In this document: piece by piece, positions 1-64,000 of the stretch | How positions within the stretch are numbered: the stretch's first letter is position 1 | Layout: each line of letters opens with the position of its first letter | Assembly (NCBI RefSeq): GCF_006345805.1 | Contig: NC_042999.1 | Span: forward strand, 124,434,001-124,498,000 | DNA from: Octopus sinensis | Taxonomy: Eukaryota | Length of the DNA: 64,000 nucleotides | Direction: 5' to 3' | Translations under genes and position numbers: made by a program | The notes under the pieces: model-generated | What the model saw: only the letters and a program-made list of their open reading frames with translations | The model's database searches: none | Told to the model about the DNA's origin: nothing

Positions 1-89
1 AGCCAGGAAGATATCTTGTCAGTTAAGTGAGATAAAAGAAAGCAAACCTCAGGGCAGCAGAAAGTCATAAAACTGTCATCACACATTGA

Positions 90-560
90 TGCACTTGTAC
101 ACACACACACACACACACAACTATATATACATATATATACACATACACATAAACACACACATACGCAAACACACACACATACATTTACACATACATATAC
201 ATATACACACATACATATATATAGAAAAACACATAGTATATGTACACACACACACATATATATGCACATATACATGCACACACACACATACTCATTCATA
301 TATATACACACATTCACACACACACACACATATATATAATGGAATAATTACTATGTAGCATTGTGTAGAATATATTGTTCTGGCCTTACTCACAATCCTT
401 TATACAATATATATATATATATATATATACATACACATATATACACACATCCACACATGCACACACACACACATATATGTATACATATACACGTGCCTGC
501 GTGCACACACACATACACACACATTCATCCCTGAATTTATATACTTATATAAAAATATAG
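90..560. repeat. Compound (CA)n/(TA)n/(CATA)n microsatellite
   Basis: Direct reading. It explains the HT/YI-rich pseudo-ORFs. Confidence 0.95.
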
Positions 561-848
561 AGATATAAACCAAACAATATAATACAAAAAAAAAAGATAT
601 ATAAGAAAGTGTAAGTGAATAACAGTTAATTAGGAGGTCATACACTGGATTATCAAATACTTCATTATTTCTTGAATACAGACTTTGCAAACAAATATAA
701 TGAGAATGCCTAACCAGGATCCTGATGACATAATGTAGCATATAACTTAAGCTGTATTTAAAGATTTAAATGATATCTAAGTGAGACGAGTATACTTACT
801 TTACAGGGTACAGTTAAATAGAAGCTAAGACATATTATTTGAAGCCTA

Positions 849-1319
849 TTAGGTTACTGGTTTCAAAAATGAAGATGTGCTTCTAATAGGATAAGAGCAT
901 TTCACACTAAGTTCATTAGATTTGTTAAAGATATTACCTGAACATTTGAGTATTTCCCATAATTTAGCACAGCAAAGGGTGCACCCATACCTATAATTTA
1001 AATAGGGTAATGCATATTTTATTTCGCTCAAGGTAATTTGGAATCTAATTTCTTTCTCTTTTAATTCCCAATTTTTTTCCACAAGTGATGTAACCATAGC
1101 CTTATTATGATTATTGAAAATATAAGACTGGTTATATATTCTCTGCTTGAATTTGTAAGAAGTAGAACCAATATAGGTAAAAGATTTTAGGTTAATTATT
1201 ACATCACATCTATAAATGATAGTTAGAGGGTGTATGAGTTGGTTTTTAAAATTACATAATTTAGGAAATTTATGGCCAATAGTGCTTCTAGTATTATCTA
1301 AGAAGCAATTAATTGACCG
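849..1319 (-). pseudogene. Penelope-like element (PLE) GIY-YIG endonuclease C-terminal relic
   Basis: The frame of ORF 849-1097 is open upstream to ~1319 and reads ...LCNFKNQLIHPLTIIYRCDVIINLKSFTYIGSTSYKFKQRIYNQ...TSL...YALPYLNYRYGCTLCCAKLWEILKCSGNIFNKSNELSVKC. IIY..YIG..FKxR plus CxLC and NKxxEL match the PLE GIY-YIG pattern. No RT is present. Confidence 0.8.
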
Positions 1320-1608
1320 CTAAACTAACAAGATATCTTCCTGGCTTTAATGAACTTAAGGATACCTCTTGGCTACAGCATGTCTGGGTTTCTTGCACGT
1401 CCTCATTGTCAGTTTTGGCTATAAACTAATTAAGATAACTATTTTGAAATAATGTAGTCATTTAATTTCTTTGCTTCTTGCTTGTCCATTATAGCCACAC
1501 CTTCTAATTTCTCTATACATTCGAATGCCATTTTTTGAAACACCACTTATCAGAAAATGCTGGTTGGACTCATCATCGTCAAGGTGTTTTCTCACCTGTT
1601 TATAAAAT

Positions 1609-1690
1609 TTTACCTGAAGATGGTGGGTGATGTACTATGATGTAATCTATGAATACATGAATAATATTCTACTGAAACAGCTGCTGTGAA
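1609..1690 (+). ncRNA. Degenerate type I hammerhead ribozyme motif (PLE-associated)
   Basis: tttac-CTGAAGA(1614-1620)-long stem II-GAAA(1674)-cagctg-ct-gtgaa. Stem I tttac/gtgaa and a palindromic stem III are present, but the UH cleavage site is mutated. It lies next to the PLE endonuclease relic. Confidence 0.45.
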
Positions 1691-1927
1691 TTTTAAACAC
1701 TATTTGTGTTCTCTTTTATACCTATGCCACACCTAGAACAAACCCCAGAGTTGGATCTACTGTAAAAATTGGATTTGATACTTACATATCTATGGTATCC
1801 TGCCAACACATGATACCTTCATAGTGGTTTTACCTCACTGTGAACCCTATTATATTGTATATAACCATTTGGTGCATCTTACATTTTGCTGTGCCAAGAT
1901 TCTAATGAATCTTTTAACTAAGATAGG

Positions 1928-2310
1928 ATACATGCATACACACATACATACACATACATGCATGTGCACACACAAATGCACATACACACACATACATATA
2001 TACATACATACATACACACACATACATGCACATGTACACACAAATGCACACACACACGTACATACATACATATATACATACACATACATGAATATGCACA
2101 CACAAATGCACACTCACACATTCAAACACACACACACATACATACATAAATACATACATACATACATACACATACATGCACATGCACACACAAATGCACA
2201 CACACACATACATACATATATACATATATACATACATACACATACATGCATATGCACACACAAATGCACTCACGCATGCAGACACACACACATACACATA
2301 CATACATACA

Positions 2311-2342
<32 letters not shown>

Positions 2343-2583
2343 CACACACACACACATACATACATACATACATACATGCATACATATATACATACACATA
2401 CATGCACATGCACACACACACACACATACATATATACATATATACATACATACATACACATACATGCATATGCACACACAAATGCACACTCACGCATGCA
2501 GACACACACACACTTACACATACATACATACATACATACATACATACATACATACATACATACATACATGCATACATACATAC
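1928..2583. repeat. Compound (CATA)n/(CA)n microsatellite with higher-order blocks (atgcacacacaaatgcac)
   Basis: Direct reading. Confidence 0.95.
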
Positions 2584-2882
2584 AAATAGAAAAAAATGAA
2601 TAGCTGGAAAAGATTAGGAAGTGCATGAGAAGTTTAGCTGTGAAATCTATAGATATGACACCATTTGATTAGTTTCATGTTTTCACATAGAGATAAAGTT
2701 TTCTCTGAAAAATATCTGCACCTTGCATCAGATTGTATATTTACTTATACATGTAAAAAAGTTTTTCATGCTTTGTCAGAGTTTCAATGATTTCTGGCTT
2801 CAGTTTTAATTTTCAGCCCATAGAGTAAAACCACTTTTAACAGGAACACACACACACACACACTCAAACACACATATGTATG

Positions 2883-2951
<69 letters not shown>

Positions 2952-3027
2952 CATATATATATATATATACACACTCACATATATACATATGTATACATAC
3001 ATATGTGTTTGTGTAAACATATATATT

Positions 3028-3069
<42 letters not shown>

Positions 3070-3072
3070 ATA

Positions 3073-3445
3073 CTAGCAGTATCGCCCGGCGTTGCTCAGG
3101 TTTGTAAGGGAAATAACTATAAAGCATTTTTAGAGAGTTATAGCCAAAAAATAGCAAAAAAATGGGGAAAAAATGATGGTAAATTTTTTTTTAGTTAAAA
3201 AAGGTGGAGTTGCGTCCCTTAGACAGTTTGCGGTTTGTGTTTCTGATTCTCGACCCCATGTCGAATTTTTTTTTCAGAACTGGGGGAACTTTTCAAAATT
3301 TTCACTGCGTTAGTTTTGAATTATGACATTGGGCTATGTGTGTGTCAAGTTTCATCAGAATCGGTTGAAAGCCGTGGTCAGGGTGAGGGTACAAGCAAAC
3401 AGACACACAGAAACATGCACAGACAAACTGCTGTTTATATAGAGA
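3073..3445 (-). mobile_element. Non-autonomous Helitron-like element
   Basis: On the - strand it starts TC and ends with a GC-rich hairpin (gagcaacgccgggcg) then CTAG. It is inserted in (TA)n and shares its terminus with the copies at 11347 and 49238. Confidence 0.7.
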
Positions 3446-3463
3446 TATATATATAATATATAT

Positions 3464-3508
<45 letters not shown>

Positions 3509-3781
3509 ATATATATATATGTATGTATATATATATATGTATATATATATATGTACATATTAACTTATATATGCAATATATATGTTTTTCGTATGTGTGA
3601 TATTCTGTGTTAGTGTGTCAGTGTGTGTGTGAGTGCATGTAAGTACATGCATGTGTACCCATATGTGTGTTTGTGTGTGTGTGTGTGTATGTGTATTTGT
3701 GTGTGTGCATGTGTAGGTGTGTATGAGTGTGTGTGTGTGGAAAGTACTGCAAACGTCACTGTAACTCAACTTCACAAATTT

Positions 3782-3915
3782 TTATGAAGCTTTTCAAGTT
3801 TACATATTTCATTCTTTATTGTATTATTTAAAAATTTTCAACAGTACAATAAGAAACAGTACAATAAAAGGATACAATAAAAATGCAAATAAGAAGACTT
3901 GAAAAGCTTCATAGA
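3782..3915. repeat. Small imperfect inverted repeat (MITE-like)
   Basis: tatgaagcttttcaagt ... acttgaaaagcttcata arms. Confidence 0.6.
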
Positions 3916-4239
3916 AAGTGTTTTTTAATGAATGTTAGTCTTGTTCTCTACATGACATGCTTGAAAGGAAAACTGCTCCTCTTTCATGTTCGTTTGTCTG
4001 TCTCTGCCTCTGCTTGTATGTATGGATGTCTTTTTTCTTCTTTTTATTTATTAGTGTTCTTTCTTGAACAAGGGAACTGATTTCTCACAATGAAGCAAAA
4101 TCTCTATCACGGGAGTTTGGGTAACAACAATGATAACCATTGAACTTTTAAAAAAGGTTTGAATTTTAAAAAAGTCTTGCCTATTTTTACTGTTCCACTA
4201 ACAGACTGTATCTGTATAGTTTGTGTTAGCTAGTCTCTT

Positions 4240-4497
4240 AAAATAAATAAATGCGCCCTTCTAAAGCCTAGCCAGGCTCATGGGCCTGGTTTCCTGGTTC
4301 CTTTGGCAAATGTGGTCCCCAGCTGGACGGGACGCCAGTCAATTGCAGCATTACTCATTTTTGCCAGCTGAGTGGACTGGAGCAACATGAAATGAAGTGT
4401 TTTGCTCAAGAACACAACGCATCGCCCGGTCCAGGAATCGAAACAATTTTGTGATCATGGTGCTGACACCCTAACCACTAAGCCACGTGCCTCCACA
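4240..4497 (-). mobile_element. tRNA-derived SINE, family D (V-domain-like central region)
   Basis: A box tggcttagtgg, B box ttcgattcc, central gactggcgtcccgtccag, (ATTT)n tail. Partial copies lie at ~24520-24650, 34275-34400 and 36522-36665. Confidence 0.75.
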
Positions 4498-4582
4498 GCT
4501 AGTCTCTTACTTTGATGGAAAATTCTAGCTTCTCCAGAGAGTAGTTTAGACATTTGCTAACATAACCGATGATTATCAACAT

Positions 4583-4832
4583 TCTTTTATTTTTTTATTT
4601 GTTTCAATCATTTGACTGCAGCCATGCTGGAGCACTGCTTTGAAGTGTTTTTTTGTCGAACAATTCTACCCCAGGACTTATTTTTAAGCCAAGTACTTAT
4701 TTTACAGTCTCATTGCTGAACCACTAAGCTATGGGGATGTAAACATACCAACACTGGTTGTCAAGCGATGATAGGGAGACAAACACAGACAGAAACACAC
4801 ATATGTAGATGCACACATGCACACACATACAC

Positions 4833-4903
<71 letters not shown>

Positions 4904-5582
4904 CACATATATATATAGAAAACAAAGTTATTTTATTCCACATGGGTAGAAATATAGGAAAATAGAAGTTGAAAATGCTTTGAGAATAGTTAAAACATTT
5001 TTTTTTATTTCTGTATTTGAAGCTTTAACTGGTTTCACAGTTTATAATGACTTTCAAAAAGTTCAAATAGAAAGATGTGGCTTATGTCGTAGCTGTCTTG
5101 GTTCTAACTAGTGTTTGAATTTTGCCGTGTTTTTATAGGAGGTTCATAGCTCAAATTAGTATATGTTTAGTATATGCTTTCAAAACGTATATTAATTTGA
5201 GCCATGAACTCCCTATAAAAACAGGGCAAACTTCAAACACTAGTCAGAAGCAAGACAGCTGTGATATAAACCTCATCTTTCTATTTGAACTTTTTGAAAA
5301 TCAGTGTAAACTGTGAAACCGTTAAAGCTTTAAATGTATTAATAAAAAATATTTTAAATTCTCAGTGCATTTTCAACTTCTATTTTCCCTATATATATAT
5401 ATATATATACATACATATATATATATATATGACAGGCTTCTTTCAATTTCTGTCAACCAAATCCACTCACAAGGCTTTGGTCAGTTATAGTAGAAAGTTG
5501 CCCAAGGTGTCATGAAGTGGGACTGAACACAAAACTCTGTGGTTGGGAAACAAGCGTCTTACCACACAGCCATGCCAGCACC
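4583..5582 (-). mobile_element. SINE family A, interrupted in its central microsatellite by a palindromic MITE
   Basis: The 3' half (4583-4800) and 5' half (5430-5582) match the full copies at 16221 and 34403. Confidence 0.8.
4952..5392. mobile_element. ~440-bp fold-back/palindromic MITE
   Basis: The arms are reverse-complementary along almost the whole length (ggaaaatagaagttgaaaatgc / gcattttcaacttctattttcc; ttcaaaaagttcaaatagaaagatg / catctttctatttgaactttttgaa). TA flanks. Confidence 0.8.
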
Positions 5583-6249
5583 AATAAATTTATAATCAGG
5601 GTAGAAGATTTGTAGGTTTTAAGGCAGTTGTCTAAAGATATTCCTCTTATCACTAATGTAGACAGAGATGTTCACTCCTGCGGAACAACTAAACTCTATG
5701 ACTCTACAGGATTTTTCTTTCCAATCTCAAATAACTTTGTCAGATCCGTAATATTTGCACTTGGTAGAAGTTTTGAAGGGAACATCCCACCAATATTCCT
5801 TGTACTAATATGTATGTATGTATGTATGTATGGATGGATGGATGGATGGATGCTTGTATGTATCATGAGGTAATATTTATCCCCACAGTTGCATACTGGG
5901 GTCAATCTAATCGACTGGCCCCCTCCTCCAAAATTTCAGGCCTTGTACCTAGAGTAGAAAAGAATATTTATCCCCACTTAAATGTGGATGTTCTGTTAGA
6001 ACATACTAGACTGCAGTAGATACCATGAGTCTTATCTTCCCACATTTTGCACCCAAAGCCAATATGAGAGTTTCTCTCATGGTATATACCGCAGTATAGT
6101 TTGTTCTAACAGAACAATATTTAAATGGGGATAAATATTACCACTCAATATTAATACTGACTCTGTTGCTTAAATATATTTTTTAACAAGCTCACTAGCC
6201 ATGGCACTGTCTTTCTATTTACAGCTGGCAGGTAGATATCTGTATTTGG

Positions 6250-6460
6250 GATCATCATCATCATTGTTCGACCATGGTCAAGACAGTGGAATTTACCATG
6301 CTCCACCAGACTTCATGGTCCATCATGGCATTACGGAGGTCCTGTTGCTGGATGTCTGTATCCCTGGAGATTACATCAGGGTAGGAGAGTGTGCGCCCTC
6401 TGGTATTGCGAGTAGATGGCTTCCAGAGGAGAAGAGTAGAAATTACCTCTTTTGTAGAAG
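6250..6460 (-). mobile_element. 3' end of an RTE-like LINE
   Basis: EVISTLLLWKP..RGRTLSYPDVISRDT..DLRNAMMDHEVW followed by a (GAT)n tail. Confidence 0.7.
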
Positions 6461-6625
6461 AAATTCTCCTCTCCAGAGACATAAAAACCTGCAAGATTCT
6501 GAAAGTGGCAGCAAATTTCCGCAGAAACATTAATATCAAATGACTATTTCAGAAGAAAAGAGGATGTTGAAGGCCTTTAAGTGCTGTATGATATCACTCA
6601 AACAGCAGCATTTGCTAATGATAAA

Positions 6626-6880
6626 TGGAAGGGTTACTGCATCAGTAGTCGAATAGGACAAAACCCTGAAGCATTGGAACCTGGCAGTGAACTGTTGCTT
6701 CCAACCTATGGCATTTGAGATGTTTGAAGGGACTGGACCACTAACAGCAAAGTTCTTGTCATTGTTGGTAGCTTGACTCACCAAGGTTTCAGGTGATGCC
6801 TGTGAGGATAGTTGGCTTTTCTGACACCTTAGTCTCACCATCACCTGTGATAAAGCTGTGAGCATGCTGTGTTGCTTCAG
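6626..6880 (+). pseudogene. CRE-like non-LTR retrotransposon RLE-domain C-terminal relic
   Basis: The + frame reads ASVVE*DKTLKHWNLAVNCCFQPMAFEMFEGTGPLTAKFLSLLVA*LTKVSGDACEDSWLF*HLSLTITCDKAVSML. This matches the FxPxAxETxGxxG...FL...GDxRE..WLxQRLSLAIxRGNA pattern, with in-frame stops. Confidence 0.7.
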
Positions 6881-7039
6881 TAGGTTCCATTGTAGTGTGC
6901 GAGGAATTGAAGCACTTGCTGCTGCATTGATGTATTTTTCTTTCACCTCTTTCTGTATTTTTCCTTGTTTTTCTTTTGTTAAATATATTCTTGTTTTATG
7001 GGATACTGTCTTGTTCTGACTGCCATATCTTTTTAGTCT

Positions 7040-7275
7040 TGTGTGTGCATGTATGTGTGATTAGTGTGTGTGTGTGTTGTGTGTGTGTGTGTGTGTGTGT
7101 GTCTGTGTGTGTGAGTGTGTGCATGTGCATATGTGTTGTGTCTGTGTGTTTGTCTCTGTGTGTCTGTGTGTGTGAGTGTGTGCGTGTGTGTTGTGTCTGT
7201 GTGTTTGTCTCTGTGTGTCTGTGTGTGTGAGTGTGTGCATGTGCATATGTGTTGTGTCTGTGTGTTTGTCTCTGT

Positions 7276-7343
<68 letters not shown>

Positions 7344-7380
7344 ATGTGTGTGAGGGAGAGAGAGACAGACAGACAGACAA
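7040..7380. repeat. (GT)n microsatellite with higher-order duplications
   Basis: Direct reading. Confidence 0.95.
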
Positions 7381-7969
7381 ACGGATGAACTGAAGAATTA
7401 TTTCTTGCATGGTTTTGTTTTGATCCTTTTATATCCCGAAAAGTATGATGACACTCTACTAGAGTACAGATGATGACACAAATACCAGTTGAGCCCTGGA
7501 GTCGATGTAAATGACTTACCTCCTTCCTCAAAATTTCAAGTCAATTGCCTGGCAGAAAAAAAAATTATTTGTAAGTACAGGCTTTGTTGTGTGGGTAAGA
7601 AGCTTGCTCCCCAACCACATGGTATCAGGTTCAGTCCCACTGTGTGACACCTTCAGAGTAAATTTGGTAGGCAAACATCCTGTCATATTTGTACATGTGC
7701 GTGTGAAAGAGAGAAGGCCTTTGCTTAACTTCCTATGGGCTCTGTCTTACTTTCATTATAGTATTGCAACCATCAAAATGATTCAGCCATCTGATTTTCA
7801 CTCAAATTTTTGGAAAAACTATCATTAAAATATTTATTAGTAAGTTTTTTTTTGTTTTAGAAACATTTTTTAATCAATTTTTACATTTTATGAATTAATC
7901 TGCAAAGCCTCACCAACAAACAGCTTTCTACTGCCATCATATACGCAGCAGTATCATGTAGATCTAGCA

Positions 7970-8335
7970 CTTATAAAGTAGTACTCATGAATATAAAGTA
8001 GTACTTATAAATATAAAGTAGTACTTATAAATATAAAGTAGTACTCAGAAATATAAAGTAGTATTCAGAAATATAAAGTAGTACTCAGAAATATAAAGTA
8101 GTACTCAGAAATATAAAGTAGCACTCATAGATATAAAGTAGCACTCATAATATAAACTAGTACTCATAAATATAAAGTAGCACTCATAATATAAAGTAGT
8201 ACTCATAAATATAAAGTAGTACTTATAAATATAAAGTTGTACTCAGAAATATAAAGTAGCACTCATAGATATAAAGTAGTACTCATAAATATAAAGTAGT
8301 ATTTATAGTATAAAGTAGTACTCATAGTATAAAGC
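7970..8335. repeat. Minisatellite, ~20-bp unit ataaagtagtactcataaat, about 18 copies
   Basis: Head-to-tail units with no unique spacers, so not CRISPR. Confidence 0.95.
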
Positions 8336-9400
8336 ATCTTTTCAACCCACACACTTCATTTTATTCTAAATTGTCTACAAACTGCAGATCAAAGAACTTT
8401 CATTGATGTAACAGTACAGAAATTATATAACTCCAAGGCTATAAATTTGTTCCTTCCACTTACCATATCACTAGTACAAAATATTATGTGGCTTCTAAAG
8501 TGTATCAGAATTCTCTATAAGACAAAGCTACAGTTTCTGCTGTAAGTTTTCCACTCTTCTCTAACATATATTCTGTTATCAGTGTTTTGCCTGCTGAGCT
8601 ACGTCGATATGAAAGTCAGTCAGTGACTGCTTTATCTCTACATGCCGTTTATTGAAATGTCACAGAAATGAATACAATATTGATTGCATCAATGATAATA
8701 CAACTGGACCACAAACATTAAATGTCTTTATAAATATTGTCTGAAATGCTGAAAATAAGATTCTTCCCTTTTATGCTGACACTCTTTCAAGTCACTGGTT
8801 TCTAATGGGCAATAGGTTGGTTAAGAAGCAAAGGAGATAAAATAGCCAAGAAGCAAAGGTTTTCAAAATGTTCGAAATGATTTCTATGCTCCATAAGTGA
8901 TATTGGTCAGAAATAAGAGATCTTGCCATATTGAGCTGCAATAATGGAGCTTTACAACTGTGCTACTTGTGTTGTTTGATGTGATGGGGCTGTCAAAGTC
9001 CTAGCAAATGGATCTGTCAGAGTGGAGTGCTTCTAGTGCATCAAGCTGATTTCTATTGAGTTTAGTCAACAATTGATCATGTTTATATATTCTCCAACAG
9101 ACAAACCTGACAATAGTCTCCTGCCTACAGCACTTCATCAGCTCAAGGTTATGGATGGAATAATAGAGAAAGAATTGCTAACTAGATTTTCAATTCAAAA
9201 GTTTATTGTATTAATTTTAAAGGACAGCTTACAGCATCAGGGATAAAAAGAAAAAAAAAATTAACAGTTTATGTTTATGAATGTGAACTTGTCAGTGATT
9301 TTATGTTTGAATTTGCATTTGTGAGCTTGTCTACATTTTTCTGTGCAAAGGAGTGTATGCATGAAAGTGTATTCACATATATATATACATACTCACACAC

Positions 9401-9443
<43 letters not shown>

Positions 9444-9507
9444 CACATATATATATACATGAGCAAATATATATATACTTAAACACACACACACACACAC
9501 ATATAAT

Positions 9508-9665
9508 AGGCACAGATGTGGCTGTGTGCTTCCCAACCACATGGTCCTGGGTTCAGTCCCACTACATGGCACCTCCTTGAGCAAGTGTCTTCAATAATAT
9601 AGCCTAGGCCAACCAAAGCCTTCTGAGTGGATCTGGTATACAGAAACTGAAAGGAGCCTGTGGTA
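9508..9665 (+). mobile_element. SINE family A 5' half
   Basis: tggctgtgtg..ggttcagtcccact..caagtgtcttc..ccaaagcctt. Confidence 0.8.
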
Positions 9666-9715
<50 letters not shown>

Positions 9716-9754
9716 TACATTAATTTCATTCATCACTCGTTTATCATTCATTTA

Positions 9755-10155
9755 TCATCATTCTTAATGCCTATTTTCCATTCTGGTATGGGTTGGACTG
9801 TTTGACTGGAGCTGGTAAGGCAAGGGGCTGCACCAGGTTCCATAGTCAGTTCTGGTTTGATTTCTACAACTGGATGCCCTTCCTAATTCCAACCAATCCA
9901 CAAAGTGTACTGGGTGATTTTTATGTGGCACCATCACAAGTGCTTATTACATGGCATCAGCACCTGCATCAATACTTTTTACATGGCACCTTGGTTTTCA
10001 GATCACAATTCTATTGTTGTGGGAGGGTCTTCTCCAGTACAGCAGTGTGCCACATATCATGGTCCTCTGTCATCTGCTTCATAAAGTTCAGTGTTTTGAG
10101 ATCAGCCTTCAATATTTCATCCCATGTCTTCCTGGATTTCCTTCTTCCACAACTT
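9755..10155 (-). mobile_element. RTE LINE 3' end
   Basis: ORF end RKTWDEILKADL...W..AVLEKT, with a 3' UTR shared with 60315-62240. Confidence 0.75.
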
Positions 10156-10830
10156 CTCATACACACACATACACAAATATATATATATATATATATATAC
10201 ATACATATATTCAGTCATCTGAATGCAAATATTTGATACAAATATTATAAAACATTTTATCCCATGCTCTAACAATATCACTGGTCACTACTCTCATATA
10301 TCTAACATAGACAGAACGCCAGGAGTTTTGAAAGGAAGGCAATCAACTAAACCCACTCCTCTGTTCAAATGGCGCTTTACTTTATCAATTCTGGCAGAAT
10401 AAAAGACAAAGCTTGGTGAGATTTCATATGCATCTAATAATAAAGAAATATATTAAGAATTTACTTAGGGCCTCCTGCTGCATAAAAATCAAAATTAAAG
10501 TATATATAATGTAGTTAATCATGAAATTTCTCAATCAGAATTAGTCATTAATGCCAGTAATTTTTTTTCTTCTAAAGAGTATTAATTAAAATATCTTTAT
10601 ACATTACATTTCACCTGATAATACCCACTTAACTATTAAGCTTTCATGCAGTTGGTATCCCAGAGTATTTTACTCCCCTAATTATTTTTAATTATTATAA
10701 GTGGCAATAACAGCTGACATATTATAACATGCTTGTTGTCTGTATTCAAAAGAGAATATCATCATCATCATCATCATCATCATCATTATCCTCACAATTA
10801 TTATTGTTAAAAGTTAAATTGACATTAATT

Positions 10831-11278
10831 TTCACATTATTTTGTTAAGCTTATTTCTACAGAAATTATAACCAGCACTGATTTTTACTACGTTTCATAT
10901 CGTCAGATGTAAACAAATAATGAAATCGAAGACAAAAATGGGTAATGAGTGTATATGCCATATTTTGTGGGGTCTACCCCCTCATCAGCACCTATTTAAC
11001 CCACTCTCACCCCCGAACACATTGCTTATTATTAGTATATCCAATAACTTACTTCTGTATGTGGTGGCTATATAACCAATGTGTTCAGAGGTGAGAGTGG
11101 GTTAGCTGGGTGCTGATGAAGGGGAAAACTCCCAAAATATGGCATATACACTCATTATCTATTTTTGGCTTCGATATCATTGTTTGTTTACATCTGACGT
11201 CTCAATGCGAAACACTGTAGCAAAAACTCAGTGTTGGCTATAATTTCTGTAGATATAACCTTACAAAATAATGTAAAA
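10831..11278. mobile_element. Inverted pair of PLE-type pseudo-LTRs, each with a decayed hammerhead motif
   Basis: Arms ~10831-11029 and ~11072-11278 are reverse complements. The right arm reads gggtg-CTGATGA-aggggaaaactccc-aAAA-tatg-g-cata-TA-cactc (11108-11153). Confidence 0.7.
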
Positions 11279-11346
11279 AAAAGCACTGCTAACACAATAG
11301 AACGTGGTGTTGACTTATAAAAACAGTGAATATACTTTATAGTATA

Positions 11347-11736
11347 CTAGCAATATAGCCCGGCGTTGCTTGAGTTTGTTTCAACCCTTTAGAATTGGAA
11401 TTTTTGAAAAGTAAAAATTTTGCATTATGTAGCTTGTTATTCTCTTTAAGTGAACATTTTTCTGGTTGAAATACACCGAAAAAAAGCGACACAGCAGTAA
11501 AAAATCGTAAAAAATAGGGATTTTCATAGAAAAAAAGCACTTTTTTTATGTAAATAATTTTTGGTCATATGGTCCAATTTGAATTTTTTCTTCTATGGAA
11601 TAAAGAGCAAGCCTTCTTCTATCATACTCTCAATTTTGGTCAACTTCCACCGTAGGGTCTCAGAGGAGATAGTGTTAGCTAAAGGCTACCAAACCTGCCA
11701 CACACACACAGACAACTTCAGCTTTATATATATAGA
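11347..11736 (-). mobile_element. Non-autonomous Helitron-like element
   Basis: 5' TC, 3' hairpin plus CTAG, A|T target. Near full-length homology to 49238-49627. Confidence 0.8.
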
Positions 11737-13930
11737 TTATGGTTGCCTAACAAAACACCACATGCCTACAAGTCATTCATAAATTTTCACAATATTCGTT
11801 TCAACTTGCAAAACAGCTACAATTAACAGTTGTTGTAATTGTTGTTTAGCCATAGGTCAACTCTGATCAAGTAGACCTACAATCAAAATCACTCCAGTCA
11901 TGACAATCCATATTTTTGCAGGTTTTGGGGTCTTTGAAGACATCCAATGTACCCTTTCAAGACATAAGGCATTATCTGAGGGTAATTTGGCTGCTATAAC
12001 TAGAAGGTTTAGAAATACTGTGTAGAAATTTCCTGGGAAAGTTTATGAGTTACTTATAAAACATTCCCTAAACACCATACAGCAGATGTTATGTTTACAA
12101 TGTGAGGTAATGTCTAAGTTGCCAGTATTTTAACATAACAAATATCCTGCCTCAGGAATATACTCTAAGCAGCACCATTATAAAATCTCATTAATATATA
12201 AGATGTCTAAAAATAAAAATACAAACTAAGCATCTTGCGACTGATAAATATTTGGTTTTTCACCAAATTTGATCTCAAAGCTGATTCCTTAGTCTTACAA
12301 TAAATGCATGCAAGTCTCATTATTTTCCAGTCAATACTGCAACGGAACAGTTGTTGTGTCAGGATATTAGATTTCATCTGCCACATGTTTATTTTAGACT
12401 TTAAATGTGTGCAATTTAACTCTTTATATTGTCTCGCTCACATGCTAGAGTGACAACAATATAGAGTAACACCAAAAGCCTGACTAGTGTAAACATCTTA
12501 ATAGATTCCTTCTCATTCATGCTACAATGATCAATACTCATAGTACTACATGGAAATTCAAATATATATATGAGGTTTAAACCTTATCTGCTGAACTTGG
12601 AGTCATTGAGATTAGAAAACAACACAAGTAATCATAGCAATGCTACCTTCAATTTTCTTGTGTGATCTGATCAGTAAGATGTTTAAATGACAAAGAATTC
12701 ATTGATCAGTTTTCTACTGAGAAGCAAACATAATCCTTCATCTTAAATATCTGTTTTATGTGCTAGGGCTTAAAATTAACTTCTCAATCAAGTGCAACTA
12801 ATGAGCCAGAAGTGAATTGATGGAAGCGTATACAAGAAAACCAATAGATTATAAATGTCATAGGCTGCTTTGTAGCAACAAGTACAAGGAAATTGGTAAA
12901 TGGTACAAGTAGGATAAAATGAAAAAATTTAGATTCGTGGTGAAATGAAATATTTTGTATTCCTAGCAAAAATATTTCTATTAATGTGGCAGCAATATTA
13001 TTCGTAAACACTTTCTATTCCTTACTTGATAGAGTAAAATGATAAATTTTGCTTTGAGGAATTTACTAAAAATTGGTGAACTAAAAACAACAGGCTTTAG
13101 CAGGAATCAAATGAGAATGCAGTTAATAGATTTTATCCAATATCCTTAGCACCAGAGGGCTGTGGATTTTAGTGTTTTGAGGTTTTGGTGGGTTTTTGGG
13201 GGTGGGGTGGAAATTGTGTATATTTACTACTACAAAATGGGGACCAAAGTCTAAGCATATTTTCTGGTTACATTTCCTAATGCATCTAATTAGTTTATCC
13301 ATCATTGTCAATGATGACCAAAGACACCATATGAAACGCTTACTTTCAAAACCAGATATATGCATTGGAATTTGTATTTTGGGGATTTTTTGCTTGATTT
13401 TAAACTTTTCCCAACACTTTCAAGAATAGTCTCCTTTGCCAAACTGCTAAGCTATGGAGACATAAACACACCAACACCAGTTGTCAAGTGATGGTGGAGG
13501 GACAAACACAGACACAGACACATAAATTTTCTGTTTCTAGTGTTTCTCTTATTTAGAAAATATTTCAGATTTTAGTTATTTCTGGATTTCAAATTTTGAA
13601 TTTTGGAATTTCAGAAAAGAATTATAAACAAAATAATTGTGTTATCTTCCAAGAAATGAATTTTGAATGGAGTATTTTGTTGAACACTTGACTCCCACTC
13701 ACAAAATAAGTTTCTAATTCTTCTCACAACACAACAATATACACTAGTAACACAAGCAAATTTCCATGAATGACCTCTGCATTAATAACATGCAGTTAAG
13801 TGGCACTGAGCAAAAAAAGCACCACTAGGAGATTTCCCCCAGTTATTACTGCAAACTGTCAATGTTTATTCACTCAAATGTTAATATCTAACATTCGCTT
13901 AGGATCTTGTTGATGTTGCTAGAACTATTT

Positions 13931-13970
13931 TTCACTGATGAGGTCTAATAAGACTGAAACATGTCCAGAT
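13931..13970 (+). ncRNA. Minimal type I hammerhead motif (core intact, stem I poor)
   Basis: CTGATGA-ggtct-aata-agact-GAAA-catg-TC, with palindromic stem III ACATGT and a GUC site. The flanks do not pair well as stem I. Confidence 0.55.
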
Positions 13971-14510
13971 TGTCCAAGTATCAGGTTCATTTCTCTCTGC
14001 ATAGATGCAAACTTGAGTCCCTTAGTTTTCTTAACAAGAATTAATCATTGAAACTAATCATTTTTTTTTTCTGATTACAGTTACCATCTTAATTAATTAA
14101 AAAACTTTTATCATTCAATATATCATTCAATATATCATATATCAGCTAACATCATATGCTATTGCCTCCACCCACACTCCACTTAACACCAGCATACAGC
14201 TCATTTACTTAAACTTTCTATGAACCTGCGCTTCTCTTTTTGATTGATAAAGAGAATTTCATCAATAAATTTCCCTTGTATCACCAGATGAGGGAATTAA
14301 TATGATCACACTGACAGCAAAACAAATGCTGTTCTCATTCAGAAATTCCACCAAATATGCCAACAAATTTCCTTCGACCCACAACCAATATAACTAGTAT
14401 TAGTTTAACCAATACAGTTGAGTTTCAGAAACCATATTTATAACTATATTTCATCATTTTGTATATTTTTGTATATACCTTACTTCATTTACTTAGGACC
14501 TATGTTTGGG

Positions 14511-14559
<49 letters not shown>

Positions 14560-14756
14560 CTATTATGTTAAACTGTCGTATGTTCAAATTTGACCAAATG
14601 CGATTTTTCAATACTTATTTTTGCTTACAATTTCTGGTTCTTTTGATCAAATTATCATATCTCCAGCTGCTTCAGATGCCAAGATATTAAAAATTGTCAA
14701 AATGTACAACAGTTTTTATATGGAATGGTGAAACTATTTTTTTGTCTTCTACTATA

Positions 14757-15000
14757 ACCTCGGGCCAGCCAAAGCCTCATGAGTGGATTTGGTATGTATT
14801 TGTGTGTCAATGTTAGTCCCGCCACCATCACTTGACAATAGATGTTGGTGTGTTTACGTCCCCATAACTTAGTGGTTCAGCAAAAGAGACTGATAGAATA
14901 AGTACTAGGCTTTCACAGAATAAGTCCTGGGGTTGAAGGCAGTGCTCCAGCATGGCTGCAGTCAAATGACTGAAACAAGTAAAAGAATAAAAGAATAAAA
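14757..15000 (+). mobile_element. SINE family A, 5'-truncated
   Basis: Matches the family A 3' half, with an (aaagaata)n tail. Confidence 0.8.
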
Positions 15001-16220
15001 GCTTTACTATAAAAGTGTTAATAAAATATTAGAGAAGGTTTATCCACACTGAGTTTTACAGGAAAAGGAAAATCACATTTTACAAACGGTTTCCGCTGTT
15101 TTGCAATTCATCAAAGTTCAAAGATCAATCTCAATGCAATTTTTTAGCCCATGTGGTGATAGACACACATGGGATTACTTTTAAATACAAATGTTGCTTA
15201 TGTCATTTTCAAAAGAAGGAATGCAACTGTTAGTTTGTCTGATTTATATTACATATGTTGTTTTCATAAGGTCATAAATTTAGGTTGTTATTTTCAGGAA
15301 GTTATATTTTGACTTATACAAAATAGTTTCTTTTTTTATTCTGAGAGTAAAGGCATTTGATTTAAGTACCAGTTAGAAATGTAAGGTAACAGATTTGTTT
15401 TCACAAAAAATTCTACTTTACCCCAAAATTGTTTAACTCAGTAGTCAGAGAAAATGCTTTTTTGAGGATATAGTCAGTAATGTATGGCAATTAAAACATA
15501 ATGCATTAAACTTTGATTGCTGTCTATTAATATAGTATACTTTTTATTGTTTTGTTGTCATTCTATTATTGAGTCATGACACTGACAGAAAAAGAAGAGT
15601 GAATAGTTTGGTAAGACCTGTTCCCTGCAATTTTCTATTAGCTGATTCAGGGGATTTTCCTTGTATAAGGTTCCGTGAACTGTTGATGATGTACTGTCAT
15701 TCTTTTCTTGAAGGACATACTTTTTTGTCCAGTATAGTATCCATGGCAACCTTTTTATATTATGGTGGAGATTATATTGTCTGAATTATAAGAAATGTTG
15801 TTTTTTAGTGTGAAGGTAGGTCCCTTTTCAAGTGGAATTCAGGAACTTCTAATTTGGGAGCTACATAGTCCACAGTTGTACTTACTGCCTAGGGTGTGTC
15901 ACTTTGCAATGATCAATATCTTTTTTAGTAATTTCACTTGTCTCTTTCTTTTTATGATTGCTTTTTTTCCCAAGATGTTTTTCAATTTTTGATCCTGTAA
16001 TGGTATTTAATAGGTTTATAATTAATGTAGTGAGGATTTCTTTATTAAAATATATGGAATCACGTTTTTTACTCTTTTGTATTTTGTTGCTTGAAGCTCT
16101 CAGATATTACTTTGTTTTGCTTTCTGAGTTCCAAAGTTAATTAGTTTTATAAGATATTCTGTTTTGACAAGTGTTCTTTCATTTCTTAATGTTGTTCATC
16201 TCTTATTTAAGAATTTGAGA

Positions 16221-16381
16221 CAGGAGTGGCTGTGTGGTAAGTAGCTTACTAACCAACCACATGGTTTCGGGCTCAGTCCCACTGCATGGCATCTTTGGCA
16301 AGCGTCTTCTGCTATAGCCCCGGGCTGACCAATGCCTTGTGAGTGGATTTGGTAGACAGAAACTGAAAGAAGCTTGTCGTA

Positions 16382-16424
<43 letters not shown>

Positions 16425-16630
16425 GTGTGTTTGTGTGTCTGTGTTTGTCCCCCTAGCATTGCTTGATAACTGATGCTGGTGTGTTTACGTCCCCGTCACT
16501 TAGCGGTTTGGCAAAAGAGACCAATAGAATAAGTACTGGGCTTACAAAGAATAAGTCCCGGGGTCGATTTGCTCGACAACAGGCGGTGCTCCAGCATGGC
16601 CGCAGTCAAATGACTGAAACAAGTAAGAGT
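16221..16630 (+). mobile_element. SINE family A, full length (tRNA-derived head, internal microsatellite)
   Basis: A-box tggctgtgtgg, B-box-like gggctcagtccc, ttggcaag CORE-like motif, internal (TA)n(GT)n, 3' end gactgaaacaagtaa. More than 15 copies or fragments in the window. Confidence 0.9.
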
Positions 16631-16845
16631 AATTGTGCAGATACCTTTTGCCAAGTTGAATGACATGTTACTTCAAGTATGTTTTGTGTGACATGGCCTA
16701 AAAAGGAGAGGTTTTATTTTATGAGTTAGTGGGTCTAAGATATTTGTTTGTTTCTAGTGTTGTGTTTCTTTTTGTTATTAGCATATCTAAGGAGAGGAGT
16801 TTATCACTACAGAGTCTCATAATGAATTGAATATGAGGGATTATG

Positions 16846-17072
16846 TCATCATCATCATCATCGTCCTTTAACATCCATTGTCCTTGCTGGTGTGGGTTGG
16901 ACTGTTTGACCAGAGTTGGCAAGCTGTGGAGCTGCACCAGATTCCAGTCTGACTTGGCATAGTTTCTACGACTGGATGTCTTTCCTAATGCCAACCACTG
17001 TACAGAGTATGCTGGGTGCTTTTACATGGTACCACATGGATACTTTTATGCAGCACCACATGGGTGCTTTTA
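16846..17072 (-). mobile_element. RTE 3'-UTR-derived repeat
   Basis: (CAT)n, then gggttggactg..ctggatgtctttcctaatgccaaccac. Confidence 0.8.
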
Positions 17073-17629
17073 TCAATTTCCCATCCATAAAATGAAACAG
17101 TCATCTACAAATTTATTCCAGTTTTCTTTCAAATAACAAACAAATTCCTCTCCAAATATTTGTGAGGATTGTTCTCAGATTTTCTGTTCGTAGCACCCCA
17201 TAATTAAGAAGGCATATCTTAGAGCAACTGTCATTTCCATAGCCATTCCTAACTTTTGTCAGTAAGCTTTGTGACCAAATATAAAGTAGCTGCTTTCTAA
17301 CACGAGCTGGAGGCCATCAACACTAAATTGTCTACTTGTACCTTCTTGCATTTCATAAGTAAATGTGTCTAGCCAGTACTTAATAGTTTTGATTCAATAA
17401 TAGTGAGGAATGTTCTATACAGTTTCACAACATCAAATGTGACAATTTAGGAATTCTCATTTGCTGTATAGGAAGAGGGTTGAGTATATCAAGATAATCT
17501 TGTATAAGTTCTTTATGTGCTTAAGGAAAGGCTTTAGCAGAATGTCTTGGATGTTACCTTTTCACAAGACAGGTCTGCTACAATTAGTCTATGTGTATGT
17601 GCATGTGTCAGTGTGTGTGTGTGCATGCA

Positions 17630-17910
17630 AGCCTCCTTGTCTTGACATCATTTAATAGTTGTAAGCAGGTGTCACTGTTTTACAAGTAAGGGTTGTCATT
17701 TGTTTCCAGTCTTCCAGAAAAACAGGTCCAGGCATAGGAAATATCACCTTGCTCAAAAACAAGTGAGGGTTGGTGAGTGGAAGGATTGTCTCTGGTTATA
17801 GAAAATATGCCTAGACAAATTTCATCTGACCCATACAAGCATGGAAAAAGCAGACATTAAAACAATGACGATGATGATGATGATGATGATGATGATACTG
17901 ACGATGATGA
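17630..17910 (+). mobile_element. SINE-like element with RTE-type (GAT)n tail
   Basis: Ends acccatacaagcatggaaa..cattaa..(gat)n like the RTE 3' ends. A similar relic lies at ~55640-55830. Confidence 0.55.
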
Positions 17911-20900
17911 CATTGCTTCTTACCTTGTATTGTCCACAGTGTTTCAACGGTTATAACATCATGTAAATGTTAGTAAGGAAACAGTTTCAATGTTCTATTC
18001 AACAGCAACCCAGTACTATCAATGTTACTCCAAGCATTACTCTTCCTACAGTTTGAATAACAACTAGAAAAAGAAAGAGATTTATAAAGAGGGAAGAGAT
18101 AAAAAATAAACAAACACAGAGTGAAAGACAAGTATGAAGATGGAAGAAAATGTAAACACTCTTGTTCTGTATCATTATGGACAATATATTTCCCCATGTG
18201 ATTAGAATCAATTTTATTCGAAAGTTGTTTCAATTTATTGAATAATCTTAGTATAATTGTAATATTGTTATCAGAAAGTATGTCACTTAGTGCAAACTTT
18301 AGAGAACAAATGAAAGAGTCAATAAATTTTCATTGAAAAACAGATCACATGGCACCAAATCTCAGAAAATAACTTGTTTCTTTAAGAATAAAATATAATT
18401 GTTCTTTTATATTGCCATTACCATGGTCTTTTAAGGGATTTTCTCTCCATCTCTGTGCATTCTGTTTTTCCATTACAATGAGGCTGTCAAACACACCAGC
18501 ATTGTGTCATTTGTCCAGTTTTCATTTGAGGATATCATCTTATTCAAATTTTATTTCATTAATTTTGTTCTCTTCAAATCTGTCTTTTTATAAAGGATGT
18601 GATAGGAGTGCTAACTGAACAGGATCCTCTTTATTTCTCTTTTCAATTCAACAAATATCGCATCAACTGCTTTCTAATGGTTTCATATTCCCAGCTCTCA
18701 AGAGATATGGCACAGAAGCAAATAACTGATGCATTATGTTTTTATTATTTTGAATTTCAACAGAATTGAATTATGGACTTTGCAGTAAACTAAACAAGTA
18801 AATAAATATCATGTCTTCGTCTTGCAATGTTAATTCTCACCTGTCATAAGAAAGTATCCTAAAATCAAAATATCAGACAATATAATGATATTACATTAAC
18901 ATTGTAACTATATGATAAGTGAGGATATAATATATATAAGTGTTATTAATATCTCAATAATGACCTGTCAAGATGAGATGTTGATGCTTCAAATAGTATT
19001 CTTGATGAGAAGTTTTAATTCTAGATGGTTCAGTCCATTTAAACAAAACTAACCTTGAATTGAATAAGTCAGTGACTTATCTTGTCACCTTACGTTTCTG
19101 GGCTAAAATCCTTCCATGTGCTACTAGACAGAAGACTGATATTACTTCACTAATTCAGTGATTTTTTTTTTTTTTACGTTTTTCACTTTATTGGTTCATT
19201 GTGAACAAAGTGAACTATATGCTTAGACTTTCTTAGACTTTGCAAGATAGATGGAGCAACATTCTGAAAAAGACAGAATGAGCCTAGTAGTTAGTGCAGT
19301 TCTTGAGAAGATTATTGATTTAGTTTGACATATTGTAAATACTGCCGCTGACTTTTCACAATGGTATTTCCAAATAATCATGTATCTTGTATACTTAGAG
19401 GAATGATATGTGTGTCTTTGTCTTCTCAAGATCCTCTACTTGCTTGCTCAAATCTCTCAAATCACATCCTTTTAAAAATCCTCCTCATCATCATCATCGT
19501 TTGCAATGATATATTATGCTATGTAGTTATAGATACACTTTGTTAGATAAGGAATGGGACGGTCACAGTGGAAGAGGTCTTATCTCTGAAGGGCAGAAAC
19601 AAGCTGGATCTCAAAGTTTGATATAAAGTTTTTGGGAGAGTGAGATAGAATTGGAGTTCGGTGCTAGTGACACCTTAGAACTCATAGAATCTAGATCTCT
19701 TATATGTAATATGAAGAAGTTCAGTAAAGAGCAGAAATGGCATACATTCTGTGTTCAAATCATACAAAGATCAATTTTGCTTTCATCCTTCCATAAGCCT
19801 CAGACAACCACTGTGATTGGTTAGATCATAAATAAAGAACCAATCAAGTACTAGGATTGATTTAATATTCCTAAATGCATCATAGGAGTGAATAAAATTA
19901 TAATAGATGATTAAGACAGGCCACAATATATGCAATACCATATAATATAACTACGCTTTGAGCACTGTTGGTATCATCTCCAAACTGTTCTTGTTGCCCT
20001 GACCCACAAAAGTAGGTACAACACGCTCGTATAAAACTTACAAACACTTGCTAAATATACTTTTAATTTAAACTAATTATAATTTACAAAGAGTACTTAC
20101 TTCCACTGCATCAAATGATTTGGAAATGTAAGAGGAATGCAAAATGAATTTAAACTCAAATCTGCAAAATGTGAAATAATTTCTCAGTCATTATGTATGT
20201 TCAAGTCCACAGGCTTCTGGGAGAAATTAATGAGGGTTTGTATTGTTTATGCCTTTCTCGTGTACATTAGTGATCAAAAGGAATGGAAATAGCATCAAGC
20301 AGGAATTGAAATTCCAGTAAAATATATATTGCCAAATACAGTATTCTTAATAATAATATAGTATGACATAATTTATTTTTGTTAAAATGCTATGGGTTTG
20401 GTGCAGCAATAGAGAAAGAGATATGCTCCAGTATCATGCATTACAATTATACTAGGAGGTGCTCCATCAAATAAGACAGGAAAAAATTGACATTAAAGAA
20501 ATAAGGCTATTTACATAACAAAACCAATCACATAATTATCTTGCTTTATATGCTACACATAGAGAAACAGAAATGCTCATCTGGCACTTTGTATATAATT
20601 ATAATGAATACATATAATTAGATGATGTATTACACTGTAGAATGATTATAATAAGAAACTCCATCATTTACTTTAGTTCAGGATTCAAAGTTAAATGATA
20701 TTAAACAAATCATCACAGATTACTTTTCAATACACTCTACTGTTATTCCCATTCCACACCCTTTTCACAAACGAATTACAAGATAAGATTTTATCTAGCT
20801 TTATTCATGAGTTAGATTGGCTGGCTGTGAGTGAGGAGTGCAGATAATTCAACAAGTTATTGTTCTACATCATTAACGACTCCATCAATGTTTCTCTTTA

Positions 20901-22621
20901 AACAGCGGAAATGAAAGGAACAAACTCTTCAAATATATCTAATACATAAGCTGTTTCATAATTATCACTTTTCACTTTTAATTGATTGTTTCATTTCAAG
21001 AATGCTTAGCTTGAAACAGAGCCATACTTCAAGATTGAAAATGTCCACAGGATACATTGCTATATACTATCATCAAAATATCCTAACAGGAAAATCTTAT
21101 ACTACTTCTTAATTCAGCAGCTGCTGTTTTTGTTGTTGCTGCAGCTGCTGTTGCTTTTGTCATTTCATTGTGTTTTGTTTCATAAATGTCTGCCCACAGA
21201 TAGATATCCAATATGAAATAATTTATTTAACCATCAGACATCTTTAGAAAGGATGCCAATTTCCATTAATATAACAGTAAAACAAAATTTACTCTGGACT
21301 CTATGAAACAGAGTGGAAAAGAGTTATTTCTAGATTTTTGTTTTCTTACAATAGTGGTATTAAGGTGATGAATTATTCCATACAACAACTCTATCAAAGT
21401 AAGGCAGTAAATTATCAAAACTCTACCAAAACCAAGTGTTATTTATCAGTTACTATTGAAAATACTCCCAGAGGAGAAAAATATTTGATAAATGAGTAAG
21501 TTTGGGGGTCTTTTGTCTTGGTTTGTTTGAGTTTCTTTCTTTAATTTACCGCCTAAGAAAAAGATTGGCTTTGACTTCTTGCTGAGTTTCTGCACTATCA
21601 TTGTCAACTAACAGACAATTCTGAATCTAAATAATGGTGATGGAGTGAAAAACTGGCACTTGAGGAACAATTAAAAAGATAGAAAAAACTTTGAGTAATA
21701 TACCAATACCTGATCATGCAAATCTTCAGAGAGTTAAGAGAAAACTATAAAACTTACTTAATTCTTCAAGAACTCATAACAATCTCATAACAATTATCTT
21801 GTTAAATAAACAAAATATAAAATTGTGACACATAAAAGGTAGTTCTTGTGTGTAACTAACAATAATAGTTTGAGTGTGAGAATGAAAGTGCGTGTGTATG
21901 TATGCACACATAATCATGTGTATGTGCATATACATGCATGTATGTGTCTATATTTGTGTTTTGAGCTAAGTTTCTTTACAATTTTGTTTTTTAAATTATG
22001 TTTATTTTTGAGACACTTCTTTTCAGATTGCTTTCAAAATAATGAAAGAAACCCAGCTGTTTTTATCATGATAAGAAAAAATTTAATGTTAGTTTTATTC
22101 ATATCTATATTATTTATTTGCTTTAATTATTTCATTTTTTTAATTTTTAATCTGTTATTCCATTACAATAAATTCCCTCTACAAATTGCTTTTCAATATA
22201 AACAATTGTCTATTCAGAAAATTCAGGTGCAAATGAAGGAGTCATTACCTATTAAAGGCATTTGTTCAATCCATACAAAAGCTGTGACTATATTGGTCTG
22301 GACATGGGATGAGAATCGATGACTTACACTGAATGTGGAAATGTTTCAAGTTTGTTGTAAGTGACAGAGATTGACCAAGTTAGATGTAGTTATATTCTTG
22401 AATTAGTCATGCTATTTAAATAATTATTAACAAATGTAAACAATAGTTCAATTTACCAATGAAAATTGTTTTTGGCTGTGTGATTTAGAGGTTTGGCTTT
22501 ACAACAATGTGGTTTTGGGTTCAGTCCCACTGTGTTGCATCTTGGTCAAGTCTTCTATGATAGCCCTGAGCTGACTAATGCCATGAAAGTGAATTTGGTA
22601 GATGGAAACTGAGTACAAATC

Positions 22622-23432
22622 CATCATCATCATCATCACCATTTAATGCCCATTGTCCATGCTGACATGGGTTGGATGGTTTGACCATGGCTGGATGCCC
22701 TTCCTAATTCCAATCACTCTGATAGTGTAATAGATGCTTTTATTTGCCACTGGCACAGGTGCCAGTTGCATGATACAAGTATCTTCCACAATAACGATTT
22801 CACATGGCTTGATGGGTCTTAATATTGCCAAAGGTCCCAGTCATTTATCATTGCCTCTGTGAGGCCCAACATTCAAAAGGTGTTTTTACATGCTACCAGC
22901 ACAGGTGCTAGTTATGCAACACCAGCATTGTCTACATTGCTTCCATGAGACCCAGTGCTCGAAAGGTGCTTTTTACATGCCACTGGCACAGGTGCCAGTT
23001 ACATGACACCAGCATCAGCCATAACTACGATTTGACTTGGCTTGATGGGTCTTCTCAAGCACAGCATATTGTCAAAGGTCTCAGAGACTAGTCAATGCCT
23101 CCATGTAGACCAATGTCTGAAGGTCATGCTTCAACACCTCGTCCCATGTCTTCCTAGGTCTATCTCTTCTACAGGTTCCCTCCACAGTTAGAGATTAGCA
23201 CTTCTTTACACAGTTGTCCTCATCTATGTGCAACACATGACCATACCAGGGTAGTCATCTCTCTTGCACACCACATCTGATGCCTCTTATGCCTAACTTT
23301 TCTCTCAAGAATCTTACTCTCATTCGTACAGGCACACTGACATTGCACATCCAGTGAAGCATGTTAGCATCATTTCTTACAAGCCTACACATGTCTTCAA
23401 CAGTCACTGCCCATGTTTCACTGCTGTGTAGC
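22622..23432 (-). mobile_element. 5'-truncated RTE LINE (ORF C-terminus plus 3' UTR)
   Basis: Homologous to 60315-61170 (ctcttgcacaccacatctgatgc, tgcccatgtttcactgc), with a (GAT)n tail. Confidence 0.85.
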
Positions 23433-23454
23433 ATATTTTATGTATATATAGATG

Positions 23455-23800
23455 CTGGCATGGCTGTATGATAAGAAGCTTGCTTCCCAATGAAATTCTT
23501 TTGGGTTCAGTCTCGCTACATGGCACCTTCGGCAAGTGCCATCTACTATAGCTTTGGGTTGACCAAAGCTTTGTAAATGGATTTCACAGGAGGAAACTGA
23601 AAGAAACCTGTCTTGTATGTGTGTGTGTGTCTTCATGCCTGTGTTTGTCCCCCCCCACCTGATAACTGGTGTTGGTGTGTTTATATCCCTGTAACTTGGC
23701 AGTTTGGCAAAAGAGACTGATAGAATAAATACCAGGCTTAACAAAAAACATAAGTACTGAGGTTGATTCATTTGACTAAAATTCTTCAAAGCTGTGCCCC
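23455..23800 (+). mobile_element. SINE family A, diverged
   Basis: Matches the family A consensus. Confidence 0.85.
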
Positions 23801-24072
23801 AGGTCAGTGCCTGGAGTCAAACTCGGAATCTTGGGGTTAGTAGCCTGCGCTCTTAACCACTATGCCATATGCCCACAGGCATATGGCATAGTGACCTGAA
23901 CAACAACAACAACAACAACAACACTGAAAAATACCTTAGGAATGAGAACCCAGGTTCGAAATTTCCCCAAGACACCTGATGAAGGCTGGAGAGTATATCA
24001 GCCAAAACGTTATGTTAACAACAAACAAAATGAGGACAAATATCCGTCAATTGTAAATAATATAAATAATGT
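23800..24072 (+). mobile_element. tRNA-headed, hammerhead-tailed non-autonomous element, copy 1 (head inverted/fold-back)
   Basis: tRNA-like head on - (23800-23874), hairpin cactatgccatatgcc/ggcatatggcatagtg, (AAC)n linker, HHR motif at 23971-24016. Homologous to 37850-38145. Confidence 0.75.
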
Positions 24073-24975
24073 GGTAAAAATATGTTTGTGCATATGAAAG
24101 TGGCTCTTAAAGGGGCTCAATGTAGAACCAATATAATACTTATTGCTAGCTTATGTAATTACACATTTCATTTATTGATTGCTACTTATAAGGCAATTTG
24201 CATTCAAAGGAACATTGAGTGGTTAATCTACATGTAGGTGAACTAATCACAAAGAGTCTTAGAGAGCCCAGAACACAGAGACATACACATACTTTCCTAC
24301 ATGCATATATGTGTGTGTGTGCGTGCATGTGTGTGTGCATGCGCGTATGTGTGCATGTGTGTGTGTCTAAAATTCATGCATGCTTACATACACACATACA
24401 AACACACACACATATATATACTGTACATACATATATACATACATGCATGCATGCTTGCATATATACGTACATACATACATACATACATACATACATACAT
24501 AATTAAAGATAGGATAAAGTTCCTTCCTAAATCATATAGACTTATAGGGCCAGTTTCCTGGTTTCCATGGTGTATATTATTTCCCACCTGGATGGGATGC
24601 CAGTCCATACCAGAATTACTAAATTTTGCCAGCTGTGTGGACTGGAGTGTTTTTTCATAATGACTGCTGCTTTTCATGCTTACACTGACTAGATGTAGAT
24701 ATGAGGCGTTGACAGGAGCAACTGACAATATCACCACCTGCTGCACCATACAAGCAATCCCAGATGAAAGCAAACACATGGACACATATTCATGCACACA
24801 CATTCACATACATACCTTATATCTGCTCTTACAATGTATCATAACTTCTTATGCAGAATCACACCTGCCAAGTCCCTGTGCCTGATAGGTTGAAACAGTT
24901 GTAGTGGTTCTGAATAAAGAGTTTTGTGAATTCCATTTTCTTTTTCTCATACATATATGTGTATATATATATATA

Positions 24976-25166
24976 TAGGGAGAATTCACAAAAAAAACAA
25001 GATGAAGACAGGTGGTGTAGACAACAAACAGATGTATTAGTTTAACACTCAGGAAGGGAAAAAGTTTTTAACATTTCGAGCCTACACTCTTCCACAGAAA
25101 GGAACACAGAAAGAAAGAAGGAGAGAAAATAAAGAATGTGTAGTGGCTAACGATCTATCATGGCGA
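24976..25166 (-). mobile_element. PLE-like short element with hammerhead-like motif, inserted in (TA)n
   Basis: The - strand reads cttt-CTGTGGA-a-gagt-gtag-gctc-GAAA-tgt-t-aaaa (25064-25101). The same terminus recurs at ~63412-63452. Confidence 0.5.
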
Positions 25167-25240
<74 letters not shown>

Positions 25241-25407
25241 AGATGATGCTTTCAGTTTCTCTCAAAAAATCAACTCACAAAGGCTTTGGCCAGCTCAAGA
25301 CTATAGCAGAAGTAACATGCCCAAGGTACTGAGCCTTGGAAATGAACCCAAAGCTATGTGGTTAGGAATTTGATTAACAAAAACTGACAGAAACAAACCA
25401 TATATAT

Positions 25408-25459
<52 letters not shown>

Positions 25460-25524
25460 ATGTATGTATATGTGTGTGTGCGTGTGTGTGTGTATGTACA
25501 TATATATATATATACACATGCATG

Positions 25525-25560
<36 letters not shown>

Positions 25561-25951
25561 TCCCCGAGCCGGTGGCACGTAAAAGCACCATCCGTTCGTG
25601 GCCATTGCCAGCCTCGCCTGGCCCCTGTGCCGGTGGCACGTAAAAAGCACCATCCGATCATGGCCATTGCCAGCCTCGCCTGGCCCCCGTGCCGGTGGCA
25701 CGTAAAAAGCACCATCCGTCCATGGCCGTTTGCCAGCTCCGTCTGGCACCTTTGCCGGTGGCACGTAAAAAGCACCCACTACACTCATGGAGTGGTTGGC
25801 GTTGGGAAGGGCATCCAGCCATAGAAACACTGCCAGATCAAACTGGGCCTGATGCAGCCTTCTGGCTTCACAGACCTCAGTTGAACCGTCCAACCCATGC
25901 TAGCATGGAAAGCGGACGCTAAATGATGATGATGATGATGATGATGATGAT
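25561..25951 (+). mobile_element. Young RTE 3'-UTR fragment with ~60-bp internal tandem repeats
   Basis: ccggtggcacgtaaaaagcacc units, CpG retained, (GAT)n tail. Confidence 0.9.
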
Positions 25952-26080
25952 ATAAAGTAAAAAACTAAGGAAAGGAATTCTTTCAAACGGGTGTGTAAAA
26001 CATCCGATTCACTGGTACATCAGTTGGATACCACATAAATATGGGTATAATGCAAATCACAAACAATAATATATATATAT

Positions 26081-26241
26081 AAGAGGCTTGTTATGTAAGG
26101 CCAGAACAATGCATGAAGGTGCAAAGTAAAGTAGAAAAGGAAAAGAAAACAAAGTAAAGTTGCATTTTACTTTTCTTTTTCCTTTTGTAGCTTCTTTTGT
26201 ACCTTCTTGCATTGTTCCAGCCTTACACAACGAATCTCTTT
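26081..26241. repeat. Imperfect hairpin / MITE
   Basis: aagaggcttgttatgtaaggccagaacaatgcatgaaggtgcaaa pairs with tttgtaccttcttgcattgttccagccttacacaacgaatctctt. Confidence 0.7.
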
Positions 26242-26296
26242 TAGAGTAATACCACACAATGCTTCACCAAAACTACTTTATTTTAATATATATATA

Positions 26297-26503
26297 CTTT
26301 ATTTAAAAGCAGCAGAAATTTAACAAAAGCTGTTACTCGAAGTTTCATGAGTAACAGTAAAACTGTCTGACGAATGTGAACATGAAACTCCAAGTAACAG
26401 CTTTTGTTAAATTTCTGCTGCTTTAAATAAAGCATATTACTCAACCTCTGGTATTGAATACTCTTTTTTCCACCTTGTTTCACATTTATGTGTTTACTCT
26501 GGT
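26297..26503 (+). mobile_element. PLE-type non-autonomous element with inverted 5' partial copy
   Basis: 26297-26349 is the reverse complement of ~26381-26431. Both ends abut (TA)n and it contains the HHR. Confidence 0.7.
26363..26400 (+). ncRNA. Intact minimal type I hammerhead ribozyme
   Basis: ctgt-CTGACGA-atg-tgaa-cat-GAAA-ct-cca-ag-TA-acag. All three helices and all core nucleotides are present. Predicted cleavage after GUA at 26396. Confidence 0.8.
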
Positions 26504-28651
26504 ATATATATATATATATATATATATCATCATCATCATCATCATCACCATCATCATTTAACATTCATTCTTCCATTTTGGCATGGGTTGGACAGTTTGA
26601 CAAGAACGGTTTAGCAAGAGGGCTCCATTAAGTTCTATGTCTGCTTTTCTGCTTTGGCATGATTTCTGCAGCATGGAAAATAGGCATTAAATGTTGGTCT
26701 TATAAATATATAATATATATATACACACACACACACATGCATATATATGATATTTCCTGATAGATGAAAATGTTATCAAAACTTCCTCTCTGATGTTAAT
26801 CAAATACATGTATGTCAAACACCAAATTAACAGAATTTGGCAAATCATGCTGTTGGAAAAATTTTTTATTGAGACAGGACTGTTTTCTTTCAGTCATGTA
26901 GGAATTTTATGATCGAGTATGAAACTGATTTCAATCTGATCAATGTTGTAGAATTTGAAAGCCATTGAACAAAAGAAGAAAGTGTAATTAGTTGTGAACC
27001 ATTATTTACTTGCCATTCAGAAGTGCAGAGGAATATTAAATGATTGGGTCATTAAGCACTTTAGTCACAGAAATGCTTTTCAAAAGAAAATTCTGAAATT
27101 GGAGATTGACCGTTGATTGTAATGAGAGGAAAATTACATCTTATAAGGATCAATTCCTGACCTAATCTACAAGATTATAGAGATTTTCAAACTTTCTTTC
27201 ATGGCCAAGAGGATTGCTCTATTTCAGCCTACAAAAACCAATAACTTTCGTAACATTAACCCCTTTATTTCTTTATTGCTTTTTTTTCCTCCCTTTCCTT
27301 CCATTCCATTTTCCTCTCTTTTGCTCCCTATAATCTTTCTATCAATTTATTTCTATCTGCTTTCCCTGTCACCATGCATTTTATCTCCTTATACTCAGGA
27401 AAGCTCTTCTGTTCCCAATATAATAGCTTCCATCTGTTGGTGGGGTGGGATAGGAGCTAGAAAGAGAAGCAACTTGATTGATTGTGTGCCACATAAGCCA
27501 GTATAGGATGAAGAATATTATACTGGCTTTGATGGCTGGCTGCATGTATAAATCATCTATAAGTGATTTGGTTGACTTTTAAGTACAATGTTGCTGATAG
27601 GAAGACTCTGGTCCAATAAAGATATTAACATTAACAATTTGCAAAGGTTAACAATGTAGTCTTGTATTCATACCAAAGTGCAGTCATGCTACAGAAAGAA
27701 AATACCAACACTAACAATGTTAATAGTGTACAATAATGGTTATTCTGTAGTTATTAACAAATTAGAATGACAACTATGCAACGGACATTTGCAATAGCTT
27801 ACAAAATACAGACTGATCCAAAAATCTATACAGAGCAGCTTATGTCTCTTTCTTTGCAAGGAATTAATCTACTTTTTATTACATTTTTTTTTATTACACA
27901 CTGGTCTAAAGAGGAAGAACAGTGTCCATAAGCATGTCAGGTTGTTTTTAGACTTGAGAATAAGGGTAAATGGAAGGGAGCAGCACAAATGATGTTTCAT
28001 TCAGATTATTGCAATATGTGATTAAAGAAAAACATACAGAGAAATATTGTTCTTTCAGAATATAGTTCTAAGAAAGATAACTGGTTAAAGGGTTTTGTAC
28101 AGAATCTAAAATGTGTAATTTTTTTTTTTTTCATCTTTTAGTTTTAGTCAGGAGAGAAGACAATACCTATGACACTTTACAAGGTTTTTGAGACTGATCA
28201 GAAGGAGAGAGAAGGGATCTTTGAATTGAAGTTCATGCTGAAATATTTTCAACAAAGTGAGCTCTACTAAAAGTACTCAAGATGTTAGATGATGGTATTA
28301 AACCAGGAAACAGATTAAGCTTACCGCTCAAATGAACAATGGTGCGATTTGAACTATGGTGGAATTTGAATTCAGAACACAAAGAGTCAGAATAAATATC
28401 ACAAGGCATCAAATCTGACATTCTTGTTTTGCCAATCCAGTACCCAAGATTGGTATGTTTTCTTTAACAAATCTGAAACAATGAAAGATAACTGACCTAA
28501 ATTTTTGACTCAGAGCACAGTGAATCAGATCAAATACTGCAAGATATTCTACCCAACATTTTAATAACTCAACCAATTATCGTTTTAATTAATATATTGG
28601 GATGACAGTAGGATAGAAGGTATAAATACAAAGCAAATATAACCCTTTTGT

Positions 28652-29057
28652 TACTCTTTACTCTTTTACTTGTTTCAGTCATTTAACTGTGGCCATGCTG
28701 GAGCACCGCCTTTAGTCGAGCAAATCGACCCCAGGACTTATTCTTTGTAACCCTAGTACTTATTCTATCGGTCTCTTTTGCTGACCACTAAGTTACAGGG
28801 ACGTAAACACACCAGCATCGGTTGTCAAGTGATGTTGGGGAGACAAACACAAACACATAAATACACACACACATACATACATAAATACATATATGACAGG
28901 CTTCTTTCAGTTTCCGTCTACCAAATCCACTCACAAAGCTTTGGTTGGCCCGAGACTATAGTAGAAGACACTTGCCCAAGGTGCCACGTGGTGGGAATGA
29001 ACCCGGGACCATGTGGTTGGTAAGCAAGCTACTTACCACACAGCCACTCCTGCACCC
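28652..29057 (-). mobile_element. SINE family A, full length
   Basis: Reverse complement of the family A consensus. Confidence 0.9.
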
Positions 29058-29989
29058 ATATTTCTATTGAAATACAGTCTTTGAAAATTATGAAGGATTT
29101 AGTAAAATAACCTTATCACTATAAAGCTAATGTTCAGAACATAAATTAACATGAAATTTTAACGGAAGGCTTTAATTAAGATCACTTTAAAACAGGAAGT
29201 TTGTATCATAGGACCAGGGGCAAAGATATAGCCATGTTTGGTTATACTGAGTGAATGGGAGAATCATTTTCTCCCAGACAATACATTATGTTTACCTGAT
29301 TCTTATTAAAGAACATCAATCTACAAAAGATTTATATATCCTTAAATTTTCTATTTGTGTGCATGTGCGAATTCATGATTTCTAATGACAAAAAAAACAA
29401 AAAAACTCGTATCTGTCCTCTAGGCACCAAATCAAGGTATTACTGGCGAGACTAGATGCAAGCCTCCTGGTTCAATGAAAGAAGAAGATTAAAGCCACAT
29501 CAGTTTATCATGAACAAATGTGTTTTTAATATTTGTGGATGGGAAAAAATTAATCAAAAATTATTTGGATATATTTTACTTTGTAACATTTTGAAAATTT
29601 TGATATCTATGCATTAAGTTGGCATAATTCGATCATTAATAAATCATATATCTGATACGTCTTTAAAAAGCATTTAACTATATGAAATAAAAAACGTACA
29701 TCTATCTAATCATACGAAATATAGGTGATGAGATGATCTGTAGTTAATTGGCATATAAGGACTGTTAGCTCAACGCACGAGAGAATTACTATTTCATTAA
29801 AGATTTGCTAAAGTAAAAACATTTGATATTTGAATAGGTGTTCATTAGCTCTCTTCTTCTTAACCTCATTTTTCAACCCCATTCCATCTGTGAAACTTAG
29901 AACTATGAGGAAAATGAAGATTAAAACTGAGAATTTTATTTATTTATTTATTTTTTTGTGTATATCAATGTGGCTGCTGGAGCTGTTAC

Positions 29990-30089
29990 TTCTGATGATG
30001 ATAATGATACTATTCATAACAGTGACAATAATGCTGTGATAACCATTAACATCATCAATATCTTCATCCTCGTCATCATCTTCCTCTTC

Positions 30090-30132
<43 letters not shown>

Positions 30133-30862
30133 ACATCACAGTTGTTTTTGTTATCAACATCAACAAAATCACTGGCAGCAGCTTTTTCATTGACATCATC
30201 ATCATTACCATTATCATCATTATGACCATGTCAACATCATCGTCATTGCTGTCATCATCATCGTCATTTTTTTCATACCTCTATTTTTCTTATACGATAT
30301 TATTTGATCTTGGTATTATGGACTACAGAAACACTCATTAGTTTAGCACTTCATCACCTACTCATTTTCTCACTCTAATTTTTTTTTCCTTTCTTTGTCT
30401 TTATCTTACCCATTCAGCTGCTGCCAGGTAAGCTGGGAAAATATGGTTCTATATATTTCCAGAAGAATTTCTTAGCATCTGTGTCAGAATATGAATTCCT
30501 AACTCTTCAGCTTAAAGGAAAATTTGATTTAAGTACAGCTGTTATAACACATTCACTTCATCATTGTTAATCAGCTCTTTTGCATGACTTTATCCTCATC
30601 ATACTTTTCATTACTGCTGCTGTTGTCATCATCATCAGCTGTGTTATAATGCCATTATTAAAATCATCTTTGTCATCATTATCATCGGCATCATCATCGT
30701 CGTCATCCTTATCCTTACCCATATCCCACCGTCAGTAGCAACATTATCAACACAAATCTTTATCATAATTTTATCTTTGGCCTCATCATTGTCATAATCA
30801 TCATCATTGTCATTGTCATCCTCCTCTTCTTCCTCTATCCCTATCATTAGTACTATCATCAT
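29990..30862. repeat. Two degenerate (CAT)n trinucleotide tracts (~29990-30265, ~30590-30862)
   Basis: Direct reading. They explain the poly-I/M/D ORFs. Confidence 0.9.
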
Positions 30863-31138
30863 GTGATTTAGTTATTTCAGTTGTCATTTTAGGACACTTC
30901 CTTTTCAGTTTTTTTAAGGCATAATTCTCAAATTTATGTATCAAACCACACTGTCATTATGATTTTAGAAAGGAAGACTAGCTATGACACTAAGCAAAAC
31001 TATAAGCACATCTATCTTACAAGTCTAGAAAACCAAACATCATAAGTACAATCCTTCTTATTTGAATTATATTATTTTACTTATTTCAGTCATTTGTTGG
31101 AACACTGCCTTTAGTCAAACAAATCAACTCCAGTACTT

Positions 31139-31530
31139 CATCATCATCATTATCGTTTAATGTCCGTTTTCCATGCTAGCATGGGTTGGACGATTTTGAC
31201 AGAGGGCTGGTGAACCAGATGGCTGCACCAGGCTCCAATCTTGATCTGGCAGAATTTCTGCAGCTGGATGCCCTTCCTAATGCCAACCACTCCGAGAGTG
31301 TAGAGGGTGCTTTTACGTGCTACCAGCATGAGGGCCAGTCAGGTGGTACTGGCAACGACCTTGCTCGAATCTTTTTACACATCCCACCAGCACAGGTGCC
31401 AGTAGGGCGACGCTGATAACGATCATGCTCAAATGATGCCTTTTACATGCCACCAGCACAGAAGCCAGTTAGCCGCTCTGGCAATGATCACGTTCAGATG
31501 GTGCTCTTAGCACCCTACTAACATGGGTGG
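31139..31530 (-). mobile_element. RTE 3'-UTR fragment
   Basis: Same family as 25561, 32143-32385 and 53675-53985. Confidence 0.85.
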
Positions 31531-31637
31531 AAGTAATAATGATCACATTTTGAATACAGCACCCAAGATCTGACTTTGAAAAACTACATATATTATGAAT
31601 GCAAGGTGGCAGGAGCTAACACAATTGGAAAATTATT

Positions 31638-31835
31638 GATTTCAAATTTTGGCACAAGGCCAAAATGTTTTGGGGGAGATGTAAATTGATTATATTAACC
31701 CTAGTATTCAACTGGTACTTACGTTATCAACCCTGAAAGGATGAAAGGCAAATTCAGTCTTGTTGGAATTTGAACTTTGAGCTTAAAAATGGAGAAAATA
31801 CTGTTAAGCATTTTGCCCAGTGGGCTAGCCAACTT
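31638..31835 (-). mobile_element. SINE family C (tRNA-derived, Meta-domain-like gcctttcatccttt..gataa..agtacc)
   Basis: Copies also at ~33395-33620, 33765-33920, 39938-40265 (two), 41280-41440, 41760-41947 and 42648-42832, mostly in (TAA)n. Confidence 0.8.
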
Positions 31836-32142
31836 GTTACTTTCAACTGGAAAATTATTACAAATTATCCATTGTAGGATTACAAGAATATCTTGTACAG
31901 AATCATGGAAAATTAATAGAGATAGCTATGAAACATGAACAAAAGCAAAAATTATTTTGTATCTTCAAGGAAGCTATCAAATACAAAATAGAGGTTGCAA
32001 TAATCAGTAAAAGAATTATTTATCCACCTATCTAGTGTTCAAACTCAGTCTTTCAGTTTGTTACAAAAATACACAATTATACATAATATACAAAACACAC
32101 AAACACACACACATATATACATACATATATGTGTATGCATAT

Positions 32143-32385
32143 CATCATCATCATCATTTAACGTCCGTTTTCCATGCTAGCATGGGTTGGACGGTTCAAC
32201 TGGGGTTGGGGAAGCCAGGAGGCTGCACCAGGCTCCAGTCTGATCTGGCTGTGTTTCTACAGCTGGATGCCCTTCCTAAATGCCAACCACTCCGTGAGTG
32301 TAGTGGGTGCTTTTTACGTCAAGGCGACGCTGGCATCAGCCACATTCAGATGGTGCTTTATACATGCCACCGGCACAGGTATCAC
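32143..32385 (-). mobile_element. RTE 3'-UTR fragment
   Basis: Family match with a (GAT)n tail. Confidence 0.85.
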
Positions 32386-32391
32386 AACTAC

Positions 32392-32423
<32 letters not shown>

Positions 32424-34402
32424 ATACACATGCATATACATATATATATATACATATGCATATGCATATATATATGCATATACATATATATATACACGTG
32501 CATATATATATATATATATATATGGATGTTTTGTATATTATGTATATGCTTGTGTGTATGTATTTGTGTATTTACATGCCTGTATGTATGTATGTATGTA
32601 TGCAAGTAGGTATGTATGTATGTATGTATGTATGTAGGTATGTAGGTAGGTAGGTAGGTAGGTAGGTAGGTAGGTAGGTAGGTAGGTATATGCATGTATG
32701 TTATATACTGAATTGCACTTAGTGCATTTAGTCACCTGCCTTTGTTGCCTAAAACTTTAAATTGAAAATTTAAAAAGATATGATACTTCATATCTAAAAA
32801 TATAGTTACAAAAAGCTTTTTGCTGTTTTTATTTTATTGGAAATAAGAAATTAATTTTGAAATGTTGCAGTGTCACATAGGTTTGATAAATGCCACCTGC
32901 TTACTATCAGTTTTAAGAGAGATGGCAGAAAAATAAATCATATATGTGTGAATGTGTGTGTGTGTACATCTATATATGTGTGTGTTTATGTGTGTGTGCA
33001 TGTATGTATGTATTATGTGTGTATGTATGTATGTATATGTATATGTGTATCTATGTATCTATGTGTTTGTGTGTGTATGTATATATGTATGTATGTGCGT
33101 GTATGTATGTGTATATATATATGTGTGCATATGTATGCATGTATGTATGTGTGTACGTACATATGTGTATGTATGTATGTATGTATGTATGTTTTCTACT
33201 GTTTTTAATTATATGAAGTTTTTCCTGTCAGGAAGGAACTGGTTTCTAGCAAAGATATGAAACTTCATCATAAGAAATGTAGATAACAAAGACAATGCCA
33301 TATTGTAACTTGCGTAAAGTCTTGCCTTTTGTTAATGTTCCAGAATTCTAATGATTCTGCCAGCTTGTTGCCTTAATGCATGAATTAATATTGGTTTCAC
33401 ATTTTGGCTCAAGGCCAGCAATTTCTGAAGATGAGCTAAGTTGATTACATTGAATCCCCTCCCCACCCCGTAGTGCACAATTGGAACTTATTTTATCAAT
33501 CCTGAAAGGATGAAAGGCGAAGTCAGCCTCGACAGAATTTGAACTCAGAATGTAAAGATGGAAGAAACGTTGCTAAGCATTTTGCTGGGTGTGCTAACAG
33601 TTCTTCCAACTTACCATCTTAATACATTGGAGCCATAAGGAGACAGAAACACACAGATACACACACTTATACACACATATATGACAAGCTTCTTTCAATT
33701 GCTTACATTGGGCCAAAACAACGAAGGAAAACATCATAGCCAGTTAAATCGACAAGTATTTCAATTTTAGGCACAAAGCCGGTAATGTTGGGGGGTGGAT
33801 AACTGATAATATTTACCAACCACTTCACTGGTACTTTAACCTGGAAGAATGAAAAGCAAAGGCAAAACTCAATTCAGAACACATACTGTAAGGTATTTCA
33901 GCAGACACTCAGATGACTCTAATCAGCCGCAATAATAATAATGTTGATAATAATAATAATAATAATTATTATTATTATTATTTTTATTATTATCCACTCA
34001 CAAGGCTTTGGGTTGTATGAGGCCATAGTAGAAGGCACTTTTCCAAGGTGCCTTGCAGTGATACTGAAACTGAAACCATATGGTTGGAAAGCAAACAGTA
34101 GCATTGTGTGTAATAAGATGTAGGTACCTTAGCTTTATAACAGATATTTTTAAGAGAGAAATGAACATTTAGCCTAGCTAGTTTCAGTCCTGTAATGGAC
34201 CTTATCAGTGATGAGCAACTTCTTCAAATGCTTACTGTGACACTGATAATAAGCCCAATATTACCAAGGACTTGCGAAGGTGCATAGCCTAGTGGTGAGG
34301 GTATCTGGATCATGAATGTAAGGTCGTCAGTTTGATTCCCAGCATTGCGTTGTATCCTTGAGAAAGACTCTTTATTTCATGTTGCTCCAACTGGTAAAAA
34401 TG

Positions 34403-34812
34403 AGGTGTAGGAGTGGCTGTGTGGTAAGTAGCTCGCTTATGGACCACATGGTTCAGGGTTCAGTCCCACTGTGTGGCACCTTGGGCAAGTGTCTTCTACT
34501 ATAGCCTCGGGCCGACCAAAGCCTTGTGAGTGGATTCAGTAGACGTAAACTGAAAGAAGACCGTCATATATATATATATATATATTATGTATGTGTATGT
34601 GTTTGTGTGTCTGTGTTTGTCCCCCCAGCATCGCTTGACAACCGATGCTGGTGTGTTTACGTCCCCGTAACTTAGCAGTTCGGCAAAAGCGACCGATAGA
34701 ATAAGTACTAGGCTTACAAAGAATAAGTCCTGGGGTCGATTTGCTCGACTAAAGTCGGTACTCCAGCACAGCCACGATCAAATGACTGAAACAAGTAAAA
34801 GAGTAAAAGAGA
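34403..34812 (+). mobile_element. SINE family A, full length, directly following a family D SINE fragment
   Basis: Consensus match. It is preceded by a family D head at 34275-34400. Confidence 0.9.
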
Positions 34813-35364
34813 GTGTCTGCATTTTAAAGGTACGGCCCTTTTATATTTTCTGTCATGCTGAATCTCCCTGAGAACTGCATTAAGGGTATGCATGTCTGTG
34901 GCATGCTCAGCCACTTGCATGTTTATTTCACGAGTATCCTGTTCCATTGATTGGATCAACTGGAACCCTTATCATCATAACCAACAGAGTACCACCAAGG
35001 ACTTATTAAAATCTGATAGACTGATTTGCATATTTTAATACCTAATTGGCTAATTAGTTCAATTACAAAATTACTTGTGCATTAACAGTGTACTTTAAAA
35101 TATATCTATAGATTTTAGCCAACACTGTATGTAACAGGCAGATGTAAACATCTTGAAGATGTTGTATATAAAGAAAAAGTATTTACATCTATCTTTATGT
35201 CTGAATCCTCAGCCTTTCAACCTGTTGGCTGAAGACTGAGAAGTGACATAAATAACCACATCTGATGAATCTCAGAATTCCAGCTGACCAAATCAAATAA
35301 ATTATTTATGTTCTCCTCCTGTGGTATTGAATATCTGTCTGCCATTCCTTACCATTAACTACAT

Positions 35365-35632
35365 ATATTTGTATGTGTGTATGTGTGTGTGTGTATACAT
35401 ACATATGCACATATATGGATATTCATAAATATGTATCTATATATATATATGCATACATGTATTTACATGTATACATACATATGCACACACATATAAGCCT
35501 ATATATTTATATAACAATTGTAAATGTATGTATGTATATATATACATTCATACACAAACACACACATATATATAGATAAACATATATACACATATATGTT
35601 TGTGTGTGTTTTTATGTACATAGATATATGTA

Positions 35633-35699
<67 letters not shown>

Positions 35700-35790
35700 G
35701 TATATATATATGTATATATACATATATATATATATGTATATGTATATATAGGATATATGTATATATGTATATATATATGTATATGTATAT

Positions 35791-35822
<32 letters not shown>

Positions 35823-36030
35823 GTATGTATGTATGTATATATATATATATAAACAGAGATAGATAGATTGATAGATAAACACAAATACGCATGTATGTAC
35901 ATGTATATATATATATATATATTCACACACATATATATACATGAACATTCACACACACCCACATACACACATGGTAATATACAGATAAATGTATATATGT
36001 TTGTAACTGTGTGTGCGTGTATGTGTGATG
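35365..36030. repeat. Long compound (TA)n/(TATG)n microsatellite
   Basis: Direct reading. Confidence 0.95.
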
Positions 36031-36669
36031 GGTGCTCTTACAGAAATAGATGCTTTGTGAGAGTCACTCCAAGCAACCATGACTATGACAATCCTTTTTA
36101 TTAATAACCATTGAATGTCATTATGTGCTGAGGCTATGTGTCACTTGCTCTTATGGCATATGTGTATCTTAACACAACTTTAGTTATAAATAAAACAAAA
36201 AGAAACCATTTTACAGATACTACCTACACTTTGTTGGCAGCTGTTGCTATTGTTGTTTGTGTTGTTGCTGCTGCTGCTGCTGGAGATGGTGGTGATAGTA
36301 GTGGTGGTGGTGGTGGTGATGGTAGTGGTGGTGGTGGTGGTGGTGGTGGGAATGAACTAGCATGTTACATATTACAAACTCTCTTCAGTTAGTAATCTTA
36401 CAGTAGCTTATTGGTGTAACTACTACTCTACAGGGTCTTTGGGCTAAAGTTGATGGTATTTCATGGATCCTTTTTTCAGGAACAGCTTCACTTATTGGTG
36501 AACAATCAATGACATTGGAGATGTGGAGTTGTGTGGCTTAGTGGTTAGAAGGTGTTGGACTCATGATCATAAGATCATGGTTTCAATTCCTGGACCAGGT
36601 GATGTGTTGTGTTCTTGAGTAAAACAATTCATTTCACGTTGCTCCGGTCCACTCAGCTAGCAAAAGTGT

Positions 36670-37150
36670 GTAGTTAGTTAATTTTTTGGCTCAAAAAGCA
36701 AAAAGCAAGGCCATGTAGGGGGACATGGAGTTATGTACAGGGTGGTGTTCATGTAAAGAGTTCAGGCAACTTGTGGTCAAGAGAGACTTTGAACCGAGCG
36801 GTCGTCGGCATCTTCACCATCTCGTCCGGCAGCTTATTCCACGGATCTGCAACCTGGACGGAGAAAGCCCCTCTCCTTTGATTGAGATGAAATCGTTGCA
36901 GATAGGGCTTTTCGGAATGACCCCGCAGCCGACGCTCTGGAGCAGGAGTGAAGAACAGCTCTTTCGAGAGGTTATACTTTCCGCTTATGGTGTTGTGAGC
37001 AAGAATGAGATCACCACAGCATCGTCGTTTTTCTAGAGAATAAAGGTCAAGTGTCTTCAGCCTTTCTTCATAAGACAAATTCTTGAGACCAAGAACCATG
37101 CGGGTAGCCAGCTTCTGGACTATTTTGAGATGCTGTATGTCTTTGAGGAG
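36670..37150 (-). mobile_element. CR1-clade LINE 3' end
   Basis: KDIQHLKIVQKLATRMVLGLKNLSYEERLKTLDLYSLEKRR..GDLI...RLRGH...FS..VADPWNKLP...FKVSLD is a typical CR1 ORF2 C-terminus. Confidence 0.9.
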
Positions 37151-37544
37151 TAATACTGTGAACGACTGGTGTGCTGTCCAGGTGGGGAACTTATATGTCA
37201 TGGAAACTGAGAAGCCAACCCTTATAAGCTGGCAAGACTCAAGAAGATAACTTTACCTAATAGCAGTGGAAGCATAACGATTAAAGTTTTACTTGAGAAA
37301 AAATGTTAACTGATATGGACGGCTTAAAGCTACCTGAATATTGGGAAAGAGTTTTCTGCGTTATGGTGATTTGTGTCAGGTATGAAAATGTCAACATCAT
37401 GACTTCTTCTCAAAGCTCTGTGAATACTGTAAAGGCTGTAAGACATGATATGGACAGCTACAACAGAGACTATGAAGCCAGGGCAGCAGTAAGTTCTAAT
37501 TGTGTCTACATACCAGAGTTTATTCCTACATCTATGAACAGCAC

Positions 37545-37783
37545 ATTAGGCTCAATTCTGATAACTATGTGAAGCTTCTGGAAACTGTGGTCAAATCCTG
37601 GTTGGAGAGGGTCGCTGCTGAACGGCTGTATGTATGGCAGTAGGAATTGGTTCCTTGCCATACCTTCAAAAAGTGTCAGGAATGGTTTTTGGAGAATTTC
37701 CACAACTTCACCAGTCTTAATTTCTGGCCTTCTAATTTTCCCTCTTGTAACCATGTAGATTATTATGTGTGGGACACAGCATA
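37545..37783 (+). pseudogene. Tc1/mariner-family transposase catalytic-domain relic
   Basis: YVKLLETVVKSWLERVAAERLYVWQ*ELVPCHTFKKCQEWFLENFHNFTSLNFWPSNFPSCNHVDYYVW resembles QQDxAPxHT...WPPxSPDxNPxDYxxW. Confidence 0.8.
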
Positions 37784-37849
37784 AACTTGTTAATGTCTTT
37801 TGATTTTTCAGTTCTATATTTAAGAGATGAGGAATTATGTACATCATTT

Positions 37850-37997
37850 ACGCTATTTACATTTGACGGATATTTGTCCTCATCTTGTTTGTTGTTAACA
37901 TAATGTTTCAGCCAATATATCCTCCAGCCTTCATCAGGTGTCTTGGGGAAATTTCAAACCTGGCTCCTCATTCCTAAGGTATTTTTCGATGTTGTTG

Positions 37998-38032
<35 letters not shown>

Positions 38033-38145
38033 TTTATTATCATCATTATTATTATTATTATTCAAGTCACTGCCTGGAACTGAACTCAGAACCTTGGGAT
38101 TAGTATCCCGCACTCTTAACCACTATGCCATATGCCCACGGGCAT
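37850..38145 (-). mobile_element. tRNA-headed, hammerhead-tailed non-autonomous element, copy 2
   Basis: On the - strand: atgcccgtgggcat hairpin, A box tggcatagtgg, B-box-like gagttcagttcc, (AAT)n/(AAC)n linker, then gacac-CTGATGA-a-ggctgg-aggatata-ttggct-GAAA-cat-t-atgtt (37897-37942). Confidence 0.75.
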
Positions 38146-39257
38146 TTGTAGAACTGTTAAAGCCTTGCTGTATCTTTTCTGACTATTTATATTCTGACAA
38201 CACCTGTGATGACACAGGTGTCAAACTGTATTAACCCAAGTTGGTGGCGTTTCTTTTGGATAAACATTGGTATCATGGAGAGAGGAAAGAAAACTTCTAT
38301 GCATAAACAACTGTTAATTTTCTTCAAAAAATCTTGCCCAAATCTGCACACACATGTGCCAATATATGGCTAACCTTAATCAATGGAGCTTCCTTTTGTA
38401 AAAATTTATGCAACATATTTTAACTGTATTTCCACTTTCACATACTTCAAATCATCTCTATTCTTTGCATCATCAGATTAACAAATGTTCTCTTGAGACT
38501 TCATTATCAAATGCAAGCGTTTACCATGAAATTTTTGTTGAAGAATACCTAAGTAATTGCCCTTGCTTTTTTTTTTCTCCTTTGTTACAAGACACTGTCT
38601 TATTAGCTTGATCCAGACAGGTTCGCCTAACTGGGTATTAATATCCAGAACAATACTGCAAAGCCTTTTGTCCAGTTCTTTATGAATTCTACTAATCCAT
38701 CATTCTGGAACAGCACTTGATTTTACCAACCCTGGAAAGTTCAATAAAATCAAGCACCAGTCCAGTTGACTTTGGTGGTATTAGAAATCAGAACATAAAT
38801 AGCTGTGACAAATATAGCAAGTACTTAAACAAGTCTACCAGTCTATTGTCAATCAAATCCCCGAACTGTCAAAAGCAGAGATGTGGTGTTCGAAGAATGT
38901 CGTCAATACAGTACACACTGGACAACCAGCTAAAAGAAAGTTGGCTTATATCCTGTTACTAAGACTGTATGGTGTCCATGACCAAGTCATTTAACTCTCA
39001 GTAGCCTAATCCTCTTAACTGTAAAACAAGGAACATAGAGTGGTACAGTTCAGTGGTGCAAACAGTGGGAGCACTGTAAAATTCACAAATGTTTTGTGAT
39101 CAAGCAAAGTTTGAGTTCAATTTCTCTATGTAGAGAGGAATAAGCTCCACCAAACTGACTTGTCTACATACACTAGAAGGAAAAGTGTTTTCCATAGTGG
39201 CCTTAGTACACAATGGGTCATAAGATACTTATATGAGCAGGTATTTTTCTTGTCAAT

Positions 39258-39487
39258 TTAACTCTTCAGCATTCAGATTACTCTGTCAAATGTAATGCTT
39301 ATTTATTCACATTGTTTTGAATTAAACAACGCCTTATTTTGTAGCTTTGAAATATCAGTGGTGTGTCTGTTTATCTTTAGAATGACATTGCAGGGTATTG
39401 TTTGAATGGTCAGATCTGGCCGATTTGAACTTAAAACAAGTAGAGTATTTGGACCAGATATGGCCAGTTTAAATACTAAAGGGTTAA
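39258..39487. mobile_element. TTAA-flanked (piggyBac-like) MITE
   Basis: ttaactcttcagcatt ... aatactaaagggttaa termini. Confidence 0.6.
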
Positions 39488-40303
39488 TATAATAAATCTT
39501 TAGTTAAGTATCAGCCTTTATTAGTCTTTCAGGATTGGATACAATTATTATCACTATTCTTCTCACTTAAGCACTTTCAGTAAATAAATGAATTGATTAT
39601 TTTTCCAGTAGTCATCAAATATGGCTGCTCATCAAGTGAATATTATTACTTTTAAAAGAACAAACTGCAAGAAATATATTAAAAGGTAAGAAAAAAAAAA
39701 TAAAAACAATACTTAATATTTGGCTTCAAACAGCATAAATTTCACAACCATCAAAACACATTGGTGTTTCAGCAGAATCGGTTAATATCCTTCTCTCTCA
39801 ATGCCTTTTGCCTAATATCACCTTAAAAAATTAATACCTCTCCAGAGAATTAACAGATGTTATTAACAAGAATTTGGCACAACCGTATCCAAAGACACAT
39901 ACACACATACAGACACACCTTCATTGAAATAATGATGATTTCAAATTTGGGCACAAGGCCAGCAGTTACAGGGGAGGAGGCAAGAGGGTTACATCAACCC
40001 TAGTGTGTGATTGATGTTTATTTTATTGCCCCCAAAAGGATGAAAGGCAAAGTTCACCCCCGTGGCATTTGAACTCAATTCATAATAATAATAATAACGA
40101 TTTCAAACTTTGGCACAAGGCCAGTAATTACAGAGGAGTAAGTTAGCACCCCAAAAGGAGGAAAGGTAAAGTTGACCCTGGTAGAACTTGAACTCAGAAC
40201 ATAAAAGAGGGAAAATTCTGCTAAGCATTTAATCCAGCATGCTAACAATTCTATCAGCTCACTGTGTTAATGATAATAATAATAACGGTAATAATAATAA
40301 TAA

Positions 40304-40750
40304 TGAGAAAGCAACCATACTCTGAGATATGTGAGAAAGCAACCATACTCTGGGATATACCAATACAGACAAACAGAGAGATTAAAGCTAATTGTCAGAG
40401 ATTACCAAGAAAAAATTGCTTTCTAATTGATGTATCAATACCAACAGATGACAATATTTCTCTAAAAACACCAGAAAAATTTCAAGATACAAAAACCTAG
40501 AAATAGATTAAATGTTGAGCCTAAAAACAGAAACAATCCCTGTCATAGTAGGCGCATTAGGTGTGATAAAAAAAGCATTCAGATAAATACATAACAAAAA
40601 CACCAGCACTTACAAGTATATATAACACACAGAAACACTTTCAATACAGTGAAAATAAGAGCACCACAACAAACCACAACATATACCCTAGATACACAGA
40701 GCTGCACTCAGTAGTGCTGTGAAAGCACATGATAAAAATAAGACTACTGA
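40304..40750 (+). pseudogene. R4/Dong-like non-LTR retrotransposon RLE-domain 3' fragment in (TAA)n
   Basis: EKATILWDIPIQTNREIKAN...CFLIDVSIPTDDNISLK, then KTETIPVIVGALG in another frame. Flanked by TAA repeats. Confidence 0.8.
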
Positions 40751-40759
40751 ATAATAATA

Positions 40760-40790
<31 letters not shown>

Positions 40791-40793
<3 letters not shown>

Positions 40794-40893
40794 TTTGAGG
40801 TTGATAAAATAAGTACCAGTCAAGTACTGGGATTGATGTGATCAACTAACCTCCTCCCCCAAAATTTTAGGCCTTGTGCCTTTAGTAGAAAGG

Positions 40894-40944
<51 letters not shown>

Positions 40945-41125
40945 TAGAAAGCATTTTTTTTTATGAAGAAAAAAAATGCTTTCTAAATAATAATAATAAT
41001 AAATAATAATAATAATAATAATAATTTTGAGGTTGATAAAATAAGTACCAGTCAAGTACTGGGATTGATGTGATCAACTAACCTCCTCCCCCAAAATTTT
41101 AGGCCTTGTGCCTTTAGTAGAAAGG

Positions 41126-41162
<37 letters not shown>

Positions 41163-41246
41163 TATTATTATTATTATTTAGAAAGCATTTTTTTTTATGA
41201 AGAAAAAAAATGCTTTCTAAATAATAATAATAATAATATAATAATA

Positions 41247-41280
<34 letters not shown>

Positions 41281-41380
41281 CCTTTCTACTAAAGGCACAA
41301 GGCCTAAAATTTTGGGGGAGGAGGTTAGTTGATCACATCAATCCCAGTACTTGACTGGTACTTATTTTATCAACCTCAAA
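40791..41380. repeat. Tandem plus inverted duplication of a SINE-C tail/(TAA)n unit, forming a large palindrome
   Basis: The same ~100-bp segment occurs at ~40793 (+), ~41024 (+) and ~41281 (-). The symmetry centre is tagaaagcattttttttt-atgaag-aaaaaaaatgctttcta. Confidence 0.85.
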
Positions 41381-41475
41381 AGGATAAAAGGTAAAAGTCA
41401 GCCACAGCAAAATTTGAACTCAGAATATAAGGACGGATGAATAAACAACAATAATAATAATAATTTAATAGATAG

Positions 41476-41672
41476 ATGGATAGAAGAAATGAAAATTTGA
41501 ACAGATGGTTAGGGGAAATAGGCATAAAACCTAGTTTACTGAAGCTCCAGAAAACAATATTAGAGACAGCAAGGATACTTAAGAAGTTCTTGGCATCAAA
41601 GGTTACTTGTTATAGCCTGATTTTAGGATTTATTTTATTTCCAGCAGTCAAATTTGTTATGCGTGTATTAAA
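41476..41672 (+). pseudogene. R4/Dong-like LINE extreme 3' fragment
   Basis: LNRWLGEIGIKPSLLKLQKTILETARILKKFL, flanked by (TAA)n. Confidence 0.7.
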
Positions 41673-41680
41673 TAATAATA

Positions 41681-41741
<61 letters not shown>

Positions 41742-41971
41742 TGATGATGATGATACTATACTTTCTACTATAGGCACAAAGCCTGAAAATCTGGGGAAAA
41801 AGGGGTTAGTCAATTAAATCGACCACTGTGCTTAACTGTTACTTATTTTATTGACCTTCATAGAATTTGAACTCAGAATGTAAAGACAGATGAAATTCCA
41901 CTAAGCATTTTCTCAGCACACTAATGATTCTGCCAGCTCACCACCTTAATAATAATGATGATAATAATTAG

Positions 41972-42632
41972 TCATGATGGGTATATTGGGCTTCATATAT
42001 TTTAGCCCAGTGTCACTTTGATGGCATGCATTGCTCTCTCACCCAGTAATAATGATGATAATAGTAATAATAAATGCTCTGATGCAGTCCCAGGCAGTGG
42101 CTCTCATGGCTTCGCAGCCTAACTGATTGGAAGTGTTATCGTGGACATGTTTTGTCTTAATATAAAACATGGGCTACAGCAAATATTCTGCTCAATACCG
42201 CAGACTTGCTTGTCAGTTGCTTGACCATAACTAGTTGAACATGCCCCTTGGTGGCTGATGATATGTGCATCTCTGATCACAAGCAGAAGTAGTGGTGGAG
42301 CATCATGGCCATGTGTTGAGAGGAATTCTTTGGGGTTTGAATAATTCACCTCTGGAAATATGGGTGCTTCATTCAACATCCTTAAAACAAACCTTATTCA
42401 GGGACCTTTTGAGTGGGACAGGCTACTCAACCAGAAGAAAATTCTAACTGGGCCCCACCTGCAAGGTCATACACTGTTTATCTTGATATGAGATCACCAT
42501 GTCACACACATATGGTCGTGCTGCGTGTACCTGGTGTACCCTTATCAGACAGGTAGTCATGTTGTGTATATTGGGCTTCATATATTTGTACCCCAGTGTC
42601 ACTTAGATGGCATGCACTGCTCTCTTACTCAA
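41972..42632 (+). mobile_element. TAA-targeting non-autonomous retroelement (42076-42632) preceded by a 3' fragment of itself (41972-42047)
   Basis: The 3' ~75 bp are duplicated (gtatattgggcttcatatattt..cccagtgtcactt.gatggcatgca). The 5' motif is repeated about three times at 43662-43762. Confidence 0.65.
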
Positions 42633-43624
42633 TAGTAATAATATTAATCCTTTCTACCATAAGGCCTGAAATTTTGGGCAGAGGGGCTAGTCAATTACAT
42701 CGACCCCAGTGTTTCACTGATACTTAATTTATCGACATCCAAAAGGATGAAAGGCAAAGTCAACCTTGACGGAATTTGCACTCAGTACATAAAGATGGAT
42801 GAGATGCTGCTAAGCATTTCACCCACTGCCTTAATAATGATAATGGTGATGATGATGATGATGACGACGACAACGATGATGATGATGATGAGGATGATAG
42901 TATATAATACCAAGAGCAACAACAACAAAAACAACAGCAACAACAATCATAATGATAGATTAAAAGATACCCTCTGTTGCAGACCAATTACATGTAGCTC
43001 AGCAGGGATAGGTTAAATTAGTGGGTGTTAAACTCATAACTTCAAACTAATGACTCATTCACCAATTAAACAGTACCATTATAGTTATATTACGGTACTA
43101 TTTCTCATGTGGAACCTTGATAAATCAAATGTTCACTATCTTGTCCAAGAACACACTGCTTAATTGATGTTATATGAACTGTTGACTGTTTGCCAGAGAG
43201 GACAATATGTAGCCCACTCAGACATTGTGATTATATACAGACATCTATACACATACACACAGATACCAGACACACACAAGCACACACATAAGCACACACA
43301 TACATGCACACATACACACACATATATATACATTTATATACATTTAGTTGACAAGAAATTAATATTGCACATGTCAATGCCTAACTAAAAATCAAATAAT
43401 TCATACATCAAAATAAATCATTTATCAAATGGGATAGGTTTGATTATTTTCAACAATTTTTTCAGATTTATAGTAAAATCATTTTCTTTTGTTCTATATT
43501 TGGTACTGAATTTATAAAAAAAGGGAAAAAATCTCTTTAATTGCCTTTCTGACATTGTACATATCTCATTACCGTTTTCCATTAAATATTTTTAGCCATC
43601 AAATTAATAATAATAATAATAATA

Positions 43625-43662
<38 letters not shown>

Positions 43663-43901
43663 TACCAGACAGTAGCTCTCATGGCTGATGCTCTGATGCA
43701 GTACCAGACAGTGGCTCTCATAGCAATGCCCTGATGCAGTACCAGACAGTGGCTCTCATGGATGCTATCCTCAATTCTTTGAACTTTGCTCACCACATGA
43801 TCTCTTTTACCAAAGTCACTGTCTGCTCTGCCTTGTGGGTGATGTAGCGAACCTCATGATGGACTCAGCCAATAGATGGATTCAAAACTCTAGGTGTCAG
43901 C

Positions 43902-43956
43902 AACACTAGCTGTCAAGTGATGGTGGGGGACAAACAAAGACACACACATACACATG

Positions 43957-43990
<34 letters not shown>

Positions 43991-43999
43991 CATATATAA

Positions 44000-44037
<38 letters not shown>

Positions 44038-45243
44038 CTTTTGCTGTCCTGGTGTTCGTATGCATTCGATCCTTCTTCCAGGAAATCTACGCTTCCAGCT
44101 TAGTTTTTCTTGGAGGGCTGGCCGTGATCTAGTAATCTCAAGATTAATCAGCCGAAATTACTACGATGATCCGGTTCTTGACTGAAGACTGGGGGGTTCG
44201 AATGTCCTGTCCATGTTTATTGTATCGTCTTCTATGAGTTATACGTTCTTGTCCATGTTGTATTTTTCTACATACCTTAACATATATTCCAGGCGCCCCG
44301 TACCCCCTTTATCATTAATGTGAACACATATTCTTAATAATTGGTACGACTCTCTGTTTGTCTCTCTCTCTCTCTCATTTTTACTTTCTCTCTATTCATC
44401 TTCTCTTTCCTCTGATCCTTTGGTCTAGTCTTCCACTACCCTCCTATTTCTTTATCTCGCTCTGCACTCACAGGTCATTCTTTGACACCCATCCCTTCTC
44501 CTCTCTGATTCCTTCTTTCTCTCTCTTCTCTCTCTTTGTTGCGTTTTGTCCCCCTTTTCTCTCTCTCTCTTTCTTTTCTCTTCCCTCTTCTCTGTCACGT
44601 GACTGTTGGCCGAAATCTGCCTTTCAGCTCCTGACCCTCGTCGTGTTAACATCGTTGTTCTTCGTCCGCCGCTATAAAGGCTTTTTCCAATGCGCCAGAG
44701 AAAAAATTTGTTTGCTTGTTATCAGTCGTAAGACACTTGTTGTTTTCACCGTTAATGCTTCTGTATTTCATGTTTCTGTATTCCATTATTGTTTTTTGTT
44801 TTTTTATATCTGTCCCTTTTGCTGTCCTGGTGTTCGTATGCATTCGATCCTTCTTCCAGGAAATCTACGCTTCCAGCTTAGTTTTTCTTGGAGGGCTGGC
44901 CGTGATCTAGTAATCTCAAGATTAATCAGCCGAAATTACTACGATGATCCGGTTCTTGACTGAAGACTGGGGGGTTCGAATGTCCTGTCCATGTTTATTG
45001 TATCGTCTTCTATGAGTTATACGTTCTTGTCCATGTTGTATTTTTCTACATACCTTAATATATATATATATATATACATACAACAGGCTTCTTTCAGATT
45101 TTCTCTATCAAGTCCACATAAGATTTTGGTCAGCTCAGATTTATAGTAGAAGACACTTGCCCAAGGTCCCATGCAGTGGCACTGAACCTGGAACCATGTA
45201 GTTGAGAAGCAAGCTTCTTACCACACAGCCACACCTGCACCTA
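43902..45243 (-). mobile_element. SINE family A split by the 44033-45058 insertion
   Basis: 3'-side fragment at 43902-43950 and 5' half at 45083-45243. Confidence 0.7.
44033..45058 (+). mobile_element. Young non-autonomous element with 248-bp direct terminal repeats (PLE-pLTR or TRIM-like)
   Basis: 44033-44280 and 44811-45058 appear identical (period 778). CT-rich interior, CpG retained, flanked by (TA)n inside a family A SINE. Confidence 0.85.
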
Positions 45244-48200
45244 GTTCACTTTTTGTAAATATATAGCTTCACTTAAGTGAGACAATATTTTTGTTGTACT
45301 TTACAGCAAGTTATATGTCCATGTCACAGGATAGCAGTCAACCATCCACAATGAAATATCTGAGAAGCTTCAATATGGTTGTTCAATCTACTAGAAATAA
45401 TAGCCAAATCTTTTTCAATTCAAATGCTATCATCTTGAAAGAAAAGAGGATACATTGGATAATGTGGTCCTAGATACTTCTAAAAGGATGGTATTATCAT
45501 AGCTGGAATGCTTTTGATCTTATACCTACTCAATCAGTTTACCTGGAGCCAAACAACAACAACAACAGTAATAAATGTCAAAGTTTTTAACTGAAATCAA
45601 CTTCTGGGAGTGTCAAAAGTTCGCAAGGAAAAACATCACAAAATCATAATTGATCAAAAGACATCATTAAAAATTCCATTAATACATATATATATAAATA
45701 TCTTCATGGCATTGATCCTATTGCTATTTTGAACCTCTTCATATGAAAGACTAACCAATATTTACATAGGACTTAAAATCATTATCGAAGTATTAACAAC
45801 ATAACAGTGCTTTCATTTTCTACATCCCAGGATATTGGAGTACTTTTCTTGTTGGTCTCCAGCTGTCTAGTTCAATTGATGTATTTTAACTTCATGACAA
45901 ACACCTGTTGTTTTGCGATTACTGTTCTTTTGCCTCAAGAGTCAATCACATCTATTTTTGTTCTTTAACACATATTGAACTTTAATATATTGTGCCCTCA
46001 GATAACTAAGTTCTTTCTTTTAAGCAATTGTGATGCAATACAAATGTTATGTATTCATTCATTCAAGAAAATCCCAGCAAGACCCAAGGGCATTTTATTT
46101 CCCACAGAGAACTACACTAGAGCAAAAACACTTTATCAAAGAGAAGCTGGTGTAAACAAATTCAATAACATAGTTGACCCTTTAATAGAAGATAAAAAGA
46201 GAACTTTATATAAGCTGGAAACAGCTTGCTCCCAAAATATAATCCATTGGCAGTTATTAGCTGCTAAGGGATTCCGGTTTCAAAAAGAAAAACCCTGATT
46301 CCCAGATGTTGCAAATCTGAAGAAAGTAGTAAATCAAAATAATAAAATTAAAAAAATATCAGTGACTTAAAAACCATATTTAATAAGTTGCTTGGTGTGT
46401 AGATGTTTGTTTATTCATTGGTTCTGTCTAGGAAATCTCTCTAAGATCAGCAAATTATTTATACTATAAAATTTTTTTTAATGTTACAAAGTTATTTATT
46501 CTCTACACAACTAAGGCTTCTGTCACATGCTACTAACTACAACTCTCTGCTTTGAAGTGTTTATCTGAATGTTCCAGATAATAAATGATGAAGTTTTAAA
46601 TAAAAGAAGAAAACTTAAAAATGAAATAAGCAAATATTCATAAAATAACTGTTTATCCTCATCTTATCTTTAAATGTAAGAAATACTCGTTACAGCATAG
46701 AAATGCAGTATTTAAACTAGTCAATAATTTATCTATTTGCTTTCAGTGCTCTTCATATTTACTTTGCAGGTTGATTGAAAGGAAGTTGTTTCAAGAGAAA
46801 AATCGAGTATTGACTTAACTCTGCTTTTATTGGAGATTAATTCTTTATTAATTAGTCAATACTGACATTATTGATATCGCAGGTGAAAGCTTTGCTGACC
46901 GAGACTCTCTCAACAATGCAAACCATGGCTAATGAGAAGCAAAAGTGAAAAATACAAACAGTATGTGCACAAAGACTTTGATAATTACATGAACTTGCTG
47001 TTTTAACACTGGCTTGTGACAAATTATTGAAGGGTTGTTAAAAGAAAATTTTGATCCTTTTTGTGGTTAAAAAAAATTATCCATTATAATAAAATAAATC
47101 TTTACAAACATTCAAAGGAAAACTGAATTCTTTTATTCTTCTGCTTGTTAGATCAATCATTAAATTGATTTCTTATACCAGCCTCAGTAATTTAAGAGTG
47201 GAATAAAATTTGGATGCCCATACACTTCTCAACGGTATTAGATACATAAATAAAGTGGCTGTAACCACAAACCAAAACAGAGTTGCAGTTTCTCTAGATC
47301 GGTAATTCATGAGAAACACAGATATAACATGACTATAGTAACAATCAGTTTTAATAATATAGTAGTCATAGAAATAACACGGAACAAACATTTCATTTTG
47401 TATGCCACAAGACCATACTTTTGCATCATCAATTGAATGACCCTTTTTAAATTTGTAACATTTATTTTGTAGAACTTACAAGAAAGCTCAACTAGAAGGT
47501 GCAAATCTTCTTAATCCAGAAGTTCTACTATTTTAGTAGCATAACTAGATTTATTTATTTATTTATTTATTTGCAGATCTTGACATTACCATATTATCAG
47601 GGCAGGTTCCACTCTTATGTCACAGTTACACTGTTTGCATTAACTGCTCAATCATGAAGCAAAAGTGGAACATATGGTCAATGAAGTAGTTATTGTTATA
47701 GGTCTTATAGGTCTTATTGTTATGGCAGTTATTGTTATAGGTCTTACCCAGAGACAATAAAATGACAAAGAATACAATGAATTGGCCAGAGTTAATACTC
47801 ATCATTCTTTATTCGTTTTTCTTTCTTTTTTTAAACTCAATGCCCCTTTCACCAAAAGGCATTTTACAAACTCTTCTTTACCATATTTAGCAAAAGAAAA
47901 ATTAAGAAAAATAGCAGATAATTTTGATCTAACAGAAACTAGCTTTGCTTATTGCTTTATCATCAGTCATGTTTCCCCTCACTGATAACACAATGTCTTA
48001 CTCATATCCTAAATTCAACAAAACTTTTTCTTCAAATGGGTTTAAAATATTAGTATTTTACCTGGTTTAGACACTTTATTTCTATGAAAAACTGATACTT
48101 CTAAACATTCAGCACTACCCCTTTGGCACCCTTTGACATCTGCCATCCCCTCTGAGCTCACAACACCTCCAAGGAAGCATCTGAAATTTATATTAATGTA

Positions 48201-48347
48201 GGTGCTGTTCAACTTGAATTTCCATTAGTTGATGCATATAAGAAGAGTATCTATTAGTAAGCATTGATTTTCCTGTTTGCCTTTGAGTCAGATATCAAAG
48301 CAATTTTCTTTGATCTCTTTATCATTCTCGGCAAGCATGTCCTGAAG

Positions 48348-48504
48348 CAGTCATGGGAAAATTGCAGCCCACAGGTCACTTGCACCCTGCAGGACTCTCA
48401 AAATAGCATGCTAATGAAAATTACCTAGAATTTTTGGTAGTGCAGCCCACTTGATGATCTATATCTCATTTAACCCCACTTCTCAAAAAAAGTTGCCTAT
48501 GCCT
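48348..48504. mobile_element. hAT-like MITE relic
   Basis: cagtcatgggaaa ... ttgcctatgcctg termini with internal gcagccc motifs. Confidence 0.5.
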
Positions 48505-49237
48505 GTTCTAAAATATCATTAACAAGTCATCATCACATTCTAGCTTTGATACATATATATATATATATAATATATATATATATATACCATTTATTTTCAG
48601 TACTTAGTCTGAAGTATCTACATATTGCTCAATAGATGTAACTAACTACCAGACTGTATGTGTAATATATTTTGTGTTAGTGAGGGACTGAGAAACAATG
48701 TAGATGAGTGATTCTTTTTGTTAATTTCATAGTCAACAGTTGACATTAATTACTTTATTAATCTGTTTTGGTATCATAACTTTTATTGCAATATTGAACC
48801 AAACTGTACCCCAAATCTTTTAATCCATTATTAGCATTATTAGAATACTGATGCTAATAATTATTTTCTTTCCCTATAAATTCTTTAGCATTTTTTGAGT
48901 TCCCTTTCAATTTCATCTTTTGCTATTTTCCTTCCCTTTTTTTCTGTTGCTTTGCCACTTTTAATAACTACTCAGTCTATACCTTTTTTTCTCAATGAAC
49001 ATAGGTTTTATTTTGTACTTAGTTCTTTTCTCATTCGAAGATAAATGATTTTTTTCTTCTTATACTAACCAGTCTGCAAATGTTTGCTTCTAAGTTTCTA
49101 TAGATTCACTATGGTTACTTTGTACTATTTCTTCATGTTTGTACATAAGTCCAGATCAGCTTCAGAGTGCTGAGTTCAGAATTCAGTTAATAGTTTCCCA
49201 GTTTTTTTGTCAGCATTTCCATTAATTTAACTTCCAA

Positions 49238-49627
49238 TCTCTCTATATATAAAGCTGAGGTTGTCTGTGTATGGCAGGTTTGGTAGCCTTCAACTAACAC
49301 TATCTCCTCCGAGACCTTGTGGTGCAAGTTAACAAAAATTGAGAGTATGATAGAATAAGGCTTGCTCTTCCTTCCGTAGAAGAAAAAATTTAAATTGGAC
49401 CATGTTAACACCAAAAATTATTTACATCAAAAAGGTACTTTTTTTAATATGAAAATCCATATTTTTTACGATTTTTTGACTGCTGTGTCGCCATTTTTCG
49501 GTGTATTTTAACCAGAGAATTCACTTAAAGAGAATAACAAGCTACCTAATGCAAAATTTTTACTTTTCAAAAATTCCAATTCTAAATGGTCGAAACAAAC
49601 CCAAGCAACGCCAGGCAATACTACTAG
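49238..49627 (+). mobile_element. Non-autonomous Helitron-like element
   Basis: A|TC start, cccaagcaacgccagg hairpin, CTAG|T end. Homologous to 11347-11736. Confidence 0.8.
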
Positions 49628-50018
49628 TCTAAAATAAAAACATTGTAGTTTATGACCATAATGACAACTGCATTTATACCTATAATCTCATTACTGGTTT
49701 TAATTTAGTACTATTAGTCAGTAGTTTTCCTTCTTTCTAAATCTGTCACTGAAGGATGCACACAGCAATATGCCTTTCAAAAGGTAAATGACTTTGCAGA
49801 GCCTACCACCCCTCCAGGTTGTGTTAGCTGTCATCTGTTAGCCTCTTTCATCATTTGACAAATTTTAATTTTAATCCTGATGGGTGTCCCTACACCCTCC
49901 TTAATAAAATGCATAAGGGTAGAGAAGTTTAGACACTGACTACCCAATCATGAGACAGATTATTCTGCATTACATGTTACAAATAGTACATAGAGCCTGA
50001 CCTGACTACAGTCTACGA

Positions 50019-50353
50019 CAGTGGTTCTCAACCAGGATCCATATGATTCTCATGTGTCTATACGATATTTCTGGGGTTCATGCAAGCAAAATAGTAAACT
50101 GGGGATTTGCAGTCGTATTTTAAGGGTCCATGAAAAAATTTTGCTTTAAATGTATTAATTGCAAAAAAAACAAAAACAACTAGGTTTCTTTCACTGTTTT
50201 ACATAGTTTAACATGTTTCTGGCCACTGACTTAGAATTTTAAAAGAAATTTCTACAAAACTACTTTTTAAACATTGAATGGCCATGAGGTGTCCAGCAGA
50301 GTAAGATAGTAATTAAAGGGGGTCCATAAATAAACAATGGTTGAGAACCACCA
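50019..50353. mobile_element. hAT-Charlie-like MITE
   Basis: TIRs cagtggttctcaacc / ggttgagaaccacca, with imperfect 8-bp TSD gtctacga / gtctacag. Confidence 0.75.
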
Positions 50354-52742
50354 GTCTACAGAACAGTTTTCTAATTTTTTTCTTTTAACTTCTTTAAGTT
50401 ACATCACATCAGTTACCTTTACTTCTATGTATTTGTATCTGTTAAGGTTCAGTTCTCTAAATTCGGTGCTTAAGAATTTTACTTCAACTGTTTCCTGTTC
50501 AAATAACTTTCATACATCTATTTAATTCCACAATAATTTTAACATCAATAATTCGTTTTTGGATTTGGTTTGCAAGATTCTTTATATGAGTTCATGTGTT
50601 GAAAGTAAAAATAAGAAATAAGTGGAAATTTTACTGGTGAGTGTGTTAAATTATAAGGCACAAAAAGAAAATGACTCTCCCCAGACACAACAGAATTTAA
50701 CATCAATGTTTACCCTTTTTTTCTCAAATGTATAGGTTTTCTCAGTTTAAAATTGCTTATACAGAGAAAATGTTTTGCGGCTACACAATATTTTTTGTAA
50801 CCAACAGTCTATAGGAAATAAGGAGTTGTCAAAAAATTCCCTATTTTACAAGGACATGACTGGAATATTTTGTTTTGTTTTTGTTGATCATTTTCTATTT
50901 TCTATTTTCACAAAGCATGGTTAATATACTGCTTTGGTACAGGGGCTATTTTATTTGTGTATAGAGTCACCAATATTCAGAAATGTAGTATGTTGTAAAA
51001 AGATTTTTAGGTATTCAGTCTAATTAAAGCTTTAAGATATTTTGCATTTTTTTTTGTTGGTATTTTTTGTTGTTGTTTTAATTTTCAATAACTGCTTTAT
51101 TTATTTTTTATGTCTCTCTACTCTTCTGCTAAAATATTATAATCTTGCAGATGTAGAACCAGCTTGTTAGTGAAGTATTGATGTAAGGACATTATATATC
51201 ACTGATAAACAGTCTATTTGTCTACATTTTTTTGTTTTTAAGGAGTATATTTTTTTCCCCTGCTAGTAACCAGTCAGGTGCCGATTTTCGTCTCTCTGAT
51301 AATTCAATGAATGTGGTTGCTATAACTCCATATATAACTGGTTAACTGTGTTAGCCTGAACTCGGGATATTATCAATTCCAGTTGCTAGCTGTTTAGAAT
51401 GTGTTGGTGAAATCCCCATTAGTTATGCTAGGCCATGTCTATGATGTTATTGGTTTTGACGGTGGCAGCAGAGGGGGTGGGGGTGGATTTTCCTCTCCCC
51501 CCATCTCTCTCTCTTGTACACTGTGCATCTTTATTCTGTTGAATATCTTTATTCCATTCTTTTATTCTCAGAATGACTTGATTTCTATTAATGCTGGTAT
51601 GTCTCTCAATATATATTTTTTTTAGTAATGTTCCAGTAAAATGTTTTACTATTTGTTTCAAATACATGATTCAAATGGAAGAAACGTTCATGTATTTCAA
51701 TGTATTTTATCCAACATGGTTTGCCAGGAGAAGCAGTTGTTTTCATTTTCCTTCTCTATTCCTGCTACTATACACATTTTTCTATCAATATTTGTTTAGT
51801 TTATTTCTTTACTCTATTAGGTCCCCACCCTTTCTCTTATGTTAAGTAATGATAGGCCTTTTCTCTTTTTGTTATACATTTTCTTTCTACAGCTATTTAT
51901 TTATCATTTTTATTCCTTGTTTATTTTGCAAGAGGAGGTGGGCTTTCTCTATTTAAGTTGAGCCAGGCTTCTCATCATACTACTTGACTACTAAGTAAAT
52001 TGTGTTATTTAGCATATTCATGTTCTGCTTTGTTTCAGCTGAAAGAATTTCTTGTGGGGTGAATTTCTAGTTGTATTTAGCTATTTTTCCCTGAAACATT
52101 TGTTTGTTCATAGCTTGGGAGAATATTCTCATTGATCCATGTTGATTGATTTTGTTATGGTCAATTCTTCTGTTTTATTTATTGTTTCTCTTAGATACTC
52201 CTCATTGTTTATTCTGCTTATTCTGTATGATGCATGTTATTATTCCATTTGTTATTTTATGCAAGGCCAAAGAGATTTTTGTTGTAACTGGATATTCAAA
52301 TGATTATTTCTATAAGCTCTTGTGTGCTCACCCACTTTCTGATTTTTTTTTTATTTGTTTTTATATTATTATGTATTTGATTTTAGTTTGTAATGATGAC
52401 TTGTCCTTTTTCATGTGTGGTGGTCAGTTCTGCAGAGTTTTGAAGGCTCATCAGCTAATCATTTCTATTGTTCTTTTACCTTTTTGCTAGTTTCATTCGT
52501 TGAACTACAGCCATGCTGGAGCACTGCCTTGAGGAATTTAATCAAAGAAATTGCTTCCAGGACATATTGTAAGTCTGGTATCTACTCCTCCATTCTCTTT
52601 TTGTCAAACCATTAAGCTATAGTAATGCAAACAAACCAACACAATTAGTCAAGTGGTGAAATAACTAAAGCAAACACAAAGATGCACATACACACACACA
52701 TACAAAAGCATATACACATATATTTACTCACACACACACATA

Positions 52743-53060
52743 TCATTACCATCATTTAACGTCTGTTTTCCATCCTGACATGGGTTGGATGGTTTGACAG
52801 GAGCTGTCAATATATTCAAGTGTTGGGCCACACAGAGGCAATGTGGCTGATGCTGGCATCATGCAACTGGCAACCATGCTGATGGTATGTAAAAGCATCC
52901 ATTACACTGTTATGGTTAGTGTTAGGAAGGGCATCCAGCCATAGAAACCCTTGTCAAATCAGACTGGAGTCTAGTGCCGCTCCTCAGCTTACCAGCCCTG
53001 ATCAAACTGTTCAATCCATGCTAGCATGGACACCAGACATTAAGTGATGATGATGATGAG
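52743..53060. mobile_element. Two RTE 3' ends in opposite orientation
   Basis: - copy at ~52743-52810 and + copy at ~52860-53060 with a (GAT)n tail. Confidence 0.7.
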
Positions 53061-53674
53061 GAGGAGGAGGAGGAGAATGTATGTATGTATATATTTTGTG
53101 TTATGCTATGAATTTTTGATTTGAAACAAACATAAAAAGCTACTCCCAATCATTGTTACAGTATCAGCCTATGTGGAGTCTGGATCAACTAGTTTGTACT
53201 GGCATTGAGTCATACAAGTTATAATAATGAAGTCAAACCAAATAGTGATATTTTGAAACCATTTAATATATGTTTCAGGCTTACATAACATATAATAAGA
53301 AATGTATCCATTACATAACCTTCCTCACTTAAAACATTTCAAAATACGAAGCAATTGATGAATATATTTCAATATATATGACTAAAGCAGTAAATTGGCT
53401 GCTAAGTTAGAAGGCTGAATATGTATATAGAAGGGATTTCTCTCTCTCTTTTGCTCCCTCTCCTTCTGTCTCCCTTCTTTATTGCCCACTGTAAACATAT
53501 CCATCCTCCTTAGTAACCAAATTACAGCTCTAACCATATATATATATTTACAAATATAAATATATACATATATATATATATATATATTGAAATATTTCCA
53601 TCAATTACTTCATATTTTGAAATGTTTTAACTGAGAAAGGTTTACGTTATGGATGCATTTCCTATGTTACATAC

Positions 53675-53985
53675 ATCATCATCATCATTTAACGTCCACT
53701 TTCCATGCTAGCATGGGTTGGATGATTCGACTGAGGACTGGTGAACCAGATGGCTGCACCAGGCTCCAATCTGATCTGACAGAGTTTCTACAGCTGGATG
53801 CTCTTCTTAATGCCAACCACTCTAAGATTGTAGTGGGTGCTTTTACGTGCCACCAGCACAAGAGCCAGTCAGGTGGTACTAACAGAAGCCATGCTCAAAT
53901 GGTATTTTTTATATGCCACATGCACAGGAGCCAGCCCAGCGGCACTGGCAATGATCTTGCTTGAATGTTTTTTCACGTGCCATCG
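53675..53985 (-). mobile_element. RTE 3'-UTR fragment
   Basis: Family match. Confidence 0.85.
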
Positions 53986-53999
53986 ATACATATAAATAA

Positions 54000-54041
<42 letters not shown>

Positions 54042-54101
54042 TCATCATCATCATCATCATCGTTTAACGTCCGTTTTCCATGCTAGCACGGGTTGGACGA
54101 G

Positions 54102-54677
54102 CTGCAGGAGTGGCTGTGTGGTAAGTAGCTTGCTTACCAACCACATGGTTCTGGGTTCAGTCCCACTGCGTGGCATCTTGGGCAAGTGTCTTCTACTATA
54201 GACCCGGGCCGACCAAAACCTTGTGAGTTGATTTGGTAGACAGAAACTGAAAGAAGCCCATTGTATATACGTATATATATGTGTGTATGTATATGTGTGT
54301 GTATGTTTGTGTGTCTGTGTTTGTCCGACCAACACCACTTGACAACCGATGCTGGTGTGTTTACATCCCCATAACTTAGCGGTTCGGCAAAAGAGACCGA
54401 TAGAATAAGTACTGGGCTTACAAAGAATAAGTCCCGGGGTCGAGTTGCTCGACTAAAGGCGATGCTCCAGCATGGCCGCAGTCAAATGACTGAAACAAGT
54501 AAAAGAGTAAAGAGTAAAAAGTATGCATATGTGTCTATGTTTCTGTGTCTGTGTTTGCCCCCACCATCGCTTGACAACAGATGTTGGTGTGTTTACGTCC
54601 CCATAACCTAGCGGTTTGGCAAAAGAGACCGATAGAATAAGTACTAGGCTTACAAAGAATAAGTCCTAAAGTCGATT
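54102..54677 (+). mobile_element. SINE family A, full length, plus a tandem second 3' half
   Basis: Consensus match at 54102-54520. The 3' half is repeated at 54530-54677. Confidence 0.9.
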
Positions 54678-54679
54678 TC

Positions 54680-55527
54680 ATAGAATATGAACTTTTTTTG
54701 CAAACAACGAATGAAACAAATGGAAGACAAGACAAACAACACAAAGAACAACCATTCATCAGTTGTTGGCTGTTTTTCTAATCCATATTTCAAACAATTC
54801 ACGACAAGATACGCCTTCGATAAAACAGTTGCTCCCACAAAGCAAATTAAATAAAATTTGGGATTTTGCAGAGGGTCAAAATTGGTGACAAAAACAGGAC
54901 AGTGAAAACAAACAGGAAGGGCTGCTAAGCCTAAACGAGGTTGTGGTAGCGAATTTGAAGAAACAAGGTTGGACAGGAGACAGACAAGAATATATCTTCC
55001 TTGTCCAGCTGCAACAGGAAGAACGAATGAAACACAAGTTAAGAGAAGAAAGAAAAATGGTCCATGGTTACATGGGAGCCACATGAGCAAAGGAGGAAAA
55101 GTGAGAGAGAGAGAGAGAGAGAGTGACAGACTGAGAACTGTGAAGGGGAGAGGAAAAGATTTGGAGATAGGATAAGAGTGAAAAAAAGAGTGGGAGAAGG
55201 GGAGGTAAAAGAATAAGAGAAAGGAAGAGAAAAAATGATAGAGTAAAAAAATAGAATAGTTGGAGAAGAGGAAGTAAAAGAATAAGAGAAGGGAAGGGAG
55301 AAAATGAAAGAGTAATAGGAGGAATAGAGAGTTGCATCAGAATTATTAAGATAAAACTTACCTGGAAAAGGATGTGTGGCATTCAATCATATAATAATAT
55401 ATAATATATATATGCATATGTGGGCACAGGACGTTACAAAATGTAAACAACAAAAAATATGAAGTACAAGGACATGGAATATGAACTTTTTTTGTGAACA
55501 ATGAAAGAAACAAATGGAAAACAAGAC
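54680..55527 (-). mobile_element. Non-autonomous element with ~54-bp terminal direct repeat (period ~794)
   Basis: gaatatgaactttttttg..aaca..gaa.gaaacaaatggaa.acaagac occurs at both ends. GA-rich interior. CTGATGA on the - strand near 54755-54762. Confidence 0.6.
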
Positions 55528-56536
55528 GTCTATATAAATATACATATATATAATTGTGTGTATGTGTGTTTGGTGGGGTGTCTGCTTGCATTAATGATCA
55601 CTCATACAGAAGTGCACAACATGAGGTGTTGCCAGTTTCCCCTGTCAACAATTCTTCCAGATGCTTCAAGTCTTCAAAGACTTGTGGAATAATAAAAAAA
55701 AATCCCTAACTGGGAAAAAACAGATATGAATTAAAGTAAAGTAATGGGCATCCTACTGTAAAACAATGCCTCAAATAATATATTCATCTAACCCATGCTA
55801 GAATAGAAAAAGGAACATAAAAGCAATGAGAAAGAGAGCAAGTGGAAAATGAGGTGAAGGGGAGGGAGACACTATACAATATTTTCTGCTTATGATTTTC
55901 TTACATTTTATTATATATTTATTATATACTGCTACAACATGATACTCTAATGTTTTTAGTTTTTATTCTTCATATTTTGTTTATATTTTTATTACATAAA
56001 TGCTCTGGTAGAAAAAAGCAACAAAATCATTATTATTATTATTACCATTATTACTACAACTATTATTATTATTATTGTTATTATTACTATTATTATGAAT
56101 CTGGTATGTTTAACTCTGCCTCTTTAAGACTTATAGCTAAATCAATTATTTACTGTAAAAAAATATGCTGTTTTTCTCAATGACTGGCATTTAGTTTTTC
56201 TCCTTGTCATTAACATCCTGTACACAAACAGACAGCTGCACAGAAATAAATGTAGATTTTGACATTTTCCTAATGCATACATATAGCGGTCTTTATATAT
56301 TTTTATTCATTTATTTAGATATATATTGTTTTGTTTTTTTGTTTTTGTTGTTTTTTAGCTTTGTATTTTGTAGTTGGTTTATGTTTGTTTTTCTGTTTTG
56401 TTTTTGTTCCATTTCCATTCTTAGTACAATCTCAGTGACAGTGACATACTCCATCGTTGACAGATATGTGGTCAGCCATGCACTGTTTTGCTTTTTGACC
56501 AGTAGAATAATGTTTTTGTTCTTTCTAGCCATCTTT

Positions 56537-56582
<46 letters not shown>

Positions 56583-56681
56583 TTTTCTCTCTCTCACTCT
56601 CTCATACACATAACCCTCACACACACTAGCTTATGTATATGTGTGTGTGTTTATGCATGTCTATGTGTGTATATGTATGTG

Positions 56682-56751
<70 letters not shown>

Positions 56752-57192
56752 CCTGAAGATTTCTCTTGAATGAAACAGTTCTAGTCCTGTAGAAGCTCCT
56801 TCTATATAATAAATTAATTTTACTCTGCTATGTATTGAGTACCTTATTTACTGTGGTTAACCCCGAATCAACCCGGGACCTACATATATATATATATATG
56901 TAGCACACATACATACAAGCACACATATGTAACTGCATATATGTGTGAGTGTATGTGTGTGTGTGTATATATATATACATATATATATACATATACATAT
57001 ATGTGTGTGTATGTATGTATGCATGCATGTATGTAGGTATGTATATGCATACACACGCAAACACACACATATGCATGTATAAGTTTGGTGACGCAAGCAG
57101 AAAACTATAACTCAAAACATGTATTTGGCAGGGTATGAGTGAATGAAAGGATGGATGGATGGATGGATGGATGGACAGACAGACAGTCAGGC

Positions 57193-57227
<35 letters not shown>

Positions 57228-58063
57228 TAGATGCATACATACATACATACATACATACATACATACATACATACATACATACATACATACATACATACAT
57301 ACATCTATTCTTTCATATTGCTGAGACATTATTTTACAACCAGATACCTTTCCTGTCACTAACCTTTACTTGTCTTCCAAAATAACAGATCACTTTTCCA
57401 CAAATCTTTGATGGTGTAAAGAACTGAAAATAGCAACACTGCTGAAAGTGAACAAATTTCATGGAAGCAAGTGCAAGCAACACGAATACACACATGCTTG
57501 ATTCACCGAAAAGAGATGATAGTGTTTGTTACCTAGATGAGATAATTAGTAGGGGAAGTGGTTCCTTGAGAAGTACAGTTATCAGGATAAGAACTGGTCG
57601 GAGAAAGTTCAGTGAGTAACTACCACTGCTGGCAAAGAATCTTCCCCACCACCCCAGATGGTATGACTCTTGTGTCAGAAGTGCAATGATGTAAGTTAGT
57701 GAGATATACACCTTGATTGAAGACTGAGAAAACCAGAAAGAAATGAAGTGATCATGCTGCATTGGATATTCTAAGTGTGCAGCATGGAAGATGTTTGTAA
57801 ACCATTCAAGAACACACAAATATTGTTAGTTTCACTTCAACATTAAAACTTCGTATGTGTCAAAATATTTTTATCATTTTGAAATTGCAACCTGATCACT
57901 GACAAGACCTCCCAAAAGTGATGCAGCACGAAGTTTTGCCAGTGAACAGCACACACACACACACACACACACAGAGGCATGAACACACATACATTTATTG
58001 CCTTTCATTTGCGTGTATCTATGTGTATCCGTGAGTGTGTATTGGTGTGTGTGTGTGTGTGGT

Positions 58064-58127
<64 letters not shown>

Positions 58128-58629
58128 ACTGTTGAAGTTATATTTGGAAACTATGAATAAGGTGCAAATTTCGAGTACTTGTCGGTAACTTTTTTTTTCT
58201 CGTTTTCTAATAATAATTTCCCAACTTTCTAGGTTCTTCTCACAGCTATCCTGCATTCAAAAATTATATGGGTATTTAAAAAAATTTCATTTGGTAAATA
58301 ATGTTTTTACATCACGTATACATTAATAGTGAATTAAAACTTAAAAGAGAAAGTGAGAGACTTTGCGAATGAAAATGGAATACTCTGCAATGAATGCAAT
58401 GAATATTTAAATTTTTGATGAATTGGACGCAGTGAATATTTAAATTTGAGAAATTGGAGTTTAAAAAATTTAATAAACTTGAGAAATCGAAATTATAGGA
58501 AATTTCTGAGAACATGAATTTATAAAAATATTTCCAGACGGTCAACTCTTTAATAATTGCTTTCTTTTAGTACTTTTAGTAATTGTTACATACCTAAGTA
58601 ATAAGCAGCTTTTTCCATTATAGTAGAAA

Positions 58630-58821
58630 TATACATATATGTGTGTGTGACTTTGTGTTTGTCCTCCACCACCACTTGACAACTGGTGTTGGTGTGTCTA
58701 CATCCCTATAACTTGGCAGTTCAGCAAATGAGACCAATAGAATAAGTACCGGGGTCAATTCGTTTGACTAAAGATTCAAAGCATGGCTGCTGTCTAATGA
58801 CTGTAACAAGTAAAAGATAAA

Positions 58822-58825
<4 letters not shown>
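58630..58825 (+). mobile_element. SINE family A 3' half
   Basis: Consensus match. Confidence 0.8.
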
Positions 58826-58903
<78 letters not shown>

Positions 58904-59144
58904 GTATATACACATGTCCACAAAGACCTCTTCACTCATCTCCTCCTCAAATCACCCTCCCCACACCCATCATTTCTCTCAGTGCAGCTCTCCTTTGATG
59001 CCCCTTTATTCTTGCTACCTGGAATGAGCTGGACAGATTTACAAGAACTGGAGAGCCAGAGGACTCCAGCAAACACTACTGTCTGCTTTGGCATGTTTCT
59101 ATGTCTAGACGTCCTTCTTAATACCATGTGTGTGAGTGTGAGTG

Positions 59145-59182
<38 letters not shown>

Positions 59183-59881
59183 GCAAGAGAGAGGGAAAGA
59201 GAGAGAGCACAATAGGTAAGTATATATCTTCAGATGTATACATATGTGTATGCCTGTGTGTAATGTGTGAGTGATTTTGTATGTGTGTATGTGTGTATGT
59301 TAAAGGACCTATTAAAATGGCAAGGATATAACAAATGAGTTATACTTCATTGCACTCTTAATTTCTTCAAAAACAGGTTCTTGAGGCATAAACATTCATT
59401 CACCAATTATGAATTGATACATTTAGCATCATTACCTGATCACATTTGGATTTTGAAGTCAAAACATATTGATTTTAGGCTCGAATGGAGTAGTTTAGGT
59501 TCTCCACTGCCATATAGAGGTGAGAATATAAATGTTGGCTATGTACATATGAAGCCATTTAAATATTAGTAGCAGAAATTAATCTCTTAAACAAAAACAA
59601 ATGAAATTATCATTAGTTGCAATCATAAGAGCTTCAAAACTTTCAAGTTGTATGAAGTAGGATGTAGATATAATTGAAAAATGAAATTATTTCCCTGATT
59701 AAAAGTATTTTAACATAAAGCTTAAAATTATGTATCAATAACTCTATTGTAAATACTCCTCCAATTTACTTTCTTCATAATCAGTCTTTACATTAAAATA
59801 TACCTTATGCTTTTGACAAACTTGATCTATCCTATGTGTCCTTGATATAATTTCATAACTTAATTATTATAATTTAATTAA

Positions 59882-60092
59882 TATGAGGTGTATTCAAAAA
59901 GTATCCAACTTCATTCCTTCCTGTCAAAACTAATGCCATATGAGCAAAATCCTTTGGGTGGGAAGTGACACCACCCTTCCTGTGCATGTATGAAACTTTT
60001 TGTACATGTGCAGGAACAGTGACATGTCCCCCCACTCAAAGGTTTTTGCCCATGTGGCATTAATTTTGGATACTTTTTGAATGCACCTCATG
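59882..60092. mobile_element. Mariner-type palindromic MITE
   Basis: TIRs tgaggtgtattcaaaaagtatccaa / ttggatactttttgaatgcacctca. The interior is also self-complementary. Confidence 0.8.
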
Positions 60093-60314
60093 TATGACTA
60101 GGCAGGACTGAACATTTTATTCAGCTTTCAGCATTCTTTATATATGTGTGTCTATATATGTGTATCTCTGAATACAAAATACTTCATCACTTTTCACTAT
60201 CTCTGCCCATGGCAGAATGCACTCAAGTCAGGCTTTTGAATGGTAAGGAAGCTACTTACGACACAGCTATTCCTGCTCATGTAAAGCCACTCCTGCACCT
60301 ATATGTACAGATAC

Positions 60315-62240
60315 ATCATCATCATCATCATCATCGTTAACATCCGTTTTCCATGCTGGCATGAGTTGGATGGTTTGACTGAGGACTGGCAAGCAGAAGG
60401 CTGTACCAGGCTCCAATCTGATTTGATGCTTTTCCTAGCACCAACCACTCTGAGAGTGAAGTGGGTGCTTTTTACGTGCCACCAGCACGAGGGCCAGTCA
60501 GGCAGTGTTGACATCAACCACACTGGAATGGTGCTTTTTACGTGCCACTGGCACAGGAATCAGTCAGGTGGTACTGGCAATGATCATGCTTGAATTGTGC
60601 CTATAACATGCCACTGGTGCCTGTCAGGCAGTACTGGCATCAACCAAAACAATGATTTCACTTGACTCAACATGTCTTCGCAAGCACAGTTTATTGCCCA
60701 ATGACTAAAGTGTACTCTTAAATGGGCTGGTTATGCTACACTGGTATAGGCAACAGATACAGTCTCACTCGGCTTGCTTGGTCTTCTCAAGAACAGCATA
60801 TCTCCGAAGCTCTCGGTCACTCATCATCACCTCAGTGAGACATAATGTTTGAAGATCGTGCTTCACCACCTCATCCCAGGTTTTCTATCTCTTCCACAGA
60901 TTCCCTCTACTGCTAGGGTGTGATACTTTTTACACAGCTGTCCTCATCCATACACAACACATCACCATACCAGTGCAGTCGTCTCACTTGCACACCACAT
61001 CTGATGCTTCTTTCGTCCAACTTTTCTCTCAGGATGCTTATATTTTGTCATGTATGCACACCAACATTATACATCCAGTGGAACATACTAGCTTCATTTC
61101 TTGCAAACTTACACATGTCCTCATCAGTCATGGCCCATGTTTCACTGCCATGTAGCATAGCTGTTCGCACACGTGTCATACAATCTACCTTTCACAGTTA
61201 GCAAGAGGCTCTTTGTTACCAGCAGAGGTAGGAGCTTTCTGAACTTTGCCCAGGCTACTCATATTCTAGCAGCTACGCTTTCAGAGCAATCAACCCCACT
61301 ACTAACTTGGTCACCTAGGTAATGGAAGCTATCAACTACTTCCAGTTTTTCTCCCTGGTATGTGATGGAAGCTGTTTTCTGCACATTCTCAGTGTTTATT
61401 GCCTCTGAGTATTTACCACACACAAAAACTATCTTCCCAGTTATCTTAGATATTGCTGCACCTCTTATGTGTCCATCATTTACACCATGTACATCTTATG
61501 GATTTTCTACCTACGCCTTTTCTACAGATCAAGCAGGGTCATTTATCTAAAGGGATTTGTGATTTGTCTGTCTTCCTACTTACTGAGACTTTGGATTTTG
61601 CTAGATTGACTCTAAGGTCCTTCGATTCTAGACCTTGCTTCCACACCTAAAACTTTCCTCTAGTTCTGATAGTGATTCAGCTATTAGAGCAAGGTCATCA
61701 GCATAGAGAATCTCCCAGGGGTACTGATCCTCACCTTACTGACAGCATCCCTGTACATGGCTTGTACAGCTCTCACTAACCACTCATCTATCCCTAGTTT
61801 CTGCATTGACCACCAGATAAGGGATCAGGCTATCAAAGGCTTTCTCCGTGTCAACAAAAACCAAGTATAGAGGTTTATCTTTGACTGAGTATCTCTCCTG
61901 CAGCTGTCTCATCAGAAATATAGCGTCAGTGGTGCTTTTCCCTGGCACAAACCCAAACTGCATCTTGTCTAGATTGCCTCTCTCCATAATTAGTTGGGCT
62001 ATGACCCTTTCCATGACTTTCATTACCTGATCCAGCAACTTGATAACTCTATAATTATTCATACCTAATGCATACCTTTACCTTTCTTGACTATGGTGCT
62101 GCTACACCAGTTATTGGGTATGACTCCTTGTATCACCTGATCGACTATACAGGTGACTAGACTATAGCTACACCACCAGATATTTTTGTGGTGATTCCTG
62201 ATCTTCATACCCTTAATTGCTTTATCTACCAAGGTACTGC
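60315..62240 (-). mobile_element. 5'-truncated, decayed RTE-clade LINE (RT domain plus 3' UTR)
   Basis: NYRVIKLLDQVMKVMERVI...QFGFVPGKSTTDAIFLMRQLQE...LYLVFVDTEKAFD. The catalytic LYADDL motif is at ~61692-61709 and YLG at ~61315. (GAT)n tail. Confidence 0.92.
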
Positions 62241-62285
62241 CTATTTAGATAGCTGGTACCTCTGTTGAGTCGACATTTTGCAATA

Positions 62286-62497
62286 CAGTAATCCTTCAAC
62301 TATTATGGGTGTTAGATTCCAAAATCTCACACAAAAATAAATAAAATCTAAAAAAATATAAATACCTCTTGGTTGCAGAAACCCAGATATACGGAGGAGT
62401 CCACAATAGGTGAACTGCAATGTACTGACTGTGTGATAAGTGAACTGCAATGTAATGAGTGGCGATAGCTGAACCGCGATATGGCAAGAGATTACTG
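62286..62497. mobile_element. Tigger/pogo-like MITE
   Basis: TA|cagtaatcc ... gagattactg|TA termini. Confidence 0.7.
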
Positions 62498-62541
62498 TAT
62501 TATATGCAAATATATATATTGTATATTTATATGTGTGTTTG

Positions 62542-62634
<93 letters not shown>

Positions 62635-62635
<1 letters not shown>

Positions 62636-62905
62636 GGCACAGGCGTGGCTGTGTGATAAGAAGTTTGCTTCCCAACCACATGGTTCCAGGTTCGGTCCTA
62701 CTGTGTGGCACCTTGGGCAAGTGTCTTCTATTATAGCTTCAGGCTGACCAAAGCCTTGTGAGTGGATTTGGTAGACGGAAGCTGGTTTGGCAAAGAGACC
62801 TATAGAACAAGTACAACGCTTATTTTTTCAACTAGCACCTTTTAAAGTGGTGCTCCAGTATAGCCACAGTCAAATGACTGAAACAAGTAAATGAATAAAA
62901 GAATT
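62635..62905 (+). mobile_element. SINE family A with internal deletion
   Basis: The head and tail match, but the central microsatellite is missing. Confidence 0.85.
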
Positions 62906-62966
62906 AAAGAATATATATATATTTATATATATACATATACCTATATTTATTATGATTGCTATTTTC

Positions 62967-63399
62967 CAGTAAATATCGGTGCCTCGTTGTACCATTTATT
63001 TACTTTTATATGTATAATTTTACCCTTATGGGCTATCTTTTACTGGAAAGCAATACTTTTGTATTGCATTATTATTTTCATTGAAACTTCTTCACTGTTA
63101 TCATTCTGTTAACGTTTTGGCATTCAGACGAGTGTACTGGCATAGATGTGGCAACATATGAAATTTTGTCCAGGTAAATGCAGCTGATGAAGACAAATTA
63201 AATCTACATTGTCAAACGTATTTGAAGAGTCTGAAACCGGTACTGCATTATCCAATTCTAGGTTTTTCCATTTTTCAGATGTTCTTCCTAGAGGTAAGAC
63301 AAATTTTTTTCATGTTTGTTGCACACCCTCGTCTTTGCTAGTATATACGCAGTAAATATCGGTGCCTCGTTGTACCATTTATTTACTTTTATATGTATA
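62967..63399 (+). mobile_element. Retrozyme-like element: 383-bp monomer plus 50-bp terminal redundancy, one hammerhead
   Basis: 62967-63016 equals 63350-63399 (cagtaaatatcggtgcctcgttgtaccatttatttacttttatatgtata). HHR at 63177-63249. (TA)n flanks. Confidence 0.75.
63177..63249 (+). ncRNA. Intact type I hammerhead ribozyme
   Basis: aatgcag-CTGATGA-agac-(34 nt)-gtct-GAAA-ccgg-TA-ctgcatt: 7-bp stem I, 4-bp stem II base, palindromic stem III ACCGGT. Predicted cleavage after GUA at 63242. Confidence 0.85.
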
Positions 63400-63447
63400 T
63401 ATATATATATATGTCTTCGTCTTTTGTTTGTTTTTTTCATAAACTCT

Positions 63448-63508
<61 letters not shown>

Positions 63509-63551
63509 TACACATACATACATATATATATATATATATGCATACACATGG

Positions 63552-64000
63552 AAATGACTAGAGACCGAGACCTATGGAAGTATGCTGTGCATGAGAAGAC
63601 CCGGCAAGACTAGTGAGAACATAACCTGTGGCCTACATACCTTTCCTTCTTGGGATACAAAACTCCACTTGTGAAGACCTGTTGAGGCAAGTGAAAATCA
63701 AAATCAAAATCAAAATCAAATCAGATATCAGAAAGCAGAACCAAAATCGAAGTCGATCAACATCAATGGAAATTGCAGTTGTGGTGCCAGTGCCAGTGAC
63801 AACTAAGCGAACCATCCGATCGTGGCCGTTGCCAGCGCCGCCCCGACTGGCCTCCGTGCCGGTGGCACGTAAAAGCACCATCCGTTCATGGCCGTTGCCA
63901 GCCTCGCCTGGCCCCCGTGCCGGTGGCACGTAAAAAGCACCATCCGACCGTGGCCGTTTGCCAGCTCTGTCTGGCACTTGTGCGGGTGACACATAAAAAG
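63552..64000 (+). mobile_element. Young RTE LINE 3' region (ORF end plus UTR tandem repeats), running off the window
   Basis: [20 protein letters not shown] end, (aaaatc)n, then ccggtggcacgtaaaagcacc units as at 25561. Confidence 0.85.

Follow-up and report, generated by a model that had tools for sequence, protein, structure and literature searches.

A tRNA-derived head, an (AAT)n linker and a hammerhead motif form the terminal repeat of a Penelope-like element in Octopus sinensis

An abundant repeat family of Octopus sinensis, in which a tRNA-like head is joined by an (AAT)n linker to a hammerhead motif, is almost certainly the terminal repeat (pLTR) of an autonomous Penelope-like element (PLE). 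It is not a separate SINE, because the unit of head, linker and hammerhead is the own terminal repeat of an autonomous element of the Penelope/Poseidon type. The explanation we favor, with a probability of roughly 0.6, is that the RNA of this element would start at a captured promoter of the RNA polymerase III (Pol III) type, and that the short copies would derive from an internal start of reverse transcription in the 5' pLTR. Two copies are present in the window, i.e. the stretch of 64,000 nucleotides analyzed here (contig NC_042999.1, positions 124,434,001 to 124,498,000). Their parts are:

38130..38147, minus strand: palindromic 5' junction, consisting of a 12-nt imperfect palindrome at -7 to +5 and a few inverted bases, with the loop flipped (from the sequence, ORF-attached copies and genome-wide contexts)
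38062..38137, minus strand: tRNA-derived head, 76 nt (colinear with the genome's tRNA-Arg(ACG), the best of six isotypes sampled)
38130-38120 and 38085-38076, minus strand: A box, intact, and B box, decayed in this copy
37991..38061, minus strand: (AAT/AAC)n linker (from the sequence)
37809..37971, minus strand: 5' end of a Penelope-like ORF, with the ATG at 37971-37969, in frame through the hammerhead to the 3' end of the insertion (from its continuation in the ORF of locus L352 and a protein alignment)
37897..37942, minus strand: minimal type I hammerhead motif, with core and GAAA kept and the stem III palindrome and the 3' arm of stem II mutated (from the sequence, the family columns and the descriptor in PMC4209133)
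37809..37840, minus strand: optional 3' extension of about 32-35 nt, the Penelope "tail", putatively marking a distal start of reverse transcription
23800..23874, minus strand: second copy, full tRNA-derived head, inverted; the remainder of this arm is missing where another SINE abuts
23877..23899, plus strand: second copy, sense head remnant, +1 to +17 joined to +71 to +76 (from the sequence)
23900..23925, plus strand: second copy, (AAC)n linker (from the sequence)
23926..24072, plus strand: second copy, pre-ORF bases, ATG at 23942 and a short 3' end without the extension
23971-24016, plus strand: second copy, hammerhead motif, with GAAA changed to AAAA

A preliminary description of the window had recognized the two copies as homologous, and their tails are indeed 89% identical over 147 nt and their heads 84% over 86 nt. 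Its reading of the hammerhead letters and of both lesions (GAAA lost at 24004, ACGT changed in the 38-kb copy) was also correct. The two copies are not alike in build, as it had assumed, because the full head of the 23.8-kb copy is inverted relative to the tail and only a remnant lies in sense, with +17 joined to +71 via a 4-nt microhomology. The 5' fold-back hairpin ascribed to the family is mostly an inversion junction; its native part is the 12-nt imperfect palindrome, upstream of which the full element, as seen in ORF-attached copies, continues into a 29-nt spacer and then the ORF. The 38-kb copy, previously taken to end at 37850, really ends at 37809, 41 nt further, after running through the Penelope "tail" extension. 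The 23.8-kb copy is joined at a short microhomology to a tRNA-headed SINE with an internal (TA/TG) microsatellite that lacks its 3' end there (23447-23800). This SINE is abundant and also occurs in the window at 16227, 28711, 34414 and 54100 as well as in many other places. The window holds another minimal hammerhead motif at 13925-13970 (plus strand), unrelated to this family and also with a stem III palindrome; it is probably the solo pLTR of another Penelope-like family.

The identity of the parent element emerged from several loci with common sequence upstream of the head; this sequence codes for the C-terminal end of a Penelope-like protein. The preliminary description had called for a search for an autonomous PLE that shares the tail, and this element exists. 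In 29 of the 30 loci found by the 3' part of the ORF the head follows the ORF stop after the 29-nt spacer, and in 28 the tail is present as well (four of the 30 entries represent one duplicated insertion and two represent another). The layout is ORF stop, 29-nt spacer, tRNA-like head, (AAT)n, ATG, hammerhead and ORF N-terminus. A frame that runs through the ribozyme starts with the ATG, which lies about 30 nt ahead of the hammerhead core; the supposed tail consists of the first ~55 codons of the ORF. In L352 the N-terminal frame continues into the ORF, and a related protein of 861 aa can be aligned with it at 44% over 87 aa (E 6e-18). The complete ORF comprises about 835-840 codons, i.e. a body of 776 codons (column majority of five long copies, with one terminal stop) plus 65 N-terminal codons, and the element is about 2.9 kb long. 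Three loci (L245, L345, L349) carry the pLTR, hammerhead and ORF start, at both ends of the ORF. The idea of a separate SINE/retrozyme hybrid with a borrowed tail is not supported by these loci, since the whole unit is the autonomous element's pLTR.

A reverse transcriptase domain was identified in L217 (PF00078, E 1.5e-9). The GIY-YIG-like CCHH region is visible as a motif in the translations and conserved in the alignment; two of two C-terminal fragments gave no match to PF01541. The closest protein match of the family ORF is an uncharacterized Octopus sinensis protein (77%), and a PDB search returned weak reverse transcriptase matches only. The CX2-5CxxC linker that precedes the endonuclease in the genome's other PLE families is absent from the family translations. 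Absence of this Neptune-type linker is a criterion for the Penelope/Poseidon clade (PMC8557442) and thus points to that clade. No intact copy was found among the loci, and copies differ from the column majority at 7-8% of columns. Other PLE families recovered by a genome-wide Pfam GIY-YIG scan, Neptune-type by their linker motif, were considered as parents and rejected, as they do not share the tail. One of the Neptune-type families (L151, L167, L168) is abundant; its ORFs are long and intact (781-883 aa), a further ORF lies upstream, and its repetitive 3' region gave no canonical hammerhead match. The closest relative outside octopus, at 57% identity, is the P0154 cluster (ENA contigs of up to 55 kb), which has a hammerhead-like peptide at its N-terminus.

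The family is real and abundant. Exact 18-20-mers of the head number 5,870 genome-wide and those of the tail, just before the hammerhead, 6,894, against 0 for the reversed controls, so the family is not a product of chance. In 60 evenly spaced 10-kb stretches (600 kb of the 2.72-Gb genome) it was present in five, with head and tail in all five; one sampled stretch holds a weak 35-nt tail match. This sample corresponds to ~23,000 insertions (roughly 20,000; 95% range 7,000-53,000). Head and tail are linked as the preliminary description had proposed: a sense tail lies within 300 nt in 23 of 29 loci found by the head, and a sense head piece is present in 15 of 30 tail-anchored arms, the others being truncated in the linker or inverted. 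Short copies exceed ORF-attached copies by ~5:1 according to the exact-word counts. A pattern for tails without an AAT linker was also tried as a way to the parent and retrieved only inversion junctions and other microsatellites; the parent came from the shared upstream sequence instead. The linker itself is a target for other (AAT)n-tailed retroelements, because insertions of such elements sit in it at five loci (L036, L044, L051, L058, L023).

The hammerhead is of the Penelope-type minimal form with a palindromic stem III, as previously noted. The majority letters of 241 arms show stem I, CUGAUGA, one extra base, a 6-bp stem II, GAAA and the ACGU palindrome, and the G-C closing pair of minimal type I hammerheads is present. 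These features fit those listed for the minimal hammerheads of metazoan PLE pLTRs (PMC4209133). Core, GAAA and palindrome are all intact in 55 of 222 arms, and no Rfam model scored above threshold on the family hammerhead. Non-majority letters amount to 5.3% in the hammerhead core columns and 6.3% in neighboring non-CpG columns; the core is no better conserved among copies, which is expected because the copies are dead. Column 51 is the one variable position of the hammerhead core, and minor letters there are nearly confined to one arm. Folding of three pieces as single strands gave no useful information (z 0.5, -0.8 and -1.8; the L038 piece was off position). Ribozyme processing of the copies, another part of the preliminary description, is not supported, because the arms pass through the cleavage site uncut and their starts are not concentrated there: the 10-nt bin containing the site receives only five of the 286 arm starts, which is like the neighboring bins. 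The 3' ends of the insertions lie 55-90 nt beyond the cleavage site.

The geometry of the insertions agrees with the earlier proposal that the copies were made by a Penelope-like reverse transcriptase, as head-to-head arms, a one-sided extension and short target duplications are the marks of Penelope. In 75 head-to-head pairs the ~35-nt extension is found on exactly one arm in 69 (37 expected, P 6e-15), on none in four and on both in two. A target duplication of 11-19 nt, mostly 12-14 nt, accompanies 53 of the 75 pairs (permuted mean 1.2). Inverted arms, a one-sided tail and short target site duplications are known for PLEs (PMC3846280). The extension of the octopus family is as long as the distance between two internal start sites of reverse transcription in the Anolis element, whose RNA is copied uncut and which nicks both strands (PMC11167929). 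Minor non-CpG letters common to the two arms of an insertion number 35, against a permuted mean of 11.1 (never more than 24 in 2,000). This points to one template or source locus for both arms, or to conversion afterwards. Double priming by one complex fits the combination of a single start site per arm, the 12-14-nt duplication and the arm-shared variants. Minor letters at tail column 122 are common to both arms; those at columns 51, 63 and 100 occur almost only on one arm and may be recurrent reverse transcription errors or mutation hot spots. A fold-back of a single cDNA was rejected as the sole source of inverted arms, given loci in which a short complete arm is paired with a long truncated one (L040, L049, L050, L052, L056). 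Among the 92 listed loci there are no head-to-tail arrays beyond a few interrupted copies.

That the head is tRNA-derived and carries A and B boxes, as first suggested, is well supported. Aligned with the genome's tRNA-Arg(ACG), 49 natural heads are colinear at a mean identity of 61%, and one tested head outscored all 1,000 shuffles. When 28 tRNA sequences of six isotypes were scored against the head, Arg(ACG) was best (62) and Thr(AGT) second (51). By this comparison Arg(ACG) is a tentative source isotype, because six isotypes only were compared and the Arg genes were found by a head-based pattern. The genome holds a tandem array of ~90 tRNA-Arg(ACG) genes with ~206-bp spacing (G000:C2:3121912-3162240; L172-L182). 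The majority letters of both boxes fit the generally known consensus, several cloverleaf pairs are broken (pairing judged by eye), and both boxes are intact in 13 of 30 ungapped natural heads. ARAGORN reported no tRNA in the window and none in 37 of 37 loci, and Rfam gave no tRNA or hammerhead match at the two copies among the 150 of 256 window matches listed. A tRNA-derived SINE ending in (AAT)n, inserted into the pLTR, is the probable source of the head. By standard annotation such copies would be named tRNA-SINEs or tRNA pseudogenes.

Two further observations bear on how the element may be transcribed. The first is a step in copy number at the head. Exact-word counts are flat upstream (934 at -195, 989 at -39 to -20, 888 at -26 to -6), rise 5.5-fold at the 5' edge of the head (4,919 at +5 to +25 versus 888), continue at 5,870 (+32 to +49), 6,894 (pre-hammerhead) and 6,461 (extension), and fall to 74 in the ORF just beyond the extension. 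Of 30 head-anchored arms, 23 start between about -7 and +24, none from there to -77 and seven deeper (three alignments that ran into inverted sequence were corrected by hand). Four 5'-complete ORF copies among the 30 loci (L320, L324, L333, L343) likewise begin at the head, none with the upstream spacer. In a further one, L327, ORF-3' sequence lies upstream in direct orientation, which fits tandem read-through.

The second observation concerns runs of T. Runs of four or more T (T4) terminate Pol III transcripts. The column majority of the ORF body has none in 2,329 nt, versus 3.1-4.2 expected (P 0.013-0.021), and 27 natural copies (three duplicates dropped; the copies are not independent) have 17 versus 85 expected. 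The depletion counts as one family-level observation with P about 0.01-0.02. In 80 related ORFs from metagenomes there are 346 such runs versus 252 expected; they are also absent from four of 61 related ORF stretches of at least 1 kb. Four ORFs of the genome's other Penelope families have 9, 13, 10 and 3 runs at similar T content. A/B boxes between ORF end and hammerhead were found in none of the 80 relatives, many of which have little downstream sequence, and two of the 80 have box-like matches further downstream. Copies that mostly begin at the head and a coding strand without T4 runs make it likely that the element is read by Pol III, and the Pol III drive assumed in the preliminary description is better supported than it was there.

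In the scenario we favor, the RNA would start a few bases before the head and run into the ORF; a defined RNA start at the head is likely in itself. The RT/endonuclease would nick both target strands ~12-14 nt apart, and reverse transcription would begin at two internal sites of the RNA, one for each strand, as it does in vitro for the Anolis element. A start at the 5' pLTR would bring the cDNA to the 5' end of the RNA after ~300 nt and yield a SINE-like copy, comparable to an integrated strong-stop cDNA. A start at the 3' pLTR would yield longer, randomly truncated copies that bear ORF sequence, and the two cDNAs would join via the small palindrome or other microhomology. The hammerhead would leave the copied RNA uncut, and any activity it has is predicted to require a dimer or the help of a protein; cutting would separate the start codon from the ORF. 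Whether Pol III also reads the full coding RNA is doubtful on this evidence. It would make the element an autonomous protein-coding retrotransposon switched to Pol III, with one ~2.9-kb terminator-free and terminally redundant RNA as both mRNA and template, a rather improbable extension of the scenario. Translation of an uncapped Pol III RNA is left unexplained by it. The step itself could have another origin, as a palindrome or GC-rich head that stops or trims cDNAs on a longer RNA would look alike.

Three alternatives have to be weighed against this scenario. It is possible, at clearly less than even odds, that the functions are split, with short or medium Pol III RNAs from the head serving as templates only and the protein coming from a separate capped Pol II or read-through RNA. 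This division accounts for the step at the head, overlaps with our explanation as to the short copies and needs no translation of uncapped RNA; Kojima has also argued that, where LTR elements are Pol III-driven, their autonomous partners must depend on Pol II (PMC10886601). The T4 depletion, however, spans the whole ORF and would not be needed by a short template, although ORF-bearing cDNAs also need a full-length one.

Somewhat unlikely, in our judgment, is an ordinary Penelope element transcribed by Pol II or by read-through, in which the tRNA-like insert is carried along as a passenger and, through its fold and its palindrome, provides a strong stop and a site for joining, such that 5' truncations pile up at the head. 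Of the first 100 of 2,009 contexts with an intact palindrome, 47 are head-to-head junctions (counted by eye), palindromes are known from inverted pLTR junctions (PMC3846280), known pLTR promoters are Pol II-like (PMC8557442, PMC3846280), and the direct-orientation sequence upstream of L327 is in line with read-through. Yet many arms joined to non-palindromic partners or to flanking sequence also start at -7 to +15, the word counts are flat for 170 nt upstream of the head, and a passenger leaves both the kept A/B boxes and the ORF-wide T4 depletion unexplained. The model of the preliminary description, an independent SINE/retrozyme hybrid that borrowed a hammerhead tail, is processed by the ribozyme and is mobilized in trans, is very improbable: it could draw on the ~5:1 excess of short copies, on the linkage of head and tail in all five family loci of the 600-kb sample and on a possible second generation of transcription from short copies, but the identical unit is the autonomous element's own pLTR, head-to-tail arrays are missing from the 92 loci beyond the few interrupted copies, and arm starts are not piled at the cleavage site, with 3' ends well beyond it.

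RNA-seq data of a related organism (about 6% of each run) cover both strands equally, with a depth that tracks copy number and no pile-up of starts or ends. Of the reads, 76-89% run into unrelated flank, and the 5' body of the ORF reaches only 1-7-fold depth. These reads are passive read-through, and libraries of that type cannot show short Pol III RNA.

Most traits of the family have counterparts in known systems. Published PLEs of the Penelope/Poseidon type (Poseidon_Ac of Anolis, PMC11167929; Adineta Pen, PMC3846280; PMC8557442) likewise have one ORF with a reverse transcriptase and, at its C-terminus, a GIY-YIG-like domain (in the octopus family a motif-level candidate), a hammerhead and ORF start in the pLTR, an inverted arm, a junction palindrome, a short target site duplication, a 30-40-nt tail on one arm, two internal start sites of reverse transcription and an uncut RNA template. 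The octopus element differs from them in that its stop codon and ATG are separated by a tRNA-derived segment with A/B boxes and by the (AAT)n linker, and in that its coding strand has no T4 runs; the published pLTR promoters are of the TATA/Inr or intron-linked Pol II type, in contrast to the tRNA-derived segment here. The hammerhead motif, known here from sequence, shows no difference from the minimal hammerheads of metazoan PLE pLTRs as described in PMC4209133.

TRIMp3 elements (Helenus, Ajax, Cassandra; PMC10886601) also have a small-RNA-derived, presumed Pol III promoter in the terminal repeat, for which a SINE insertion has been proposed. They are short non-autonomous LTR elements with PBS and PPT, defined by true LTRs and the lack of an ORF, whereas the segment described here sits in the pLTR of a protein-coding element of non-LTR type, with an ORF and PLE-type ends. 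Schistosoma Sm-alpha and Sj-alpha (via PMC6765202 and PMC2770079) combine a tRNA-related Pol III promoter with a type I hammerhead in an abundant repeat; according to these sources they are tandem, ribozyme-released and non-coding, with no autonomous parent named there, while the octopus family inserts head-to-head without being cut and belongs to a coding element. Animal non-LTR retrozymes (PMC7761336; bioRxiv 10.64898/2026.07.22.740005) share type I hammerhead repeats akin to PLE pLTRs, but they form tandem arrays delimited by hammerheads, whereas the octopus copies do not stand in tandem and end without regard to the cleavage site. With tRNA-derived SINEs the family has in common the 5' A/B-box head and copies that start at the head, but here the whole unit is the partner's pLTR rather than an independent element related to it by a 3' tail alone.

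In the literature listings and abstracts searched, no paper described a PLE pLTR whose promoter is tRNA-derived or of the Pol III type. The sections of the O. vulgaris repeat annotation accessible in PMC13282606 do not mention a hammerhead, and the family could be listed under some name in Repbase, Dfam or the O. vulgaris library of that study. New here are the 5' copy-number step at the head, the T4 depletion of the ORF and the A/B boxes between ORF end and hammerhead.

The mode of transcription and the cause of inverted insertions with a one-sided tail are open questions in the PLE field, and the family offers a testable case, i.e. a pLTR whose start is defined and tRNA-derived, together with dated products in the thousands. 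Pol III would be an unusual polymerase for a jumping gene that codes for protein. Should it read the whole ORF, this would contradict the expectation, stated for TRIMp3, that autonomous partners use Pol II (PMC10886601), and would point to cap-independent translation of a retrotransposon. A switch to Pol III, if true, would remove the need for a tandem neighbor and spin off tens of thousands of SINE-like "strong-stop" copies, and would thus provide a route for SINE-like families to arise inside a Penelope element.
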